Below are positions 1 through 64,000 of a stretch of 64,000 nt of DNA, piece after piece. The translations under genes were made by a program, and so were the position numbers. Below the pieces are notes generated by a model. The model was not told the DNA's origin. It saw only the letters and a list, made by a program, of their open reading frames with translations, and searched no databases. The stretch lies in contig CAVWCX010000034.1 of NCBI GenBank assembly GCA_963753595.1, forward strand, positions 55,404 through 119,403, written 5' to 3'. The stretch comes from Candidatus Methanoperedenaceae archaeon. GTDB lineage: Archaea; Halobacteriota; Methanosarcinia; Methanosarcinales; Methanoperedenaceae. Position 1 is the first letter of the stretch, and every line of letters begins with the position of its first letter.

Positions 1-1165
1 TAAGGAACGGGTATGAGACAGCCCCGATCAATATTACTGCAACAACAGGGATAAGATAATTGAAATCCTCGCCGCCGCTTGTCTTTGGAACATACCCGGT
101 TATCCGGATATCCAGTCCCTGCTCTTTTGGCACGTTCTTGAAGCTTAAGACTTCAAATTCTTTTCCCTCCCTTGGCACTATTTCCTTATTGCCAGATTGG
201 CTTTCTATCCCAAAACCGTTATTTTTTTCAGATAGCAGCGTCAGGTATGATGTATTGTAGATCATACCTTTGTAAAATATATCTTTCGAGGATCCAGGAT
301 TAAAAATATATGAGATCGAGACACTATATGTTCCACCCGGTAAAATAGGATACATCGGGTCTATCCATGCAGAATCTTTCTCCCTTTGCAGGCAGCATTC
401 CATTGCATCCGTTGTGAATCTCGTTATACCTTCTGGTGTTGCTATGCCAACAAATGCCCTGTCTTTGCTAAAGAAAACCTTATCTCCGGTATTCACGAAT
501 TCAACGTATTCATCAACTTTTATTCCGCCCGATGCCGAAGAAAGGACAATATGGTCAATACTTACAGTAAGTACATCCCCTTCTTTTGTGCTATCGTAAA
601 CACTGAAATCAGCTTTTTCTGAAGAATTCACCTGTTTTGTGTAAGGAGCATCTGCATAATTTGTCTCTACGAAATAACTTTTCCCGGCACTTACACTGTT
701 GAATGAATAATTACCATTCTTATCCGTAGAAGTATTCATTACTTCGATCCCGGTCGCATCCATAAGGCGTACCGGTACCCCTTCAATTGTCTTATTTGCC
801 TTCCGGACATATCCTGAAATCTTCTCTGAGAGATTAAAATCCACTACAGCTTTCCACTGTAGACCGATATTTTCTCCATAAGTTATATCATTGTAGGTCA
901 CATTGACCCGGTACATACCGTCTTTGAGATCATTAAATACATAATTCCCATCTTTATCTGTTGCAGAATCCGAGAGCTGTTTGAAAGTATAAACAACACC
1001 TGCTTCCGGGCTCTGTGTGGCGTTTACGCTGCTTAGTGTGACTTTCTGGTCAGCAAGCTTTTTACCGTAAGATATTACATTACCGCTTATCTCTGAGGCT
1101 GAAGCTGCATTTGCGAAAATAACCAGCATTATAAAAATTGATACTAATTTATTCATTTTTTTCAT
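1..1165 (-). CDS. Secreted/membrane-anchored protein with carboxypeptidase-regulatory-like (Cna-B-type) beta domains; 3' end runs off the window; next gene after ccmH
   Basis: Not in ORF track (open at window edge). Manual translation from ATG 1165/1156: (MKK)MNKLVSIFIMLVIFANAASASEISGNV...TDKDGNYVFNDL...TDKNGNYSFNSV...MECCLQRE...LIPVVAVILIGAVSYPFL; signal peptide, two TDxxGxYxF motifs, C-terminal TM; overlaps ccmH stop. Confidence 0.8.
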   Translation of the reverse strand, partial: MKKMNKLVSIFIMLVIFANAASASEISGNVISYGKKLADQKVTLSSVNATQSPEAGVVYTFKQLSDSATDKDGNYVFNDLKDGMYRVNVTYNDITYGENIGLQWKAVVDFNLSEKISGYVRKANKTIEGVPVRLMDATGIEVMNTSTDKNGNYSFNSVSAGKSYFVETNYADAPYTKQVNSSEKADFSVYDSTKEGDVLTVSIDHIVLSSASGGIKVDEYVEFVNTGDKVFFSKDRAFVGIATPEGITRFTTDAMECCLQREKDSAWIDPMYPILPGGTYSVSISYIFNPGSSKDIFYKGMIYNTSYLTLLSEKNNGFGIESQSGNKEIVPREGKEFEVLSFKNVPKEQGLDIRITGYVPKTSGGEDFNYLIPVVAVILIGAVSYPFL

Positions 1166-1571
1166 TCTCCTGCAAGAACTTTTCATATTCCAATTCAAAT
1201 TCCTCGTTCTCATCCATTCTTTTCCTGCTGATCTTGTAAACAACAACCCCGCCAACTAAGATCCCGGCAGGTAATGCAAGCCATACTATCCAGTCAAATC
1301 CTTCTTTAGGCGGTGTGGCAAGTACGCCTTTTCCGTATTCTGCCACAAGTTTATTGTAAATCTCTTTCTCAGAAAGACCCTGGCCGATCATAGCCTTGAT
1401 TTTATCTTTAATTTCAAGTGAGCTGGGGCATGTGCAGTCGATCACGATCATGGTACATCCTCCCTGGTCGGGGCAGTTCAGGTTCGCTGTTATGTCATCT
1501 TCTGTCACGGCCAATACCGGCACTGTTAATACAAGGAGGAAGAACCAAATTGCAACTATTTTATGTTTCAT
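1149..1571 (-). CDS. ccmH: Cytochrome c-type biogenesis protein CcmH/NrfF-like
   Basis: Signal peptide, Cys cluster LNCPDQGGC..DCTC, G.SEKEI...LVAEYG..VL..PP..GFDWIVW motif; overlaps ccmF stop. Confidence 0.85.
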   Translation of the reverse strand: MKHKIVAIWFFLLVLTVPVLAVTEDDITANLNCPDQGGCTMIVIDCTCPSSLEIKDKIKAMIGQGLSEKEIYNKLVAEYGKGVLATPPKEGFDWIVWLALPAGILVGGVVVYKISRKRMDENEEFELEYEKFLQENEKNE

Positions 1572-3568
1572 ATACTCTCCGCAGTAATTGTTTTTTGTAC
1601 ATTTTGATTTATATTTATATCATCAGATGTTATTTTTCGCCTTATCGGTACAACTGTTGACAGGCATATCAGGATCCCCAGTATAAGCACATGGAATCCA
1701 CCTAACCACATCAGGAACATCATTGGCATCACCTTGATCTTGACAGTGGCGCTGTCAGCCGTGATGGCCTGGGCTGAGAAATAAAGGTCATCTATACCCA
1801 CCCTGTAAGACATGGGTTTGACATTCGTGCTCTCCTGCTTTGGATAGTGATACATGCGAGCTTCGCCTTTTGTCAGGACTTTCTCGCCTTTCTTATAGAC
1901 ATCAAAATATGCCGCCTGTACATCTCTGTTACCCTGGGTATACTGGTCGATATTCATTAGCTTGAAGTCATAATCTCCAACGCTGTATGTCCCGCCAACT
2001 CGCATATTGTAGGTCTGTGCCTGCTCATATACTACGGCGCCAGCTGCGGCTACGATTATCATAAGGATTCCAATATGGCACATGTAGCCGCCAAAGGTGC
2101 GGCGGTTATTCATGAACGCCCTGTAAATATTCTTCAGGGCTCCTGCATCGTCAATCTTTTTCTGCTTTTTCACTATTCTGGATATATCCAGAAGATGAGT
2201 GGCGCTGACCAGTACGGAGCCGGCAACCGCAACCTGTGCATAAAAATCACGTATACCGATGATGAAAGCGATTATCATTGCAATAACAGACAAAGCAAGT
2301 GGTTTTGTAAAGTTCCTCTGGAGATGGGAAATGGACGCCTTGCGCCATGCTATGAGAGGACATATGCCCATCAGGAATAGAAGCGCTATGCCAAGCGGGA
2401 CATTTATCTGGTTGTAGAAAACCGGACCTACCATCACCTTGTAACCCCTGAAGGCTTCAGATAAGAGAGGATATGTAGTCCCCCATAGCACTGACGTGGT
2501 CGCAGCGATGAATATCCAGTTGTTATAGAGAAAACTTGCCTCACGCGATACGAATGATTCAAAGATATTCTTGCTGTTTATCGATTTGTATTTCCATGCT
2601 ACAAGCGCCAGGGTTGCTGCAAGCACCACTATCATGTAATTGATATAATAATATGCGGTCTCAGACGCACCAAAGGTATGTACAGAAGCGATTATCCCGC
2701 TCCGGGTAAGAAGCGTCCCATATATCGTGAGTTCCCATGTGAAAAGGATGAGCAGGATATTCCAGAACTTCATTCCGCCCTTACGTTCCTGTATCATAGT
2801 GCTGTGATAGAATGCCGTCAGGGTAAGCCAGGGGAGGAATGAAGCGTTCTCAACAGGGTCCCAGCCCCAGAAGCCGCCCCAATTGAGCACAGTATATGCC
2901 CACCAGCTCCCGAACATGTTGCCAAGAGCCAGTCCAAGCCACGCCCACAGCGCCCAGCGGCGTGCGCGGTAAATCCATGTATCATCTGAAAGATAGATAC
3001 CTGCGGCCATCAGGGCGAACGGGATCAATACCCCTGCATAACCCCAGAATAGCGTTGTGGGGTGAAACAGCATTCCAGGGTCCTGGAGAATCGGATTGAG
3101 ACCATTTCCGTCCACAGGCATGAAATCAAGCATCCTGAAAGGACGGGATACTGTAAGCAGCATGTAGAAGAAATAAGCAAGAGTGACAAGGATTATAGGC
3201 ATTGCATGTTTGATGAGGTTATCATAGGATTTCCCACGGACTGCGATTATTGCTATATATATGGATATGAGCCAGGCCCATAGCAGTAATGAGCCATCAG
3301 CGCCAGCCCAGAATCCAGAAATGGTATAGATCAACGACAGGTCAAGGCTGCTGTACATCGCAACATACTCATACTGGAAGTTGCGGGTAATAAAGAGATT
3401 AAAAAGCCAGATTGAAGCAATAGTGGTCAGAACCGCGATACCGACGATGGCGATCCTTGCGCTGCTGAAAAGTTCATCTTTCTTTTTCCATATCCCGATT
3501 ATGTGCGCAATAAGTGCATAAACGGTTAATAACAGTGCGATTATTAATGTTGTTTCACCTAATTCCAT
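1568..3568 (-). CDS. ccmF: Heme lyase CcmF (paralogue 1, canonical)
   Basis: WAGADGSLLLW, GLNPILQ..MLFHP, WWD motif WAYTVLNWGGFWGWDPVENASFLPW, SVHTF, many TM helices. Confidence 0.95.
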   Translation of the reverse strand: MELGETTLIIALLLTVYALIAHIIGIWKKKDELFSSARIAIVGIAVLTTIASIWLFNLFITRNFQYEYVAMYSSLDLSLIYTISGFWAGADGSLLLWAWLISIYIAIIAVRGKSYDNLIKHAMPIILVTLAYFFYMLLTVSRPFRMLDFMPVDGNGLNPILQDPGMLFHPTTLFWGYAGVLIPFALMAAGIYLSDDTWIYRARRWALWAWLGLALGNMFGSWWAYTVLNWGGFWGWDPVENASFLPWLTLTAFYHSTMIQERKGGMKFWNILLILFTWELTIYGTLLTRSGIIASVHTFGASETAYYYINYMIVVLAATLALVAWKYKSINSKNIFESFVSREASFLYNNWIFIAATTSVLWGTTYPLLSEAFRGYKVMVGPVFYNQINVPLGIALLFLMGICPLIAWRKASISHLQRNFTKPLALSVIAMIIAFIIGIRDFYAQVAVAGSVLVSATHLLDISRIVKKQKKIDDAGALKNIYRAFMNNRRTFGGYMCHIGILMIIVAAAGAVVYEQAQTYNMRVGGTYSVGDYDFKLMNIDQYTQGNRDVQAAYFDVYKKGEKVLTKGEARMYHYPKQESTNVKPMSYRVGIDDLYFSAQAITADSATVKIKVMPMMFLMWLGGFHVLILGILICLSTVVPIRRKITSDDININQNVQKTITAESI

Positions 3569-3580
3569 GAAAATTCTCCT

Positions 3581-3991
3581 TTATGTTTCGTTGTGGTCCC
3601 CATGATCAAGATCTCCACCGTATTTTGAGGGACATTTCGTTACGACCTGGGTTGCCTCAAAAGTGCCATTTATGAAAATACCGGTAACAACCGCCGGGAT
3701 TCCTTCTTTATAATTTCCCGGCATTCCCTGGTTCGATACAACAGTGATCGAAGAGTTCTTATCCGCAAGTTTAAACGTCAGAAGGGCTTTTTCCGGCACC
3801 CAGACCGTTGAGCCTTTTAGTATGGTGCCATTAACATTCACGATTTTACCGTCTAATGTATCAGCTTTCTGGACGAATTCATCCACTTCATAGTAAAATG
3901 AGAGTGCGTTGCTGAAGCTCTGCGCTGTAAGAAATAATATAAGTATAACCACGATCCCGACACCGAGCATGTTTTTTTGTTTTCTGTTCAT
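3581..3991 (-). CDS. ccmE: Heme chaperone CcmE, CxxxY-type variant
   Basis: N-terminal TM, OB-fold-like body, C-terminal KCPSKY motif; first gene of the ccmEFH operon. Confidence 0.9.
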   Translation of the reverse strand: MNRKQKNMLGVGIVVILILFLTAQSFSNALSFYYEVDEFVQKADTLDGKIVNVNGTILKGSTVWVPEKALLTFKLADKNSSITVVSNQGMPGNYKEGIPAVVTGIFINGTFEATQVVTKCPSKYGGDLDHGDHNET

Positions 3992-4159
3992 TCAGTTTCC
4001 TCTTATCCAGATTCAACTTTACAAGCCTTGTAAACATAATCAAATATACCCCTCCCTTTTTAAGTGGGTTGCGGTTTATAAAAAACAAATTAAAACGATA
4101 TTTGTTTAAAATTTGTAAACCTGGATTCGGGAGATCAATTAGAATTACCCCTACACATA

Positions 4160-4396
4160 GGGGTTACGTAAAAATAACTTATTTAATTTTATGTTACTCA
4201 TCTAAACGTTTGAAATAAAAACAAAATTTGCATATTTTGTAGGTAATAAATGTGGTTGTTATGGATAATGAATAAATGGAACCGCAGATGAACACAGATG
4301 AACGCAGATTTATTACTACGCTTTCTGAAAATCATATTAATATTGAGGTTACAACATAAAATATTATATAAAATATATAAATTCTTGTGTAACCCT
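4160..4396. mobile_element. Putative 237-bp MITE with ISAzo13-like ends
   Basis: Left end ggggttacgtaaaaataacttatttaattt matches the reverse complement of the IS right end at 49534-49563 at 24/30; right end rc agggttacacaagaat; flanked by ATA direct repeats (4157-4159, 4397-4399); non-coding. Confidence 0.55.
4280..4311 (+). repeat. 10-bp-period tandem repeat (aaccgcagatgaacacagatgaacgcagattt)
   Basis: CAGAT recurs three times at 10-nt spacing. Confidence 0.8.
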
Positions 4397-4437
4397 ATAG
4401 GATATATTTGGATGAACTGTTCCAGAAGAAAATAATA

Positions 4438-4810
4438 GGATAGATGTGACCGGAAACGGGTGGAAAAAAAGTTTTTTTCCGGCCACTAATTTATTAATAC
4501 TACATACTTTTTAATGTGAATTTTGGTTTAAAAAATGCAAAAAAAGTACTGTTTTTTTTTAATTTTCTTTAAACCTTCTAAGACGAACACGTACGAACTC
4601 TGGCATTTGGAGCAAATCCCTTGTTTACGATGTTGTGGTCCTCCAGCGATAGGACGAAATCGTATAACAAATGGATAGGTGTGACCGGAATATAGGAGTA
4701 CGGAAAAAGGCTGTGTTTTTTCCGGCCACTAATTTACTAATACAACATGCTTTTTAATGTGGATTGTGGTTTAAGAATACAAATAAAATAACTATTTTCT
4801 TTAAACCTTT
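4438..4810. repeat. Two imperfect direct copies (~4438-4578, ~4673-4810) of a ~140-bp non-coding element with a hairpin
   Basis: Both read ggatag.tgtgaccggaa...ttttttccggccactaattta.taatac.acat.ctttttaatgtg.att.tggtttaa.aat.caaa...ttttctttaaacctt; gtgaccggaa can pair with ttccggccac. Confidence 0.85.
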
Positions 4811-4959
4811 TAAATATGGGACATTATTATTTTAAAACTCTTACCTGGAAACCATATACAATACATGGCTTCTAATGATTGTGAATTTTCCCACCAGCCT
4901 GCCGCAAAAAAAAAGAATAGAACCTTTGCCGCTTAATCTGCGGTATAAATTACTATATA

Positions 4960-5319
4960 TTACATCAAGTTTTTCATGCCCGGACCTTTCGAACCCATCA
5001 TCGAACCCATGTTATTACCCATATCCTCACAATGATTCTCGCCTGATGTGACAGTATTTTCCACATCAGGATTTTTGTTGCCCATCATTCCACTTTGGCC
5101 TTTTTCACCATCCATCATATTTTTACCATCACCAGATTTCATCATCTGCTCAGGGCAATTTTTTGCCATATCCTCCATCATTTCAGGAGTACATTCATGA
5201 TTTTCCGTTTCCTTTTTTTTCTCACTTGTATTCTGGGCAAACCCGACAACGGCGCCGAATATAACAATCGTTGCCAGGATTCCGATAATTAAGACTGTCT
5301 TTCGGTTCATATTTCTCAC
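4960..5319 (-). CDS. Exported Met/Cys/His-rich hypothetical protein (possible metal binding)
   Basis: Signal/TM segment, then HECTPEMM, NCPEQMM, NHCEDMG, MGSMMG. Confidence 0.7.
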   Translation of the reverse strand: MRNMNRKTVLIIGILATIVIFGAVVGFAQNTSEKKKETENHECTPEMMEDMAKNCPEQMMKSGDGKNMMDGEKGQSGMMGNKNPDVENTVTSGENHCEDMGNNMGSMMGSKGPGMKNLM

Positions 5320-5519
5320 GACCTGGTAAAATATGATATTGCTAAAAATACTATGACCATCAGCGCAATGTGCACTAACATATCTCTGGTTCCGCCGCCC
5401 CCACAGCAGCCACCGCCATGTTTCTGCTCCTTTTCGACAGGATTTTGTTCAGTGCCTGTTTGTTCTTTTTTTATTTCTTTATCTGTTTCTTTTGGTTTAC
5501 TTGATCCACAGCAGTCCAT
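5316..5519 (-). CDS. Small Cys-rich membrane protein
   Basis: MDCCG...HGGGCCGGG plus C-terminal TM; GGAG-type SD; overlaps the next gene by 4 nt. Confidence 0.7.
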   Translation of the reverse strand: MDCCGSSKPKETDKEIKKEQTGTEQNPVEKEQKHGGGCCGGGGTRDMLVHIALMVIVFLAISYFTRS

Positions 5520-5612
5520 TTTTTAATTCTCCATATTAATTATTATCTTGTGTTATGTATTGTCTGTATTAATGGTCATTTTGGTTTAAATTTTGAAGAT
5601 TTTTTGCCAAAT

Positions 5613-5846
5613 TTATTCAATTTTCCTAAGCTTTCCACCTGTGAACTGCCCGGCGGCAAAGGATAAAATAAGCACCGGTATTACATTCCACCCGAAACCT
5701 GAAGATATTCTCAATAAGAACACAAATGGTACAGGTATGTGCACAGCCATCATCCATTTTCTTGAGAATCTGGGGGTATTGTATCTCCAGTAGCCAAAGG
5801 GCAGGTTGATCAAAAACACAAGGAGCATTAATTCTATTATGGACAT
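5613..5846 (-). CDS. Small conserved-looking membrane protein
   Basis: INLPFGYWR...FSRKWMMAVHIPVPFV...GQFTGG; hydrophobic. Confidence 0.7.
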   Translation of the reverse strand: MSIIELMLLVFLINLPFGYWRYNTPRFSRKWMMAVHIPVPFVFLLRISSGFGWNVIPVLILSFAAGQFTGGKLRKIE

Positions 5847-6047
5847 AACTTAGCACCATTTGTTTCCATGAGATTAAATCTGCTTTCTCCATTAATCTCA
5901 TTTGTGCTTCAAAAATCTAATTAAATAGATAAATAAACTTTAATTTTTTAAAGCGCAAACTATATAATTTACACTGCTCGTAAAGTATTTAGTTTACATC
6001 GTGTGTAAAGCACGCGCAGGCTGACAATACTATATCAGGAGGAATCT

Positions 6048-6716
6048 TTGAACATTATTGAACTTGAAGACGTATGGAAGGTTTATAAGATGGGAGAAGT
6101 AGAAGTCCCGGCTCTTAAAGGCCTGAGCTTAAAGGTAGCGCCTGGCGAATTTATAGCGCTCATGGGGCCAAGCGGAAGTGGTAAATCAACAGCTATGAAC
6201 ATGATCGGCTGTCTTGATATCCCCACAAAAGGCAGTGTGCGGCTTGAAGGACAGGATATTGCTGCCCTCACCGAATTGGAACTTTCCCGGATAAGAGGCA
6301 GGAAAATAGGTTTTGTATTCCAGTCCCATAATCTTTATCCAACATTAACGGCTCTTGAAAATGTCCAGCTGCCCATGAGGGTGCATGAGTTCAGCGAAGC
6401 AGATATATGGGATAGATCAGAGGAACTTCTGCAACTTGTGGGTCTTTCCGGGCGCGCCAACCATTACCCTTCCCAGCTATCGGGAGGCCAGAGCCAGAGA
6501 GTAGCGATCGCAAGAGCGCTTTCCACAAATCCCTTATTGCTCCTGGCTGATGAGCCAACCGGAAATCTCGATACAGAAGCCGGAAAAGAGGTACTGGATA
6601 TTTTCGGCCAGCTAAATGTGCAGGGGGTCACTGTAGTAATGATAACCCACGATGAGAAAATTGCCGGAATGGCGAACAAAATAGTGAGAATGAGGGATGG
6701 AACACTCGCATCATAA
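6048..6716 (+). CDS. ABC transporter ATP-binding protein (LolD/MacB type)
   Basis: Walker A GPSGSGKS, LSGGQSQRVAIARAL, ADEPTGNLD, H-loop THD. Confidence 0.95.
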   Translation: MNIIELEDVWKVYKMGEVEVPALKGLSLKVAPGEFIALMGPSGSGKSTAMNMIGCLDIPTKGSVRLEGQDIAALTELELSRIRGRKIGFVFQSHNLYPTLTALENVQLPMRVHEFSEADIWDRSEELLQLVGLSGRANHYPSQLSGGQSQRVAIARALSTNPLLLLADEPTGNLDTEAGKEVLDIFGQLNVQGVTVVMITHDEKIAGMANKIVRMRDGTLAS

Positions 6717-6730
6717 GGAGTGAATAAAAC

Positions 6731-7984
6731 ATGAATCCTGTAAGAAAAAGTATTATGGTTTTACTTATATCGCTACTGTTTTTACAGAGCGCATCAGCAG
6801 CGACGAATGAATATCTTCTAACTGAACATGAACCAGTATCTCCAGGGGATACGGTTTTTATATGGGTTCCGATAAAAAACATTGGTTATGGGAACTTGAT
6901 GACAGATACAGTAGTGAAGCTGGTCCCTGCAAATAATGCTACTGAAAAAGCAATACATGTCCTTGGTAATGAAGTGATACTCGGCAATATGGAAGAATGG
7001 AATGACATGCGCACAGCCAAGTTTAAAGTCCATATAGATCAGAGTGCAGTCGAAGGGGAATACGAGTTTAACGTCTATGTAACTGCAAAAGGAAAAGACA
7101 GCGGGATCAGTTCAACGGAAATGCAAAAGGACAGGATCCTTGTAGTTTCCGGCATGCCTGTGATAACACTTTCAAACGTTTCTATCGGAAGTGTCGCGCC
7201 AGGCTCAACAAATGAAGTTATTATTAAATTCAAGAACGAAGGGACAGGTACAGCAAGGAACCTGTATGCTGATATAAACACTGCAAGCGAGCATCTGGCA
7301 TCCGTATTCTCAATACTTGGTTCAGGTACGCGATTTTCACTTGGAAGCCTGAGCCCGGGTGAAGAGACCCGGATAAGATTCAATATACTGGTTGATTCGC
7401 AGGCACAGACTGGTGTTTATAATATACCGTTACGGATTTCAGGATTTAACTATTCTGCCAGCGATTCCATTGGAATAGGCGTAGCAGGGATAACAGAATT
7501 TGAGTTAAGTTACCAGGAATCAGGAACAAGTTTCCTCCTCAGTGTATCTAATATAGGGGTCAATCCGGCCAAAGCGGTAAGCGTGGAAATACCAAATCAA
7601 AACAGTTTCAGCGTAACCGGGAGTAATACACAGGTGATCGGAAATCTCAACTCCGGGGACTACACCTCTGCAAATTTCCAGGTAAACCAGAAAGGCAGTG
7701 GCTCTCAAATGAATATCAAGTTACAGTACACTGACGCTGCTGGTATGCGGCGATCAATAGAAAAGAAGCTGACTGTGAAACTTTCAAACGGGATGGCTGG
7801 TGCAACATCTAAGGAAGCCAATGACCAGCATGCAGCGATGCATGGAACAAACTATTCGCAACAACTACTAAACTTTGCCCCTTACCTCGGGATAGTTCTT
7901 CTTGGCATCGTTGGCTTCTGGCGGCGAAAGAGCATCACTGAAATGTATCAGAGACTGAAATTCCAGAGGCCGAGAAAAAAATGA
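6731..7984 (+). CDS. COG1361-like S-layer/Ig-domain protein associated with the ABC exporter
   Basis: Signal peptide, repeated PG...N.G...A Ig-like motifs, C-terminal TM and basic tail; lies between ATPase and permease. Confidence 0.75.
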   Translation: MNPVRKSIMVLLISLLFLQSASAATNEYLLTEHEPVSPGDTVFIWVPIKNIGYGNLMTDTVVKLVPANNATEKAIHVLGNEVILGNMEEWNDMRTAKFKVHIDQSAVEGEYEFNVYVTAKGKDSGISSTEMQKDRILVVSGMPVITLSNVSIGSVAPGSTNEVIIKFKNEGTGTARNLYADINTASEHLASVFSILGSGTRFSLGSLSPGEETRIRFNILVDSQAQTGVYNIPLRISGFNYSASDSIGIGVAGITEFELSYQESGTSFLLSVSNIGVNPAKAVSVEIPNQNSFSVTGSNTQVIGNLNSGDYTSANFQVNQKGSGSQMNIKLQYTDAAGMRRSIEKKLTVKLSNGMAGATSKEANDQHAAMHGTNYSQQLLNFAPYLGIVLLGIVGFWRRKSITEMYQRLKFQRPRKK

Positions 7985-9237
7985 GGCTTCTGGATATCAT
8001 CCTGCTATCTCTTTCCCATGTAAAGAAAAGCAGGATGAGAAGCTGGCTTACCATTGTAGGTGTGATCATAGGTGTCGCTTCAGTTGTAGCCATTATATCC
8101 ATAGGCCAGGGAATGCAGGAAAATGTGCAGCAGAGGCTGGGAAGCTTCGGCGCGGATATAATAACCGTTATCCCTGGATATTTCAGGGCGACCGGCGTTC
8201 ACAGCGAAATGCATACAGACAGGTCTGTGAGTACGAGTTCTTCGATCAACCTCACAGATAAAGACATTAAGGTGATCAAGCAGGTGCCAGGTGTCATGTA
8301 TGCAAACGGGCTCGTTTCGGGCAAAGCCGACCTCAAATACGATAATGAGAAAACAGTGGTTTCTGTAACCGGGGTAGATACTTCAATCTGGAGACTGATG
8401 GATACTACAGGAATAGATGATGGAAGATATCTTCAGGCAGGGGATTCTAATTCAATTGTAGTTGGGTACAATCTTGCTTATGGGACTTTCCTTGTTCCCA
8501 TAACTCTTAACCGTCCGATTACGATCGGAGGCAAGAGCTTCAGGGTTGTGGGTATTCTCAAGCAATCCGGTGGATTAGGGGGCAGCAGTGACACAGGGAT
8601 TTATATGCCTGCCGAAATGGCAAGAGAAGCTATAACTGAAAAAGTAAGAAATAACCAGTTCACATCTATAGTCATTAAAGCCTCGGACTCTTCCCTTGTT
8701 GAATACATTAAAGCGGATATCGAGCAGAAACTCATGAGTTCAAGACAGGTAAATCCGCGAACAAAGGATTTTACAGTCATTGCATCTGCGCTTATACGTG
8801 AACAGATGAGCGGTGTAACCCAGACATTATCCTTATTCTTGAGTGCGATCGCTGCTGTCTCGCTGCTTGTTGGGGCAATCGGCATAGCAAACACAATGTT
8901 CATGTCGGTGATGGAACGAACCAGGCAAATAGGGTTATTGAAAGCGATAGGAACGAGTGAAGAGGAGATCATGAAGCTTTTTCTTATCGAGTCGGGAATA
9001 TTCGGACTCGCAGGCGGTATCATAGGTGTGATATTTGGTGTGGCTATTTCCCTGCTTATTCCTTACCTGGGTATCCAGGCGCTGGGCTTTGGCGGGGATA
9101 TGAAAGCAACAATAACTGCCGGGACCATATTTTTCGCAATAGGATTTTCGGTTGTTGTAGGCATATTATCCGGAATAATTCCTGCCAGGCACGCAGCAAA
9201 GATGAGACCCGTGGATGCTATAAGATATGATCAGTGA
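7981..9237 (+). CDS. ABC transporter permease (MacB/FtsX family)
   Basis: RSWLTIVGVIIGVASVV, GIANTMFMSVMERTRQIGLLKAIG, PARHAAKMRPVDAIRY. Confidence 0.95.
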   Translation: MRLLDIILLSLSHVKKSRMRSWLTIVGVIIGVASVVAIISIGQGMQENVQQRLGSFGADIITVIPGYFRATGVHSEMHTDRSVSTSSSINLTDKDIKVIKQVPGVMYANGLVSGKADLKYDNEKTVVSVTGVDTSIWRLMDTTGIDDGRYLQAGDSNSIVVGYNLAYGTFLVPITLNRPITIGGKSFRVVGILKQSGGLGGSSDTGIYMPAEMAREAITEKVRNNQFTSIVIKASDSSLVEYIKADIEQKLMSSRQVNPRTKDFTVIASALIREQMSGVTQTLSLFLSAIAAVSLLVGAIGIANTMFMSVMERTRQIGLLKAIGTSEEEIMKLFLIESGIFGLAGGIIGVIFGVAISLLIPYLGIQALGFGGDMKATITAGTIFFAIGFSVVVGILSGIIPARHAAKMRPVDAIRYDQ

Positions 9238-9295
9238 GAAAATGATATATAAATGATATATGACTAAAGATAAATGAAGATGACTTAGATTATTT

Positions 9296-9517
9296 ATGAC
9301 AGAAGATGACCTGGATTACAAATATGACATCGAAGCTATTGAAAAGGAGATGATGGAGGAACTGAAAAAGCCGCATGGCAAAAGGATACTTGTCTGTCCG
9401 GTCTGCGGCTCCTCCGATGTTACATATTACATGGGCCTAAAAATGGGATATCAGTACCAGTGCAAGGAATGCAATTATGTGGGAGCACTGATACTGGAAA
9501 AGGATGCCACTTCCTAA
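9296..9517 (+). CDS. Small zinc-ribbon protein
   Basis: CPVCGS...YQCKECNYVG. Confidence 0.75.
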   Translation: MTEDDLDYKYDIEAIEKEMMEELKKPHGKRILVCPVCGSSDVTYYMGLKMGYQYQCKECNYVGALILEKDATS

Positions 9518-9588
9518 TATCCTAAATAGATTGTGGTTTAAATTCCTAAAACGAAACTACTTTAAAGGATATCGGACAATTAATTAAT

Positions 9589-9756
9589 ATGCCAATCGAC
9601 CCTGTCTGCTGGATGCGTGTTGATGGAACTGCGGAACATACATCGGAATTTAATGGAAATAAGTATTATTTCTGTTCATCTAAATGCAAGAAAGAATTCG
9701 ATGAGGCTCCTGATAAGTACCTGGGTGTGAAAAGCCAGATGAAAATGCCTGAATAG
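9589..9756 (+). CDS. YHS/TRASH domain protein (55 aa; below the ORF-track cutoff)
   Basis: MPIDPVCWMRVD...FNGNKYYFCSSKCKKEFDEAPDKY; classic DPVC.M / YYFCS..C...F...P..Y pattern. Confidence 0.85.
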   Translation: MPIDPVCWMRVDGTAEHTSEFNGNKYYFCSSKCKKEFDEAPDKYLGVKSQMKMPE

Positions 9757-9792
9757 AACTGGAAATTCAATCTTTATTGTGGGAGGTAAACT

Positions 9793-10023
9793 ATGACATT
9801 CGGAATGATGGACGGTTACGGTATGAGCTTTGGAATTATGTTAATTCTTGGGCTGGTATTCTGGATATTAGTAATAATAGGACTTGTGTTGCTTATCAAA
9901 TATCTATGGGAGGGAGGAGCCGGGAAAGAACAGGAATCTGCAATTGAAATCCTGAAGAAAAAATACGCCCGTGGAGAAATAAGTAAAGAAGAATTTGAAG
10001 AGAAAAAGAAAGACCTGACATGA
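9793..10023 (+). CDS. SHOCT domain membrane protein
   Basis: MMDGYGM, TM, AIEILKKKYARGEISKEEFEEKKKDL; GGAGGT SD. Confidence 0.9.
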   Translation: MTFGMMDGYGMSFGIMLILGLVFWILVIIGLVLLIKYLWEGGAGKEQESAIEILKKKYARGEISKEEFEEKKKDLT

Positions 10024-10496
10024 ATAAGCTTTATAAAAAAATCCTGATAGCAACAGATGGGTCAGAGCATACTGAAAAAGCAATAACCCACGCGATCGAA
10101 CTTGCAAAGCTCACAGGAGCCGGGCTTCATGCTGTTTATGTGATAAGCATCGTTTCCCCGCATGCCGCATTGGAAATAAAATCCGACTCTGGTACTGGAT
10201 CATATGAAGCCATAGATGCATCCATAGAGGGTTTGAAGAATATCCTGAGACATGAAGGCGATAAAGCAATAAAATACATAGAGGAACTGGCAAACACTGA
10301 AGGCGTGGATGTCACAAAATGGATCCTGGAAGGCCAGCCTGCAAAGGAGATCCTGAAACTTGCTGAAGAGGAGTCTGTTGATATAATAGTGATGGGTACA
10401 CTGGGCAGGAGTGGGATCGAAAAATTCCTGCTTGGAAGCGTGGCTGATAAAGTGGTGCGTGGTTCAAGGATCCCTGTGCTTGTCGTTAGAAAATAA
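10020..10496 (+). CDS. Universal stress protein (UspA family)
   Basis: KKILIATDGS, DIIVMGTLGRSGIEKFLLGSVADKVVR. Confidence 0.95.
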   Translation: MNKLYKKILIATDGSEHTEKAITHAIELAKLTGAGLHAVYVISIVSPHAALEIKSDSGTGSYEAIDASIEGLKNILRHEGDKAIKYIEELANTEGVDVTKWILEGQPAKEILKLAEEESVDIIVMGTLGRSGIEKFLLGSVADKVVRGSRIPVLVVRK

Positions 10497-10519
10497 AGAA
10501 AGAATCAATGTTCATTCCG

Positions 10520-11227
10520 CTATTCCCACCATCCCATTGGTGGGATTCTCCTTGAATAACCGCCTCTTGTACCGTTTTCTTCACTATATCTGCCGACTTG
10601 ATCATCCCTGGTTTTGACTTCTGTATCATTTCTTTCTCCCCGCCCGAAAATAGGCGGCCCATTCTGGAACATGCGCATAAATCTCCGGTCAGTCCTGGAT
10701 TCAAACTTATCCTCAAGTTGCGCGCTGTTATCCAAGGCTCTCTTTAGTCCCTTGTTATCAGGGTAATCATCAAGCAGTCGTTCCAGGACGAACTGATGCA
10801 TGATAATCTTCCTCTGTGCACCGAAAAGTTCTGAAACATTTCCGGTGGTGTTCGAAATTGACTCATCAACAGCTTTGATCTTTTCCCTGTAGCGTTCAAT
10901 CGCGACATTGGCGTTATTCTCATTATTGCTTCTTAATTCAGTTTTTGCCTCAGCTATCCGCGATCTTGCATGTTCTATTTGTTTTTCGATTCTTTGGCTC
11001 TCATTAAATATGAATATCTCACCAAAGTTCTCAAATGCTATTTTTAATCCATATAAAGCGCTGTCCGGGCCTATTGAACCTTCATAAGGCGCTATGTCCT
11101 CAAAATTTTCATCAGTTGTGCCATTGGCCAGGTCATCCAGTTGTGCCATGCCAATATTTATTGTAAAGGCAAGAGATAACAGGATTGTTCCTGAAATCAT
11201 AATATGCCTCATATTTATATTTTTCAT
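10520..11227 (-). CDS. Secreted helical protein (DUF5667-like)
   Basis: Signal peptide, IGPDSALYGLKIAFE..., HARSRIAEA. Confidence 0.7.
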   Translation of the reverse strand: MKNINMRHIMISGTILLSLAFTINIGMAQLDDLANGTTDENFEDIAPYEGSIGPDSALYGLKIAFENFGEIFIFNESQRIEKQIEHARSRIAEAKTELRSNNENNANVAIERYREKIKAVDESISNTTGNVSELFGAQRKIIMHQFVLERLLDDYPDNKGLKRALDNSAQLEDKFESRTDRRFMRMFQNGPPIFGRGERNDTEVKTRDDQVGRYSEENGTRGGYSRRIPPMGWWE

Positions 11228-11382
11228 ATCCTACCTTCTAATTCTGGCATTTTGCCATAAATTTAATTATTATAGTTTTAGAAGGGGCTCATTCTTTAAT
11301 CGGTTTTTGCTTTAAAAAGTTAAAATCGTCCATATCGTTTTTTACTTTTTTATGGGAAGCTCTGCGCCATTAAGTACCATTT

Positions 11383-11685
11383 CTACTTTTCTTTATTGAG
11401 AAGCCTATACCACATAAATATTATCTGCACAAGTATCAGTATAACAACCGGAAACACACCATAGTAAACAGGATGCAGTTCTGGTGGTAAAGTTCCCCCA
11501 AGCTCAGTAATTTCCATTATTATGTGGAAGGTCACCAGCCCTATCACAACCAGTGTAAGTTTGAAATTGTTATACAAAAATGATTTATCCAGAAATACCC
11601 TCGCTTTCAGTATGTTGAGATCACTTTTCTTCAAATGTTCCCAGCTCTTGAGAGAAAAATATACCCCGATGCATGCAACTATCAA
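11383..11685 (-). CDS. Hypothetical membrane protein
   Basis: Three hydrophobic segments, LKARVFL motif; 5' end may be eroded. Confidence 0.55.
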   Translation of the reverse strand: MIVACIGVYFSLKSWEHLKKSDLNILKARVFLDKSFLYNNFKLTLVVIGLVTFHIIMEITELGGTLPPELHPVYYGVFPVVILILVQIIFMWYRLLNKEK

Positions 11686-11857
11686 TGCTTATATGGTTTG
11701 TGCTTAAATAAAACAAAAAAATTTATACTATTTATTCATTTTTTTAAACGGAAACTAATATAGCAACGAAATTAATTAAATGCTATTATGAGTGTTCCTT
11801 TAAGCTTCCTTTCTATCAGGCTTTGGAACAGAGCCGCATCTTTGGTTATAAAGAGGA

Positions 11858-12193
11858 ATGGCAATGATAATGAAAGAAGTAATCGAAGAAATAAAGAGGT
11901 TCATAGATAACCACGATAAAACAGATTCTCCATTGTTCATTTACTACGAACCCATAAAAACCAATGAAAAAGGTAAAGTGCTCAAAAATACCGGATTCTT
12001 GGCCACAATAGACGAGTCCATTGCAGTAAAATCCAATAATATGTATGTAACTTTTTATGGAGAGGAATATGTATGCACGCTGGATATGAGACTGTGGCTT
12101 CGTGGTATAGTGCCGCTGTCGGAGATTGAGACCCTCGAGATAATTGAAAGTTTATTTGTGAATGGTGATGAAATAAATGAACATTTTAGATAG
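11858..12193 (+). CDS. Hypothetical protein
   Basis: 111-aa ORF with GAGG SD; overlaps the next ORF. Confidence 0.55.
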   Translation: MAMIMKEVIEEIKRFIDNHDKTDSPLFIYYEPIKTNEKGKVLKNTGFLATIDESIAVKSNNMYVTFYGEEYVCTLDMRLWLRGIVPLSEIETLEIIESLFVNGDEINEHFR

Positions 12194-12434
12194 ATTGTTT
12201 GGTAAGAAGAATAAAAGAGATACAATGGAGACTAGAAATAGAAGGATAAAGGTTCGACTCTCAAGTATGGTAGGAGATACAAATAGATTAATGACTATTC
12301 AGGAACTGAAAGAAGATTATATAGACTATTTAATAATAGATACTAAATCTGGAGAAAATATAGATATTGAAAAATTGGAAAATTTAGATACAGAAGAAGT
12401 AGTAGTAAAAAAACGTGACGAAGAATGTTGTTAG
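12177..12434 (+). CDS. Hypothetical small acidic protein ending in CC
   Basis: 85-aa AT-rich ORF with GGTGA SD. Confidence 0.55.
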   Translation: MNILDRLFGKKNKRDTMETRNRRIKVRLSSMVGDTNRLMTIQELKEDYIDYLIIDTKSGENIDIEKLENLDTEEVVVKKRDEECC

Positions 12435-12437
12435 ACC

Positions 12438-14390
12438 TCAAATTCCCCATCCCATGACTCTGGTTTTTTTCAGCGAAAAAAGCCTGGCCTTTATCAGGAC
12501 AATAAAACCCCCGATCATCAAAAAAGTTCCTCCCCAGAGAATATTCACCAGCGGCATGACCTTTGTGGTCAAACTTATCGGAGATTGATTTACCGTATCT
12601 CCATTAGAATGTACTATTATATCCGTGAATAAGGTCCGATGAATAAGGATTTTATGGAACTGGTCTGATCTCTCATTTTTCGTTAAGAACACAGTTCCAT
12701 ATCCATGAAGTAATCCGTTTTTATAAAAATTTAGATCCAGTGCCTGTTCCGATCCATTCACATTATTCACGATTTTATTATTGGCTATCTGGACGCTCCA
12801 TTCCGGATCTATATTTTGTGGGGTACTTAAATCCTTAAGATCATAATCAAGGATACCACCCCTTCCAAAAGATGTGGACACAATTGCACCAAGTATGATA
12901 AAAATAAATCCTGCATGGATCAACGCTATGCCGACATTGTTTTGTGAAAACCGATGTTTGATGCGAAAAGACCTGAAAAATATCCCCCCGGCCACAAGAA
13001 CTGTCATCGAAACATATGGGATGACAGTCCTTGAACCAATGAATTGCACAAGAAACGAAGATCGTTGATAGAAGTCCGAATCCGGGCTAAGAAGTGTGGG
13101 TGTTCCGGGCAAAAATGAGGTCAATGCTGAGATCATGGCCGCTGCAAGCATTATTCGCAGGAGGCTCTCAGGTTTTGCTACTACCTGGAGCATGCAATAT
13201 CCCGTTAATAAAACCAGCAACAGTATAATGGGAAAACTCCAAAAATTATAGAAGTCTTCCGGCATTGGGACAATTTCACCTGATATATTTTCTGAGATAA
13301 TTGAATTAACTGTGCCCCATAAAGGTATGAATGCCAGCAAACATAGAAAAAGAATGGTAGCGTGAAATGAACTTCGCATCGAACTCAGTGACTCTCTTCT
13401 CTGATTTTGAATATTTCTGTCTGGATCCGATCTATTTAAAACCAGGAATAATATTGCGATAATGGCCAGGAACAAAGCCGCAAGCAAGATCCGCCACACT
13501 TCGCTTCCCAGGAAATTGTGTTCCGAGCCGCGCACTCCTTTTCGCGCAAAGAACATTATGAAAATATTGAGAATTAATACGGATGCGGCTAACAGCGGTG
13601 CAGTTGTCCTGTACTCTTTTTCATTTCGCCTGTGTCTTACTATCGCATGCAGGGCGGCGGTCAGGATCAGCCAGGCGGCCAGGGTGCCGGATTGGATAGT
13701 ATCCCATTTCCAGTAACCTTTCCACTCCAGTGTCTCATATGCCCATAATCCTCCTGTCACCATCCCAAGTGATAACATAAGCCAGGATAACCTTCCCCAT
13801 GACCTCGCCGTGCCAGCCCACTCTTTTTCCCCCGAGTACAGATAGGCGGCAGCGGCTGCAAACAGGATGATGCTTGAAGCATATGCAATAATTAACAGCG
13901 GTGGATGGATCAGGAACCATGGGCTGATAAATTTTGGGCTTAAACCTATACCAGAAGATGCGTCTCCATTAAATGCTTCAAGAGTGAGTTGAAAAGGCGA
14001 ATCGACAAGAGTGATCACTAGCAATAAAAATTCTATACCCAGGGTTATACATAGTGTTATCCCGGAAAATCCATTATCCTCCCTGTTTTTTGCATGGAAT
14101 ATTAGAATGCACAACAAGGTCGCCCATGCCAATAATAATTGCATCCCCTGTTTTCCGGCCCACATGGCTGCAACTTTATAAAAAATAGGATATTCCCCGC
14201 CATATACATAGACATAATTTATATGAAGTCCTGCTGAAATAAAGTAGTAAACCAGCAGTAAAACTGCCGATGAAATAGAAATAAACGCCAGGCCAAGCAT
14301 CCAGGAAAAATATTTTTCATTTTTTCGAAGCATTATAGAAACTGCCAAAGCAAAAAATGATACCAATAAAAATATGTTTCCAATATTCAT
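12438..14390 (-). CDS. ccmF: Divergent CcmF-family heme lyase (paralogue 2), co-transcribed with the two multiheme cytochromes
   Basis: MWAGKQG, IHPP, altered WWD motif WAYETLEWKGYWKWDTIQSG, ALHA, SEHNF, LIHAG; starts 2 nt after the cytochrome stop. Confidence 0.85.
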   Translation of the reverse strand: MNIGNIFLLVSFFALAVSIMLRKNEKYFSWMLGLAFISISSAVLLLVYYFISAGLHINYVYVYGGEYPIFYKVAAMWAGKQGMQLLLAWATLLCILIFHAKNREDNGFSGITLCITLGIEFLLLVITLVDSPFQLTLEAFNGDASSGIGLSPKFISPWFLIHPPLLIIAYASSIILFAAAAAYLYSGEKEWAGTARSWGRLSWLMLSLGMVTGGLWAYETLEWKGYWKWDTIQSGTLAAWLILTAALHAIVRHRRNEKEYRTTAPLLAASVLILNIFIMFFARKGVRGSEHNFLGSEVWRILLAALFLAIIAILFLVLNRSDPDRNIQNQRRESLSSMRSSFHATILFLCLLAFIPLWGTVNSIISENISGEIVPMPEDFYNFWSFPIILLLVLLTGYCMLQVVAKPESLLRIMLAAAMISALTSFLPGTPTLLSPDSDFYQRSSFLVQFIGSRTVIPYVSMTVLVAGGIFFRSFRIKHRFSQNNVGIALIHAGFIFIILGAIVSTSFGRGGILDYDLKDLSTPQNIDPEWSVQIANNKIVNNVNGSEQALDLNFYKNGLLHGYGTVFLTKNERSDQFHKILIHRTLFTDIIVHSNGDTVNQSPISLTTKVMPLVNILWGGTFLMIGGFIVLIKARLFSLKKTRVMGWGI

Positions 14391-14392
14391 AA

Positions 14393-16630
14393 CTATCTAA
14401 GTTTCCGATATAGGTAAATCAATGTCAATACTCCAATAATAACAAATACCAGTTCCATATATTCGTATAAAAACCATGAACTCTCTTTTTTTAATATAAC
14501 AAGAGGCGCAGGCTTCACATCCCCCCATCTTCCTTTTGAATCCTGCGCATGTATTGAAACTATATGCGTTCCCTCTTTCAGGCCTGAGGTATCCACCTGT
14601 GCATAAGCCTCCCTCACCTGCCCTCCTGCCAGTTCTTTGCCCAGGGTCAAATTCCTGCCCCTTCCCCCTTCTCCAACCATGTCAATAAAATACTCAACAT
14701 TTGTAATGTTCGCCTCCCAGTCTGAGACCGCAAGGACGCTTAAGGAGATATTCTCGCCTGCATAGTTTTTCAGGGGGAGCATGATTATGTCCTTTATATA
14801 TGGTTCTGAATTTGATCTCTGGAGAACATGCAGGGCAATAGGAGTATCTCCGCCGTGGCAGAGCGTGCAGTTCTGTGCTGCCCTGTGCATAGGCTGGGTC
14901 AGGTTGGTGGCATTAAACGGAGGCTGGCTGCCATATCTAACATGACAATCAGAGCATTTGTTGATCCTGCTTCCATTGCTTGAGTTAAACACTCCAGGTG
15001 ATTGTATCGCTCCCGTGGGGAATTCGCTATAGTGGAATCTCTCAGTTCCAGTGGCGTTATGGCACGAATCGCATGATATGGTTCTTGATTCATTTGCTTT
15101 TGGCCCGGATTTTAAAAAATCTTTATCTTCTCCGGTCAGATTGTGGAACTGGTTTTTATTTTCATTATGGCAAACGCCGCAGGTGAGGGTTTTGTTTATC
15201 TTTTCTACAACAAATGAGCTATAGTGGGAGGCGTCATAACCCAGATGGCAGGTATTGCATGTAACATTTTGCAGGGTTTGTTTTATATGGGTATTATGGC
15301 AATCCGTGCAACTGGCAGGGCTGCTGTCCGTTGTCCTGCCCACAGGTCTCTCCCATACCAGAGAAGGCTTATGAAACCTGCTTATCCTTGATGAATCATG
15401 ACAGGTCTGGCAGTTTATTTTCATTCCGATTGCAGTATGTTCGGTCTGGTTACCATGGATAAGCCTTGGGATCTGGACCGCTGGCTTATAGGGATAATCT
15501 CCTTCGACACCGTGACATCCATAGCAGGATGAAGAATTGCCCTGTGAGATATTCTGATAAAGGATATTTTTAGTAAGAGAAAAGTTGTGCAAAGAAAAGT
15601 TAGAAGTTGTAATGTCACCAGTATTGGTATCAGCACTGACTAAAGTACTGGAAGATGTATGGCATTTTTCACACGTATAACTGGAATTTACTTTGATAGT
15701 GTTTGCACGTTCCTCAGGCGCGCCAGGATAATGCGTACGAATCTGATCTTTTGCCCCGTATTTTTTTACAGCGTCTGCTGAAGTATGGCATCTGACGCAT
15801 GTTTTTTCAGAAGGAACAGTGAGATTTGCGTCATGAAGCGTTCTAAGTGCACCTGAGGCATGGCAATCAGCGCACGACCCATTCTTTGTATGGGAATACA
15901 CCTGGGTTGCATTGCCCCACACCGTAGCATTGGCACTGTCTTTATGGCAGGATGAACAATCTGTTGAATTGTATATTACCTTCCCGCCGTAATGAGATAT
16001 ATTAGCTCTCGTATTATTAACTCCTTTTTTTACAACAGCATTGCTGTGGCAGTTCTCACAGCTCGTTTTGACTGTCAGTTTGTCTCCTGCTTTTGTATGA
16101 CCGCTAATGAGAGGGGCATTGTAAGCAGATCCGAATGAATGACACATTTCACAGGATTTCGGGGACCTGTAGTCTTCGGGATGCCCTGACGGCTTGCTCC
16201 CGTTACCGTGGCATGCCCAACATGCTTTATTAATGGGATCAACTGCCACTGCGTTTTCAGTCCTGTTATTGAGTTTTGCATGAACACTCTTCCTGAAAGC
16301 TTCAACATCGACTTGTTTTGGCGCAACTCCTCCCAGGCGGTGGCAGCCTGCACAATCAGGAGAAAAAGTTCCATTCATCAGGGCAGGTTCATGAAATGTT
16401 CCCGGAACACCACCGACAAGGACATCCTGGCCTGTACTTAATTCAGAACCTGTGTAATTACCGATAGTCTCATTGTAACCGATGATCACTGTCTCGTTTG
16501 ATATCTGGCGCACATCTTCGATGACAATAACTACATCAGGAGCTGAACTATCAGCGGCTGTTGAAATATTAATAACAACGATTAAAATGGCGGCCAAGAG
16601 TAGGGATTTCAGGTCTGTTTTCATCCTCAA
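14393..16630 (-). CDS. Multiheme c-type cytochrome, 16 CxxCH, signal peptide, C-terminal Ig-like domain and TM anchor (ATG at 16624 is the probable start)
   Basis: Counted CAGCH, CWACH, CEMCH, CENCH, CSSCH, CADCH, CVRCH, CEKCH, CYGCH, CQTCH, CTDCH, CNTCH, CGVCH, CDSCH, CSDCH, CTLCH. Confidence 0.92.
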   Translation of the reverse strand: MRMKTDLKSLLLAAILIVVINISTAADSSAPDVVIVIEDVRQISNETVIIGYNETIGNYTGSELSTGQDVLVGGVPGTFHEPALMNGTFSPDCAGCHRLGGVAPKQVDVEAFRKSVHAKLNNRTENAVAVDPINKACWACHGNGSKPSGHPEDYRSPKSCEMCHSFGSAYNAPLISGHTKAGDKLTVKTSCENCHSNAVVKKGVNNTRANISHYGGKVIYNSTDCSSCHKDSANATVWGNATQVYSHTKNGSCADCHASGALRTLHDANLTVPSEKTCVRCHTSADAVKKYGAKDQIRTHYPGAPEERANTIKVNSSYTCEKCHTSSSTLVSADTNTGDITTSNFSLHNFSLTKNILYQNISQGNSSSCYGCHGVEGDYPYKPAVQIPRLIHGNQTEHTAIGMKINCQTCHDSSRISRFHKPSLVWERPVGRTTDSSPASCTDCHNTHIKQTLQNVTCNTCHLGYDASHYSSFVVEKINKTLTCGVCHNENKNQFHNLTGEDKDFLKSGPKANESRTISCDSCHNATGTERFHYSEFPTGAIQSPGVFNSSNGSRINKCSDCHVRYGSQPPFNATNLTQPMHRAAQNCTLCHGGDTPIALHVLQRSNSEPYIKDIIMLPLKNYAGENISLSVLAVSDWEANITNVEYFIDMVGEGGRGRNLTLGKELAGGQVREAYAQVDTSGLKEGTHIVSIHAQDSKGRWGDVKPAPLVILKKESSWFLYEYMELVFVIIGVLTLIYLYRKLR

Positions 16631-16631
16631 C

Positions 16632-19600
16632 TCATCCTTTTACAAATATGTTCGCGATTTTCAGGCGCAAAATCGTGATATCCTTATCATTCAATGTAGT
16701 GTTGTATGTGAAGTATTCCCCTTCGGTTACAAATTCCTCTTTGACTTTTATATTGTCCTTTGTAAGAACTAACCATACATTCTTATTATCTGGACTGAAA
16801 TCCTTCATATAAAGTTCATAACCGTTTCCCATGTTCCAGGAATTATTTGAATAAAGCATTTTTTTATCCGCGGTATCAAAATCAATATCTATCGGACTTA
16901 ATGTTACATTCTGTTCATCCTTTTTGAGTACGGAATATTTCTGTCCGTCAGGCCAGTCAGCCCTGTATTCTTTGACATGGCAGGCATAGCACTGCACACT
17001 GGTCGTTTCAGTATGTATATGCGTTGGCACATACCCTTTGAATGTTATTAAGCTGACCATACCACCGTAGAAAATTTCAGGTATCTGCATATCTATAATG
17101 GTTTTATTTTCTCCTTCCTGCACCAACCTGTTTTCATATTTGAAGCCGCCCCCTTCCGTAACCAGCTCATCTTTTATTAATAGCCCATTATAATATAATT
17201 CTACCCATATGGATTTTCCTTCTTTATCTATATCCGCGATAGATATACTGTAGTTTTCGTTAATTCGCCAGGTATCATCTGAAACAAGCTTTTTTTCGAT
17301 GCTCGATAGACGTATTGTTTCCCTTGGGTCAGGCGGATTGCCCCATTTTTGGCTTGTTCTTTCGTTCTGGTGGCAGCTTATACAGTCCTTTGTATCTATT
17401 GTCGGATATTTTGCAAAATGAGATACGCTGGAATTTACGGTTTTACCAGAATAAAGGACATCATTAATATGGCAGGTAGTGCAGGCAGGTGTTCTTATCT
17501 GGCTGCTTCCCGGACTATGTGAAGAAATGTGCCCTCGCTTTATTTTCCCGGTCAGGTTAAGCTCACCCTCGATGTGGCATGATGAACAGGTGTTCGGAGG
17601 CTTCCCAATATCAGGATGGTCATTCGGTGCCGTTATAATATTTGAATGGCACGCCCAGCACGCCCTATCCAGTTCAGACCTGGCACCGTTTAAGTTTGCG
17701 TGCAGGCTCTTATTGATAGTTGACTCGCTTACTTTATTTGAGGCAAAGCCATCCGTTCCATGGCACTTTACGCAATTCGATAATGTATAACCCGTCATGT
17801 TAACAATGGTGGAATTATGGAGCCTGCCTGTGCTGTGGCACGAAGAGCAGCTCAGACCACCATTATGGGTTATATTAGTTCTTGAAATTTTATTGAATAC
17901 ATCCGAGAATTCAGAGGCAGGGTTCTGGTGGCAGTATGAGCAATTGGTACTGGTTTTATTTAAATCCAGCATATCAGTCCTGTTCTTGCCATAGTGAGAA
18001 ATAGTTGAATTTACAGTGCTGGCATTGAAATTTATCATCTGCGATTTTCTATGGCATAGCTGGCATGTTGCATTTACGGTGATGTTAACAGCATGGGTCG
18101 TATGTTCCGTCGCCTCAGGCGAACTGAAGAGTACAGTATTGTTGACATGGCATGTACTACAGGTATTTGCAGGTTCGGATAGGCCTGGATGCGTATCAGG
18201 CGCTTCACTGGAATTGGAGTGGCATGCCCAGCAGGCCTGATTGAGATTAGAGCTGGAACTCGCATTATTCAGGTTTGCATGGATGCTCAGGTTCATCACG
18301 GTTTCATTTATTTTCTTCGGAGCAAAGCCGCCGGTGCCGTGGCACTGCACGCAATTCGATAAACTATATCCCTGCATATTCGCAATGGTGGAATTATGAA
18401 GCCTGCCTGTTCCATGACAAGAAGAGCAGCTCAGGCCGCCATTATGGATGATGTTAGTCCTTGATGTTTTGTTGAAAACATCCGAGAATTCAGAATCAGG
18501 ATCCTGGTGGCAATATGAACAGTTTGTATTTGTTTTATTTAGATCAATCATGTCTGTTCTTTTCTTGCCATAGTGAGAAATTGTTGAATTCAGAGTACTC
18601 CCGTTGAGGTTTATCATCTGCGATTTGCCATGGCATAGCTGGCATGAGGCGTTCACAGAGATATTAGTTGCATGGAGTGTATGCTCTGTAGCTAATGGAG
18701 ATTTGATTTTTCCAGAATCGTTCACGTGGCAGGAAGCACATGTGAGCGCAGGCTTATGCATGGGATGTTTTTTCGGTGGTGTTGTTGAATTGGAATGACA
18801 TGCCCAGCATGCACGATTGAGGTTTGAGCTTGAATCATTTATATTAGAATGTATGCTCTGGTTCATGATATCCTGATTTATTTTCGGAAAGAGCCCTCCC
18901 ATCATTTCTTCACCCAATGCCTTACTATTGGTTCCGTGGCATCTCAGACAGTTTGATATTACTCCCATACCCATGCCGCCTGTCCCTGAAAGAGATGAAA
19001 TTGCAAATAGAGATAACGACTCTACGTAGTTAATCAAATTATTTTCTTTTGAATCAACCTCAGTTGGCAAAGTCACCCATGTTGAATTAGTATAATGAAT
19101 GATCGAAAGGTTGCTCTCGTTTACTTTTGTAAATTCTGCGTCATTATAAGTCACTTTAATATTTACACCACTGTAAGAATAGTTCCTGGCGGATATGCTG
19201 AAAAATTTAACAGGGCTCCCTGGCGGTGATGAGTCGGGCATGTCGTTACTGTTCACCTCAAGAGTTAATTCCGTTTTTTCTCTTCCAATAAAAGAAACAG
19301 ATATGGTTTCATCTCCCATTTCTTCGCAATCGTGCGATTTCACTGTCTGGACAGTAGCATTATGGATATGTTCTGAGTTATTTTCAGAATGGGAACTGAT
19401 TGCAAATAAAGACAGAGACCTGGCAGATGCATTCAATATGTTTTCTTCCTCATTTACATCCGTAGGCAGCATGGTCCACGTGGAATTTTCATAAATGAAA
19501 AGACGCAGGTCTTTCTCATTGATCCCATTTAAGTCCATTTCACAGTACGCTGCACTGATAGAGATGGATTCAAAAGATAGGTTTTGGGCACCCGGTCTGA

Positions 19601-19922
19601 AAAACCTGGCATGCAAACCATGCGGATGAACATCTACTGGATTATTTTTCTCAAAGTCCTCAATATTTACCGTTACATCTTGGGTACCGTTCTGTATAAT
19701 GGCAGCTGTAATGGTCAGGTTCGCATGAGCGTGCTCCGTTGAATTAGTAGAGTTTTCAGTCGAATTAGAATGGGTATGGTTCGATCGGTCCGCAGATTGC
19801 TCATTAATTGATGAATCGTAAGAAGAAGTGTTCGCAGCATTTACCACCGATGGAATAAACAGCAGACCCAATAGTATAATACCTGCAACCTGAGTTGCAT
19901 GAAAATTATTGTTTCTGTTCAT
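16632..19922 (-). CDS. Multiheme c-type cytochrome, 18 CxxCH, two N-terminal PGF-pre-PGF-like beta domains and C-terminal S-layer (DUF1608-like) modules
   Basis: 18 CxxCH counted; WxxLPT...SLSLFAISS occurs twice; DIDKEGKSIWVELYYNG and DNKNVWLVLTKDN are S-layer-type motifs; signal peptide, no C-terminal anchor. Confidence 0.92.
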   Translation of the reverse strand: MNRNNNFHATQVAGIILLGLLFIPSVVNAANTSSYDSSINEQSADRSNHTHSNSTENSTNSTEHAHANLTITAAIIQNGTQDVTVNIEDFEKNNPVDVHPHGLHARFFRPGAQNLSFESISISAAYCEMDLNGINEKDLRLFIYENSTWTMLPTDVNEEENILNASARSLSLFAISSHSENNSEHIHNATVQTVKSHDCEEMGDETISVSFIGREKTELTLEVNSNDMPDSSPPGSPVKFFSISARNYSYSGVNIKVTYNDAEFTKVNESNLSIIHYTNSTWVTLPTEVDSKENNLINYVESLSLFAISSLSGTGGMGMGVISNCLRCHGTNSKALGEEMMGGLFPKINQDIMNQSIHSNINDSSSNLNRACWACHSNSTTPPKKHPMHKPALTCASCHVNDSGKIKSPLATEHTLHATNISVNASCQLCHGKSQMINLNGSTLNSTISHYGKKRTDMIDLNKTNTNCSYCHQDPDSEFSDVFNKTSRTNIIHNGGLSCSSCHGTGRLHNSTIANMQGYSLSNCVQCHGTGGFAPKKINETVMNLSIHANLNNASSSSNLNQACWACHSNSSEAPDTHPGLSEPANTCSTCHVNNTVLFSSPEATEHTTHAVNITVNATCQLCHRKSQMINFNASTVNSTISHYGKNRTDMLDLNKTSTNCSYCHQNPASEFSDVFNKISRTNITHNGGLSCSSCHSTGRLHNSTIVNMTGYTLSNCVKCHGTDGFASNKVSESTINKSLHANLNGARSELDRACWACHSNIITAPNDHPDIGKPPNTCSSCHIEGELNLTGKIKRGHISSHSPGSSQIRTPACTTCHINDVLYSGKTVNSSVSHFAKYPTIDTKDCISCHQNERTSQKWGNPPDPRETIRLSSIEKKLVSDDTWRINENYSISIADIDKEGKSIWVELYYNGLLIKDELVTEGGGFKYENRLVQEGENKTIIDMQIPEIFYGGMVSLITFKGYVPTHIHTETTSVQCYACHVKEYRADWPDGQKYSVLKKDEQNVTLSPIDIDFDTADKKMLYSNNSWNMGNGYELYMKDFSPDNKNVWLVLTKDNIKVKEEFVTEGEYFTYNTTLNDKDITILRLKIANIFVKG
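17640..18960 (-). repeat. Intragenic tandem duplication of a hexaheme module (579-bp / 193-aa period)
   Basis: gcaattcgat at 17772 and 18351; protein repeats NSTISHYGK.RTDM.DLNKT.TNCSYCHQ.P.SEFSDVFNK.SRTNI.HNGGLSCSSCH.TGRLHNSTI. Confidence 0.85.
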
Positions 19923-20091
19923 TATCCTCTACTTTCACACGCATAAAATTTTCAGTTTACAAGACATGTAAACTAAATCTATTAAGACCTTGTTTATTTA
20001 AGCAGATTGTGGTTAATGCAAATATAGAAAATCACCAATATTTTTTTAAGAATTTTAACCAAAAGCCAGATAAAGAATCAAAGGAATCTAT

Positions 20092-20175
20092 ATGAAAGAG
20101 GTGAAAACATTGAAGATCAGAAAGATAAAGAAAATCGCCAAGGGAACATGTAAATGTCACTCTTCCTGCGCTTAA
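20092..20175 (+). CDS. Putative RiPP precursor peptide (MKEVKT)LKIRKIKKIAKGTCKCHSSCA
   Basis: Open frame ATG 20092 to TAA 20175; GAGGTGA SD precedes an in-frame TTG at 20110 (21 aa); basic N-terminus, Cys-rich C-terminus; upstream of an rSAM/SPASM gene. Confidence 0.6.
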   Translation: MKEVKTLKIRKIKKIAKGTCKCHSSCA

Positions 20176-20196
20176 TCAGACTGAATTGGTTAATCA

Positions 20197-20361
20197 ATGA
20201 CAAACAAAGAAATAAATCCTTATGTAAGCCTTATCTGCACCCACTGCGAATTCTTCAAGGAAGATGATTTCGAGCTTGAATGTGCAGCATTCAAAGTATT
20301 AAAAACCATGCTTCAGGAAGGCAGGATAAAACCAGCTGAGATAAAAGATGTCTTCAGGTAA
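20197..20361 (+). CDS. Small Cys-containing protein (54 aa), coupled to the radical SAM gene
   Basis: MTNKEINPYVSLICTHCEFFKEDDFELECAAFKVLKTMLQEGRIKPAEIKDVFR; overlaps the rSAM start at 20348. Confidence 0.65.
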   Translation: MTNKEINPYVSLICTHCEFFKEDDFELECAAFKVLKTMLQEGRIKPAEIKDVFR

Positions 20362-21520
20362 ATATCACGTGCTTGCGCCGGGCTATATCCTGCGCGAGCT
20401 TGAATCCCCTGTTGTATATAATATCATTAAAGACGAGTTGTACGAACTTGACGAGGAGGCGTTTCATTTTTTAAAAAAATGTAATGGAGGGAATCCTTTC
20501 CCGGATCTGCTCTTGAATGGCAAAAGCGATGAAAATATTGATTTCATGCAGGATGAAGGGATCATCCGGTTGGCAGAAGGAAAGGAGATAAGAAAAATTA
20601 AAACTCACAGATCACCGATCCCTTCACTACGTTATCTTCTTTTAAATATTACGAATATATGCAATCTCGCCTGTAAGCATTGCTATCTCCAGTATCCAGG
20701 AAAACTTGAGATAGATCTTGATGTTTTTGAAAAAGCGGTATCGCAATTTGAAGAAATTGGCGGTTTAAAACTCATGATCTCTGGTGGTGAACCGCTGGTC
20801 CATTCAAGATTCTGGGAACTTATGGAGATACTTCCATCGTATGAATTAAGAGTGGTTGTCCTGTCAAACGGAACCCTGATAGACAGGAACACTTCAAGAA
20901 AATTATCCGATTATGTTCATGAAGTGCAGGTCAGTATCGACGGTATCTATTCTCATGATTTACTGCGAGGAAAAGGTTCGTATGCAAAGTCAATGAAAGG
21001 TATTTCCAACTTAAATGAATACGGGATACCCATTTCGATCGCTACCATGGTACATAAATTCAATACAGGTGAATTTGAGGAGATGGAAAAGCTTTTTTCA
21101 AAGACAGGAGCAATTTCATGGAGCGTTGATGTTCCATGTATCGTGGGTTCACTTTGTGAAAACAAGGATTTTGTTCTTGATTTGAAAGAAGCCGCCAATT
21201 TTTTGGAATACGGTTTTGGTGCCGGATCACATGAAAGCACTGGTGATCATACCTGCGGTTCTCACTTATGTTCGGTATCGCCCGATGGTTCAGTCAGTAA
21301 ATGCGGATTTTTTGAAAATGAACCTGCAGGGACTGTTAATGATCTTCGGTCTGCATGGAAAAACATTTGCATGTCCTACTTATGGAAACTTGATGAACTT
21401 GAATGCAAGGATTGCGCTGTACTTTCCGAATGTAAAGGCGGATGCAGGTTCAGGGCAAAGCAATACAAAGGAATACTTGCGCCTGACCCTTTGATGTGCC
21501 AGGTTAATTTACATTTGTAA
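20348..21520 (+). CDS. Radical SAM/SPASM domain protein with N-terminal PqqD/RRE-like extension
   Basis: CNLACKHC, SGGEP, VQVSIDG..HD..RG; SPASM-type CGSHLC..PDG.V.KC...CKDC.....CKGGC; N-terminal VVYNIIKDELYELDEEAFHFL. Confidence 0.9.
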   Translation: MSSGKYHVLAPGYILRELESPVVYNIIKDELYELDEEAFHFLKKCNGGNPFPDLLLNGKSDENIDFMQDEGIIRLAEGKEIRKIKTHRSPIPSLRYLLLNITNICNLACKHCYLQYPGKLEIDLDVFEKAVSQFEEIGGLKLMISGGEPLVHSRFWELMEILPSYELRVVVLSNGTLIDRNTSRKLSDYVHEVQVSIDGIYSHDLLRGKGSYAKSMKGISNLNEYGIPISIATMVHKFNTGEFEEMEKLFSKTGAISWSVDVPCIVGSLCENKDFVLDLKEAANFLEYGFGAGSHESTGDHTCGSHLCSVSPDGSVSKCGFFENEPAGTVNDLRSAWKNICMSYLWKLDELECKDCAVLSECKGGCRFRAKQYKGILAPDPLMCQVNLHL

Positions 21521-21697
21521 ACCAAAAGCTAACTGAAAAAATAATTGACATTACGCATAATATGGATATACTTTACATACACCGTAAAGTATATGGTGGA
21601 ACAGAAGAAATACACCTTATAAATAAATCTTTAACAAAGGAAAACGCAAGATAAAAACATATCTACCAATATCGATTAAACTAATAGGAAAAACCTT

Positions 21698-22177
21698 ATG
21701 AGAACCAAAAAACTGTTGTCCATACTTATCCTGGCATTAATTTTAGCATTCGCATATTTCAGTTATCAAACTGCACTTAATAATTTTACCTTGAGCGATA
21801 AGAACAACAGCTATCTTGGTGGCATAAAATTTCACCGCGCAGCAGAAGGACTCGAAGAAAGTTTCCAGATAGCACAGCAGGAAAATAAGCCTGTCATGAT
21901 GTATTTCTGGGCGATCTGGTGCCAGTATTGTGCAAAATTCCAGACAGAAACTCTGGGAAATCCCCAGGTCAAGAAAATCCTTGAGGAAGATTATCTTCTT
22001 GTTGCGATGGACCTCGATATTGACAGGGAAGTCGCCCAAAAATATGGGGTGAGTTACCCCCCATATCTTGTTTTCATGGACCCGAAAGGAAATGTCCTCG
22101 AGAGAGTTCCAGGGGCGGTTGACGCGGATTATCTGCTTCCAATTGTTACCCGGGTAAGAGACCAGGTCAGGAGATAA
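21698..22177 (+). CDS. Membrane-anchored thioredoxin-fold protein (CcmG/SoxW-like)
   Basis: N-terminal TM, WCQYC, YGVSYPP; 3 nt upstream of ccmF paralogue 3. Confidence 0.88.
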   Translation: MRTKKLLSILILALILAFAYFSYQTALNNFTLSDKNNSYLGGIKFHRAAEGLEESFQIAQQENKPVMMYFWAIWCQYCAKFQTETLGNPQVKKILEEDYLLVAMDLDIDREVAQKYGVSYPPYLVFMDPKGNVLERVPGAVDADYLLPIVTRVRDQVRR

Positions 22178-22180
22178 AAC

Positions 22181-24532
22181 ATGATACCATTAGGAGACAT
22201 ATTACTTTATGCAAGTCTTGCAATTAGCGTTCTTGCACTTGCTGGATTGCTGTTGAAAGACCGGAAAAATATAGATGTTCTGGACCGGTATGCAACACCT
22301 GCAATATTACTGGTGGCAGGGCTTCTCACATTCGCTTATCTTCTCCTTACTTATTATTTCGTAACAGGCAACTTTGCCTTTGATTATGTCTGGCAGTACT
22401 CAAGCAACGACCTTCCTCTTGTTTATAAACTATCCGGTACATGGGCGGGGCAGCCAGGTACATACCTCCTCTGGGTGTGGGTAGTATTCCTGTCAGCGGG
22501 ATGGCTTGCATGGACTACAAAACATAATACCTCGCTTGCAAGAAGAACCCAGATAATTACACTTATCACAGGCATATACCTGATAATTCTTACACTGATA
22601 CAGTCGCCATTCAAGTTAATAATCGACAGGCCTGAAGTTGTTAAATTGATTGCAGATGGGACCCTGACACCTGATTTTGTTCCCGAAGTCGGCAATGGCC
22701 TGAATGCTCTTCTTGTCAATTTCTGGATGATCGTGCATCCGCCTTTTATGTTCATTGGATACGCGACAATGACGATACCATTTGCCGCAGCTATTGTTTA
22801 CCTGCTTACTAAAGAAGATGGCTGGGAAGAACTTGGCAGGCAGTGGACGCGGTTTACCTGGTTGATCCTTGGAATGGGCATAGCAGTGGGCGGAGTCTGG
22901 GCATACCTTGTGCTTGGATGGGGCGGATTCTGGGCATGGGACCCTGTTGAAACGGCTTCGTTCATACCATGGCTTACACTCACAGGTTTCATGCATGCAG
23001 CAGCCATTCACAGAAAGGACAAAACTACATTTTCAATAGCAGCTCCCATGCTTGCTGCGGTTTCATTCATCCTTGTACTATATGCAGCCATCGTTGTTCG
23101 AAGCGGACTTTTCAATTCAGTCCATGCTTTCGGGGATACATCAACCGGAACCCTTCTCATATTGTCCATAGTAATTACATCGATCGTTTCCATCGTCCTG
23201 GGAATGCGTCGTTACTTTGAAGAGCCTGATAAAGTGGAGGAAGACCGCGGGTTCTGGAACAAGACGAATATTTTCTATGTTTCTCTTCTTATGTTCGTGG
23301 TGCTGGCATTCATATCTTTCTGGGGTATTACATTCCCGGCTTTTATCCAGCTTACGCAGGGTCTTAAAGTGGGAGTGGCCTCAGATACAAAGAATTTTTT
23401 TAACGTCTGGAGTTATCCTTTCACGATCATTCTGTTGATGGCACTTGGTTTCTGTCTGACCTACAATGAAAAGAAAAAGGAAGAACAGAAAAGGACATTG
23501 TACATGGTAATTGTTTTGACAATTATAACAATGTTCGCCCGGACTGAAAACTTTTATGTACTTGACCATAGCAGTCCCTTCTGGGTAAGGGAGCCGCCGT
23601 TCTATAAATTGATCGGCAATATCTCGGTAATATCTCTTTTCCCATCCATGATATATGCAACATGGGCAATAATAAAACGAAGTATTGACTATTTGCGGAT
23701 AAAAAGTTTAAGACCAAAGATAAAAGGGATTGGTATAGCGATAGTTCACTTTGGTGTTATATTCATTCTTTTTGGAGCGGTCATTAGCTCAAATTTCACC
23801 GAGAAAATCGAGGGGATAAATATACCCCTTTCGGCAAAAGGAGAAAGTGTAAATGTCGGGCATGGTTATGATATTAAGTTAATTGATTTTACAACACGCA
23901 GCCTCTCCGGCGATGCGCCGGCAGGTGGATTAAAGATATCAGAAATATTCGTAAATCCAGGGGATTATGTAAATAAACCTGTTAAAGTAAGCGGTAAAGT
24001 CAAAGATGTCGCCGTAGTCAAGACTCCACCATCTTTTACTACATATATGGAAATAGATGACGGGTCAGGCAGCCTGTGGGCTGTAGCGCAGGCGGAAAGT
24101 CCCCTGGATATCCGGAAAGGTGAGGAACTTTCCGTGAATGGTTTCATGATGACAAATTTCAGGAGTAACTCAACTGGCAGGACATATGATCTCATCATAT
24201 TCTCAAATCCGGAAGAAATCACCGGTGCGGTTTCCTCAGGCAAATATAAAGTCCAGAGCGTAGAACTTGAAGTTTATAAGGATCAAACGAAAATCGGAAG
24301 CGGAACCGCCGAGTACCTGGAATCAGACGGTGGAAGCGGAACATTCCCGCTTGTAGAGAGCAGCATAACAGGAACGGATGTTTATGTTATTTTCCAGGGT
24401 ATTGGCGGCGGAGTGATCCCTCTTACTCTGCGGATCATACCTGCAGTGAATTTTGCATGGATCGGCATAGTACTCTTCGCGATTGGGATAATACTGATAA
24501 TGGCAGTGAAATCAAGACAAAAAGAAGGATAA
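22181..24532 (+). CDS. ccmF: Heme lyase CcmF (paralogue 3) with an inserted OB-fold-like domain in the C-terminal soluble region
   Basis: WAGQPG, GLNALL..WMIVHPP, WAYLVLGWGGFWAWDPVETASFIPW, SVHAF; insert PGDYVNKPVKVSGKV...IDDGSGSLW...GEELSVNG. Confidence 0.9.
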   Translation: MIPLGDILLYASLAISVLALAGLLLKDRKNIDVLDRYATPAILLVAGLLTFAYLLLTYYFVTGNFAFDYVWQYSSNDLPLVYKLSGTWAGQPGTYLLWVWVVFLSAGWLAWTTKHNTSLARRTQIITLITGIYLIILTLIQSPFKLIIDRPEVVKLIADGTLTPDFVPEVGNGLNALLVNFWMIVHPPFMFIGYATMTIPFAAAIVYLLTKEDGWEELGRQWTRFTWLILGMGIAVGGVWAYLVLGWGGFWAWDPVETASFIPWLTLTGFMHAAAIHRKDKTTFSIAAPMLAAVSFILVLYAAIVVRSGLFNSVHAFGDTSTGTLLILSIVITSIVSIVLGMRRYFEEPDKVEEDRGFWNKTNIFYVSLLMFVVLAFISFWGITFPAFIQLTQGLKVGVASDTKNFFNVWSYPFTIILLMALGFCLTYNEKKKEEQKRTLYMVIVLTIITMFARTENFYVLDHSSPFWVREPPFYKLIGNISVISLFPSMIYATWAIIKRSIDYLRIKSLRPKIKGIGIAIVHFGVIFILFGAVISSNFTEKIEGINIPLSAKGESVNVGHGYDIKLIDFTTRSLSGDAPAGGLKISEIFVNPGDYVNKPVKVSGKVKDVAVVKTPPSFTTYMEIDDGSGSLWAVAQAESPLDIRKGEELSVNGFMMTNFRSNSTGRTYDLIIFSNPEEITGAVSSGKYKVQSVELEVYKDQTKIGSGTAEYLESDGGSGTFPLVESSITGTDVYVIFQGIGGGVIPLTLRIIPAVNFAWIGIVLFAIGIILIMAVKSRQKEG

Positions 24533-24541
24533 ATATCTATT

Positions 24542-24979
24542 TCAAACGTCTGCAGTTTCTTCCGTAGTTTCTTCTGCAGTTTCGCGCAATACCTCAAATC
24601 CTATATTCTGCTCAAATGAAATATCTATCTCTGGCAATATATCAACATAGTTTACTAATTCATGATATATCTCATGCCTTGGACTTACAATTATTACGTG
24701 TGCCGGCGGGTGGATCTTTCTAAGCCTTCCTATTGCGACACTTGCCTGGTCCTCAAGAGGAACTATCGCAGCTGACGAACAACACGCTCTTAATGGACTT
24801 TTCATTATGTGTGTAAGAATGTTATCTGCAAAAGTCGGTTCCAATTTTCTTGCCTGGTCTGAAAAAGTCAAATTTGCATATCTGACAAGGTCATATAGTG
24901 CAATTTTTACTTTCGAGACATCATCTGCTCTGACTACTGCCATTGAGTTCATTTTTTCCCCCTTATTTTTAATTTCCAT
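24542..24979 (-). CDS. DUF356 family protein
   Basis: RADD..K...AL.DL.RYANL, LRKIHPPAHVIIVSPRH. Confidence 0.75.
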   Translation of the reverse strand: MEIKNKGEKMNSMAVVRADDVSKVKIALYDLVRYANLTFSDQARKLEPTFADNILTHIMKSPLRACCSSAAIVPLEDQASVAIGRLRKIHPPAHVIIVSPRHEIYHELVNYVDILPEIDISFEQNIGFEVLRETAEETTEETADV

Positions 24980-25088
24980 TTTTACTATTATCTAAATGGT
25001 AGTGGTACTGATATAAATGCTGGTACTAACAAAGACTATTTTCGTGCTACCAGGTGTTAACAATTAAAAACCAAACCATTCAAACTAT

Positions 25089-25172
25089 CTTTGCGGACTT
25101 TGCGACCTGGTATGAAAAAAATTAACAACTGACTCGTAGGAACTGATACGAACTCATGCGCTGGAGTTCGTC
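25089..25172 (+). repeat. Dispersed palindromic ACGAAC repeat, copy A (3'-truncated)
   Basis: ctttgcggactttgcg...aacaactgactcgtaggaactgatacgaactcatgcgctggagttcgt. Confidence 0.8.
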
Positions 25173-25334
25173 ATATTAAAATATACTCTAACGATACATT
25201 GCCTATTAAAATCTTATCTCCAACCATCGGATTATAATCATTTTCCGTCTTTAAAAATGCTTCTGACATCAATTTTACCAAAATATTTATAATTCCAAAC
25301 CCCAACTTTAGCACATCATTGAGGTCATAATATA

Positions 25335-26276
25335 ATGCAAAAAATAATAGTAACAGGAGGAGCGGGTTTCATCGGAAGCCATGTGGTTGATAAATTACTT
25401 TCAGGGGGAAATGAAGTCACAGTTATTGATAACCTGAGTTCCGGGAAAATGGAGTTTCTTGAACATCATATTCATGATAAGAATTTCAAATTCGTTAAAC
25501 TCGATATGCTGGAACTTGAAAAACTAACAAACGCCATCAAAGGCGCTGATTTCATATATCATCTTGCGGCAAATCCCGATGTTCGCCTTGGAGCTGAAAA
25601 TACAAAAGTCCATCTTGAGCAGAACATAATCGTTACTTATAACCTGCTTGAAGCGATGCGGATGAACAGGCAGCAAAATATTATTTTTACATCCACATCC
25701 ACCGTATATGGCGAGGCTTCAATTATACCAACACCTGAAAATTACGGGCCGCTTATCCCGATATCATTATACGGCGCCTCAAAACTTGCCTGTGAAGCGC
25801 TCATCACTTCATATTGCCATACATTTGATATGAGGTCATGGATATTCCGTTTTGCAAATATCGTGGGCGAGCGGGGAACCCACGGGATAATAATAGATTT
25901 TATTAACAAGCTCAGGAAAGATCCCGAAACTCTTGAGATCCTGGGAGACGGGCAGCAGCGAAAATCTTATATCCATGTTTCTGATTGTGTAGATGCTATT
26001 TTATTCGTAGTAGAGAACAGCCATGAAATGGCAAATATATTCAATATCGGTTCAAATGATACAATAAATTCAACCGAAATTGGCGAGTTGATCGTTAAAG
26101 AAATGAGATTAAAAAATGTTAAATTCACATATACAGGCGGAAAGCGCGGCTGGAAAGGAGATGTGCCAAAAATGCTTCTATCCATCGAAAAATTACAGCA
26201 GCTGGGCTGGAAACCTAACAATAATTCCAAAAGCAGCATAAGCGCCGCGACAAAAAGTACTTTAGGAAAAATATAA
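25335..26276 (+). CDS. NAD-dependent epimerase/dehydratase (UDP-glucose 4-epimerase-like)
   Basis: VTGGAGFIGSH, STSTVYG, YGASK. Confidence 0.92.
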   Translation: MQKIIVTGGAGFIGSHVVDKLLSGGNEVTVIDNLSSGKMEFLEHHIHDKNFKFVKLDMLELEKLTNAIKGADFIYHLAANPDVRLGAENTKVHLEQNIIVTYNLLEAMRMNRQQNIIFTSTSTVYGEASIIPTPENYGPLIPISLYGASKLACEALITSYCHTFDMRSWIFRFANIVGERGTHGIIIDFINKLRKDPETLEILGDGQQRKSYIHVSDCVDAILFVVENSHEMANIFNIGSNDTINSTEIGELIVKEMRLKNVKFTYTGGKRGWKGDVPKMLLSIEKLQQLGWKPNNNSKSSISAATKSTLGKI

Positions 26277-27322
26277 TGGCAACTTTATTCTGTCCAAAAT
26301 GCGGTAAAGATACAGATGTCTTTTTTGAAAACATATGCCTGGAGTGCTTCACAGGGAACAGGACACTGATCGCGTGCCCCGCAGTTATTTATTCGCGCAT
26401 CTGCCGGACTTGCGGTTCCGTGTTCAAGAAAGGTAGATGGTCATCAAGGGAAGATGAGGAAAAGACCGTCCGGGAATGTGTAAATGAGTCCCTGAAGATA
26501 GATGATGAAGCCGATGACCTGAAATTGACAATAACGCCAAAATTTCTTGATTACTCAAGATACAGGGCCCATGTAGATGCAAGCGCTAAAATCAAGGATG
26601 CGCCAATTGAATGTTCACTTGATACCGAATTGAGGATCAGCTGGGAGACCTGCGATACTTGCAGCCGGATGTCCGGGGGTTATTTTGAGGGAATTGTCCA
26701 GGTACGTGCGGATAAACGCCTACCGACAAGTGAAGAACTTAAAAGATCAACCCAGATCGCCCAGGCTGTTGCGGGGCGCTCGCGGGAAAAGGGTGACAGG
26801 CTTGCATTTATTTCACAAACTCTTGATCTTGAAGAGGGTATTGATTTTTATGTGGGGTCAATGAAGCTTGGAAAGCAGATATGCAGGGCGATCATAGAAG
26901 TTTTCGGGGGGAAATTCCTGGAATTTCCCAAGCTTGTGGGACAGAAGAACGGGGTGGACCTATACAGGATCACGTTCGCCCTTCGGCTCCCGGAATTCGT
27001 CAAGGGGGACATTATAAGCGTCGGTGATAAAGTCATTGAGGTCCAGAACTGCGGAAAGCATGTGAGCGGCCTTGACCTTGAAACAGGAAAAAGGTTCATG
27101 GAAAATTTCAATGACCTGATAGACGTTAAGAAATTAAGCAGGAGACTGGATGCAGTTCCCGCAGTACTCGTTGCTGATGAAGGAAGAACGATACAGGTCA
27201 TGGACCCAGAAACTTATGTGTCGGTTACCATAAAAAGGCCGGAATTCCTGAGCGTGGAGCCTGGAAATGAGATTAATATCGTTAAAACTGCGAAAGGGAT
27301 TTTTGTGGTGCCTGGGGTTTAG
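26276..27322 (+). CDS. NMD3-related ribosome biogenesis protein
   Basis: CPKCG..CLECF..CRTCG, CDTCSRMSGGYFEGIVQVRA. Confidence 0.88.
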   Translation: MATLFCPKCGKDTDVFFENICLECFTGNRTLIACPAVIYSRICRTCGSVFKKGRWSSREDEEKTVRECVNESLKIDDEADDLKLTITPKFLDYSRYRAHVDASAKIKDAPIECSLDTELRISWETCDTCSRMSGGYFEGIVQVRADKRLPTSEELKRSTQIAQAVAGRSREKGDRLAFISQTLDLEEGIDFYVGSMKLGKQICRAIIEVFGGKFLEFPKLVGQKNGVDLYRITFALRLPEFVKGDIISVGDKVIEVQNCGKHVSGLDLETGKRFMENFNDLIDVKKLSRRLDAVPAVLVADEGRTIQVMDPETYVSVTIKRPEFLSVEPGNEINIVKTAKGIFVVPGV

Positions 27323-27427
27323 CTTAGATTATTTTTGAGGCAACTCTGAGTGAATAATAACCGTCAAATATATATTACATGAGCATTATGGTTATCTCTC
27401 GGTATTAATAAAAAATAGGGGTAAATT

Positions 27428-27598
27428 ATGTCGAAAATTTCACATGTAGTAATTGAAAACGTCTTGTATGATGTAAGTAAACTTCCAATACCTACTCTAG
27501 AAGAATTCATAGTGGATGTCACAAAAGCTGAGTTAGATAAAGTACTGAAGAATCCTAGATATAAAGAGATTATAAAAGGTAAAAAAATTACAAAATAA
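27428..27598 (+). CDS. Small hypothetical protein (56 aa)
   Basis: MSKISHVVIENVLYDVSKLPIPTLEEFIVDVTKAELDKVLKNPRYKEIIKGKKITK; GGGGT SD; AT-rich. Confidence 0.45.
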   Translation: MSKISHVVIENVLYDVSKLPIPTLEEFIVDVTKAELDKVLKNPRYKEIIKGKKITK

Positions 27599-27617
27599 CC
27601 GCCATATTAAGATTCAA

Positions 27618-28904
27618 TCATTTCTCTTTTTTTAAAGTTTTTTTCCCCATAACATCTCTCATGATCTTGATCGAGCACAATTCCCCGCACATGCTGCATG
27701 TGTCAACATTCTTGCTTCTTGCATGTATCGCTTTTGCCTTATCAGGATCTATGGCATTCCTGAACTGCCCGTTCCAGTCAAGATCGCGCCGCGCCAGCGC
27801 CATCTCGCGGTCATGGGCGCGCGCCCGATCCCTCACTCCTTCCTTTGTGAGGTCGGCGGCATGCGCCGCAATTCTTGTGACGATGGTTCCTTCTTTAATA
27901 TCATCAACACTTGGGAGAGCCAGATGTTCGGCAGGCGTGGTCATGCATAGGTAATCTGCGCCGTGCATTCCAGCGACTGTTCCGCCGATAGCGGCGGTAA
28001 TGTGGTCATATCCCGGCGCGATATCAGTGACAAGAGGACCAAGAAGATAAATGGGCGCATTTCCGGTAAGGTGCTTCATAGCCGTAACTGAAAGTCCGAT
28101 CTCATCAACAGGAACATGTCCCGGGCCTTCAACAATGGTCTGTACGCCCGCTGCCCGTGCTCTTTTAACGAGTTCGCCAAGGATTATGAATTCCTCGAAT
28201 TTTGCCCTGTCCGAAGCATCGTTTATACAGCCCGGGCGCATGCCATCGCCAAGGCTTATGGTCAATTCATATTCCCTGGCAATTTCAAGCAAATAATCAT
28301 ATTCAGAATAAAATGGGTTTTCCATATTATTATGTTTCATCCAGGATATTGTAAAAGCGCCTCCTCGGCTCACGACATCAAGTATCCGGCCACTGTTTTT
28401 CAGGCGCTCAAATGAGGACAATGTCACACCGGCATGGATCGTGACAAAATCTATCCCGTCTTCGGCATGTTTCCTGACCGCATTGAACATGTCATCAGAA
28501 GTCATATTCTCAATACTTTCACCCGCAGCCTGGTATATCGGGACCGAACCCACAGGAACGCTCACCGAATCCATAATTCGCCTGCGTATAAGATCAAGGT
28601 CTCCGCCTGTAGATAAGTCCATTATGGTATCGGCGCCGTATTTTTCTGCTGTCAAAGCCTTTTCAACTTCAGCTTCGAGATCAACATTATCCCTCGATGT
28701 ACCCACATTAGCGTTGATCTTTGTCCGCATCATTTTACCTATGCCAATTGGTTGCGATCGGCTCTTCAAATTCCTGGGAATGACAATTAATCCCTGCGCA
28801 AGGAGTTTTCTTACGGTCTGGGGATCAATACCTTCTTTTACCGCTACGCTTTTAATCTCTTTTGTTACTATCCCGGAGTGTGCCATTTCCATTAAAGTTG
28901 TCAT
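27618..28904 (-). CDS. thiC: Phosphomethylpyrimidine synthase ThiC family (a Bza-type paralogue is not excluded)
   Basis: [45 protein letters not shown]. Confidence 0.88.
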
Positions 28905-30733
28905 TTCTTCCTCGATCCGAACATTTTGCGATAAATACTTGGTTCGTGTTTTCCCTTTTTTCGTTCTATCTGCTCTTTGATCTCTTCATGCTGTTGGGGC
29001 TCTTGGAGTTGTTCGGTCTTTTTCGTTTCTATTTTTGTTTCGATAATTGTTTTAGCTTTATTAATTATAGCCTTTGGGGATTCGATAATATTCCTTGCAT
29101 TATCAATTATCTTCCTAGAATTTGTCTTTGAATTATCAATACTGCTTTGAGAATCATTAATAGGTCTTACAATATCCGTGATTTTTAAATCAATAATTGG
29201 TTTCGGTTTATCATCAATTCCAGTCGATACAACTCTTGTCCCAGGAGTCTGGTCAAGGGGATCTTTGACTACAGGAACACTTGCCCCGCCGTGTTTGCTT
29301 TTTCGTGTTCTTATGTCAACAAGAATGGGGCGCTCGATGTAAGTGCTTACGATCATCGCCACACCCGGAGAAAGACTTTTGATATCATCTTCAACATCCG
29401 AACCTATGCCTTCAAGCCCTTTGCTGATGGCTTTCAGGTCATTGGGATTTGTCACTTTCATTATGATCTGGGTATTGCATTGCGAAAGTATGTTCTTATC
29501 AACACGTGCCGGACGCTGCGAAACGACCATGAGCCCAAGCCCGAATTTCCTGCCTTCGGAAGCGATCGTTCGAAGGATATCGGTGCTGACAGTTCTTTCA
29601 AAACCTTTTTCAGGGCAGAAATTATGCGCTTCTTCAATTACAAGCATGCACGGAGGTACAGTATTTAGTTTCCTGGCATCGAAAATATCAGCGGCCAGTT
29701 TCGCCACGATCATGGCCTGGAGGTCTGGATTAACGCCCTTCATATCGATTATCGAAGCCCTTGCATCCTGCACAAGCTCGTTTATGGTAGTTGCCTTATC
29801 TGCAAGAATCCCTGTTTCACGAAGCGTTTCAAGCTTATTGATAACATTCCATTTGGCTTTGCTCTTATTCTGTCCTACTTCAAATATTATATCATCAATA
29901 GTATAATTCTGTTTTTCAACTTTAAGTTTTGAGACCGCCTCGAATAATATTCCTGTCTCGTTCTGTGACCTTTCATCAGAGAAAAACTGCGATAATTCCT
30001 TTATACTGAGATTAATGCCATTTAACCTGAAAAGAGAATCCGCGCCAGGATTGAGTACCTTATTCGCCGGAGTATAAACGGTTACCTGCGCTGCATACCC
30101 TTTTGGCGTTATCCCGTACCTTTCAAAAGATGAAGGTTTATCATCATTGGGTAGTTTCAGGGTCGCATATTCCCCGTGAGGGTCGATGATCAGAAGTGGA
30201 ACTCCCTTATCAAGAAGTTCTTCAAGAATTACGCCTCCGGTATAGGATTTTCCCGCTCCTGTTTTTGCAAGGATGCTGCAGTGCTTCTGCACAAGGTTAT
30301 TTGCATCAAGGTTTACACGAACGGTTTGCCCGTCAAGAAGCCCGATATAGACATCACCGCGCATAAGTCCAAGAGTCTGTTTTATCAGGACATCATCCGC
30401 CTTGAAGATCTTATCACCTGGACTGAAAGGTGATTTGGGAACTCGAAGTACACCATCTTTATCCCGCACACCAATTACGGTAGCATCAGCGATAATATGT
30501 TCATCCATATCGCCTATTTTTGATGTACCTTCAGCCGCGTCCACAGCTTCTTCTACTGAGAAATCTTCGCTTGAACTTGTTATCGTTGATACCTGTGCAA
30601 GCGCCCAGCCGTCAGATTCATGCCAGACCTTGATATAGTCCGATCTCCGTGTTGCCAGGCTGTCAGAAACAGCAAACCGAAAGCTTGTTGAACTTGTCTT
30701 TCCGAATATTACGCCGATTGAGTCCTTCGCCAT
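28901..30733 (-). CDS. HerA/DUF87-family ATPase with N-terminal HAS barrel
   Basis: [48 protein letters not shown]. Confidence 0.9.
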
Positions 30734-30792
30734 TGTGTACCAGAATTAATTCAATAATGTATGAGGCTTTCGATAATGACATTTTTTAAAGC

Positions 30793-31146
30793 TTATATTG
30801 CAACCGCAGAAACCGCTGCAGGCGCTGGTACAGGTATCCTTATGTCCATACTCTCATGATTTACAGGTAAACGAATGACCAGCAAAATATAGGTCAGCTC
30901 TTTACCACGATAAATACTCATCCCCGCAGATTCTATTCTCGATAAGGCATCTTTTGTTATATCGTTTTCTGATAATTCGCTCAATATCCTGGAAGCGTCC
31001 ATAATTTCAATTGCTACTATCTTATTATCAGAAGAAAAATCTATTACAAAATTTTCAATTTGCAGGCTGTCCTTGACCTTGTCACCCATATATAAATACA
31101 AAATATCATTTTCAGTATCAAAATCTATTTTTGCATTTTTAACCAT
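30793..31146 (-). CDS. DUF2283 domain protein (putative antitoxin)
   Basis: DFDTENDILYL...VIDF..DNKIVAIEIMDAS. Confidence 0.8.
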   Translation of the reverse strand: MVKNAKIDFDTENDILYLYMGDKVKDSLQIENFVIDFSSDNKIVAIEIMDASRILSELSENDITKDALSRIESAGMSIYRGKELTYILLVIRLPVNHESMDIRIPVPAPAAVSAVAI

Positions 31147-31448
31147 TTATCTAGCACCTTTCTTTTCTTCTTGCTTTGTATATGCGCAGTCACTACATTT
31201 AAATCTTCTTTCACAGAAATTACAATTTTAAGATCATATTTATTAGATTTATTAAATATAAGTGCATACTTTTGTCCATCAGCCTCTTTTCCCTGATATT
31301 CAAATTGTACAATATTTTCAGGATTTATCAAATAAGATCGTATTTCTTCTTCTGTTATTCCTCTAATTTTAGCTTTTTCCTGAAAGTGTTTGCTGAATGT
31401 GATTTTTTTGATTGATTTAATTTTTTCTTTTAAATCATCAATTTTCAT
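31125..31448 (-). CDS. DUF4258/RelE-BrnT-like putative toxin
   Basis: FSKHFQEKAKIRGITEEEI...VVTAH; overlaps the DUF2283 gene. Confidence 0.7.
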   Translation of the reverse strand: MKIDDLKEKIKSIKKITFSKHFQEKAKIRGITEEEIRSYLINPENIVQFEYQGKEADGQKYALIFNKSNKYDLKIVISVKEDLNVVTAHIQSKKKRKVLDKWLKMQK

Positions 31449-31476
31449 GGCAATAATGAAAACAAATTATAGTTGC

Positions 31477-32985
31477 TCACATGAACTTTATGCCTTTTGG
31501 CATCTCGCCGACTTTCTCCCTGAAAACCTCAGGCCAATCCTTCGGTTCATACCCTTTCTGGGCAAAGAACGTGCTTGCCCATCTCTCCAGGCCAATGCCT
31601 GAACAGCCGCTCCATACGTCTTTTCCCGATTGCAGTTTCACATTGAAGCCTTTAGGATACTTATCCCCGTTGACGCTAAGGTTCTGGAACTCAAGATATT
31701 CCCCATCCTTCCCGCGGTAAGGAAGCGGCGCCTCAAAGTCAATTGTTCCCACACCTGTCTGGCCGGCAAGACCTGTGAGCCCTTCCTGTGCCATGAACCA
31801 GGGTGTTACCCATGCCATTCTCCATTCAAGTTCCAGGATATCGTTGAAAACATGTTTATAGCACTCCTGCATCTGCTTTGAATGTTCAAGAACCTGTTCG
31901 GGTGTGCCTATGAACAGGAGTTCGATCCTGTGGAATTCATCTACTCTTTCCATACCATGTATGCCGCCGCTCTCGTACCTGTGCGATGTGCCTGAGCGGT
32001 CAAACACCTTTACCGGGAAAGATTCATCCGAAACCGTTTTTCCCTGTAAGAATGGCCAGAACGAGGGGCACTGGGCATAGCACATGCCGCCGAGAGGCTT
32101 GTCGATCTTCTCGGCTATAAGGTCAATTGGGACTTCCAGTGTGACTTTGTAATTATCTATAACTTCTTCCCAGAATGCCGGGTCTCTTGTTTTAGGAGGG
32201 CACACGTAGTAGATTTCAGGATATACGCCTTTTGCGTGTCCAGAATGTTTCCACACGTCCCAGGGAACAAGCTTGGGGAAGATCATTTCAACGTAGCCAA
32301 GGGGTTTTATTACTTCTTCAAGTACTATCTGTTCGAAAGTCCGGAATATCCGGGTCATCTGGGGGCCATGTATCCACTGCCCGCGGCCTGCGGCACGCTT
32401 TATCCAGCCGCGCTTTTCCGCTTCAACCGTGGGGTCGCCCTTGAATGTCATCTCCTGTTTAGGACCTTCCCAGAGAAGGCTCCAGTGTTCTGTTTTTCCA
32501 CCAAAGCTTTGCGCTGCTATTTTGTCCTCAATGAGTGATATTATCCTGTCCGGGATCTTATTCTCAAGCTGCGTTTCACCCACCTCAAGTGAAAGAGTGA
32601 TCATCCCGTCCTCAAATTCAATTGATTTTACAAAAGGTATTTTTTGCTGGTGCAAAGGCTGTTCTGATGGCATTTTTACAATGAACTCTTCAACTTCAAC
32701 CCCTCTTACCCCTATCTTATATGCTTTGCCAATTACGCCTGCAAGAGGCTTCCTGAGCCTTATGAATGCGTCGTGGGCACGCAGGTACCTGTCTGATTCG
32801 ATATCAAAAAATATACTGTTTTCGCGTATTTCCCAGTTCAGGATCTTAGCGCCCCTTCCGGCCGGAACACCCTTCTGGAGAATAGTTGCTTTTGATTCTT
32901 CAATGAATTTTTCAATTTCTGCACTTGCAGCTTTTATATCGGCGCTTGTTTTGTAGCTGCCTTTTAAGTGAAAGTAAGGTTCCAT
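31477..32985 (-). CDS. serS: Serine--tRNA ligase, methanogen-type
   Basis: [14 protein letters not shown]-domain, [46 protein letters not shown]. Confidence 0.95.
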
Positions 32986-33049
32986 AGTTTCAGTCCCATA
33001 AATTATTGATATGAAGATATTGATTTCGATTTATCGGTTCTTATACGAT

Positions 33050-33748
33050 TTATAAGTTATTTAAACTTTCATTTTTTTGCGCCACCACCGCAAAATGATC
33101 TGAATGATACGGTTCAAGATTCACCAATTCGTGTACCTTGAAATTTCCGCCAAGCTTTTTCACTTCCATATCAGTTACATCCCCCGGATCTTTTGATGAA
33201 TCAATACTTCTTGCTTTTATCATTAAAACAAGGATACCTTCTTTCTTAAGGAACATCCGGGCATTCCTGATAGCGATCTCAGCCTGCTCTTTTTGCGCCA
33301 CATCCTGATAAATAACATCCGCTTGGGGAACCATATTTTGATATAATTTGGGATTTGAAGCATCTGCCAATATGGGAACAAGGTTCATCCTTGAAGAACT
33401 GACATTAATGAGATCTTTCATTGCCCGTGACGAGAATTCTACGGCAAAAACAGTTCCTTCACTAACGATATCTGAAACATGGCTCACAGTCGTTCCATTT
33501 GCCGCGCCAAGATAAAGAACACTGTTATTTTTCTTTAACGAGATCGTTGAACCTTTTAATACCAGGGCCGCAAGTTTACTTCGAAACGGGTCCCATATGC
33601 GATATTCTTCTTTTTCAATATTGATGAGTTTTTCATCATAAACTCGTATTCCGGGAACAAGATTTTTTGTAATTAATCTTTTTGAACCATCTGAAATAAC
33701 AATAAAAGAATTATCAAGCCTGGTATTAATTAAATCGATTTTTTCCAT
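33050..33748 (-). CDS. flpA: Fibrillarin-like rRNA/tRNA 2'-O-methyltransferase
   Basis: YRIWDPFRSKLAA, VLYLGAANGTTVSHVSDI, DVIYQDVAQ, KARSID. Confidence 0.95.
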   Translation of the reverse strand: MEKIDLINTRLDNSFIVISDGSKRLITKNLVPGIRVYDEKLINIEKEEYRIWDPFRSKLAALVLKGSTISLKKNNSVLYLGAANGTTVSHVSDIVSEGTVFAVEFSSRAMKDLINVSSSRMNLVPILADASNPKLYQNMVPQADVIYQDVAQKEQAEIAIRNARMFLKKEGILVLMIKARSIDSSKDPGDVTDMEVKKLGGNFKVHELVNLEPYHSDHFAVVAQKNESLNNL

Positions 33749-33818
33749 TTATAGCAGATATTTTTAAATTTAATATTATCCGATCATTAAGTCTTTTGCT
33801 AAAACACCTGATAATTTT

Positions 33819-33885
33819 AAACAACGAACAAATACGAACTGATACGAACTCGTGAGTTCGTTGTGTTCATTTCAGTTCGTTGTTT
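33819..33885. repeat. Dispersed palindromic ACGAAC repeat, copy B
   Basis: aaacaacgaacaaatacgaactgatacgaactc-gt-gagttcgttgtgttcatttcagttcgttgttt. Confidence 0.85.
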
Positions 33886-33898
33886 TATCTTTTTTTTC

Positions 33899-35026
33899 TT
33901 ATAAATCCTTAAGCAATCGCGCAATATCGTCCCCGACTTGTGTTGTCGTATTCGAGCCGCCCATATCGTAGGTTTTCACTTTTCCGTTAACGATATTTTT
34001 CTCGATAGCCTGAACGATCTGTGTGGAAGCCTCTTTTTCACCAAGCTGGTCAAGAAGCAGCGCCCCTGCCCAGATGGTTGCGATCGGATTTACCTTGTTC
34101 AATCCCTTATATTTTGGCGCGCTGCCATGAATTGGTTCGAACATGCTTGTCCCTTCCGGATTAATGTTCCCGCCCGGAGCAAGACCAAGACCACCCTGTA
34201 TCATTGCGCCAAGGTCTGTTATTATATCACCGAACATATTTGGTGAGACAATTACATCAAAAAACTCAGGATTCTTGACAAACCACATGGTTACAGCATC
34301 CACATAATTGAAATCTGTTTTTACCTGCGGATACCCGGAAGCGATCGAAGTAAATTCTTCTCTCCAAAAACCATAGATATCAGATAATACATTTGCCTTA
34401 TCCACTGAGGATAGATGTTTGTTCCTGTTTTGTGCAAGCTCAAATGCATAACTGATAACCCTGCGTGTGCCTTCTTTGCTGATAAGCCCAAGCTGGTAAC
34501 CTATTTCCTCGCTGTCAGAAGTGATATCAAGGCCAAATTTCACATTATACATATTCCTGGCAACTTCCAGCGTTTTCTTGCTCTTTCCTTTCTTGGCACG
34601 TCCGCCAATGCCGATATAGAAGTCCTCGGTATTTTCCCGCACCACAACAAAATCAATATCCTTTGCAGTCTTATCTTTTAACGGCGTCCATACTCCTTCA
34701 AGGAGTTTCACAGGACGAAGGTTCACATACTCATCAAAATAGAACCTGATATTCAGGAGAATTCCCTTTTCAAGAATTCCAGGCTTTATTCTCTCATCTC
34801 CGATCGACCCGAAATAGATCGCCTTGTATTTTGAAAGATCTTTTAGCGTATCTTCGGATATCAACTCGCCGGTTTCAAGATAATGGTCAGCTCCATGCGG
34901 ATATTCGATCCAGTCTATATCAAAACCGAATTTTTCACCAGCTGTTTCAAGAACTTTACGCCCTTCTCTTATTATTTCCGGGCCGATACCATCGCCGGGG
35001 ATCACAGGGATCTTGTATTGTGTCAT
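33899..35026 (-). CDS. leuB: Isopropylmalate/isocitrate dehydrogenase family protein (LeuB-like)
   Basis: [49 protein letters not shown]; exact substrate not determinable. Confidence 0.75.
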
Positions 35027-35121
35027 ATAATATCCTCTAATTTAATTTCAATATTTTTCCCTCTGAATTCCCTGTCAGGTAATTAAATTAACTATAGTTG
35101 ACAACACATAAGAAATAATAT

Positions 35122-37656
35122 ATGGAAAAATCCTTCGATCCGGAAAATATTGCCGGACTTTCGGAAGCAGAAGTAATAAAAAAATATAAAGAAGATGGAT
35201 ATAATGAAATACCATCCCGGGAAAAGCAGAGTACTCTTGCATTATTCATAAATATACTCAAAGAACCGATGCTGCTTTTGCTCATAGGTGCAGGTATCAT
35301 TTATTTGCTGCTTGGTGAGGAAAGTGATGCAATAATGCTGCTCTTTTTTGTTTTTGTGGTCGTAGGAATAACTTTTTACCAGGAAAGAAAATCTGAACGG
35401 GCATTAGAAGCATTAAAGAACCTTTCAAGCCCCAGAGCCCTTGTTATCAGGGATGGTGTGCAAAAAAGGATCCCTGGAAGAGAGGTCGTAAGGGATGACA
35501 TCCTCATCTTAAAAGAAGGAGATCGTGTCCCGGCGGATGGCGTTTTGCAAATATGTTCAAATCTGCTTGTGGATGAATCAATGCTGACAGGTGAGTCATT
35601 TGCCGTTCGAAAATCCGAATGGGACGGTAAGGATAAGCCAAAACAGCCCGAGGGCGACGATCTGCCTTTTGTTTACTCAGGAACGCTGGTTGTCCAGGGG
35701 CACGGAATAGCCAGGGTTACAGCTACAGGCGGATATACCGAGATGGGTAAGATCGGAAAAGCCCTGGAATCTATTTCCCAGGAAGAAACCCTGCTGAAAA
35801 AAGAAACACGGATAGTTGTCCGTAATTTCGCTATTGGCGGGTTGATACTATGCATAATAGTTGCGATCATATACGGATATACAAGGGGTGACTGGCTAAA
35901 CGGGATACTTGCAGGCCTTGGTTTGAGCATGGCATTGATCCCGGAAGAATTTTCAGTGGTACTTGTAATATTTCTTGGAATGGGCGCATGGCGCATGTCA
36001 AAAAGAAAGGTACTGACAAGACATATGCCTGCAATTGAAACGCTTGGCTCTGCGACTGTCCTGTGTGTTGATAAGACCGGGACTTTGACAATGAACAGGA
36101 TGATCCTGAATTCAATATTTTCAAATGGTCAATATTACGATATAGAAAAAAACGGGCACCTGCCCCTTCCTGAGAAATTCCATGAATTGCTTGAATTTTC
36201 ATATCTTGCAAGCCAGAAAGATCCATTTGACCCGGTCGAAAAAGAAATAAAGACAGGCACAGAAAAATTCCTTTCAGATTCTGAACACGTTCACGATAAC
36301 TGGAAGCTTGTAAGGGAATACCCCCTTTCCAAAAATTTACTTGCTCTCTCAAATGTATGGGAATCAAATGACAAACGAAAGCATGTGATAGCTGCAAAAG
36401 GTTCCCCCGAGGCAATAATTGACCTTTGCCATATCGAAAGTGAAAAAAAGGATGAATTATTGGCCCATGTCCAGGAGATGGCAGATATGGGTTTGAGGAT
36501 CCTTGGTGTTGCAAAATCAAGCTTTACTGAGGCGACTTTTCCTGAAAAACAGCATGATTTCCAATTTGAATTCATTGGTTTACTGGGTTTTGTAGATAAT
36601 GTCCGCCCGGGCGTCAATAAAGCACTTTCCGATTGCTATACAGCAGGAATACGGGTTATTATGATAACAGGGGATTATCCTGGAACAGCGCAGCATATTG
36701 CGCGCCAGATAGGTTTAAAAAATCCTGAGAATTATTTGACCGGCGCCCAACTTTCAGGAATGGAAAAAGCCCGGTTGCAGGAACAGATCAAGACCATCAA
36801 TATTTTTGCGCGTGTAGTACCGGAACAAAAACTGGCTATAGTCGAAGCGCTAAAATCAAACGGGGAAATCGTTGCAATGACAGGCGACGGGGTTAATGAT
36901 GCGCCTGCATTAAAGTCAGCTCATATCGGTATTGCGATGGGTGAAAGGGGAACTGATGTTGCGAGGGAATCAGCAGCAATAGTATTGTTGAATGATGATT
37001 TTTCTTCTATCGTCGAAGCTGTCAGGATGGGGAGAAGAATTTTTGATAATCTTAAAAAAGCGATATCATACATTTTTTCAGTTCATGTGCCAATTGCCGG
37101 ACTAGCACTTTTTCCTGTAATGTTCAATCTGCCCCTGATACTTTTACCTGCGCACATTGCATTTCTTGAATTGATAATTGACCCTGCATGTTCTACGGTC
37201 TTTGAGGCAGAACCTGAAGAAAAAAATATAATGAACAGACCTCCAAGGGATCTAAAAGAAAAGTTATTTGGCAGGAAAAATGTTCTTGGCAGTTTCTTAC
37301 AGGGCGTCAGTGTCCTTGTCGTTGTAATATTTGTTTTCCTTTTGGCCTTAACAATGGGAAAAAGTGACTCAGAAGCCCGAAGCCTCACGTTTGCCACCCT
37401 TGTAATAGCCAATCTTACCCTGATCATTGCAGGCCTTTCATGGGAAACAAGCCTGATAAGGATCAATCCGGAAAATAAGGCATTATGGCTCGTGATCGCA
37501 GGAGCGCTTGGGAGCCTTATTCTGGTGCTCAATATTGCGGTTTTAAGGGAAATGTTCCATTTTTCGAAACTTCATATCAGTGACTTAATAATCGTGTTCC
37601 TTGCAGGTGTTTCCAGTGTATTATGGTTCAAGATACTTAATATCAGGGTAAAATAA
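35122..37656 (+). CDS. Cation-translocating P-type ATPase (type II-like)
   Basis: TGES, IPEEF, DKTGTLT, KGSPE, TGD, GDGVNDAPALK. Confidence 0.95.
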   Translation: MEKSFDPENIAGLSEAEVIKKYKEDGYNEIPSREKQSTLALFINILKEPMLLLLIGAGIIYLLLGEESDAIMLLFFVFVVVGITFYQERKSERALEALKNLSSPRALVIRDGVQKRIPGREVVRDDILILKEGDRVPADGVLQICSNLLVDESMLTGESFAVRKSEWDGKDKPKQPEGDDLPFVYSGTLVVQGHGIARVTATGGYTEMGKIGKALESISQEETLLKKETRIVVRNFAIGGLILCIIVAIIYGYTRGDWLNGILAGLGLSMALIPEEFSVVLVIFLGMGAWRMSKRKVLTRHMPAIETLGSATVLCVDKTGTLTMNRMILNSIFSNGQYYDIEKNGHLPLPEKFHELLEFSYLASQKDPFDPVEKEIKTGTEKFLSDSEHVHDNWKLVREYPLSKNLLALSNVWESNDKRKHVIAAKGSPEAIIDLCHIESEKKDELLAHVQEMADMGLRILGVAKSSFTEATFPEKQHDFQFEFIGLLGFVDNVRPGVNKALSDCYTAGIRVIMITGDYPGTAQHIARQIGLKNPENYLTGAQLSGMEKARLQEQIKTINIFARVVPEQKLAIVEALKSNGEIVAMTGDGVNDAPALKSAHIGIAMGERGTDVARESAAIVLLNDDFSSIVEAVRMGRRIFDNLKKAISYIFSVHVPIAGLALFPVMFNLPLILLPAHIAFLELIIDPACSTVFEAEPEEKNIMNRPPRDLKEKLFGRKNVLGSFLQGVSVLVVVIFVFLLALTMGKSDSEARSLTFATLVIANLTLIIAGLSWETSLIRINPENKALWLVIAGALGSLILVLNIAVLREMFHFSKLHISDLIIVFLAGVSSVLWFKILNIRVK

Positions 37657-37801
37657 GAAGGAGGTTACTGTGAATAATGGACGATTGATGTTTTACTTCG
37701 AAGCTTAGATACCTGCTTCCCGGGATAAATCCCAAAAACCACAACATATATTTTAATGCAAAGACATTAAGACAAAAAATAGATTTTGGTTTTTATAAAT
37801 T

Positions 37802-38950
37802 ATGGCAACTAAACGTGACTATTATGAAATCCTGGGCGTGGATAAAAAAGCGTCAGCAGACGATATAAAATCAGCATATCGTAAGTTGGCGATGCAATAC
37901 CACCCGGATAAGAACAAATCACCCGATGCTGAAGAGAAGTTCAAGGAAATATCAGAATCTTACGCAGTATTATCTGACCAGGGTAAAAGGCAGCAGTATG
38001 ACCAGTTCGGACACGCTGGAATTGATCAGAGATATTCACAGGAGGATATTTTCAGGGGAGCGGATTTCGAAGACCTTTTCCGTGATATCGGGATGGGAGG
38101 ACGCGGAAGGGGAAGTGGCAGTATATTTGATATATTTTTCGGAGGAGGGGGAGGGGCAAGGCGTGAGGGCCCAAGCCGGGGTTCGGACCTTCTTTATGAA
38201 TTAGCCATAAATCTTGAAGACGCAGCAAAAGGGAAAGCAGTGGAGCTGGAAATCCCAAGAACTGAAAATTGCGATGTTTGTCATGGAAGCGGAGCAAAAC
38301 CCGGAACATCCCCAAAGACATGTTCAACCTGCCGCGGCAGCGGCCAGGTGAACAGGACGCAGAATACGCCATTCGGGAGGTTCATGACGACCTCCACGTG
38401 CGGAACATGCCGCGGAGAGGGGAAAATTATCGATTCTCCCTGCACGACCTGTCATGGCAGCGGTACAGTCCAGAAGAGACGTAAGATCGAAGTCAAGATC
38501 CCGCCAGGCGTTGATACAGGTTCGAGGTTGCGTGTATCAGGCGAGGGCGAAGCAGGCGGGAAAAGCGGCCCTCCCGGGGATCTCTATGTGGAAATAAATG
38601 TCAGACCCCATAATATTTTTACCCGCAATGAGAATGACCTTCTCATGGAAGCTACCATCAGCTTCACCCAGGCTGCTCTTGGTGATGAAATAATCGTGCC
38701 TACTCTTGACGGGAAGGCCGAGATGAAAATCCCGCCCGGAACGCAGAACAGCCAGGTATTCCGTCTTAAAGGCAAAGGAATACCAGGCCTTCATATCTCA
38801 GGGAAAGGCGACCAGCTTGTTAAAATAAAGGTAGAAGTTCCCACAAAGCTGACAGACAGGCAAAAAGAGCTATTACGGGAGTTTGCCCAGATAGGCGGAG
38901 AGAGAACAAAGGGCAAGAGCATTTTTGAGAAAGTGAGAGATCATATTTGA
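37802..38950 (+). CDS. dnaJ: Molecular chaperone DnaJ
   Basis: J domain with HPD, G/F region, four CxxCxGxG repeats. Confidence 0.97.
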
Positions 38951-38959
38951 ATGTTTGAA

Positions 38960-39883
38960 TTAACATTTTTCAAGCAGCGTCAGCGACCTTATCCATTCCC
39001 CTTTAGGTTCTCTCGTTGTCCCTACGACAAGCCGTTTCATATTTCCCACGATCTCAACCATGCCGCGCGCTTCAATTCGCTCGCCCACTAACGCTTGCCC
39101 TGCATAAGTATGTGTATAAGACAGTACATAACTTATCTCAGGATGGTCAATTTTATAGATCGCAGGGCTGTCAAATGCAAAGTCAGCATTTATAACGGTT
39201 GCCTCGATGGTCTTATTGCCAATATCGATTCCTCGTAAACATGGTGTTATATCCTTCCAGTCACGAACATAAAGCAGGTCAAAATAGGTTCCTCCCACCA
39301 TTCCCCTGTTACCTTTCCTTATCTCATGGAGCAGGAATTCATCGAATGAAATATCGGGCCTGCGTTTCTTATAAATATCCTGCCACATATCTTCACTGAT
39401 TTCTGTGATAGGGTTTTTCTTTTGTTTTTCCTGCCGGATAATATCACGCGCAGTGAACCATGAGATTCCATAAACGATGAAATCAATATCCGATGATCCT
39501 ATTTCAAGACCGGGAAGAAGAGAGCCGGTAACACCCATATTTTCAAGAGGCACATATTTTTCAAGCGATTTTACAATTGCTTTTACCTTTTCATTTTTTT
39601 CTGTTATCTGCGGCAGTCTTTTGTCAGGTGCAAGTATCTCTTTGACCGAATCCCATGGCACGATATGCACATCGCTCACCCATTCGGGACGCGCAGTTTT
39701 CATGAATATGAATGCATCATCAAAATCCATTTTTCGGTATTTTTTATCAACGCCTCTTGTGCCCTCCGGGTCCGGAACATACCTGAGGATGGAGCGGATG
39801 CCCCCCTCATGGCAATAATCTGCGACTGCAAATATCCAGTCATCTTTTGTTAGGATGAAATCACGGAGTCGTGTACGAAGCAT
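38960..39883 (-). CDS. Archaeal DNA polymerase beta-like nucleotidyltransferase (COG1665-like)
   Basis: GVTGSLLPG....SDIDFIVYG, LRYVPD, SYTHTYAGQA. Confidence 0.8.
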   Translation of the reverse strand: MLRTRLRDFILTKDDWIFAVADYCHEGGIRSILRYVPDPEGTRGVDKKYRKMDFDDAFIFMKTARPEWVSDVHIVPWDSVKEILAPDKRLPQITEKNEKVKAIVKSLEKYVPLENMGVTGSLLPGLEIGSSDIDFIVYGISWFTARDIIRQEKQKKNPITEISEDMWQDIYKKRRPDISFDEFLLHEIRKGNRGMVGGTYFDLLYVRDWKDITPCLRGIDIGNKTIEATVINADFAFDSPAIYKIDHPEISYVLSYTHTYAGQALVGERIEARGMVEIVGNMKRLVVGTTREPKGEWIRSLTLLEKC

Positions 39884-40102
39884 CAGCGACTTTAGGGGAT
39901 CAGGATTATATAAAGAATATCATTTGTAGCAACTGGATTTTATTTATTTTTTTGGGCAAAGTCTTATATATTGTAAAGACAGTAACAAATAAGATTACAG
40001 GCTGTTCTAGCAGCAGCATTTACAGCAGCGAAAGGTTAAATCTGTTTTCTGCAGTTATGTTTGCCCTAGCAGACGATAATCTAACGTAAGGATGTGTAAA
40101 AC

Positions 40103-40312
40103 TTGAGTGAATATCAGGAAAAAGTTGCTCCGGTAAAAGTCGGAGAAAGCTATGATGTATCGATTGATGATATTGCAAAAGAGGGCGACGGAATTGCCAG
40201 AGTAGAGGGCTTCGTCATCTTCGTACCGCAGACAAAAGTCGGGGATAAAGTAAAGATAACAGTCAATAAAGTAATGCGCAAATTCGCGATCGCGGAAAAA
40301 GCAGCAGAATAA
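40103..40312 (+). CDS. Single TRAM domain RNA-binding protein
   Basis: [13 protein letters not shown]...[15 protein letters not shown]....GDKVKI. Confidence 0.93.
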
Positions 40313-40334
40313 TTTTTATTCTGCTTTTACTTTT
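40303..40334. terminator. Hairpin plus T-tract between the convergent TRAM and helicase genes
   Basis: agcagaataa-ttt-ttattctgct followed by tttactttt. Confidence 0.55.
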
Positions 40335-40336
40335 GA

Positions 40337-42524
40337 TCATAATTTTTTGTTGGTTTTTGAGGCGTTCTTTCTTATATCATTAAAAAAGTTCATAAGTGAA
40401 TACTTAACGCGTTCAGGTTCCACATCTATGATCTCTGCTCTTTCTTCTTCAGGGAAGAATTTGAAAACCGAATATTTTCCATAACGCTTACCTGATGTTG
40501 ATGTATAACGCCCGTCAAGTAGCACACGCGCTCCATGATCATCTGGTGAGCGAACCACACGTCCCAGCGCCTGCCGCACCTTCCTGATAGTCGGGATCTC
40601 GATGGCATATTCCCAGCCGTGCCCGAATTCTGCGTCATACGCGGATTCTACGGCGCGCGTCCTGTCATTCAATGCAGGATACCCAACACCCACAATGACC
40701 ACTGTCCTTCCCCTGCTATTTTTATAATCCACTCCCTCCGTTAGCGTTCCCCACATATAGGATATTAGCACGGCTTTCTTTCCCGATTCACCCAGCTTGA
40801 AAAATTCATCCCTTATTTGCTGCGCCGAAACTCCAACCTCATCAAGGAATACCGGATAATCGCATTTTATACGGTTCTTATACTGGGTGGCTTCATAAAA
40901 GCTCGGGAAAAATATTATCACGTTCCCGTCAGATTGTTCAATTATATCAGTAAGGACTTTTGTGATAACCTCTTTTGTCTGGGGGCTGTCCCTGTCCTTT
41001 GAAAATAAAGCAGGAACAGATACTGCTATAGTAAGGCGCTTTTCTTTTGGAAAAGTCAGGCCGAAGGATAATTCACACGTTGGCCGTGAAATTCCAAGCG
41101 TAGCTTTAATTGTTTCAAAAGGCGCAAGTGTTGCTGACATAAGGATAGCCGCAGTGCACTGAATTAAATAATGGTGCTGTGACATTTTTAGGGATGCAGG
41201 TGAATAATTCAAGCCTTCCTGATATCTCGGAATTCTGGCGCTTTACATTCAGGATCGGATAATAGCTTTTATCTTTTGAGAATTTAACATAATCCGAAAG
41301 AAAGATCGCTGTGATCAGGCTGCTGCATATTTTTTTGATATGGCTTTTCCCTTCATTGAATTGTTTTTCATAATATGCATCAACAGTCAGTCCGAAACTC
41401 CTCAAACGTTCGATGGTCTCATCGAGCTTCTTGATTCCTGCCTTCTCAATAGCCAGCATCAGTTTTTCCCGGAACATATCAGTACGCTCCTGGGGATCTG
41501 CGATCCTTAAGTCATACCAGTCCCTGCCTATTCTTTCACGTTTGCCAAACTCCTTATCAAGAAGGATGTTATATGTCGATCGTATAGTATCAAGAAGGAC
41601 CTGAAGCAGGATTTGAACATCCAATGAAACAGAAGCTGCTTCGTTCCCTTCTACCTCATCAAGCGCTCTTTTTAAGGTAAATTCGGTGAGCGTCATGGAT
41701 GAATGAGAACGTGCCGCTGATTCAATATTGTGAGCTTCGTCAAAGATCATGATAACATCGGCAAGGCCTTTATCCAGCCATCCAAGGACGTTCGTTCGGA
41801 TATCCTCATTAAGAAAATGATGGTAATTGCATATCAAAAGGTCGGCTTCTTTCATGTAGCGTTTTAGCAGTTCATACCCGCACGCATCATTTGATAAAGC
41901 CCATTCTGCCACCTCTTCAGGCGTGCGCACACCACCGAATAGCCACCCGCGGAAATTATCGGTGTCGCTTTTAAGTAATTTATGAAGATAATCACATGAG
42001 TTTTTCCTTATATCATGGAGCTGCCTTTCTTCCTTATCAAATTCCTGGCTCAATTCCCTTTGAAGCTGTATCAGGGTCGCATCTTTATCCCGTTTAATCT
42101 TGTCCCTGACAGACTGCATTTCAGTTTTCAATTGCCCGACATCTTTTTCCTGTTCAAGCATTTTATATGTATTATCCCTTAGCAAACTGCATGTGTCATA
42201 ATCCATATCAGGCTTCGGGCACATCAGCATTTTACCTTTAAGAACTACAACTTTTATGTCGGTCCGTTTTTTTATTTCCCTTGCCTCTTCAATGAATTGC
42301 GCCATCTGCTGGTGGACATTTGTGGCAATAATTACTGTTTTTTTTTCGGTTTTCCCGATTTGAAGCGCAGGAGCAAGAGAACTCAGGGTTTTACCGGTGC
42401 CGCAGGCCCCTTCGAATAAAACCACCTGTTTTTTTATCAACGCATCATGAATTGCCTGCATCGCTTCCAGTTGATTCGGGTAGCATGATTTTTTTGGAAA
42501 ATAGCGAAGGTAGTCCTGTTTCAT
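40337..42524 (-). pseudogene. XPD/Rad3/DinG-family ATP-dependent DNA helicase split by a 1-nt frameshift near 41155
   Basis: 5' ORF: GACGTGKT, Fe-S Cys residues, IFDEAHN. 3' ORF: ILMSATL, FFPSF, EGVDY, QALGRVVR. Junction TCA GTG CAC T GCG GCT ATC CTT ATG TCA GCA ACA has one extra base. Confidence 0.8.
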
Positions 42525-42601
42525 CGGCGACCATAGGATTCGATATAATATAAACAGTACGATTAACTGGAAAGAATCTGAAAATTTATGGTTTTTGTTC
42601 C

Positions 42602-42749
42602 CGCAAAGTCGGCCATAAACTTTGGTTCATAAATGAACCTGAAAAAAACAACGAACAAATACGAACACGAACGAACTCCGGCGCGTGAGTTCGTATCAGT
42701 TCGTAAGAGTTAGTTGTTTCGTTTTTCCCTTCTTACCAGTAAGCAAAGG
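42602..42749 (-). repeat. Dispersed palindromic ACGAAC repeat, copy C (reverse orientation, near full length)
   Basis: cgcaaagtcggcc...ggttcataaatgaac...acaacgaac...acgaactccggcgcgtgagttcgtatcagttcgtaagagttagttgt is the reverse complement of copy D. Confidence 0.88.
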
Positions 42750-42778
42750 AATGGAATCCTGTCATCATTAGCGGTTTC

Positions 42779-43327
42779 CTAATGGAGATTCTGATTTTTA
42801 TTTATCATCCCCTCCATGCGCCCTGAAATAACAGCAGGAACAGCCCCTATTGCCGTACAGGTTTCAAGTGATACACCTTTTGAAGTAATATCTATATGAT
42901 ATTGCGCCATTTCAAATAAGTCAGGCGGGAGCCCTTTATGCCCTAATCCTATAAGGAAAAGAAATGATTTCTTCCTTATTATTTGTTCAACAAGTGCAGG
43001 GAGCCCAATCTCTTTTTTCTTGTCAGGATGTGACGTTGTTACAACAGGTGAGCCAAACTGGGGCTGGAATCCTTTATCGGGCAGGTCAAATACGAAGAAC
43101 CTGCCCGTTCCAAAAAGCTCTGCAAGATATTTCCCTCCGCCTCCGATAGTTGTTTTGTCTTTAACGAAATTCACAAGTTCTTCTGCATTCATCTTGAAAG
43201 GGTAATCAAAAAGCGCAAGATTGAATCCGAAAGCATAAGCGATAGGCGCTGCCCTGGCAATACTTCGGTAATGGGCTTCATGGATCTTTATTTTATCATA
43301 GGTATTCACAATTCCAAGCGTTAGCAT
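42779..43327 (-). CDS. DUF531 family (SPOUT-like) protein
   Basis: NTYD....HEAHYRSIARAAPI, IGLGHKGLP, SLETCTAIG. Confidence 0.8.
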   Translation of the reverse strand: MLTLGIVNTYDKIKIHEAHYRSIARAAPIAYAFGFNLALFDYPFKMNAEELVNFVKDKTTIGGGGKYLAELFGTGRFFVFDLPDKGFQPQFGSPVVTTSHPDKKKEIGLPALVEQIIRKKSFLFLIGLGHKGLPPDLFEMAQYHIDITSKGVSLETCTAIGAVPAVISGRMEGMINKNQNLH

Positions 43328-43413
43328 ACTCGATTATAATGTGAGGTAATATGATAAAATTGATTAATAGGATTGTCTTATTGTTAATAACAAAATCAAA
43401 ATACTAGAAAGTC

Positions 43414-45054
43414 ATGCATAATCTAACAATGCTTCCAAAAAACAAAAATTTCTTTTTTGTAAAAGTAGCTGCGGTCTTGATATTATTATTGATGGCATTT
43501 TCAGCCGGGGCTGTTAATAATAAAACTTCTCCCCGGGTTGAATCACTCATGCTGACCCATGAGAAAGTGCCAGTGATAATACTGCTCAAAGATAAACCTG
43601 TGATAACATCTGGATCAAAAGAATTGACAATAGATTCAATGAAAAAGCATGCATCAGCCAGTCAAAAGCCGCTTGTTGATATATTGAATGATGAAAAGGT
43701 GAAGGGAAAGGCCGATAAAATAAAGCAATTCTGGATCGTTAATGCGATAGCTGTGAACGCATCGCCCGGGATAATCACGGCTCTTTCAATAAGGGATGAT
43801 GTTGAAAGTATAGAATTTGATTCCGAACTTCATATACTTGAAAGTCCCTCGATCCAGGTCACACAGGGCCAGATAGACAGGGCAACAAATGCAATAAAAC
43901 AAATCAACGCAACAAATGCCTGGGAATCCGGGATTGACGGAACGGGAATAAACGTTTCTGTTCTCGATACGGGGATATACGCCGCGCATCCTGATATCGC
44001 GGGAAGGATCATAAAAGGATACGATTTTGCAAATAAAGATAACGACCCTGCGGATGACAGCGGTCACGGTACACACGTTGCAGGGACTGTTGGAGGGAAT
44101 GGAGCTGGCGGGACGACGACGGGTGTGGCTCCGAATGTGAGTTTGCTCATTGCCAAAGTATGTGGCAGTAGTGGGTGGTGTCTTAACAGGGATATAGTAG
44201 ATGCGATACAATGGTCGGTTGAAAATGACGCCGATATAATCAGCATATCGCTCGGAGAAACTACCCGCTCAATACCGATAGGTTCAGCGGTCAATAATGC
44301 AGTAAGTATGGGAGTCGTGGTGGTAGCGGCAGCAGGGAACGATGGTCCAGGTGCCGGAACAATAAATTATCCTGGGGGAGAAAAAAATGTAATTGCAGCC
44401 GGAGCTGTTGATGGCTCTGATATTATAGCATATTTTAGCAGCAGGGGGCCTATCACAGTAGATGGGGAGGTTTTAACAAAACCTGATGTCAGCGCACCCG
44501 GAGTAAATATAAATTCATTATCTTATACTTCGTCAGGATATACCGGATATACATGGAGCGGCACATCAATGGCAACTCCCCATGTATCCGGGGCCGCAGC
44601 TTTGCTTTTACAGGCCGCAAGACAACTTGGGACAACCCTGTCGCCATTGCAGGTAATAAGCATACTTGAAAATTCATCATTAGATCTGGGAACTGCAGGA
44701 AAAGATAATTCATATGGTTCAGGCAGGATCGATGTATTTGCAGCGATAAACTCACTGGCTCCGCCTCCTATGGGTTTCATAAACGGTACGGTGATGGACA
44801 GTGTCGATAAAACGGGTATCGCAGGAGTGCTGGTATCCACCAATACCAGCATATCAACAATGACTAATGCAACCGGATTCTATTCGTTTGCCCTTACCTC
44901 AGGTACATATGATCTCACGGCGGCGTTCCCGCCGACATATTATGAAAATAGTACGATCAGGGTAACGACAATAATAAGCGGCGTAGTTGTGCAGGATATT
45001 GATTTTTTGAAGAAGCCAACAAGTAATATTAGCGGCAGGGTCAAGCAAGTCTGA
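43414..45054 (+). CDS. Secreted subtilisin-like S8 peptidase with I9 prodomain and C-terminal carboxypeptidase-regulatory-like domain
   Basis: Catalytic triad VLDTG, GHGTHVAG, SGTSMATPH; AAAGN oxyanion motif. Confidence 0.93.
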   Translation: MHNLTMLPKNKNFFFVKVAAVLILLLMAFSAGAVNNKTSPRVESLMLTHEKVPVIILLKDKPVITSGSKELTIDSMKKHASASQKPLVDILNDEKVKGKADKIKQFWIVNAIAVNASPGIITALSIRDDVESIEFDSELHILESPSIQVTQGQIDRATNAIKQINATNAWESGIDGTGINVSVLDTGIYAAHPDIAGRIIKGYDFANKDNDPADDSGHGTHVAGTVGGNGAGGTTTGVAPNVSLLIAKVCGSSGWCLNRDIVDAIQWSVENDADIISISLGETTRSIPIGSAVNNAVSMGVVVVAAAGNDGPGAGTINYPGGEKNVIAAGAVDGSDIIAYFSSRGPITVDGEVLTKPDVSAPGVNINSLSYTSSGYTGYTWSGTSMATPHVSGAAALLLQAARQLGTTLSPLQVISILENSSLDLGTAGKDNSYGSGRIDVFAAINSLAPPPMGFINGTVMDSVDKTGIAGVLVSTNTSISTMTNATGFYSFALTSGTYDLTAAFPPTYYENSTIRVTTIISGVVVQDIDFLKKPTSNISGRVKQV

Positions 45055-45138
45055 AATTGATAAATTTATGATTTATCTATGAAATATGAGCCTGACAAAA
45101 TTACTATCTAGATTTTGCAAGAAAATTGCATTTATTCA

Positions 45139-45463
45139 GACAGGATTAACAGGATCGACAGGATTTAGTCATCCTGTTTTTCCAATATAATCCGTAACTT
45201 TGCACCCTTTACGTTCTAGTATGAAAAAAATTTACAACTAACTTGTACGAACTGATACGAACTCACGCGCCGGAGTTCGTTTTAGTTCGTTGTTTATTTC
45301 ATGTTCATTTATGAACCACAATTCAGGGCCGACTTTGCGATGAGATAAAGTTGATATAAAAAGGAAAGTGAGGGTTTTATAATATGAATAATCGCATTTA
45401 TTTTGAAAGGATTATCAGGATAACTCGGCAAAATCGTATCCTGTCGATCCTGTTAATCCTGTC
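45139..45463. repeat. Perfect 26-bp inverted repeat (gacaggattaacaggatcgacaggat) enclosing ACGAAC repeat copy D
   Basis: 45139-45164 is the exact reverse complement of 45438-45463; each arm has a 9-bp CAGGAT period. Confidence 0.9.
45198..45340 (+). repeat. Dispersed palindromic ACGAAC repeat, copy D (~140 bp)
   Basis: ctttgc...tatgaaaaaaatttacaactaacttgtacgaactgatacgaactcacgcgccggagttcgttttagttcgttgttt...gttcatttatgaacc...ggccgactttgcga. Confidence 0.9.
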
Positions 45464-45606
45464 AAATGACGTCGAACGTTATGGATTGGAAGAAAAGAAT
45501 CTAATTATGATGAAATTATGTGTGAAATATGGTCGGCATCACTAAAACGATAACTATTTACTGCCCCGTTACTTAGAAGAATAAACAAAAATAAGAGTGT
45601 CAGAGC

Positions 45607-46497
45607 ATGAACCTTAAAGATTTTCTTTCCAAAAATAACACTGATCCGAAATTATCAGAATTGATACTTTTTTTTGCACAGAATGGACTTACAATAAAGA
45701 GCGGATTCCTGAAAAGCCAGAATAAGGCAGGCACACATAACATCTATGGCGAAGAGCAGATGGCTCTGGATAAATGGGCAGATGAAGTCCTCATAAACGG
45801 ATTGAAGAAAACAAGGCTGGTGCGCTATATAGCAACAGAAGAGCAGCCCGGTATCATTGAGATCGATAACCCGAAGAACCAGTTCGGTGTTGTCATTGAT
45901 CCTCTTGACGGTTCTTCACTGATCGATGTGAATCTTGCTGTCGGGACAATTATCGGCATCTATCCGGGAACTGTCCTTGATATGGGTAAGAACATGATCG
46001 CTGCCATGTATATTCTATACGGGCCGCTTACAACGCTTACTTTTACAGCAGGCAATGGCGTGCATGATTTCGTAATGGATGAAAAAGGCGAATTCCACCT
46101 GACAGCGGAAAATATCAAGATGCCTGACGGGAAAATATACGCACCCGGCGCTCTTCGCAAGGATTACCTGCCAGCGCATTCAAAGTTCATTACAGGTCTT
46201 GAGAACGACGGCTATAAACTGCGATTTAGCGGCTCTTTTGTGGCTGACATGCACCAGATACTCCACAAAGGAGGCGTGTTTACATATCCTGCCATTAAAG
46301 GAAAAGAAAAAGGAAAGCTGCGCCTCCTTTTTGAGGCAAACCCCATGGGGAAGATAGTTTCAGAAGCGGGTGGCATGATAAGTAATGGGAGAAGAGATAT
46401 CCTGTCTATCAAGCCGGATGTTATTGATTACATCACTCCTGTCTATGCGGGTGGGAAAAAGGAAATTGATTTGATCGAAAAATACATGCGGGAATAG
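45607..46497 (+). CDS. fbp: Fructose-1,6-bisphosphatase class I
   Basis: [50 protein letters not shown]. Confidence 0.95.
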
Positions 46498-46504
46498 GAT
46501 TTCA

Positions 46505-46948
46505 TTATTTTACGTTTATGGTCAAAATCGCTGGCTCACCACGCATCGGTTTGAAATACAACCCAATTCTATAATTCCCGGTGGTATTGAAAAGATAGCT
46601 ATTTCTTGTACGGAGAACCATTTCGGGTATCTTCTTATCCATTTCAACAAGTGTATAGTCGCTATCCATCTTATTCGACCAGAAAACCATATCTCCCGCA
46701 TTTATAGTGATATCCGCAGGATAGTACTTGTCATCCTTAACAATAATTGTTACATTCTTTCCAGTAGGAGTTGCCGCGACATAAGGCGTTGGTTCTGGAG
46801 TGGGTGTCACTATTGCTGGAGTTGGTGTGGGCGTTGGAATCGTTGTTTCCGGTGTCTGCTGTGGTGCAGGTCCCGTCGTAGTTGATGTGGTACACCCGCT
46901 TATTAATACAGCTATTACTAAAAGTCCAATAAATAATGTCTTTTTCAT
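46505..46948 (-). CDS. Lipoprotein with P/T linker and cupredoxin-like domain lacking obvious Cu ligands
   Basis: LISGC lipobox, PT repeats, YYPADITINAGDMVFWSN, FNTTGNY; no C-terminal Cys/His. Confidence 0.7.
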   Translation of the reverse strand: MKKTLFIGLLVIAVLISGCTTSTTTGPAPQQTPETTIPTPTPTPAIVTPTPEPTPYVAATPTGKNVTIIVKDDKYYPADITINAGDMVFWSNKMDSDYTLVEMDKKIPEMVLRTRNSYLFNTTGNYRIGLYFKPMRGEPAILTINVK

Positions 46949-47040
46949 GTTAATCTCCCGTGAAGGATGTATAATCCCGTTCTGGATACATAACTTACTT
47001 ACTATTTATCATTTATGGATTAATTAATTTAGCATATGTA

Positions 47041-47320
47041 GGGACAATCATCGGCATCTATCCGGGATTTCGTAATGGATGAAAAAGGCGAATTCCACCT
47101 GACAGCGGAAAATATTATGATGCCTGATGGGAAAATATACGCACCCGGCGCTCTTCGCAAGGATTATCTGCCAGCGAATTCAAAGTTCATTACAGGTCTT
47201 GAAATGGGAGAAGAGATATCCTGCCTATCAAGCCAGATGTTAGTGATTAAATCACTCCCATCTATGCGGGTGGGAAAAAGGAAATTGGTTTGATCTAAAA
47301 ATACATGCGGGAATAGGATT
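47041..47320 (+). pseudogene. Degenerate duplicate of the fbp 3' half with two internal deletions
   Basis: Matches 45943-45969 + 46068-46202 + 46384-46501 with scattered substitutions and in-frame stops. Confidence 0.88.
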
Positions 47321-47401
47321 GAACGTGACAGTCGCTAATCGTTTTAGGGAGTTGCCCTAATGCGCAACACCTTATATGGGGTTATGGTTGATTGTAGTCA
47401 C

Positions 47402-48253
47402 CTATATACCAACCACATGCCAACCCGTTCCATTACAAATTTTGCATTTAATCCATGTCTTCACAAAAATAGAATTATTTCTATCTATTCTTTCCCCCTT
47501 CCCTTTACAGCCCCCACATAGTTCAAGCTTCTCTCCCCTTGAAAGATTAAATTCGACCCGACCATTTCCTCCACAAATTTTGCATTCAATCCATGTATTC
47601 ATAAACATAGAATTATTTTTATCTATTCTTTCCCCTTTTCCTCCACAGCGCCCGCATTCTACGCGCACTTTTTTGATGAGGGCAACGCTTTGATTATTAT
47701 CAGAATTCGAAGATTTAACTTGAACTTCTTTAATTTTTGAGGTCAATGATATCATTATCTCTTCAATAGAATCGAAAGTATCTCGCCAAGGAACATGCGG
47801 TTTTTCATGCATTAAGCTGTCATAGAATTCATAAATTCTTGGTTCACTATACCATTCAATTATTTTTCTTTGACTTTCATCTTTGATCTTTCTGTATATC
47901 GCAGATTCATTCTCTGCTTTTTTACGTATAAAAATACAAATCGATTTACCTTTTTTTCTTGCACACCAGTATTCTGCTTCGGAGATTGGTAAACCAAATA
48001 AATCCTGATAGGGTGAGCCTTCTCTCCTTTTATAAGGCAAACCAGCTCTTTTATCCAAAATTATTACAAAAAAATCGCATTCTTCTGCAACTTTGAGGCA
48101 ATTCGTCATCGCATCTAGATGGCGATTTGTAGGAAAGTCAGCCTTTTCGCTGAACCATGGTGTGTGCCCCAATTCTTTCAGACGACGATAAAGCTCGTCT
48201 CTTAAATCCTCTAAACCTTTGATGGTACTGCTGACAAATATTTTCATAATCAA
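47402..48253 (-). CDS. DUF4062 domain protein fused to a duplicated DnaJ-type CxxCxGxG zinc finger (ATG 48247 probable start)
   Basis: KIFVSSTIKGLEDLR...CLKVAEECDFFVIIL...SEAEYWCA; C-terminal CGRCGGKG, CKICGGNG, CGGCKGKG, CKICNGTG. Confidence 0.8.
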   Translation of the reverse strand: MIMKIFVSSTIKGLEDLRDELYRRLKELGHTPWFSEKADFPTNRHLDAMTNCLKVAEECDFFVIILDKRAGLPYKRREGSPYQDLFGLPISEAEYWCARKKGKSICIFIRKKAENESAIYRKIKDESQRKIIEWYSEPRIYEFYDSLMHEKPHVPWRDTFDSIEEIMISLTSKIKEVQVKSSNSDNNQSVALIKKVRVECGRCGGKGERIDKNNSMFMNTWIECKICGGNGRVEFNLSRGEKLELCGGCKGKGERIDRNNSIFVKTWIKCKICNGTGWHVVGI

Positions 48254-48265
48254 ATGCTTACCTAA

Positions 48266-49563
48266 GGCAATACCTAAAAATAAATTAGTAAATTATATAA
48301 TCTAAGCCATCATATATAGTGGCATGGATACTAACAAGGAGTACACATGGTGGCTAAAAGCCCTATCAGGAGCGGATGAAGTTCAAGCAAGACGTTTTGC
48401 AGGAGCCATAGCACTTGAAATTGGGTGGGGTGGAGTCTCAAAAGTTGAAGAATTAACAGGCATGTCCCATTCGACTATCCATAAAGGGATAGAGGAACTC
48501 AAAACGTCAGAGAAACTTAAACCTCCAGAAAGACTTCGAGCACTTGGAGGAGGAAGAAAAAAGGTAGAAATAAAAGATCCCGAAATAATTGGAGATCTTG
48601 AAAAAATAATGGATGAAAACACCTCAGGCGACCCAATGAGCCTGCTGAAATGGACAAACAAATCAACCTACAAGATCGCTGATGAATTGAAAAAGCTAAA
48701 ACATAAAATCGATCCAGATACAGTAGGACGTTTATTGAAGGAAAACGATTACTCGCTTCAGGCCAATAAGAAAAACATCGAAGGTTCTTCAGTTCCCGAA
48801 AGAGATGCCCAGTTCAGGTATATAAACGAAAAAGCTAAAGAATTTATAAATCAGGAGTATCCCGTAATATCAGTTGATGCAAAAAAGAAAGAAAATGTAG
48901 GAGAATTCAAAAATCCTGGAAGAACATGGGAGAAAAAAGGCAAGGCAAAAGAAGTAAATGTGTATGATTTTCCTTCACTTGGGATTGGAAGGGCGACACC
49001 ATATGGGATTTATGATCTTAAGAGAAATGAAGGAATGGTAAATGTGGGAATGAGTTATGATACGTCCGAATTTGCCGTTGAAAGCATAAGGCAATGGTGG
49101 CTTATGTTTGGAAGAAATAATTATCCAGATGCAAAAGGTCTGATGATATGTGCAGATGGTGGGGGGAGCAATGGAAGTCGCAATAAAGGCTGGAAATTTC
49201 ATTTACAAGAATTGGTGAACCAAATAAAAATACCTATTACCGTATGCCATTACCCTCCTGGGACAAGCAAATGGAACAAGATAGAACATCGCATGTTCTC
49301 ATTCATTACAATGAATTGGAAGGGGAAACCGCTCGTTAGTTTTGAAACAATTATTGAACTGATCAGTGGCACAAAGACAAACAAAGGTCTTACTGTGGCA
49401 TCGCTATTAGATGAAAAGGAATATAATAAAGGAGTTAAATTCTCTGATGAAGATATGGCAAGATTGAAGATAGAATACCATTCTTTACACCCAAAATGGA
49501 ATTATTCTCTTTCCCCAAAAGAGGAAGGGAATTAATTTAGATAAGTTATTTTTCGGCAATCCC
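48266..49563 (+). mobile_element. ISAzo13-family insertion sequence (1298 bp)
   Basis: IRL ggcaatacctaaaaataaatta vs IRR(rc) gggattgccgaaaaataactta match 17/22; TAA direct repeats at 48263-48265 and 49564-49566. Confidence 0.8.
48324..49535 (+). CDS. ISAzo13-family (Rhodopirellula-type) DDE transposase
   Basis: GDPMSLLKWTNKS, YSLQANKK, RDAQF, ISVDAKKKE, ADGGGSNG, HYPPGTSKWNKIEHRMFS, WNYS. Confidence 0.95.
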   Translation: MDTNKEYTWWLKALSGADEVQARRFAGAIALEIGWGGVSKVEELTGMSHSTIHKGIEELKTSEKLKPPERLRALGGGRKKVEIKDPEIIGDLEKIMDENTSGDPMSLLKWTNKSTYKIADELKKLKHKIDPDTVGRLLKENDYSLQANKKNIEGSSVPERDAQFRYINEKAKEFINQEYPVISVDAKKKENVGEFKNPGRTWEKKGKAKEVNVYDFPSLGIGRATPYGIYDLKRNEGMVNVGMSYDTSEFAVESIRQWWLMFGRNNYPDAKGLMICADGGGSNGSRNKGWKFHLQELVNQIKIPITVCHYPPGTSKWNKIEHRMFSFITMNWKGKPLVSFETIIELISGTKTNKGLTVASLLDEKEYNKGVKFSDEDMARLKIEYHSLHPKWNYSLSPKEEGN

Positions 49564-49652
49564 TAAGTACGTATCTGATAAATACTCTTATTCATATAAT
49601 TTCGTGTCCCTCTTCAATTGGAAAAAGCCCAAATAACAGAAGAACTACACCA

Positions 49653-50417
49653 TCATTTTTCCACTACTACAAGGTGATAATAACCCAAACTATTGAATGG
49701 GTAATACCATCTTACTGCATCTTCAAAACGAATGAACATTTTTTCATGCAATAATAATTTCTTTGGATTAAACGGGTATATCAAGAGCAATAAACTTCCG
49801 ATTCTTACTTTTAACCCTGTATCCTCAAGTCTTTTTATCATCTCCCCTCTTGAAAAATAATACGTCCACAATCCATTCACTACATACTCTTTACTTCTCA
49901 GGGAAGAAATTATCCAGCTTCCTTTACATTTTATAAAAGCATTGACCCACCATGTCAGGTTCCACCTGTTAACCACTGTAAATATCCCCTGTCCGCCAGT
50001 TTGTAAAACCCTGGATGTCTCCTGGAAGGCAGTATCGACATTTGGAATATGATTAAATATCCCGAAGATGGAAATTATGCCGTCAAAGCTTTTATCTCGA
50101 AACGGGAGAAATTCAGCTGATGCAATAACAAAAGACAAATTATCCCTGAAATTTGCATTTTTTATCCTTTCTTTCGCTATTTTGATCATTTCTTTAGAAA
50201 TATCAACTCCCAATATCCGATATCCTTTTTCAGCCAGGAACAAAGATTGCTCTCCTGTCCCGCAGCCGATATCAAGTATCAATCCCATCTTCAGGCTATC
50301 AAGAAGAACAATTTTCTCTACAGACCTCATATAATTGATCCGTGGATTATCAAATCTGTGATCATAGTCACTGGACAGATTATCGTAATGTTTTAATACA
50401 CTTCTTCTTATGGACAT
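49653..50417 (-). CDS. Class I SAM-dependent methyltransferase
   Basis: ILDIGCGTG, GVDISKEMI, AEFLPFRDKSFD; overlaps the RFAP synthase stop. Confidence 0.9.
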   Translation of the reverse strand: MSIRRSVLKHYDNLSSDYDHRFDNPRINYMRSVEKIVLLDSLKMGLILDIGCGTGEQSLFLAEKGYRILGVDISKEMIKIAKERIKNANFRDNLSFVIASAEFLPFRDKSFDGIISIFGIFNHIPNVDTAFQETSRVLQTGGQGIFTVVNRWNLTWWVNAFIKCKGSWIISSLRSKEYVVNGLWTYYFSRGEMIKRLEDTGLKVRIGSLLLLIYPFNPKKLLLHEKMFIRFEDAVRWYYPFNSLGYYHLVVVEK

Positions 50418-51397
50418 TCAGTAATGATCGCTCCCCTGTTCCTCGCTTTTGTACTAAATACCAGCCCTTTACCGCCAAGAAGCTCACGTGCGATATTCTT
50501 AAGATTTTCCGAATCCTCCCCGAAAGCATACACCGTTGGCCCGAATGAACTCATACCGGCGCCATAAGCGCCGCCATCTCTTAAAGCCTGCATCAGATCC
50601 GATGAAACAGGCTGCAATTCAACTTCCCGTTTCTTAAAACCCAGTTCCTGGATCGCATCGATACTTTTCCCGAATGTAACTATGTTATTTTCAAAGAGCG
50701 CAGGAAGAAGCTGCATCAGGATCACATGGGAAAGCGCCTCAACTTCCCGGAGCGAGACCGGACATTCTTTCTGGAATATATCGACTTCGTTTTTTTGTGA
50801 TGCGCCTTTCTGTGCAGGCACAGCTACAACGATATCCCAATCAGGGAACTCTTTTCTTAATAAAACAGGCGCGGGGGGAAGCTTGCTTGCAGCCGAGGGA
50901 AGAAATGCTTTTTTTTCGCTGAACTTGTGCCCCCCGTCAAGGATGAATCCGCCATTTCCAAAAGCAGCAACACCAATGCCGCTTGTTCCTCCGCGCCCTG
51001 CTTTTACTGCGATCTCATTAACAGACAGGCCAAGGTCATATAATTCATTTACGGCCATGCCTGCCGCAAGAGCTGCCTGGGTACCTGAACCAAGGCCAAT
51101 ATGTGATGGGTAATCTTTTTCGATCGAGATTTGTATTCCCTCGCCATCAGGAAGCAGAGCCTTTGCGCTGTTCCTCATGCGGTCAATATGCTCGCTCTTG
51201 CCGGTTATTTCAATAATATCAGATTTTCGGGCTTTTATTTTTATTACAGGATTATCAAGAGTCAGGCCAATGCTTCCATCAACGCGCCCGATGCTTGCAT
51301 TCATGTCTATAAGGGTTAAATGCAGGCGGGAGGGGGTTATTATTTCGAGCATATTTTTCTGATTATGGCTTAGTACCTGGCTTTTATATTCATTCAA
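50408..51397 (-). CDS. mptG: Beta-ribofuranosylaminobenzene 5'-phosphate (RFAP) synthase, methanopterin biosynthesis
   Basis: TPSRLHLTLID, HIGLGSGTQ, GRGGTSGIG...GGFILDGGH, GMSSFGPTVY; true start probably at MLEII. Confidence 0.9.
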   Translation of the reverse strand: MNEYKSQVLSHNQKNMLEIITPSRLHLTLIDMNASIGRVDGSIGLTLDNPVIKIKARKSDIIEITGKSEHIDRMRNSAKALLPDGEGIQISIEKDYPSHIGLGSGTQAALAAGMAVNELYDLGLSVNEIAVKAGRGGTSGIGVAAFGNGGFILDGGHKFSEKKAFLPSAASKLPPAPVLLRKEFPDWDIVVAVPAQKGASQKNEVDIFQKECPVSLREVEALSHVILMQLLPALFENNIVTFGKSIDAIQELGFKKREVELQPVSSDLMQALRDGGAYGAGMSSFGPTVYAFGEDSENLKNIARELLGGKGLVFSTKARNRGAIITECP

Positions 51398-51403
51398 TGT
51401 GTA

Positions 51404-51512
51404 CCTTTACGTTCTGGAAAAATTAACAACTAACTTATACGAACTGATACGAACTCACGCGCCGGAGTTCGTTCGTGTTCGTTTTAGTTCGTTGTTTTTT
51501 TCATGTTCATTT
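51404..51512 (+). repeat. Dispersed palindromic ACGAAC repeat, copy E
   Basis: cctttacgttct...aacaactaacttatacgaactgatacgaactcacgcgccggagttcgttcgtgttcgttttagttcgttgttt...catgttcattt. Confidence 0.9.
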
Positions 51513-51590
51513 GCCACAGGCCGACCAGGGGTGTTTGATTTTTTTCACCGCCAGGGACGCAAAGTCGTGTAATGATAATTTTGACTAATT

Positions 51591-52463
51591 TTAATGCACT
51601 ATCTTCATAATATCCATTTCAAGTATATCTTCGGCGCCAAGAGCCTTGAGTTTGGGTATAAGGATATTGATCTCGCTCTTGCTTACCACAGTTTCGACCG
51701 CATAATAATCAGATTTATAGAGTTTTGAGACCGTTGGTCTTTTCATTGCGGGAAGACCGCTTACTACTGCATCAAGTTTGTCTTCAGGGACATTCATCAC
51801 TATGAAAACCTTGCCGCGCGCTTCAAGTACTGCCTGCAAAAGTATCCTGATCTCTTCGATCTCTTTTCTTTTCACAGGGTCTTTCATGGATTTCTTATTG
51901 GCTATGAGTTTTGTATTTGATTCAAGAATGATATCCACGATCTTTAATCCGTTTTTGCGAAGTGTCGATCCTGTCTCGGTCAGATCCACGATCACATCCA
52001 CAAGTTCAGGGACTTTAGCTTCGGTCGCGCCATAGGAATAACGAAGATCAACCTTTATTCCAAGCTTATCAAAAAATTTCTTCGTGAGGTTCGGGTATTC
52101 AGTCGAAATCCTGCTTCCCGGTTTTATATCCTTTGCGCTTTTGATGTCCTTATCATTCGGGACTGCGATTACGATCTTGACAATACCTTCACCCATCTTG
52201 CTGTAGAACATATCTGCGACTTCCACAACATCAGAATCAGATTCTATAACCCAGTCCTTTCCTGAGATCCCGAGGTCAAAATAGCCTTCTTCAACATATT
52301 TTGGGATTTCCTGGGGTCTTAATATCTTGACTTTCCTTATTCTCGGGTCTTTTACGGTTGGATTATACTCACGGTCAGTTTTTCTTATTTCAAGATCTGC
52401 TTGTTTAAATAAAAGGAGAGTCTGTTCTTCAAGACTTCCCTTGGGGAGAGCAATGTCTAACAT
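51591..52463 (-). CDS. hisG: ATP phosphoribosyltransferase (long form)
   Basis: IALPKGSL, RPQEIPKYV, TEYPN, GATEAK, IVDLTETGSTLRKNGL. Confidence 0.95.
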   Translation of the reverse strand: MLDIALPKGSLEEQTLLLFKQADLEIRKTDREYNPTVKDPRIRKVKILRPQEIPKYVEEGYFDLGISGKDWVIESDSDVVEVADMFYSKMGEGIVKIVIAVPNDKDIKSAKDIKPGSRISTEYPNLTKKFFDKLGIKVDLRYSYGATEAKVPELVDVIVDLTETGSTLRKNGLKIVDIILESNTKLIANKKSMKDPVKRKEIEEIRILLQAVLEARGKVFIVMNVPEDKLDAVVSGLPAMKRPTVSKLYKSDYYAVETVVSKSEINILIPKLKALGAEDILEMDIMKIVH

Positions 52464-52494
52464 AATAATTCGGATTCCTAAATGGATTCACTGA

Positions 52495-52944
52495 TTAAAA
52501 GCTTTGCTCACTATTCCTGCTCTTCTTAACAAGTTTGGTCTTATTGAATATCATTTCAAGAATTCCGTTCTTGTATGTGGTTTTTAACCCGGTTTTGTTA
52601 ACCCTTGCCGGCAATTCTACAAATTCATTTACTAAATTCTGCGGGTTATTTGCATAAATCCCAAGAGCTTTTCCCGAACATGCTATCATAATGTCCTTTG
52701 GTTCAATTTCAGCAAGCCCGATCAAAACATGTATCTTTTTTTCAGTTTCAAGTACATCCACAGGCGTTTTGTCTTTTCTTGTTATAAAAATGTCTTCCGG
52801 ATAAGCATTCATTACCGGTATAATATTAACAGAAACAGAGATGTTCACTGGCTTTCTATCCGGAATATCGCTCTCATCCATTATATTATTCAATGTTTCT
52901 CTCAATTTTTCGAGGAATTCCTCGAAATCATTTATTTTTTTCAT
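52495..52944 (-). CDS. Hsp20/alpha-crystallin-like protein
   Basis: [20 protein letters not shown]...[10 protein letters not shown]; downstream of cdc48. Confidence 0.75.
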
Positions 52945-52954
52945 GTTTAATTCT

Positions 52955-55156
52955 TCATTTCTTGTTCTTATTGATAGCTTTTGTGATGTCAGCCATATCC
53001 TCGTATTCTTTCTGGTCCCATTGCGTGGGTCTTACCATAGTAAAAGCTGTCTCAAAATGTTCCTTTTGTATCCTGACGTTCGATGCTTCCTTTTTGACTG
53101 TCTCCCTGTCCATTCCCGGTTTGATCCAGCCACGTAGGGCGATTATGGCAGCTTCATGGCATATTGCCTCGATATCTGCACCGACATACCCTTGCGTCCT
53201 CTGCGCAAGCTCCTTTACATCAATTTCAGGAGCAAGCGGTTTTCCTTTAAGATGGAGATTGAATATGATCTCCCGTTCATTCAGGTCAGGAGAACGTACG
53301 TATATGAACCTCTCAAGCCTCCCTGGCCGAAGCAGGGCCGGATCGACCATATCCGGACGGTTAGTCGCTGCAACCACGACCACATTCTTAAGTTCTTCAA
53401 GCCCGTCGATCTCGGTCAATATCTGGCTCACCATTCTCTCTGTTACGCCGGTATCAAATGCAGTTCCGCGTGTCGGTACCATCGAGTCTATTTCATCAAA
53501 AAATATTATCGTGGGCGCGGCCTGCCTTGCTTTCCTGAATGTTTCCCTGATAGCTTTCTCTGATTCCCCGACATATTTACTCAGCAGTTCAGGCCCTTTG
53601 ATACTTATAAAATTTGCCTCACTTTCCGTAGCTATCGCTTTTGCAAGCATGGTCTTACCTGTACCGGGAGGACCAAAAAGAAGCACGCCTCTTGGGGGTC
53701 TTGTGTGAATTGCTTCAAAAGCCTCGGGATATTTCAGCGGCCATTCAACTGCCTCGATGAGTTCCTGCTTTACAGATTCCAGGCCCCCGATCTCTGTCCA
53801 CCGGACAGCCGGAACTTCGATGAACACTTCACGAAGTGCAGACGGCTCGATATTCTGGAGCGCATTCTGGAAATCCTCTCTTGTCACACATATCTTTTCC
53901 ATTATTTCAGCAGGGATCTCTTCTTCAATATTTATTATGGGAAGGATCTTTCGTATAGCGTGCATCGCAGCTTCCTTGCAAAGCGAAGAGAGGTCAGCGC
54001 CCACAAAACCATGCGTCATATCGGCGATCTCGCGTAAGCCTTTTTCTTCTGACATATCCTCAGCAAGCGGCATACCACGTGTGTGTATCTGGAGTACATC
54101 AAAGCGTCCAAGCCGGTCCGGGATGCCGATCTCGATCTCCCGGTCAAAACGCCCCCCTCGCCGCAGGGCCGCATCCACGGCATTTGGCCGGTTCGTAGCG
54201 GCGATCACAATGACCTGCCCTCGTTTTTTCAGGCCGTCCATCAATGACAGAAGCTGCGCAACAACACGCCTTTCCACTTCACCTGTGACTTCTTCTCTTT
54301 TTGGGGCTATGCTGTCTATCTCATCTATGAATATGATCGTAGGGGCGCTCTTTTCCGCATCTTCGAATATCTCGCGGATATGCTTCTCGGATTCCCCGTA
54401 GAATTTACTCATTATCTCCGGACCGCTTATCGAAACAAAATTCGCATCGGTTTCGTTTGCGACTGCTTTTGCGATCATGGTCTTCCCCGTCCCGGGCGGA
54501 CCGTGAAGCAGAACACCTTTTGGCGGCTCGATACCGAGTTTCTCGAAAAGTTCAGGATGCCGAAGAGGAAGTTCAATCATTTCCCTGATAAGGCCGATCT
54601 CACGCCGCAGGCCACCTATATCTTCATAGGTAAGATGGGTTTGCCGCACTTCGATCTCTTCTATGACCTCTTCTTTTACAACAAGGCTTGTTGTCCTTGA
54701 GACAATAACTGGTCCCTGGGGCTGTGTTGATATAACTATAAAAGACAATGGATTGCTGACTGTCTCAATGCGCATTCGCTGTCCTTTGGTAACAGGTCTT
54801 CCCTCAAGAAGCCGGATCAGGTACTGTGGACCTCCGACAAGGCGGATTTGCTCTGTTGGTGCAAGAACTACTCTTTTTGCGATCTGAGGATTTGATTTCT
54901 GGAGATATATTTTATCATCAATTCCCACGCGGGCATTTCCTCTTATGTTCCCGTCTATCCTTATCAGGTCCATCCCCTGGTCTTCAGGATAACCCGGAGC
55001 AGCTATGGCACACGCTTTATCTTTTCCGACCACCATTAAGATATCCCCACTCAAGATACCCATTTGTTCCATGATGTCGCGATCAATTCGTGCGATATCC
55101 CTGCCTACGTCCCTGTGATGGGCTTCGGCAACCCTCAGCATTATTTTATCGTTCAT
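52955..55156 (-). CDS. cdc48: CDC48/VAT family AAA+ ATPase
   Basis: N-domain plus two AAA modules (GPPGTGKT twice, [24 protein letters not shown]). Confidence 0.95.
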
Positions 55157-55238
55157 GGTTATTCCTGATTATATTTTTGTCGTGATAATACTTAAAACAT
55201 GATGTGAAGAAAAGCATACCATCGTGTGATTTCCCGAT

Positions 55239-56684
55239 TCAATACCTGGGGCATCTTGCGCGTGCAAGTATAACGGAAATTCCCCTGGTTTTAAGTTTTG
55301 TTTCCAATAAGCTTTTTATAATAGTATGATTTGTTGGTTCAACAATAGCAGTATCCCTGATATAATAACTCAACAGCCCTGTCAGGTCAGGAACTTCCTG
55401 CCCTCCGGTCATGGCAGCCACTTCGTTCTGGAGAACAACTACAACGACTTCATGTTCATTATGGACTGCATTGACCAGAGCCGGAATACCTGAATGAGCA
55501 AGGCCATAATCACCGATGATGGCGATGCCTTTCCTGTTAAAACCGCATGCTGTACTTATAGATGAGCCAAGAGAGAAAGCAGCGTCAATAAGGCAAAGGG
55601 GCGGTGAGGAGGTCATGATGGAGCACCCAAGGTCGCCTGCAACAGGTACATCCAGCTCTTTTATTGCAAAATACAGAGGCATATACGGACAATCTTCGCA
55701 CATGGGGCGAAGGCCTCGTTTTTCTATTGTCTGGGGTACAATATCGCGCTTTACCGTATCATTATTAATATTTTCAAGGGCGCTTTTGATATCCTCAACT
55801 TTCGCGATGCCATACGGCATGTGTCCCGTGAGCTTCCCGAACAGTCTTTTTGAAAACTGTTTTTCAATAACGGGCTCGGTCTCTTCCACAACAAGTACCC
55901 TCGAATGCTCTTTTATGAAACGGTCGATAAGGTCAATGGGCAGGGGATTTACGATAGTGAGGTAAAGATGGGAAATATCCTCTGGTATTATGGAATCAAC
56001 AAGCGATGAGGGAAAACCCGATGAGATTATTCCAATAGCGCCTTTTTTCTTATATATATTTAATTTTGAGGCTTCGGCGTACTTACACATCTGTGGATAG
56101 GATTCAGCATGGAAACGCTGATGTTTCCCGAGCATCGTCAGATGCCATATTTTTTTATCAATTGGTTTTGATTGGTATGGTTCGATTTTTCGCAAAAACT
56201 CGCCATTACTTTCCAATAACCTTCCAGTAAGCCTGATTATCACAGGAGTTCTTACTTTTTCAGATAACATGAAAGCTTCTTTCACACAAATATAAGCATT
56301 TTCCGTTGTTCCCGGGTCAAATACCGGGACTTCTGCGATCGCTCCGTAAAAACGCGAATCCTGCTCATTTTGCGATTTTTCGATACCGGGGTCATCCCCT
56401 GCAAAAATCACAACGCCTGCGCCGATCGTATGTATTGTTGAGGTTACAAGAGGGTCTGAAAGTATATTCATGCCAACATGTTTTGTAATGACTGCACTTC
56501 GCAACCCGCATACCGATGAGCCCAATGCCATTTCAAGAGCCACTTTTTCATTAATTGACCATTCGCGCCTGATATTATCGCCAAGTCTTTCCATTAGGTC
56601 TGTTATCGGATAACCCGGAACACCAGTGACTTTTTTCACGCCGCTGTCAATAATTCCGCTAACTATTGCTTCAAGCCCTTTCAT
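55239..56684 (-). CDS. Thiamine-pyrophosphate-dependent IorA-like protein (short, no ferredoxin tail)
   Basis: GVPGYP, NEKVALE, KHVGMN, GDDP...SQNEQDSR, MCEDCPY, GDLGC, IGD...HSG, NEVAAMTGGQ. Confidence 0.85.
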   Translation of the reverse strand: MKGLEAIVSGIIDSGVKKVTGVPGYPITDLMERLGDNIRREWSINEKVALEMALGSSVCGLRSAVITKHVGMNILSDPLVTSTIHTIGAGVVIFAGDDPGIEKSQNEQDSRFYGAIAEVPVFDPGTTENAYICVKEAFMLSEKVRTPVIIRLTGRLLESNGEFLRKIEPYQSKPIDKKIWHLTMLGKHQRFHAESYPQMCKYAEASKLNIYKKKGAIGIISSGFPSSLVDSIIPEDISHLYLTIVNPLPIDLIDRFIKEHSRVLVVEETEPVIEKQFSKRLFGKLTGHMPYGIAKVEDIKSALENINNDTVKRDIVPQTIEKRGLRPMCEDCPYMPLYFAIKELDVPVAGDLGCSIMTSSPPLCLIDAAFSLGSSISTACGFNRKGIAIIGDYGLAHSGIPALVNAVHNEHEVVVVVLQNEVAAMTGGQEVPDLTGLLSYYIRDTAIVEPTNHTIIKSLLETKLKTRGISVILARARCPRY

Positions 56685-57571
56685 AAAAATACCGATTCAT
56701 CATTTCTTGAAAACCAGGGAAGAGCCGCAAGCGCTCCTATTATGCCTTTTCCATCTATGCAAATTTCTACGTTATTTTTTGCGGCTGTTTCCAGGGTCAA
56801 TTCTTTAGAGATCATTTTGCTTCTGCAAAGCCTGCTGTATTCCATAAGAGAATAGGCGTCAAATTCAGATAAAGCGACCATTCCCGTCTCAGGGGAAACA
56901 CTGTATTTAAGAAGCCCTTCTTTTATTTTAGCAAGTAAATCTTCCTTTGCTCCATCCATGCAGGCAAATTCAAGCACAGTCCCCACGCAGTTCTGGGTCC
57001 TGTCAGGCACAGGATAAAGCTGGACAAGTGTATGTGAAATATATTTATGTTCCAGGGAATCAACGGCCGCCCCGATATTATGGGCCAGGGTCCACGTGGC
57101 TCCCACTTCCTTTGAATCAGTATTGTCCATTCCAACAAGGACTCTTTCCCTGCGCGGAACTACGATCGTACCGCTTGCGCGTTTTCCCCCGCCTGACTCT
57201 GAAATTCTGGAGCGAAGAACTCCTTTTGCGCATGCCCTGCATGTGGTTGCCCCAACTCCTCCGCCTCCGAGGCCGCTGTAGGTTATCTCTATTTCATCAT
57301 TATTCACGATGACTGACTCAATACCAGCGGCAGCTGTTGACGATTGCAGCTCCAGGTTTGACCTTCCCACACGTACAAGGTAGCGCATCATGTCCCCGAC
57401 AGAGCGGCTTTTGATGACAAGCGGGCTTTTAGAATAATGATACAGCGCCCATGCTGAGCCGCCATAACAATTGGAATGTTCCATAATTTCCACAGATTCA
57501 TTCTTGCGGTCGGCTACTGCATAAATTCCTTTATACGGTACGGTGTAGGGATCTTGTAGGTGCATAATCAT
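56681..57571 (-). CDS. Methanogenesis marker protein 11 (DUF1743/TiaS-related)
   Basis: DPYTVPYKGIYAV, CYGGSAW..YHY, AAGIE, YSGLGGGGVGA, DNTDSKEVGATW, TQNC. Confidence 0.8.
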   Translation of the reverse strand: MIMHLQDPYTVPYKGIYAVADRKNESVEIMEHSNCYGGSAWALYHYSKSPLVIKSRSVGDMMRYLVRVGRSNLELQSSTAAAGIESVIVNNDEIEITYSGLGGGGVGATTCRACAKGVLRSRISESGGGKRASGTIVVPRRERVLVGMDNTDSKEVGATWTLAHNIGAAVDSLEHKYISHTLVQLYPVPDRTQNCVGTVLEFACMDGAKEDLLAKIKEGLLKYSVSPETGMVALSEFDAYSLMEYSRLCRSKMISKELTLETAAKNNVEICIDGKGIIGALAALPWFSRNDESVFL

Positions 57572-57617
57572 TGGTTTTAAGTATTTAATCTGATATATGA
57601 GTTATGGGTATAATTAA

Positions 57618-59477
57618 ATGACATATAGAATCCTATGTATCTTTTTACTAATTTTAACCATAAATGGTGTTAGTGCGCTTGAAGATGGTGTTTTGGTCCC
57701 TCTTGTTGCTGACCGAAGCAGTGGGGACGGTGAGGAGGGAATCCTTCTTGGCGCTGAGGTAATTGTCACGAACGGCACAGGTCATGTATTCGTGGACACT
57801 AATCCCTACACACAGGTTGACCTTCAGGGATCGGCAAGACTTGCAGCCATGGTGGCTTCCGATGTCCTTGGAGTAGATCAGAAGATATATGATTTCTATT
57901 ACATTATTGATATAAGTTCACCCATTATCGGCGGGCCTTCAGCTGGCGGGGCACTGACAGTGGCGACAATCGCTGCAATAAATAATTGGTCATTGAAACC
58001 CGATATTGTAATGACAGGAATGATAAATCCTGACGGTTCAATTGGGCCTGTTGGCGGAATACCATTCAAGCTTGAAGCTGCAGCGGCAGAAAATGCCACG
58101 CTTTTCCTGATACCGGAAGGACAGAGTACAGTTACAGTAACAAAAACATCATCCAGTTCAAAGGGCCCACTAATAATCGTTGGAGCTAATGAGGAAACTG
58201 TGGATGTTGTTGAGCTCGGGAAAAAACTCAATGTCACAGTTAAAGAAGTAAATACTATACAGGAAGTTGTCCTTGCATTTACAGGCCATGAGATCACTAA
58301 ACCCTCATATAAGGGCGCTATTCTTACAATTCAATATATGGAACTTCTCAAACCTCTTGCAGAGAACCTGAAAAGCGAATCCGGAAATATGTACGTGGAA
58401 ATAGAATCAAAGATACCAAAAACCCAGTTCACAGAGACTGCAAAAGATATCCTTGACAGGGCAAATAAGATGTATGATGATAAGAAATACTACGCTGCAA
58501 CATCCTTATATTTTAATTCAATGTACACGATGCGCTTTGTTGAATGGAAAGACGGATTTGATAAAGCACCTGATAAAGAGCAATATCTTGACGAGATCAT
58601 TAGAAGAGTAGATAAACAAATCAATGCCTCTGAGAATGACCTTGAAAACTTTACATTGTACGGGGTAAGCGATGTGGAAGCAGCAGGAGCTGCCGAATCA
58701 AGGATCACAACTGCCAGAATAAGACTTGATGACGCCAAAAAAATCAATGATACTGAGGAGAAAATATCATCGCTTGCCTTTGCTAATGAGAGGGCGCGTA
58801 CTGCGCAGTGGTGGCTTACACTTGCAACACCAGATGGGAATATCGTGCCTGAAAAAACATTAAAAGACCGCGCAGGATGGTACCTGAGCCAGGCCCAATC
58901 CATCAATACCTATCTGTTCACCCTGGCATCAGAAAGCGGGTCGCATCCGGAAATAATCGGAGGCAGTAGTGAGGACCTGGACCATGCCCAAAAAGAAATG
59001 GAGCGCGGCTATTATGCAGGTGCGATTTTTGATTCACTTCAGGCTACAACAAAAGCCAGTACCATGATAGGATTATTAGGGAAGTCGGATGCGCAAAAAA
59101 AGGTTGATGAAAGCTACGAAGATGCAAAAGTGGCTATCAATGAAGCCCGTACTGCGGGAATTGAACCAACGCTTGCTGTCAGTGCTTATGAGTACGGGGA
59201 AACCATGACAAACCCCTATGATAAGATCTCCCAATATTCATATGCGAAAATGATCGCAAAAACATCCATTGTGCTTCAGTCACATTCCATCCCTTCAAAT
59301 CAAACACCTGTTAAACCGGTCATTACTCCTTATGTTTCAGAACCATTTGAGCCTTTGATGCCATCGCCTGATGTTACAGTGAAAAGATCTAAAACTAAAA
59401 TTGAAGTGCCGGGTTTTGAAGGAATTATGGCTGTATCGATATTGCTTGTCGCCAGAAGGTTATATAAAAAAAAATGA
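57618..59477 (+). CDS. Secreted Lon-like (S16) serine protease with a PGF-CTERM-like anchor
   Basis: IGGPSAGGAL, MTGMINPDGSIGPVGGIPFKLEAA; C-terminal VPGFEG-TM-RRLYKKK. Confidence 0.85.
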   Translation: MTYRILCIFLLILTINGVSALEDGVLVPLVADRSSGDGEEGILLGAEVIVTNGTGHVFVDTNPYTQVDLQGSARLAAMVASDVLGVDQKIYDFYYIIDISSPIIGGPSAGGALTVATIAAINNWSLKPDIVMTGMINPDGSIGPVGGIPFKLEAAAAENATLFLIPEGQSTVTVTKTSSSSKGPLIIVGANEETVDVVELGKKLNVTVKEVNTIQEVVLAFTGHEITKPSYKGAILTIQYMELLKPLAENLKSESGNMYVEIESKIPKTQFTETAKDILDRANKMYDDKKYYAATSLYFNSMYTMRFVEWKDGFDKAPDKEQYLDEIIRRVDKQINASENDLENFTLYGVSDVEAAGAAESRITTARIRLDDAKKINDTEEKISSLAFANERARTAQWWLTLATPDGNIVPEKTLKDRAGWYLSQAQSINTYLFTLASESGSHPEIIGGSSEDLDHAQKEMERGYYAGAIFDSLQATTKASTMIGLLGKSDAQKKVDESYEDAKVAINEARTAGIEPTLAVSAYEYGETMTNPYDKISQYSYAKMIAKTSIVLQSHSIPSNQTPVKPVITPYVSEPFEPLMPSPDVTVKRSKTKIEVPGFEGIMAVSILLVARRLYKKK

Positions 59478-59524
59478 CATTGTAAAAATATCATAACTTC
59501 GCCTTGTGCCCAAAACAGAACAGC

Positions 59525-59947
59525 TCAAATGCCCAAATATGAGCCAATTGCATTTTTAAATTTATAAAAATCGTCTAAATAATTACTCAGGTTATGATAG
59601 ACTATTTCATCATTAACATACCCGTAACGGTGAATCAAAACATTTCTAAATCCCTTCAGGTCTTTTAGCTTCTCGCCTAAATCCTTTTTTAATATTCCAT
59701 TTTCAATAAGAATATCGAAAATATTTTCTTCATTCGAAGGTAAACCCAGCTTTTGCGCAGAAACGATCATTGCTGATACATCTATCAATGATTCGATCGC
59801 CACTTCTACGGTTTTTTCACATGCTCTTCTTTTAATAAGGTCATGAAGATATTCTTCTTCTTCTGGAAGCATTTCATGCAATTCCTGAACATATCTTGTC
59901 ATCTCATCCAGCTTTGTGAATATGCGTTCCCTGTCTGATCGCTCCAT
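59525..59947 (-). CDS. hepT: HepT/DUF86 HEPN toxin
   Basis: GFRNVLIHRY (Rx4H motif). Confidence 0.88.
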   Translation of the reverse strand: MERSDRERIFTKLDEMTRYVQELHEMLPEEEEYLHDLIKRRACEKTVEVAIESLIDVSAMIVSAQKLGLPSNEENIFDILIENGILKKDLGEKLKDLKGFRNVLIHRYGYVNDEIVYHNLSNYLDDFYKFKNAIGSYLGI

Positions 59948-59950
59948 ATA

Positions 59951-60355
59951 TTACACCCCCAAACCTGAATAATATAATTTCAGGCGCGGTTTAAAATCTT
60001 CAAATTCCCTGATGGTTTTCATGAAAATATTAAAGATGTCTTTATATGACTTATAATATATTAATTCCCCCGTTAAAAGGATTTCATTCTGGATATACAA
60101 TGGCAAATCCTGAAAGGTTTGAATATCAAATTTACTGCCCGCCCTGCCTAGGATTTTCACCCTGAAATCAAATCTCTCCCTCTTATCGCCATCGTAATAA
60201 ACTGCAAAGTCAATATCAGATAAACTTGTGCTTTCTCCTTTTGCCACTGATCCATACAGCACTATGAACCTTATCTTCGCTCCCCCCAGGTTTTTTATCT
60301 TCGTAATGACACTGGATAAATCCTGTCCCAGAGGTTTTTTTGAATCCATTTTCAT
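59951..60355 (-). CDS. mntA: MntA-type nucleotidyltransferase antitoxin
   Basis: LYGSVAKG....LSDIDFAV; immediately upstream of the HEPN gene. Confidence 0.88.
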   Translation of the reverse strand: MKMDSKKPLGQDLSSVITKIKNLGGAKIRFIVLYGSVAKGESTSLSDIDFAVYYDGDKRERFDFRVKILGRAGSKFDIQTFQDLPLYIQNEILLTGELIYYKSYKDIFNIFMKTIREFEDFKPRLKLYYSGLGV

Positions 60356-60632
60356 TTATTAACCTTTTATAAGTACTTTGGTGTATTTTCCAGGTTCTTT
60401 CCTTGAAAATCATTTGACATTATCTTATATTGTTGGATTCATATTTAATACTTCTGAGTTTGGTTTTTCGCGCCCGCTTCGCACTTTTGCTGGGGCGGCT
60501 GTTGAATACGCAGGTCAACGAGTTGACTCGAATGATCTTGCTCATTTATTCCCAGCTCTGCTCCAGGGAGATTTAGGTTGATATCAACACATTCCATTAA
60601 TTATATCCCTGATGCTATCGTAAAAAGCAGTC

Positions 60633-62210
60633 ATGAAGTACATCATAGTCACTGGCGGTGTGATGAGCGGACTTGGAAAAGGAATAACAGCCGCATCAAT
60701 CGGGCGGATTTTGAAAAACAAAGGTTTCAATGTTACAGCCATCAAGATCGACCCTTATATCAATATCGATGCTGGGACCATGAGCCCATACCAGCACGGC
60801 GAGGTTTTTGTCCTTAAAGACGGCGGGGAAGTTGACCTTGACCTTGGTAATTATGAACGTTTTCTTGATATTGAACTGACACGGGAGCACAATATCACCA
60901 CAGGACAGGTGTACCAGTCAGTAATTGAGAAAGAACGGCGCGGGGATTATCTTGGTAAAACCGTGCAGATCATTCCGCATGTGACAAATGAGATAAAAGA
61001 CCGGATCAGGAAAGTTTCAAAAAGGAGCGGCGCAGAAATATGCATCATTGAAGTAGGCGGCACTGTTGGCGACATCGAAAGCATGCCTTTCCTTGAAGCG
61101 GTAAGGCAAATGCACAGTGAAGAAAAGGAAGAAGACATCATTTTTGTGCATGTGACACTTGTTCCTCTTGATACGCAGGGTGAACAGAAAACAAAGCCTA
61201 CGCAGCACTCTGTAAAGGAACTCAGGAGCCTAGGCCTGCAGCCAGATGCGATCGTGGCGCGATGCAAGGAACCCGTACTTTCTGACACAAAATCAAAAAT
61301 AGCCCTGTTTTGCGACGTACCCGCAAACGCGGTCGTAAGCGCCCATGATGCAAGCGATATATATTATGTTCCCGCCCTTATGGAAAAAGAGGGTCTTTCA
61401 GATTATTTAATGAAGAAACTTAATATCACAGAAAAAGAAATTTCACATGTCTGGGAAACATTAATGAAAAAGATGGCTTCCATTGATAAGGAGATCCGTA
61501 TAGCAGTGGTCGGGAAATATGCGCATCTTGGCGACTCTTATATCAGCATCAACGAAGCATTAAAACATGCCGGAATAGAATGCGGCTGCCGTGTAAAGGC
61601 AGACTGGCTTGATGCTGAGGAATTTGAGAAAAATCCATCTGACATCGACATGCTCCGAAAATATAACGGGATCCTTGTTCCCGGAGGTTTCGGCGTGCGC
61701 GGGACCGAGGGAAAGATCCTTGCCATAAAATTTGCGCGCGAGAACAATATTCCTTACCTGGGACTGTGCCTTGGCATGCAGCTTGCTGTCATCGAGTTTG
61801 CCAGGAATGTTCTGGGATTAACGGATGCTAACAGCTCCGAGCTTGCTGTGACCGATCATCCTGTTATCGATATCCTGCCGGAGCAGGAGAATATAAAGAA
61901 CATGGGCGGGACAATGCGTCTTGGGAATTGCGAAGCAACACTTGTTGAAGGTTCTCTTGCGAGCAAATTGTATGGGGGTATCACTCTGATCGAACGCCAT
62001 CGCCACAGGTATGAGGTAAATCCGAAATACATAAAACAGATCGAGGCAAAAGGCATGAAATTCACAGGCAAAAACGACCACAGGATGGAGATAGCAGAAA
62101 TACCAGGTCATACCTTCTTCTTTAGCTCACAGTTCCACCCCGAATTCAAATCGCGTCCGGGAAAGCCATCGCCGCCGTTTTTGGCATTTGTTAAGGCTGC
62201 GATCCAGTAA
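60633..62210 (+). CDS. pyrG: CTP synthase
   Basis: [51 protein letters not shown]. Confidence 0.98.
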
Positions 62211-62346
62211 TGCCAGTCAATATCAATCAAAAGTATTTTATCTTTTCAAGTTGTGCATTGTTTTGACAAAACTTTTAAATACAATTGTGCGTAAGTGAGG
62301 TAATATTCTAAAAGTTGTTAACGCAACTTCCTAAAAGGAGGATCAT

Positions 62347-63057
62347 ATGGATAAATTCCAAAAAATAAGAAAAACAACACAATTCACATCACTTGCAATA
62401 AGTTCGATAATATTTACGATAGCACTGCACGGCCTGGTAACCCACAATGACCTCTATTTCGAGATAGGACTTCTACTTATAGGATTTATTATTGTAGGAG
62501 GAATTCTCCTGGCGCCCATACTGGGAAGGTTCTGGTGCGGGTGGCTTTGTCCTCGCGGTACATTCCTGGAATATTTTATTGAAAAAATTTCGAATAAGTC
62601 CAGAACACCAGGCTTTTTGAGGTCAAAAGCATTCAAATTGTTCATTGCTTCAATAATGGCAATAATGTTTATCATGGTAATTCTTGATAAAAATCCGCTG
62701 CTGACATCAGATGATGAGCTTGCTTCGATCGGAGGTTTTATTGTATTCATGTGTATCGTGACCACTCTCCTCATCTCGATCCCCCTTGGTGTCATGTACA
62801 TGCCAAGGACATGGTGCGGTTTCTGTCCGGTTGGATACGCCCAATCACTTCTCGCGAAGAATAAAATACTCAATATATCAATAGAAGATTGCAGGAATTG
62901 CAAAAAATGTCACTCATCGTGTAATCTTGACCTGTGCAAGGATTATACGGGAAAAAGCAAAAATATAGGATCCACGGATTGTATCGCCTGCATGAAATGT
63001 TCTGATTCCTGCATGATAGGCATAAGTAAACCCGTGATCACACTAAAGGCAGCCTGA
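62347..63057 (+). CDS. Membrane 4Fe-4S binding protein (NapH/MauN-like)
   Basis: GRFWCGWLCPRG, RTWCGFCPVG, CRNCKKCHSSC, CIACMKCSDSC. Confidence 0.88.
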   Translation: MDKFQKIRKTTQFTSLAISSIIFTIALHGLVTHNDLYFEIGLLLIGFIIVGGILLAPILGRFWCGWLCPRGTFLEYFIEKISNKSRTPGFLRSKAFKLFIASIMAIMFIMVILDKNPLLTSDDELASIGGFIVFMCIVTTLLISIPLGVMYMPRTWCGFCPVGYAQSLLAKNKILNISIEDCRNCKKCHSSCNLDLCKDYTGKSKNIGSTDCIACMKCSDSCMIGISKPVITLKAA

Positions 63058-63077
63058 AGCTGCCTTTGGTTTTTTTG
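63045..63077. terminator. Hairpin plus T-tract between convergent genes
   Basis: aaaggcagc-ctgaa-gctgccttt then ggttttttt. Confidence 0.55.
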
Positions 63078-63096
63078 ATTATTTCATCCTGTTTTT

Positions 63097-64000
63097 TTAA
63101 TTTAAACGTTTTCGGATAATATATCCTGCGATCAAAAGTCCTAGTGCGGATATTCCTGCAAATCCCGGAGTTTTCGCTGGCGAAGCTTGCGGAATCGCCG
63201 GTGTATTTTCCGGTTTGGCTGTTACCACAGTTGACACAACTGCCGGCTGCGATGGAGAGGTTTGCTGCGCTGACAATTGTGTCTCTTCTGTGTGGCAGGC
63301 CGAGCACGTTAATCCGCTTTGTGAGGTTAATTTTCCAATTTTCCCGAATGCGTGCAATTTATCAATATCATGACATCTTGTGCATTTTGGTACGACAACC
63401 TGCCCACTTTCCTGGTGGCACGATTTACAATCAACTTTTGTTGCATGGATCGCGTGTGGTATCTCGCTGCCGTTGGCTTTTGAAGTACCTTTGTGGCATT
63501 CATAACATCCTTTCTTACTATCTGCTTCACCGTGGATAGTTGCAACGCTGGAGGCCGAATGACAATCCTGGCAAATGAGGATCATTTCCGGTGATTTAAT
63601 GGGTTTAACAATTCCAGGCGGGGACTTGTGACATTTTACGCATGCGGCATCGTTTCCGTGAACTTCTATCAGGTCCCTGTGGCAATGGGAGCATACGGCA
63701 TCTTTTAAGAGATTATTATGTACATCAGTTATGGTCTTGTGGCAATACGAACAGGTCTGTGTCGCCACTTTTCCTGCATGTACCTGGTGGATCGGCCCAT
63801 CATGGCATTTTGTGCATTGGGGTATTGATACAGTCAGTTTATCACCATGGCAGGCCACACATTCCACGGGTTTATTGGCATGGATCACATGCGGGGTATC
63901 AACATGGCATTTTTTGCAATTGACATCATTTGCCGTCAGTAAAGATGCTGAAAAGTTCGCTTCTGCTGCATATGCTGCTGTCGAAAATACGACAGGAATG
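63097..64000 (-). CDS. Multiheme cytochrome c (11 CxxCH visible) with PGF-CTERM anchor; start lies beyond the window
   Basis: Frame is open from the edge (..FSTAAYAAEANF..CKKCH); CKKCH, CVACH, CTKCH, CSYCH, CSHCH, CVKCH, CQDCH, CYECH, CKSCH, CTRCH, CSACH; ends TPGFAGISALGLLIAGYIIRKRLN. Confidence 0.92.
   Translation of the reverse strand, partial: IPVVFSTAAYAAEANFSASLLTANDVNCKKCHVDTPHVIHANKPVECVACHGDKLTVSIPQCTKCHDGPIHQVHAGKVATQTCSYCHKTITDVHNNLLKDAVCSHCHRDLIEVHGNDAACVKCHKSPPGIVKPIKSPEMILICQDCHSASSVATIHGEADSKKGCYECHKGTSKANGSEIPHAIHATKVDCKSCHQESGQVVVPKCTRCHDIDKLHAFGKIGKLTSQSGLTCSACHTEETQLSAQQTSPSQPAVVSTVVTAKPENTPAIPQASPAKTPGFAGISALGLLIAGYIIRKRLN

Follow-up and report, generated by a model that had tools for sequence, protein, structure and literature searches.

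In the window, i.e. the whole stretch of 64,000 nucleotides from a Candidatus Methanoperedenaceae archaeon that was analyzed, two adjacent genes on the minus strand, here called A and B, probably encode the two halves of the ANME 'MHC-B' S-layer multiheme cytochrome (MHC), separated by an ancient fission, in such a way that a strand of B would complete the second S-layer module of A and tether both chains. The cut is a conserved gene fission of the known ANME "MHC-B + CcmF2" cluster. Given that the split is conserved, that fused homologues exist, and that the strand has a modelled place in the fold, the proposed docking of the B strand into A in trans is well supported by homology.

The S-layer MHCs are a proposed route by which electrons leave the anaerobic methane oxidizers towards metals, electrodes or partner bacteria, and to our knowledge nothing is known about their assembly. 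A conserved cut at one hairpin offers a concrete, testable assembly model, in which one strand would join an anchored inner stalk to an outer head that is embedded in the S-layer. In addition, the '12-heme/S-layer' and '16-heme' cytochromes, which are counted apart in Methanoperedens genomes and transcriptomes (e.g. in passages of PMC7082337 and PMC10542353), may be halves of one conduit.

The locus and its split and fused relatives

Gene A (16632..19922, minus strand) encodes a protein of 1096 residues with 18 CxxCH motifs, a signal peptide and two S-layer sub-modules; its single hydrophobic segment is the N-terminal signal, and there is no membrane anchor. The heme-free N-terminal region spans approximately 320 residues, and the first CxxCH is found at residue 325. 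In ANME MHC-B (Chadwick et al. 2022), the heme-free N-terminal region carries a peptidase M6-like annotation. A search of Pfam and NCBIfam gave no peptidase M6 match in A; a PGF-pre-PGF match (TIGR04213, 38 bits) and weak Ig-like matches were seen. Gene B (14393..16624, minus strand) encodes 743 residues with 16 CxxCH motifs, and its hydrophobic segments are a signal-like one at the N-terminus and a C-terminal transmembrane helix (residues 718-742; 14399-14473, minus strand). Two nucleotides downstream of B lies a paralogue of the CcmF-like heme lyase ('CcmF2'; 12438..14390, minus strand; Pfam PF01578 and PF16327).

The fission joint (16625..16634, minus strand) consists of the TGA of A (16634-16632) and a 7-nt spacer that precedes the ATG of B. 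The C-terminus of ORF A reads ...DITILRLKIANIFVKG, and the protein ends as ...IANIFVKG-TGA within the second S-layer (PF07752) module; thus the ORF layout, the Pfam matches and the hydrophobic segments bear out the preliminary description, in which the 18-heme protein was anchorless and stopped inside this module. Two candidate starts for B follow the stop of A, a TTG 1 nt on (16630) and an ATG 7 nt on (16624), in a frame that differs from that of A. The N-terminus of ORF B is MKTDLKSLLLAAILIVVINISTA-ADSSAP-DVVIVIEDVRQISNE..., so that a gene with its own signal peptide does begin 1 to 7 nt after A, as had been claimed. The order of signal peptide and strand also stood; the strand had been said to follow directly, which is wrong, since the six residues ADSSAP separate it from the predicted cleavage site.

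The preliminary description asked for fused or identically split orthologues elsewhere, and both kinds were found: 13 fused relatives and 20 further loci split exactly like that of the window. With the window included, the 21 split loci come from 19 genomes; 12 belong to Ca. Methanoperedens (from 10 genomes, including BLZ2 and M. nitroreducens Mnv1) and nine to a second family. The loci share 30-87% identity, and the two split clades are about 34% identical overall. In all 21, A and B are adjacent, the TGA occurs at the same residue, right after VFxx, and B starts with a hydrophobic segment that resembles a signal, after which comes the strand; in the second family this hydrophobic segment lies approximately 25-45 residues from the conserved Met. 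The outer halves carry 12 or 18 hemes, and one genome contains three paralogous pairs.

The fused relatives are single ORFs of 2100-3500 residues that occupy the same locus, and the CcmF paralogue follows them too; in 19 genomes the match passes over the junction with no stop in it. Past VFxG, the fused relatives have 1-4 residues (about 20 in two of them) and the equivalent strand, as in ..VFIGS-AEIVLSDVRVISDE.., and the heme domain of B type comes next; no hydrophobic segment or signal peptide was present at the junction in the 13 examined. Relative to them, the signal segment of B is an insertion of approximately 32 residues. The CcmF paralogue is directly downstream in 32 of the 33 related loci, and among the split ones it is kept in the window and in 19 of the other 20. 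The same hairpin may have undergone fission twice.

The second S-layer module and the proposed donor strand

Pfam PF07752 matches A twice (80.8 bits, cut-off 30), each time partially, given that only positions ~106-201 of the ~259 of the profile are covered and neither match is a full-length domain; the score of TIGR01567 (78.7 bits) is under its cut-off of 121.9. Module 1 (17034..17297, minus strand; residues ~876-963 of A) matches positions 111-201 of PF07752 and 123-212 of a DUF1608 HMM built from the same genome. It is complete in cis, with a final strand ...IFYGGMVSLITFKG that is present across 33 aligned sequences, so the first module indeed has one more strand than the second, as previously noted. 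The linker between the modules carries the last heme motif of A, CYACH (16977..16991, minus strand; residues 978-982), which all 33 aligned sequences share unchanged. Module 2 (16635..16946, minus strand; residues ~993-1096) matches positions 106-190 of PF07752, reaching the C-terminus of A, and 72-170 of the NCBIfam profile, and ends as ...LRLKIANIFVKG, at the turn before the last strand of the domain. Hence A stops at VFxG and lacks the final strand, whereas module 1, the 13 fused homologues and MA0829 of Methanosarcina acetivorans go on with it.

In B, the signal peptide MKTDLKSLLLAAILIVVINISTA (16556..16624, minus strand; residues 1-23, with cleavage predicted) is followed by the linker ADSSAP (16538-16555, minus strand) and the proposed donor strand DVVIVIEDVRQISNE (16493..16537, minus strand; residues 30-44), which aligns to the strand after VFxG in the 13 fused homologues. 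B therefore has the layout of a donor, i.e. a signal peptide whose cleavage is predicted, a 6-residue linker, and a strand homologous to that of the fused forms. The c-region (I/L/V)-S-x-A, followed by A or T, is kept in 11 of the 12 Methanoperedens loci, and one copy in genome G089 reads S-S-T and then A. Residues E36, D37 and S42 of the strand are invariant in the 21 split loci, and its column identity is 0.70 versus 0.64 for B overall, a conservation that is only average, given that 261 of 708 windows score equal or higher. Judged from these alignments, the proposed donor strand is not decaying. The heads of B alone gave no significant match to the DUF1608 HMM (E above 1), and when they were compared with module 1 by hhalign the heme motif was the only match.

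Alignment to the S-layer DUF1608 profile had been proposed as a check, and in the fused forms the Pfam matches cross the fission point, to profile positions 199 and 216; the fused profile aligns to ...VFQGAVDSIA of MA0829, and canonical DUF1608 copies of the same genome, which encodes several such S-layer proteins, read ..VFSGQEFQSAFIKGIFQISED.. In an AF2 model of a fused homologue, a strand (253-262, pLDDT ~81) appears just past the point equivalent to the fission and no strands come after it, which places its ladder partners in the part equivalent to A; residues 163-264 of this model can be superposed on 3u2g 390-500 with Z 13.3 and rmsd 2.2 Å over 102 aligned residues. A read-through model of the split orthologue of genome G010 shows the last strand of A (121-136), then a signal helix of low confidence, and then the B strand (170-189, pLDDT ~84), and its residues 34-192 superpose on 3u2g 378-510 (Z 12.4, rmsd 3.2 Å, 124 aligned). 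The latter model is of a covalently linked chain whose alignment includes the 13 fused homologues, and it speaks of compatibility, not of affinity. Both models represent homologues rather than the chains of the window, strand pairing was deduced from DSSP and the superposition ranges, and the modest mean pLDDT values (59.8 and 66.6) are due to the absence of the heme parts. In these models of homologues, module 2 plus the strand matches the fold of the beta-sandwich sub-domain of MA0829, and the strand takes the position in module 2 that it has in the solved DUF1608 domain, in line with the earlier claim that the strand after VFxG is the missing one.

Proposed assembly and alternative explanations

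From these observations the following assembly can be proposed. In the second S-layer (DUF1608-type) beta-sandwich, the cut would have fallen in the hairpin turn that leads into the last beta-strand, and the downstream half would have gained a Sec signal peptide together with a start codon. Genes A and B, spaced by 7 nt, would be co-transcribed with their dedicated CcmF paralogue, which begins 2 nt after B. As to expression, a single RNA-library contig lies inside A. Both cytochromes would be exported and loaded with heme, and B would stay anchored by its C-terminal helix. Cutting of the B signal peptide after ..ISTA would leave a free N-terminus, ADSSAP-DVVIVIEDVRQIS, whose strand would pair with the C-terminal strand of A (..LRLKIANIFVKG) and complete module 2. 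The anchorless outer half, with 18 hemes and the S-layer modules, would thus be tethered to the inner 16-heme stalk, and the linker heme of A and the first heme of B would come to lie as they do in the fused protein, so that a 34-heme conduit would lead from the membrane through the S-layer. We infer signal-peptide cleavage, insertion in trans, tethering and electron transfer. The domain layout, with one acceptor in A and one donor in B, suggests a 1:1 heterodimer and no polymer. More tentatively, the pair could be seen as a snap-fastener, a natural split beta-sandwich with which Methanoperedens and a second Methanosarcinales family would build an S-layer-spanning conduit extracellularly from two exported halves, whose sole link would be one donated strand in the S-layer plane; the cut would perhaps have been made twice at the same hairpin, and the outer halves would be exchangeable or releasable.

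Beyond the abrupt end of A nothing suggests that the split is an artefact of assembly or sequencing, or that it marks a recent pseudogene, and we consider this reading practically negligible: loci as divergent as those of the 19 genomes with a split all have the stop at the same residue, neither ORF is broken or has lost a heme motif, and a contig from an independent run, 192 nt long and belonging to a related strain, spans 16557-16748 with no indel and keeps the TGA. The recurrent stop in the 21 loci together with this bridging contig implies neither chance nor assembly error, and both were rejected; the split is no simple sequencing frameshift, as the preliminary description had argued. Reading through or recoding of the TGA (e.g. 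as selenocysteine), which would yield one fused polypeptide, is disfavored and very improbable. A single TGA separates A from B in the same frame in 8 of the 12 Methanoperedens loci, but in the remaining four, i.e. the window and three others, B is in another frame, and the frame differs within the closest pair (G004 and G087); given this drift, what is conserved is two separate translations. Read-through would also turn the conserved signal peptide into an internal hydrophobic segment, absent from the fused relatives, and Aragorn detected no tRNA-Sec or tca-anticodon tRNA among the 35 tRNAs of the 92%-complete genome.

If there are indeed two chains, they could be independent proteins: A would be free or embedded in the S-layer, with a truncated module that is stable alone or completed by an S-layer protein or another partner, and B would be a separate anchored cytochrome, with a strand that packs against the first heme domain of B itself or persists as a tolerated remnant. 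The average conservation of the strand fits this view, the several canonical S-layer proteins of the genome could in principle offer strands, and in the read-through model residues 191-211 of B are also confident, with a short strand at 207-210, so that part of the segment may belong to the fold of B itself. Nevertheless, we regard independence as unlikely, since A has no anchor of its own, the genes are adjacent in every split locus and the CcmF paralogue is kept, the strand keeps its E, D and S without exception in two clades as distant as these, and the strand is contiguous with module 2 in the fused homologues and is modelled inside it as in the solved domain. It is quite improbable that the strand complements A while the N-terminal segment of B remains as an uncleaved signal anchor, an arrangement that would hold B in the membrane at both ends and place the modules of A at the membrane surface and not in the S-layer plane. 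Cleavage is deduced only from the S-x-A motif, and the hydrophobic segment of the second family could be an anchor; against this, 11 of the 12 Methanoperedens loci have small residues at positions -3 and -1, the latter being A (one G089 copy has T there), and the fused proteins have no membrane segment at that point of the chain. The reading in which B, released from its signal peptide, completes module 2 of A remains the one we prefer; no outcome that the preliminary description had listed as refuting it turned up, and three of the checks proposed there went its way.

Comparison with known systems

In passages of Chadwick et al. (2022, PLoS Biol, PMC9012536), ANME MHC-B is described as an S-layer multiheme cytochrome encoded beside CcmF2 as one polypeptide, with a proposed role as an electron conduit through the S-layer. 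Going by that description, the A/B pair shares with it the large size, the heme-free N-terminal region, the C-terminal membrane helix and the dedicated CcmF paralogue directly downstream, as well as more than 10 heme motifs (here 18 + 16) and an S-layer (DUF1608) domain between whose two parts lies a single heme motif (here CYACH, residue 978). The C-terminal helix is here on the second polypeptide (B 718-742). The difference is that in the window and 20 other loci there are two genes, cut inside module 2, the second with its own signal peptide; the main-text passages and section 24 of that work do not mention the split. MtrCAB of Shewanella is the functional analogue proposed in the same passages (PMC9012536), likewise a multiheme wire of several subunits that crosses the outermost layer of the cell; the architecture is unrelated, a beta-barrel sheath is absent here, and it is a protein S-layer that has to be crossed.

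MA0829 (PDB 3u2g/3u2h) has the same fold, with ..VFxG and then a strand; in the A/B pair only the central sub-domain is present, twice and embedded in a cytochrome, and in MA0829 the strand is in cis. Donor-strand complementation is known from chaperone-usher pili and from archaeal threads, cannulae and bundling pili (e.g. PMC9715654, 10.1101/2024.12.30.630787, PMC12337348), and resembles our case in that a secreted beta-sandwich lacks its last strand and the N-terminal segment of a partner is the proposed donor. Compared with these systems, the A/B pair would be a heterodimer of two cytochromes, non-homologous to pilins, with no polymer and no chaperone or usher, derived from the fission of a single-chain domain. 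The analogy is limited to the mechanism, and insertion in trans is here presumed. In split-GFP (GFP1-10 + GFP11) and its kin, a beta domain is cut at a hairpin turn and the last strand is supplied by a separate chain; these pairs are engineered, whereas the split of A and B is natural and conserved.

Organization of the A-B-CcmF locus

The anchorless half of the cytochrome (A) is encoded on the minus strand at 16632..19922; its 1096 aa include an N-terminal signal-like segment, a heme-free region of ~320 aa, 18 CxxCH motifs and two S-layer modules (PF07752). In a Pfam search, module 1 covered profile positions 111-201 and module 2 positions 106-190, the second match reaching the final residues of A (...LRLKIANIFVKG). 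The stop codon of A is a TGA (16634-16632, minus strand), and the ATG of the second half (B; 14393..16624, minus strand) lies 7 nt downstream in another frame. Counted from that ATG, B has 743 aa; it begins MKTDLKSLLLAAILIVVINISTA-ADSSAP-DVVIVIEDVRQISNE..., carries 16 CxxCH motifs and ends in a C-terminal hydrophobic helix. A CcmF-like gene of the same strand (PF01578 and PF16327) starts 2 nt past B. The preliminary description of this locus was accurate overall, except that it placed the N-terminal strand of B (residues 30-44) directly after the likely cleavage site; six residues separate the two.

The number of hemes in A is variable: 18 motifs are present in the window and in the G010 genome, and 12 in nine other complete Methanoperedens orthologues (L013, L015 and L016 among the loci compared). 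BLAST offsets place in the 18-heme A an extra internal 6-heme unit of ~190 aa, a heme module duplicated in tandem. Divergently oriented upstream of A, on the plus strand, are the genes for a radical-SAM protein (20348-21520), a membrane-tethered thioredoxin-like protein (21698-22177) and a second CcmF paralogue of 783 aa (22181-24532); a third CcmF-like gene is found at ~1661-3541. The surroundings of A look like a cytochrome-maturation neighbourhood.

Split and fused relatives

Whole-genome searches across the order (284 genomes in one search) revealed three kinds of locus, and 33 related loci were fetched; in 32 of these a CcmF paralogue is immediately downstream. The preliminary description had suggested looking for fused or identically split orthologues in other Methanoperedens genomes, and both exist. 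The split form occurs in this genus at 12 loci in 10 genomes, including the window, BLZ2 and M. nitroreducens Mnv1. Here A terminates as ..[IL]F[VSI][KN]G-TGA, A and B are 6-10 nt apart (window and five Methanoperedens orthologues), and the signal peptide of B ends in S-x-A (S-S-T in one G089 copy), followed by D/E-x-[IV][IV][VI]IED..[IL]S.E. A second family, possibly ANME-2c, contributes nine split loci whose cut falls on the same residue (..VFR[GRI]-TGA); its B proteins start with a longer N-terminal leader, whose hydrophobic segment ends ..APLAPAA, and continue as ..TE[IF]VQ[IL]ED..[IM]SPD. TGA is the stop in all 21 split loci. The fused form was found at 13 loci from five families, four Methanoperedens genomes included, as a single ORF of 2100-3500 aa, where ..VFxG leads into the strand (e.g. 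VFIGS-AEIVLSDVRVISDE) and, past it, the B-type domain, with hydrophobic segments confined to both ends. When the two forms are aligned (alignment A5), they differ by a single insertion of ~32 residues that comprises the stop, the start, the signal peptide and a short linker.

Two fused Methanoperedens loci (L022 and L023, from G021 and G013) are longer by ~16 residues (..GTKPAVSGLRLAEYNLANST..) precisely in the turn that is cut in the split lineages, which indicates that this turn accepts insertions. The G089 genome, also Methanoperedens, carries three paralogous split A-B-CcmF loci (L029, L030 and L031, on C42, C20 and C40) whose B proteins are 75-84% identical; they recall the "three copies of a 12 heme/S-layer protein" mentioned for Ca. 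M. manganicus in a passage of PMC7082337. The G004 orthologue of A is broken over two contigs (L018 and L017, on C10 and C50) with a stop inside the tail segment, and it was excluded from the tail alignment and the junction tree.

The joint had been proposed to be genuine and not a sequencing frameshift, and the comparison bears this out. The same stop is shared by orthologues of 30-87% identity, and in a public run a related strain yields a contig that spans 16557-16748, bridging the joint with substitutions as the only differences; together these rule out an assembly or sequencing artefact. In the public data each run covers at most a fifth of the stretch and the matches are short contigs of relatives; one RNA-library contig, of a relative, falls inside A. 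Read-through or recoding of the TGA was also considered, given that 8 of the 12 Methanoperedens loci have B in frame with A. The other four, the window among them, do not, the frame of B differs between the closest pair (G004 and G087), and the 35 tRNAs detected in this genome (92% complete) include no tRNA-Sec; this explanation is very unlikely. Outside the window (G000:C1:64909-66637), a canonical two-domain S-layer paralogue shows an in-frame TAG (..ARLGW*GG..) and, directly after ..VDSIFSGA, a frameshift. The same VFxG turn is interrupted as in the split cytochrome, but there is no inserted signal peptide, and this copy has the appearance of a gene in decay or of a sequencing error.

The B, CcmF and junction trees allow either one fission or two. 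The three clades, two split and one fused, are parted by long branches. The tree of the B part is unrooted and forms a star of three clades, and the CcmF tree, rooted on paralogues, gives a trichotomy; a single split clade is not rejected by an AU test (p 0.305). With two MHC-A outgroups, the tree of the junction region places the Methanoperedens split clade outside a group formed by the second-family split clade and the fused forms, with a support of 43 and long branches that meet. The two split clades have dissimilar leaders, yet they share the site of the cut and the stop codon. A search of proteins of 1302-3715 aa gave no fused relative exceeding ~35% identity to B at full coverage, which is weak evidence.

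The strand of B in the S-layer fold

The preliminary description held that the final strand of module 2 is missing from A and is carried by B, and this was corroborated by homology, since both the fused homologues and module 1 continue past VFxG with such a strand. Module 1 runs on in cis as ..IFYGG-MVSLITFKG, canonical S-layer proteins of this genome as ..VFSGQEFQSAFIKGIFQISED.., and MHC-A-type paralogues as ..VSGIIQAKPKNMVILDEVAGISPE..; in MA0829, the DUF1608 protein of Methanosarcina acetivorans (PDB 3u2g), the fused-form profile aligns at ..VFQGAVDSIA. The proposed profile comparison agreed: the Pfam S-layer match crosses the junction in both fused forms scanned (up to profile positions 199 and 216), and with a custom DUF1608 HMM 5 of 13 fused segments extend at least 9 residues beyond it, the remaining ones stopping at the junction. 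Against an HMM built from the eight canonical DUF1608 copies of the genome, B heads alone gave only E values >1 at scattered positions, a search that is uninformative for a strand of 15 residues, and hhalign of the module-1 and B-head alignments matched the CxxCH motif and nothing else. The E, D and S of the strand are invariant across the 21 split loci; its column identity (0.70, and 0.64 for the whole of B) is average, as 261 of 708 windows are equal or higher.

For one fused Methanoperedens homologue, an AF2 model built on a 13-row alignment had a mean pLDDT of 59.8, with the heme parts below 50 and module 2 at 76-93. It predicts a hairpin formed by strand 235-247 (..KINVFSAKLDRVF), the turn IGKTP, and strand 253-262 (AIVLTDVRLI, block pLDDT 81); given that the model has no later strands, the ladder partners of strand 253-262 are on the A-equivalent side. 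Residues 163-264 superpose on 3u2g 390-500 (Z 13.3, rmsd 2.2 Å, 102 aligned), and the next unrelated entries have Z ≤8.7. The split form was modeled as the in-frame read-through chain of the G010 orthologue, in which a residue stands for the TGA (alignment of 21 rows, 13 from fused and 8 from split forms). In this model the last strand of A (121-136) is followed by the signal peptide as a low-confidence helix and by the B strand (170-189, pLDDT ~84); residues 34-192 (124 aligned, all except the insert) superpose on 3u2g 378-510 with Z 12.4. From the models and superpositions, the cut sits in the hairpin turn, and the sequences of the split pair are, as modeled, still compatible with one complete sub-domain. 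The models speak to fold compatibility and give no evidence of affinity between A and B. Sequence and models together support the earlier proposal that the strand of B may complete module 2 of A in trans.

A split MHC-B and its proposed assembly

In the assembly that we propose, A, B and CcmF would be co-transcribed, and both cytochromes would be exported by Sec, with heme attachment aided by the dedicated CcmF. Cleavage of the B signal peptide would leave a free N-terminal strand, which could then join the C-terminal strand of A and complete module 2, so tethering A, the outer half without an anchor, to B, the anchored inner half. The spacing between the linker heme of A (residue 978) and the first heme of B (residue 91) would be restored as in the fused protein, and electrons could flow through the joined halves. 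This geometry fits the order of the fused proteins: outer hemes, S-layer modules, 16-17 hemes and membrane helix. The data establish the architecture and its conservation, that the strand is homologous to that of the fused forms, and where it sits in the fold, and from these the cleavage, the insertion in trans, the tethering and the electron flow are inferred.

The layout, a large MHC with S-layer modules, one inter-module heme motif, a heme-free N-terminus, a C-terminal helix and an adjoining CcmF paralogue, identifies the locus as the "ANME MHC-B / CcmF2" cluster described in the consulted parts of Chadwick et al. 2022 (PMC9012536). In those parts MHC-B is handled as one protein, and "split" refers to CcmF3 and a figure layout only; the consulted passages of PMC12180501, PMC10542353, PMC10874420, PMC7082337 and PMC13046784 do not mention a split of MHC-B. 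A and B represent a natural split, conserved across relatives, of a beta-sandwich domain within a known conduit. The strand that module 2 lacks lies on B, which is exported separately; the known counterparts of the pair are MHC-B and strand complementation.

Follow-up and report, generated by a model that had tools for sequence, protein, structure and literature searches.

We report here that a 21-codon gene for a cysteine-rich micro-peptide, a gene for a 54-residue protein with three invariant cysteines (p54) and a gene for a 390-residue radical SAM enzyme (rSAM) form a trio found repeatedly in lineages as far apart as methane-oxidising archaea and sulfate-reducing bacteria, and we consider it probable that these three genes together make a peptide of ribosomal origin that the enzyme modifies. 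In the window, by which we mean the whole stretch of 64,000 nucleotides of archaeal DNA that was analysed, the ORF list and the letters themselves show the three ORFs, the GAGGTGA site and the overlap of p54 with the rSAM start where an earlier sequence-only reading had located them:

20092..20109, + strand: in-frame ATG extension (MKEVKT) upstream of the TTG, giving a 27-residue reading; probably untranslated within the peptide
20098..20104, + strand: ribosome-binding site GAGGTGA, five bases 5' of the TTG start of the peptide, read from the sequence
20110..20175, + strand: putative precursor peptide gene, 21 codons plus stop (20173-20175), (M)KIRKIKKIAKGTCKCHSSCA; an ORF whose start was set by comparison
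20197..20361, + strand: p54, a 54-residue putative accessory with invariant C14, C17 and C29 and a conserved acidic stretch; ORF and family alignment
20348-21520, + strand: rSAM gene, 390 residues; radical SAM enzyme ORF
20348..20617, + strand: rSAM residues 1-90, N-terminal leader-binding (RRE-type) domain, as suggested by the AF2 model, SkfB and SuiB alignments and a CteB profile match
20618..21229, + strand: rSAM residues 91-294, radical SAM core with CxxxCxxC (C105/C109/C112); Pfam and invariant Cys
21230..21520, + strand: rSAM residues 295-390 plus stop, SPASM-type C-terminal Cys region; invariant Cys set

The MKEVKT extension is probably not part of the peptide, because this stretch holds the ribosome-binding site and the ORFs elsewhere begin at the position of the TTG. 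The last 14 bases of p54 are shared with the start of the rSAM gene (20348), an overlap through which p54 appears to be translationally coupled to the rSAM gene. The locus had also been called unannotated, which holds for the peptide, as seven of seven peptide sequences were not found in a collection of 15 billion proteins, and does not hold for p54, which is already listed as 'hypothetical protein' in the sources.

The micro-peptide ORF is conserved in its start, its length and its core. Among loci L008-L129, 83 peptide ORFs share a common start position (ATG, GTG or TTG) and encode 18-26 residues, mostly 20-21, and nearly all have a GGAGG- or GAGGTG-type site just 5' at the same spacing; a few (e.g. 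L099 and L102) have no ribosome-binding site in the 18 bases upstream. The pN/pS computed from 47 distinct coding sequences of archaea is 0.22 for the whole peptide and 0.055 for the last eight codons, and the peptide core is under strong purifying selection. All of 29 peptides compared, drawn from both domains of life, have C14, K15, C16 and C20. The His of CKCH is replaced by S, K, N, A or G outside archaea, and for this reason a likeness of CKCH to the haem-binding CXXCH motif was rejected. A shortened ribosomal protein L36, which we take the N-terminus of the peptide to resemble, was rejected as well, given the lack of a Pfam match and the presence of the peptide in archaea. A degenerate DNA pattern for GTCKC(H/N)xSC matched 27 of 49 genomes of the genus and its reversed control none, and a stop-codon-free peptide pattern scanned over 185,579 species genomes returned at least 121 loci, of which 80 were examined: 67 are ORFs of 20-21 residues that end 0-1 residue past the last Cys, one is a repeat-core variant and 12 are chance matches. 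As such, the micro-peptide gene is real and selected, beyond chance. The repeat-core form is that of an Asgard relative, in which a precursor with the core twice (CKCGDSCISN x2) adjoins rSAM and p54; multi-core precursors are typical of modified-peptide systems. The peptide of the window belongs to no Pfam or NCBIfam family, and three further peptides have no NCBIfam match, one of which (L136) has none in Pfam either.

The peptide ORF is conserved next to rSAM homologues, as the sequence-only reading required, in archaea and in at least six bacterial phyla, so that the trio is not specifically archaeal as had been supposed. Within the order sampled, 41 of 43 rSAM-positive related archaeal genomes carry the peptide; in 16 of the 41 holding both, no more than 400 bp separate it from the p54-rSAM pair, and in the other 25 it lies away from the enzyme among heterogeneous neighbours. 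Bacterial loci reached through p54 have the peptide in 22 of 26 cases, and of the remaining four, three end inside rSAM or 16 bases past it and the fourth ends about 200 bases past it with no peptide in that stretch. When loci were reached via the peptide pattern alone, an rSAM orthologue was found within 2 kb of 41 of the 67 peptide ORFs. The peptide adjoins enzyme homologues in Actinomycetota, Rokubacteria, Bacillota, Desulfobacterota, Nitrospirota, Archaeoglobaceae and one Asgard archaeon, and the gene order varies, with the peptide 5' of p54-rSAM, 3' of rSAM or divergent; that it is kept near the enzyme through such rearrangements argues for a functional link. In five of five genomes reached through peptide loci, an rSAM orthologue lies elsewhere (E 1e-79 to 1e-104); in four of them no rSAM is present within 2 kb of the peptide copy that led there, and three of the five rSAM loci have a second peptide copy. 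There are also four family genomes, 91-99% complete, with a CKCH-type peptide match and neither an rSAM orthologue nor p54 (G056, 99% and 6 contigs; G042; G064; G096), the match in G042 being without a basic N-terminus and possibly due to chance, and two incomplete genomes (G006 and G016) in which the peptide is present and no rSAM orthologue was found. Since enzyme-less genomes hold a peptide match, the peptide can persist without the enzyme.

The linkage of p54 to the enzyme is strict. It lies directly 5' of rSAM in 21 of 21 related loci with upstream DNA, rSAM follows it in 26 of 26 bacterial loci, and the two are missing together in five of five genomes tested. The p54 family comprises 87 representative clusters with invariant C14, C17, F19 and C29; the whole domain is conserved, with no variable core, and C14, C17 and C29 lie beside a conserved E/D-rich stretch. 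In Desulfobacterota p54 occurs as a tandem double domain, and in 26 protein clusters of about 500 residues it is fused N-terminally to rSAM. Tandem duplication and fusion to rSAM suggest that p54 behaves as an enzyme domain, and on the grounds of gene order and fusions only it behaves as an accessory of the enzyme and not as a second precursor. A metagenome protein (P0232) that might have an RRE N-terminus fused to p54 was dropped as a possible gene-calling artefact, since the Rokubacteria loci have the usual order of p54 then rSAM, in different frames. The AF2 model of p54 is helical (pLDDT 83) and has no Foldseek match in the PDB at E 0.001 or better, and the best Z among 48,161 chains compared by VIA-align was 3.2. 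Neither the p54 of the window nor the single and tandem forms scored above the Pfam or NCBIfam cut-offs, and the ESM Atlas neighbours are all 'hypothetical protein', none with a Pfam family.

The enzyme belongs to the radical SAM superfamily, with Pfam Radical_SAM (PF04055) matching residues 99-249 at 77.9 bits (cut-off 29.5, E 1.3e-21) and CxxxCxxC (C105/C109/C112) invariant in 20 orthologues. C303, C308, C319, C341, C353, C356, C362, C366 and C384 are invariant in the same 20 orthologues. The seven-Cys SPASM motif, CX9-15GX4C ... CX2CX5CX3C ... C, serves two auxiliary clusters, and the enzyme has it as C303...G314xxxxC319, C353xxC356x5C362x3C366 and C384. Thus, the full SPASM Cys set that had been read from the sequence is borne out, and the orthologues carry the source annotation 'radical SAM protein with 4Fe4S-binding SPASM domain', although the Pfam SPASM model itself gave no match, even with the isolated C-terminus at E up to 10. 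The closest solved structure by sequence is SkfB (E 5.5e-15), and the top Foldseek matches are SkfB, CteB and SuiB. Whole-chain alignment by VIA-align gave Z 26.4 for SkfB (model residues 11-383) and Z 24.4 for SuiB (residues 6/7-379), both taking in the N-terminal domain, and the family profile pairs enzyme residues 18-214 with CteB residues 13-235. In the AF2 model this domain has four strands and a helix, then strand-helix-helix-strand. The proposal of a PqqD/RRE-like N-terminal extension thus stands as far as these alignments go, and the Pfam PqqD model found nothing, including in the isolated N-terminal piece at E up to 10. The models for ScmE/F, GeoRSP, MftC, WgkB, StsB, AlbA, ACGX, PapB, DynA and AmcB reached at best 95 bits against a cut-off of 400, and a bacterial fused homologue is likewise below the NCBIfam cut-offs of named peptide maturases. 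No Pfam or NCBIfam model is specific to the trio, as the enzyme scores above the generic radical SAM model only and the peptide and p54 above none.

A predicted complex suggests how the peptide might bind the enzyme. The prediction scored 0.78 (runs 0.79, 0.78 and 0.77) and the best of three controls 0.01, on a scale whose mark was reached by 116 of 157 solved complexes and 2 of 215 mismatched pairs and whose calibration range does not extend to peptides of fewer than 30 residues; as a pass may reflect the model's memory of the solved SuiB-SuiA and CteB-CteA structures, it is to be read as likeness and not as binding. The runs have at least 70% of contacts in common, with a partner pLDDT of at least 58. 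Peptide residues 1-6 are predicted to contact the RRE-type domain at 30-35, 37-38, 41 and 61-70 (the domain also has contacts at 22-23), i.e. on the strand 30-35 and the helix 61-70, and residues 14-16 (CKC) to contact 289-297, 303-304, 307, 319 and 362-366 in the SPASM region and active site. The predicted contact residues coincide with the invariant Y32, D35, E37, A38, F41 and E70. No confident contacts of p54 were obtained in the predicted complex.

Based on these data, we propose that the 21-codon gene encodes the precursor, whose basic N-terminus (MKIRKI) would be the recognition element and would dock as an added strand on the RRE-type domain of rSAM. Docking would bring the C-terminal CKCxxSC core to the active site beside the auxiliary iron-sulfur clusters, where rSAM would apply SAM-derived radical chemistry to it. 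By analogy with sactipeptides and ranthipeptides, the product probably carries thioether links, most likely one to three intramolecular links of Cys. p54 would act as a dedicated accessory subunit, which may bind a metal or cluster, or chaperone the basic leader. The comparison of archaeal and bacterial neighbourhoods revealed no protease or exporter linked to the trio, and the sequence of the peptide hardly differs between two domains of life. It is therefore likely that the product acts within the cells of anaerobes, be it as a cofactor precursor or as a small peptide with redox or metal-binding activity, and not as a secreted antibiotic. A search with Rfam found nothing in the window between 15000 and 26000 at E up to 1, nor in nine bacterial loci. 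Some peptide copies in Methanoperedens adjoin P-type ATPase, HMA-domain, rhodanese-domain or DUF2227 'metal-binding' proteins, a minority among heterogeneous neighbours. The Thermoleophilia loci contain a palindrome, GTACCCTCAGGGGTAT, which we assume to resemble CsoR-type operators; together with the P-type ATPase and HMA neighbours it offers a copper link that is a lead rather than a finding.

The near-fixity of the peptide is also what might be expected of an independent metal-binding or regulatory micro-protein, with a basic helix and a C-x-C-x-x-x-C site, that is linked to the enzyme only as a partner (metal or sulfur donor, cofactor scaffold) or not at all, since precursors of natural products typically vary more. 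The many dispersed copies, the occurrence in genomes lacking the enzyme and the metal-related neighbours in Methanoperedens would fit such a protein. We nevertheless think it improbable: those neighbours are a minority, the linkage to the enzyme is kept in many phyla and several gene orders, a repeat-core variant exists, and the predicted contacts coincide with invariant residues in a putative leader-binding domain of the enzyme. The occurrence without the enzyme would equally suit a different arrangement, in which p54 is the substrate or co-substrate, its Cys cross-linked to the acidic stretch as in QhpC/QhpD, and the micro-peptide is an unrelated neighbour. The strict coupling and joint absence of p54 and rSAM, and the invariant C14, C17 and C29 beside a conserved E/D-rich stretch, speak for this arrangement, whereas fusion to the enzyme N-terminus and tandem duplication are the behaviour of an enzyme domain and conservation extends over the entire p54 domain without a variable core. 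Substrates fused to their own enzyme exist, so that fusion alone does not exclude p54 as substrate; however, the micro-peptide accompanies the pair into at least six bacterial phyla and is the partner that the model places on the RRE-type domain and active site, and we regard a substrate role of p54 as having little chance of being correct.

Haem or cytochrome c maturation, with an AhbC/AhbD/NirJ-like enzyme or an apocytochrome modifier and incidental small ORFs, was suggested by the surroundings in the window, where a thioredoxin-like gene and then a CcmF-type gene follow the trio 3' and a multihaem cytochrome lies 5' on the opposite strand. NirJ2 and AhbD are moreover the best NCBIfam matches of the enzyme, three other genomes (L044, L069 and L086) have CcmH or CcmE genes next to the trio or to a copy of the peptide, and a cytochrome c operon is divergent from the p54-rSAM pair in six loci of Thermoleophilia and Actinomycetes. 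However, the thioredoxin, CcmF or cytochrome genes of the window occur in none of 22 other loci of relatives and most bacterial neighbourhoods are without cytochrome genes, so that the 'cytochrome island' described earlier is a local setting. The NCBIfam scores are 99.4 bits for AhbD (TIGR04545, cut-off 500), 79.2 for AhbC (TIGR04546, cut-off 650) and 76.5-108 for NirJ (TIGR04051/04054/04055, cut-offs 500-650), and in a search of the whole genome the enzyme gene reached 84.9 (AhbD) and 67.9 bits (AhbC), against 572 (AhbD) and 756 (AhbC) at other loci. With 68-108 bits against cut-offs of 500-650, a generic core that alone aligns, a putative peptide-binding N-terminal domain of a kind missing from haem enzymes, and a genome that has its own AhbC and AhbD elsewhere, the enzyme is none of AhbC, AhbD and NirJ, the assignment that the sequence-only reading had named as fatal to its proposal, and a role in haem or cytochrome maturation is extremely unlikely.

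As a type, peptide maturases of the radical SAM/SPASM class are already known. What appears to be new here is a hidden precursor family of 20-21 residues that is nearly invariant from archaea to bacteria and absent from protein databases (none of seven found), and an undescribed partner domain, p54, which exists on its own, in tandem copies or joined to the enzyme and has neither a family model nor a structural match. The strings CKCSSSC, CKCHSSC, CKCKSSC, TCKCSS and TCKCHS were absent from the literature searched, whose scope stopped short of subscription papers, 1.7 million PMC articles and supplementary files, and within the same scope no paper on any part of the trio, including radical SAM peptides of Methanoperedens, was found by title and start of the abstract. 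Carriers include sulfate and metal reducers, syntrophs, Thermodesulfovibrio-type Nitrospirota, Archaeoglobi, Methanoperedens and Asgard archaea, and the trio thus sits in environmentally important anaerobes, among them anaerobic methane oxidisers, sulfate reducers, syntrophs and Asgard archaea. Here we speculate, in what is a bold and rather doubtful extension of the three-gene reading, that the trio might yield a peptide-derived cofactor or metallopeptide belonging to the core physiology of strict anaerobes. It would be a Cys-based equivalent of mycofactocin or PQQ, overlooked because a 20-codon gene falls below the cut-offs of gene finders, and p54 might be a new type of subunit through which radical SAM enzymes bind a cluster or metal. 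Should the product be a cofactor or a peptide with metal or redox activity, it would supply a missing piece of anaerobic physiology. In addition, genes too small for annotation can be recovered through their co-occurrence with radical SAM enzymes.

Among known systems, SCIFF with its enzyme CteB (Tte1186; ranthipeptides; PDB 5WGG, 5WHY) is similar in that a small, strongly conserved Cys-rich peptide of anaerobes adjoins a radical SAM/SPASM enzyme with an N-terminal RRE (here RRE-type), in that CteB is among the top fold matches and is paired with our enzyme by the family profile, and in that SCIFF systems likewise are not known to have a dedicated exporter or protease; for the trio, the lack of such links points to an intracellular role. 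The precursor here is, however, 20-21 residues long with three Cys, whereas that of SCIFF has about 45 residues and six Cys; the enzyme and peptide match no NCBIfam maturase or peptide model; an extra obligatory three-Cys partner protein is present; and the trio occurs in Desulfobacterota, Nitrospirota, Actinomycetota and archaea, whereas SCIFF is found mainly in Clostridia. SkfB/SkfA (sporulation killing factor, a sactipeptide; PDB 6EFN) and SuiB/SuiA (streptide; PDB 5V1T) provide the best whole-chain matches in sequence and structure, including the leader-binding domain, and we take the predicted docking of the leader to resemble the solved SuiB-SuiA mode. Identity to the trio enzyme is 16-23% and the precursors are unrelated, and the SkfA and SuiA products are secreted, whereas no exporter or protease is linked to the trio. 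In addition, the product of SuiB contains a Lys-Trp carbon-carbon link and not a thioether, so that the fold does not fix the chemistry.

Another comparison is with CrpC of Methanococcus voltae, a radical SAM/SPASM enzyme from an archaeon that has an RRE and is reported to form ranthionine links on CrpA, the Cys-rich product of a neighbouring gene; its second small neighbour, CrpB, may be a helper (PMC13692751). The trio would parallel this arrangement with an archaeal radical SAM/SPASM enzyme, a Cys-rich neighbour product and p54 as second small neighbour. CrpA differs from the micro-peptide in being a large protein with ten 17-residue repeats, and the screen of that study left out proteins of fewer than 100 residues, so that it could not have found a 21-codon peptide (PMC13692751). 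CrpC is given there as a member of TIGR04463, a model that is not among the best 25 NCBIfam matches of our enzyme.

The trio can also be compared with mycofactocin (MftA/MftB/MftC) and PQQ (PqqA/PqqD/PqqE). The enzyme scores 93 bits against the MftC cut-off of 265, and PqqE is not among its best 25 NCBIfam matches; p54 is not PqqD-like, having neither a Pfam nor a structural match; the enzyme carries the RRE-type domain within its own chain and the core is Cys-based; and no peptidase or further tailoring genes are linked to the trio. MftC and PqqE are among the NCBIfam and PDB matches of the enzyme. Mycofactocin and PQQ are made from a precursor of 20-30 residues with an invariant C-terminal part by a radical SAM/SPASM enzyme and a small partner protein, their precursor genes can be multi-copy and unlinked, and their products are intracellular; the trio, too, pairs a small putative precursor that has an invariant C-terminal part with a radical SAM/SPASM enzyme and a small partner.

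The sequence-only reading had placed the putative precursor peptide gene, the gene of a 54-aa three-Cys protein (p54), a radical SAM gene and a GAGGTGA site exactly where we find them, with starts at 20110, 20197 and 20348:

20092 (ATG) to stop 20173-20175, + strand: micro-peptide ORF, long form, 27 aa
20098-20104, + strand: GAGGTGA, ribosome-binding site of the micro-peptide
20110 (TTG) to stop 20173-20175, + strand: micro-peptide ORF, short form, 21 aa
20197-20361, + strand: p54 ORF, 54 aa, with C14, C17 and C29
20348-21520, + strand: radical SAM enzyme ORF, 390 aa, its start overlapped by p54 over 14 bases

Across 83 peptide ORFs (fetched loci L008-L129), the start position is identical (ATG, GTG or TTG), the length is 18-26 aa, mostly 20-21, and a GGAGG/GAGGTG-type site lies 5-9 bases before the start in nearly all, L099 and L102 being among the few that lack one in the 18 bases upstream. 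Given this shared start and upstream site, TTG 20110 is, by comparison of the ORFs, the true start of the window's peptide and the 21-aa reading is correct. The names borne by near-identical proteins assign the window to Candidatus Methanoperedens. Among 49 genomes of the genus, 27 matched a degenerate pattern for the C-terminus (reversed control pattern: 0). With up to two mismatches allowed and translation as a check, the peptide also turned up in 15 of 17 further enzyme-holding genomes, which span two more families of the order and three more genera of the family. The order was sampled with 201 genomes, 43 of them enzyme-positive, and 41 of these carry the peptide; the two exceptions are one with an enzyme fragment at a contig end and one that is 93% complete. 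The pN/pS of 47 distinct archaeal coding sequences is 0.22 overall and 0.055 in the last eight codons, and 29 archaeal and bacterial peptides share C14, K15, C16 and C20 without exception, with I3, K5 and S19 at least 90% conserved. The His of "CKCH" is not kept outside archaea. All seven peptide sequences looked up are absent from a collection of 15 billion proteins. Judged by its coding sequence, the micro-peptide is a real gene under selection.

In the enzyme, Pfam recognizes only the radical SAM core (and nothing in the peptide or p54), and 75 NCBIfam radical SAM families match, all far under their cut-offs; the best, NirJ2, reaches 108 bits where 500 are required. Identity with the haem-synthesis enzymes AhbC, AhbD or NirJ, which would have undone the sequence-only reading, was rejected: the enzyme scores only 85 and 68 bits on the AhbD and AhbC models, and the genome's own AhbD (572 bits) and AhbC (756 bits) are located elsewhere, so that by profile score the enzyme is not a haem-synthesis enzyme. 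Its CxxxCxxC motif is invariant, as is the full SPASM-type (C-terminal auxiliary-cluster) Cys set noticed earlier, and SkfB is the nearest solved sequence (E 5.5e-15). The AF2 model (pLDDT 78.6) has SkfB, CteB and SuiB as best Foldseek matches, and VIA-align gives Z 26.4 with SkfB (model residues 11-383) and Z 24.4 with SuiB (6/7-379), spans that align the N-terminal 90 residues with the leader-binding domains of both; the match of the enzyme family profile to CteB starts at residue 18. As the Pfam PqqD and SPASM profiles do not match, the putative RiPP recognition element (RRE)-type N-terminal and SPASM-type C-terminal domains rest on motif and structure, and the PqqD-like extension proposed earlier is supported by structural alignment but not by a Pfam match.

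p54 is coupled to the enzyme in every case examined, and C14, C17, F19 and C29 are invariant in its family. In Desulfobacterota, two p54-type domains stand in tandem in a gene between peptide and enzyme, and in six fetched loci the double domain and the enzyme form a single open frame; the fused N-terminal part matched 26 protein clusters of ~500 aa at 46-90% identity (coverage 91-100% in 25, 56% in one), all with a radical SAM domain. Since free, duplicated and fused forms occur, as expected of an enzyme subunit and not of a substrate, p54 is probably the former. Its AF2 model (pLDDT 83; helices 8-14, 30-40 and 46-53) had no Foldseek match to solved structures at E 0.001 or better and a best VIA-align Z of only 3.2; no Pfam or NCBIfam model matches p54, and its ESM Atlas neighbours are unnamed. 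With its three invariant Cys p54 may bind a metal or a cluster, and its acidic stretch could meet the basic peptide leader. In a predicted 120-aa metagenome protein (P0232), a p54 domain comes after a radical SAM-type N-terminus (YALAPHCSLKRLETPALYD...), opposite to the gene order of Rokubacteria loci; this is either a genuine permutation or an artefact of gene calling or assembly.

The system, initially read as archaeal, extends well into bacteria, including Desulfobacterota and Nitrospirota. A p54 profile run against 1.84 billion proteins matched 87 representative clusters, two subsets of which led to 26 bacterial loci (Thermoleophilia and other Actinomycetota, Rokubacteria, Bacillota, Abyssobacteria and Geothermincolales-like). 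In all 26 the enzyme, 31-45% identical to that of the window, in most loci along almost its whole length, directly follows the p54 relative. The peptide accompanies these homologues too, as the sequence-only reading required: 22 of the 26 loci hold a homologous 20-aa ORF, e.g. MKIRKSGKKSSSTCKCSSSC, mostly 39-264 bases past the enzyme stop; three of the other four stop within the enzyme or 16 bases beyond, and the last has no peptide in the ~200 bases after the enzyme, where it ends. A peptide-only pattern without stop codon, scanned over 185,579 species genomes, matched at least 121 loci, among them Desulfobacterales, Desulfarculaceae, Syntrophales, Desulfomonilaceae, Geobacteraceae, Thermodesulfovibrionales and other Nitrospirota, Archaeoglobaceae, Chloroflexia, Actinomycetota, Rokubacteria and Methanoperedens. 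Eighty were fetched: 67 are 20-21-aa ORFs with the last Cys 0-1 residue from the end, 12 are chance matches, and one is a repeated-core variant from a Promethearchaeota genome, adjoining enzyme and p54. Of these 67, 41 have an enzyme orthologue no more than 2 kb away. Five of the genomes reached via peptide loci were searched for the enzyme, four in which the peptide copy had none within 2 kb and one in which it was linked; the enzyme was found elsewhere in all five, one a closed chromosome, and three of their enzyme loci have their own second peptide copy. These second copies and distant enzymes indicate that precursor genes are, as a rule, multi-copy and partly unlinked.

Several arrangements deserve separate mention. 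The Promethearchaeota (Asgard) variant (L163:1100-1260, - strand; MKIVKKVKRVSAACKCGDSCISNGCKCGDSCISN...) repeats its core at least twice and is divergent from the radical SAM gene, which p54 there follows rather than precedes. In a Thermodesulfobacteriota genome (L185:1998-2226, + strand), two precursor genes separated by 100 bases (cores CKCKSSC and CKCHSSC) sit in tandem ahead of tandem-p54 and radical SAM genes, and a Thermodesulfovibrio contig (L154/L155) has two identical peptide genes 1.8 kb apart. In a Nitrospirota genome (G202), radical SAM matches at C14:5967-7082 and C13:235751-236866 each lie in a 442-aa frame with one in-frame TAG, which may mark the p54/radical SAM junction or read-through.

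The peptide also occurs apart from the enzyme. Its pattern matched 6 of 21 genomes in which no enzyme orthologue was found or listed, all six among the 13 of the family and none among the eight outgroup genomes. Five family genomes at 91-99% completeness were re-searched, four with a peptide match (G056, 99% complete in 6 contigs, G042, G064 and G096) and one without (G060); the enzyme orthologue and p54 are absent from all five, the best enzyme matches being paralogues (E 1e-16 to 1e-21). The G042 match, without basic N-terminus, may be due to chance. Peptide matches in enzyme-free genomes speak against strict enzyme-peptide dependence. In 25 of 41 archaeal genomes holding both, the peptide lies elsewhere than the enzyme, near genes for FAD oxidoreductases, an F420-dependent reductase, P-type ATPase, HMA-domain protein, rhodanese, Usp, NrpR-domain protein, DUF2227, MC1, CcmE and CcmH. 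A second peptide subtype in Methanoperedens (MTIRKIKKVKHGICKCHSSCA or with GMCKCH; L076-L081, L100, L074) has its own fixed place, following an NrpR-domain gene and preceding a convergent unknown or DUF2227 gene, and is the form present in enzyme-free G056. Bacterial neighbourhoods of the trio are equally varied, with no recurrent protease or exporter; their disulfide oxidoreductases, rubrerythrin, glutaredoxin, superoxide dismutase, FMN reductases and some cytochromes hint weakly at redox physiology.

The surroundings in the window had suggested a cytochrome island:

21698-22177, + strand: thioredoxin-like gene with signal-anchor-like N-terminus, downstream of the trio
22181-24532, + strand: CcmF/NrfE-type haem lyase, 783 aa, long C-terminal extension, starting 3 bases after the thioredoxin-like gene
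16632-19922, - strand: multihaem c-type cytochrome, 1096 aa, many CxxCH motifs, internal repeat modules of ~190 residues, C-terminal S-layer domain
14393-16630 and 12438-14390, - strand: two large ORFs after the cytochrome

This setting is not shared, the window's thioredoxin-like, CcmF and cytochrome genes being absent within 1.5 kb in 22 of 22 other loci of relatives. In three other genomes Ccm genes do lie next to a peptide copy or the trio, and a cytochrome c/NrfC-like/NrfD-like operon diverges from p54-radical SAM in six Thermoleophilia and Actinomycetes loci; we take these recurring links as a lead only. Between that operon and p54, ~250 bases 5' of the p54 gene, six of seven aligned loci (L104-L115, alignment A6; Thermoleophilia and Actinomycetes) share a conserved intergenic element, which includes a near-palindrome GTACCCTCAGGGGTAT followed by TTGTCAAGATG. 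The element has no Rfam match and may serve both sides as operator and promoter.

Folded jointly with their alignments, enzyme, p54 and peptide scored 0.78 (runs 0.79, 0.78 and 0.77), while the highest of three controls reached 0.01, against a calibration mark reached by 116 of 157 solved complexes and 2 of 215 mismatched pairs, the peptide being shorter than any partner in that set. The runs agree on at least 70% of contacts, with partner pLDDT of at least 58. Peptide residues 1-6 are predicted to run along enzyme residues 30-35, touching 22-23, 37-38, 41 and 61-70, contacts that take in the invariant Y32, D35, E37, A38, F41 and E70; residues 14-16 (CKC) are predicted to contact 259, 261, 289-297, 303-304, 307, 319 and 362-366, i.e. 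the conserved FGAGxHES stretch and SPASM cysteines. This predicted placement, leader on RRE and core at the auxiliary cluster, is the mode of solved maturases, and since the folding model possibly remembers the solved SuiB and CteB complexes, the joint fold shows likeness, not binding. Here we propose that the leader would dock on the RRE-type domain, that the CKC core would reach the active site by the auxiliary clusters and that it would gain thioether links, the commonest chemistry of SPASM maturases with Cys-rich cores. The fold by itself does not fix the chemistry, as SuiB forms a carbon-carbon bond, whereas Cys is oxidized by anSME.

Neither Pfam nor NCBIfam has a curated family for the peptide, for p54 or for this clade of enzymes, and the literature searched held no description of the system; the nearest archaeal work, as far as the part consulted goes, deals with another family and left out proteins shorter than 100 aa (PMC13692751). 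The trio is a new family of an already known type of system, set apart by its additional partner, which is unusual, and by the uncommonly strong conservation of its precursor.
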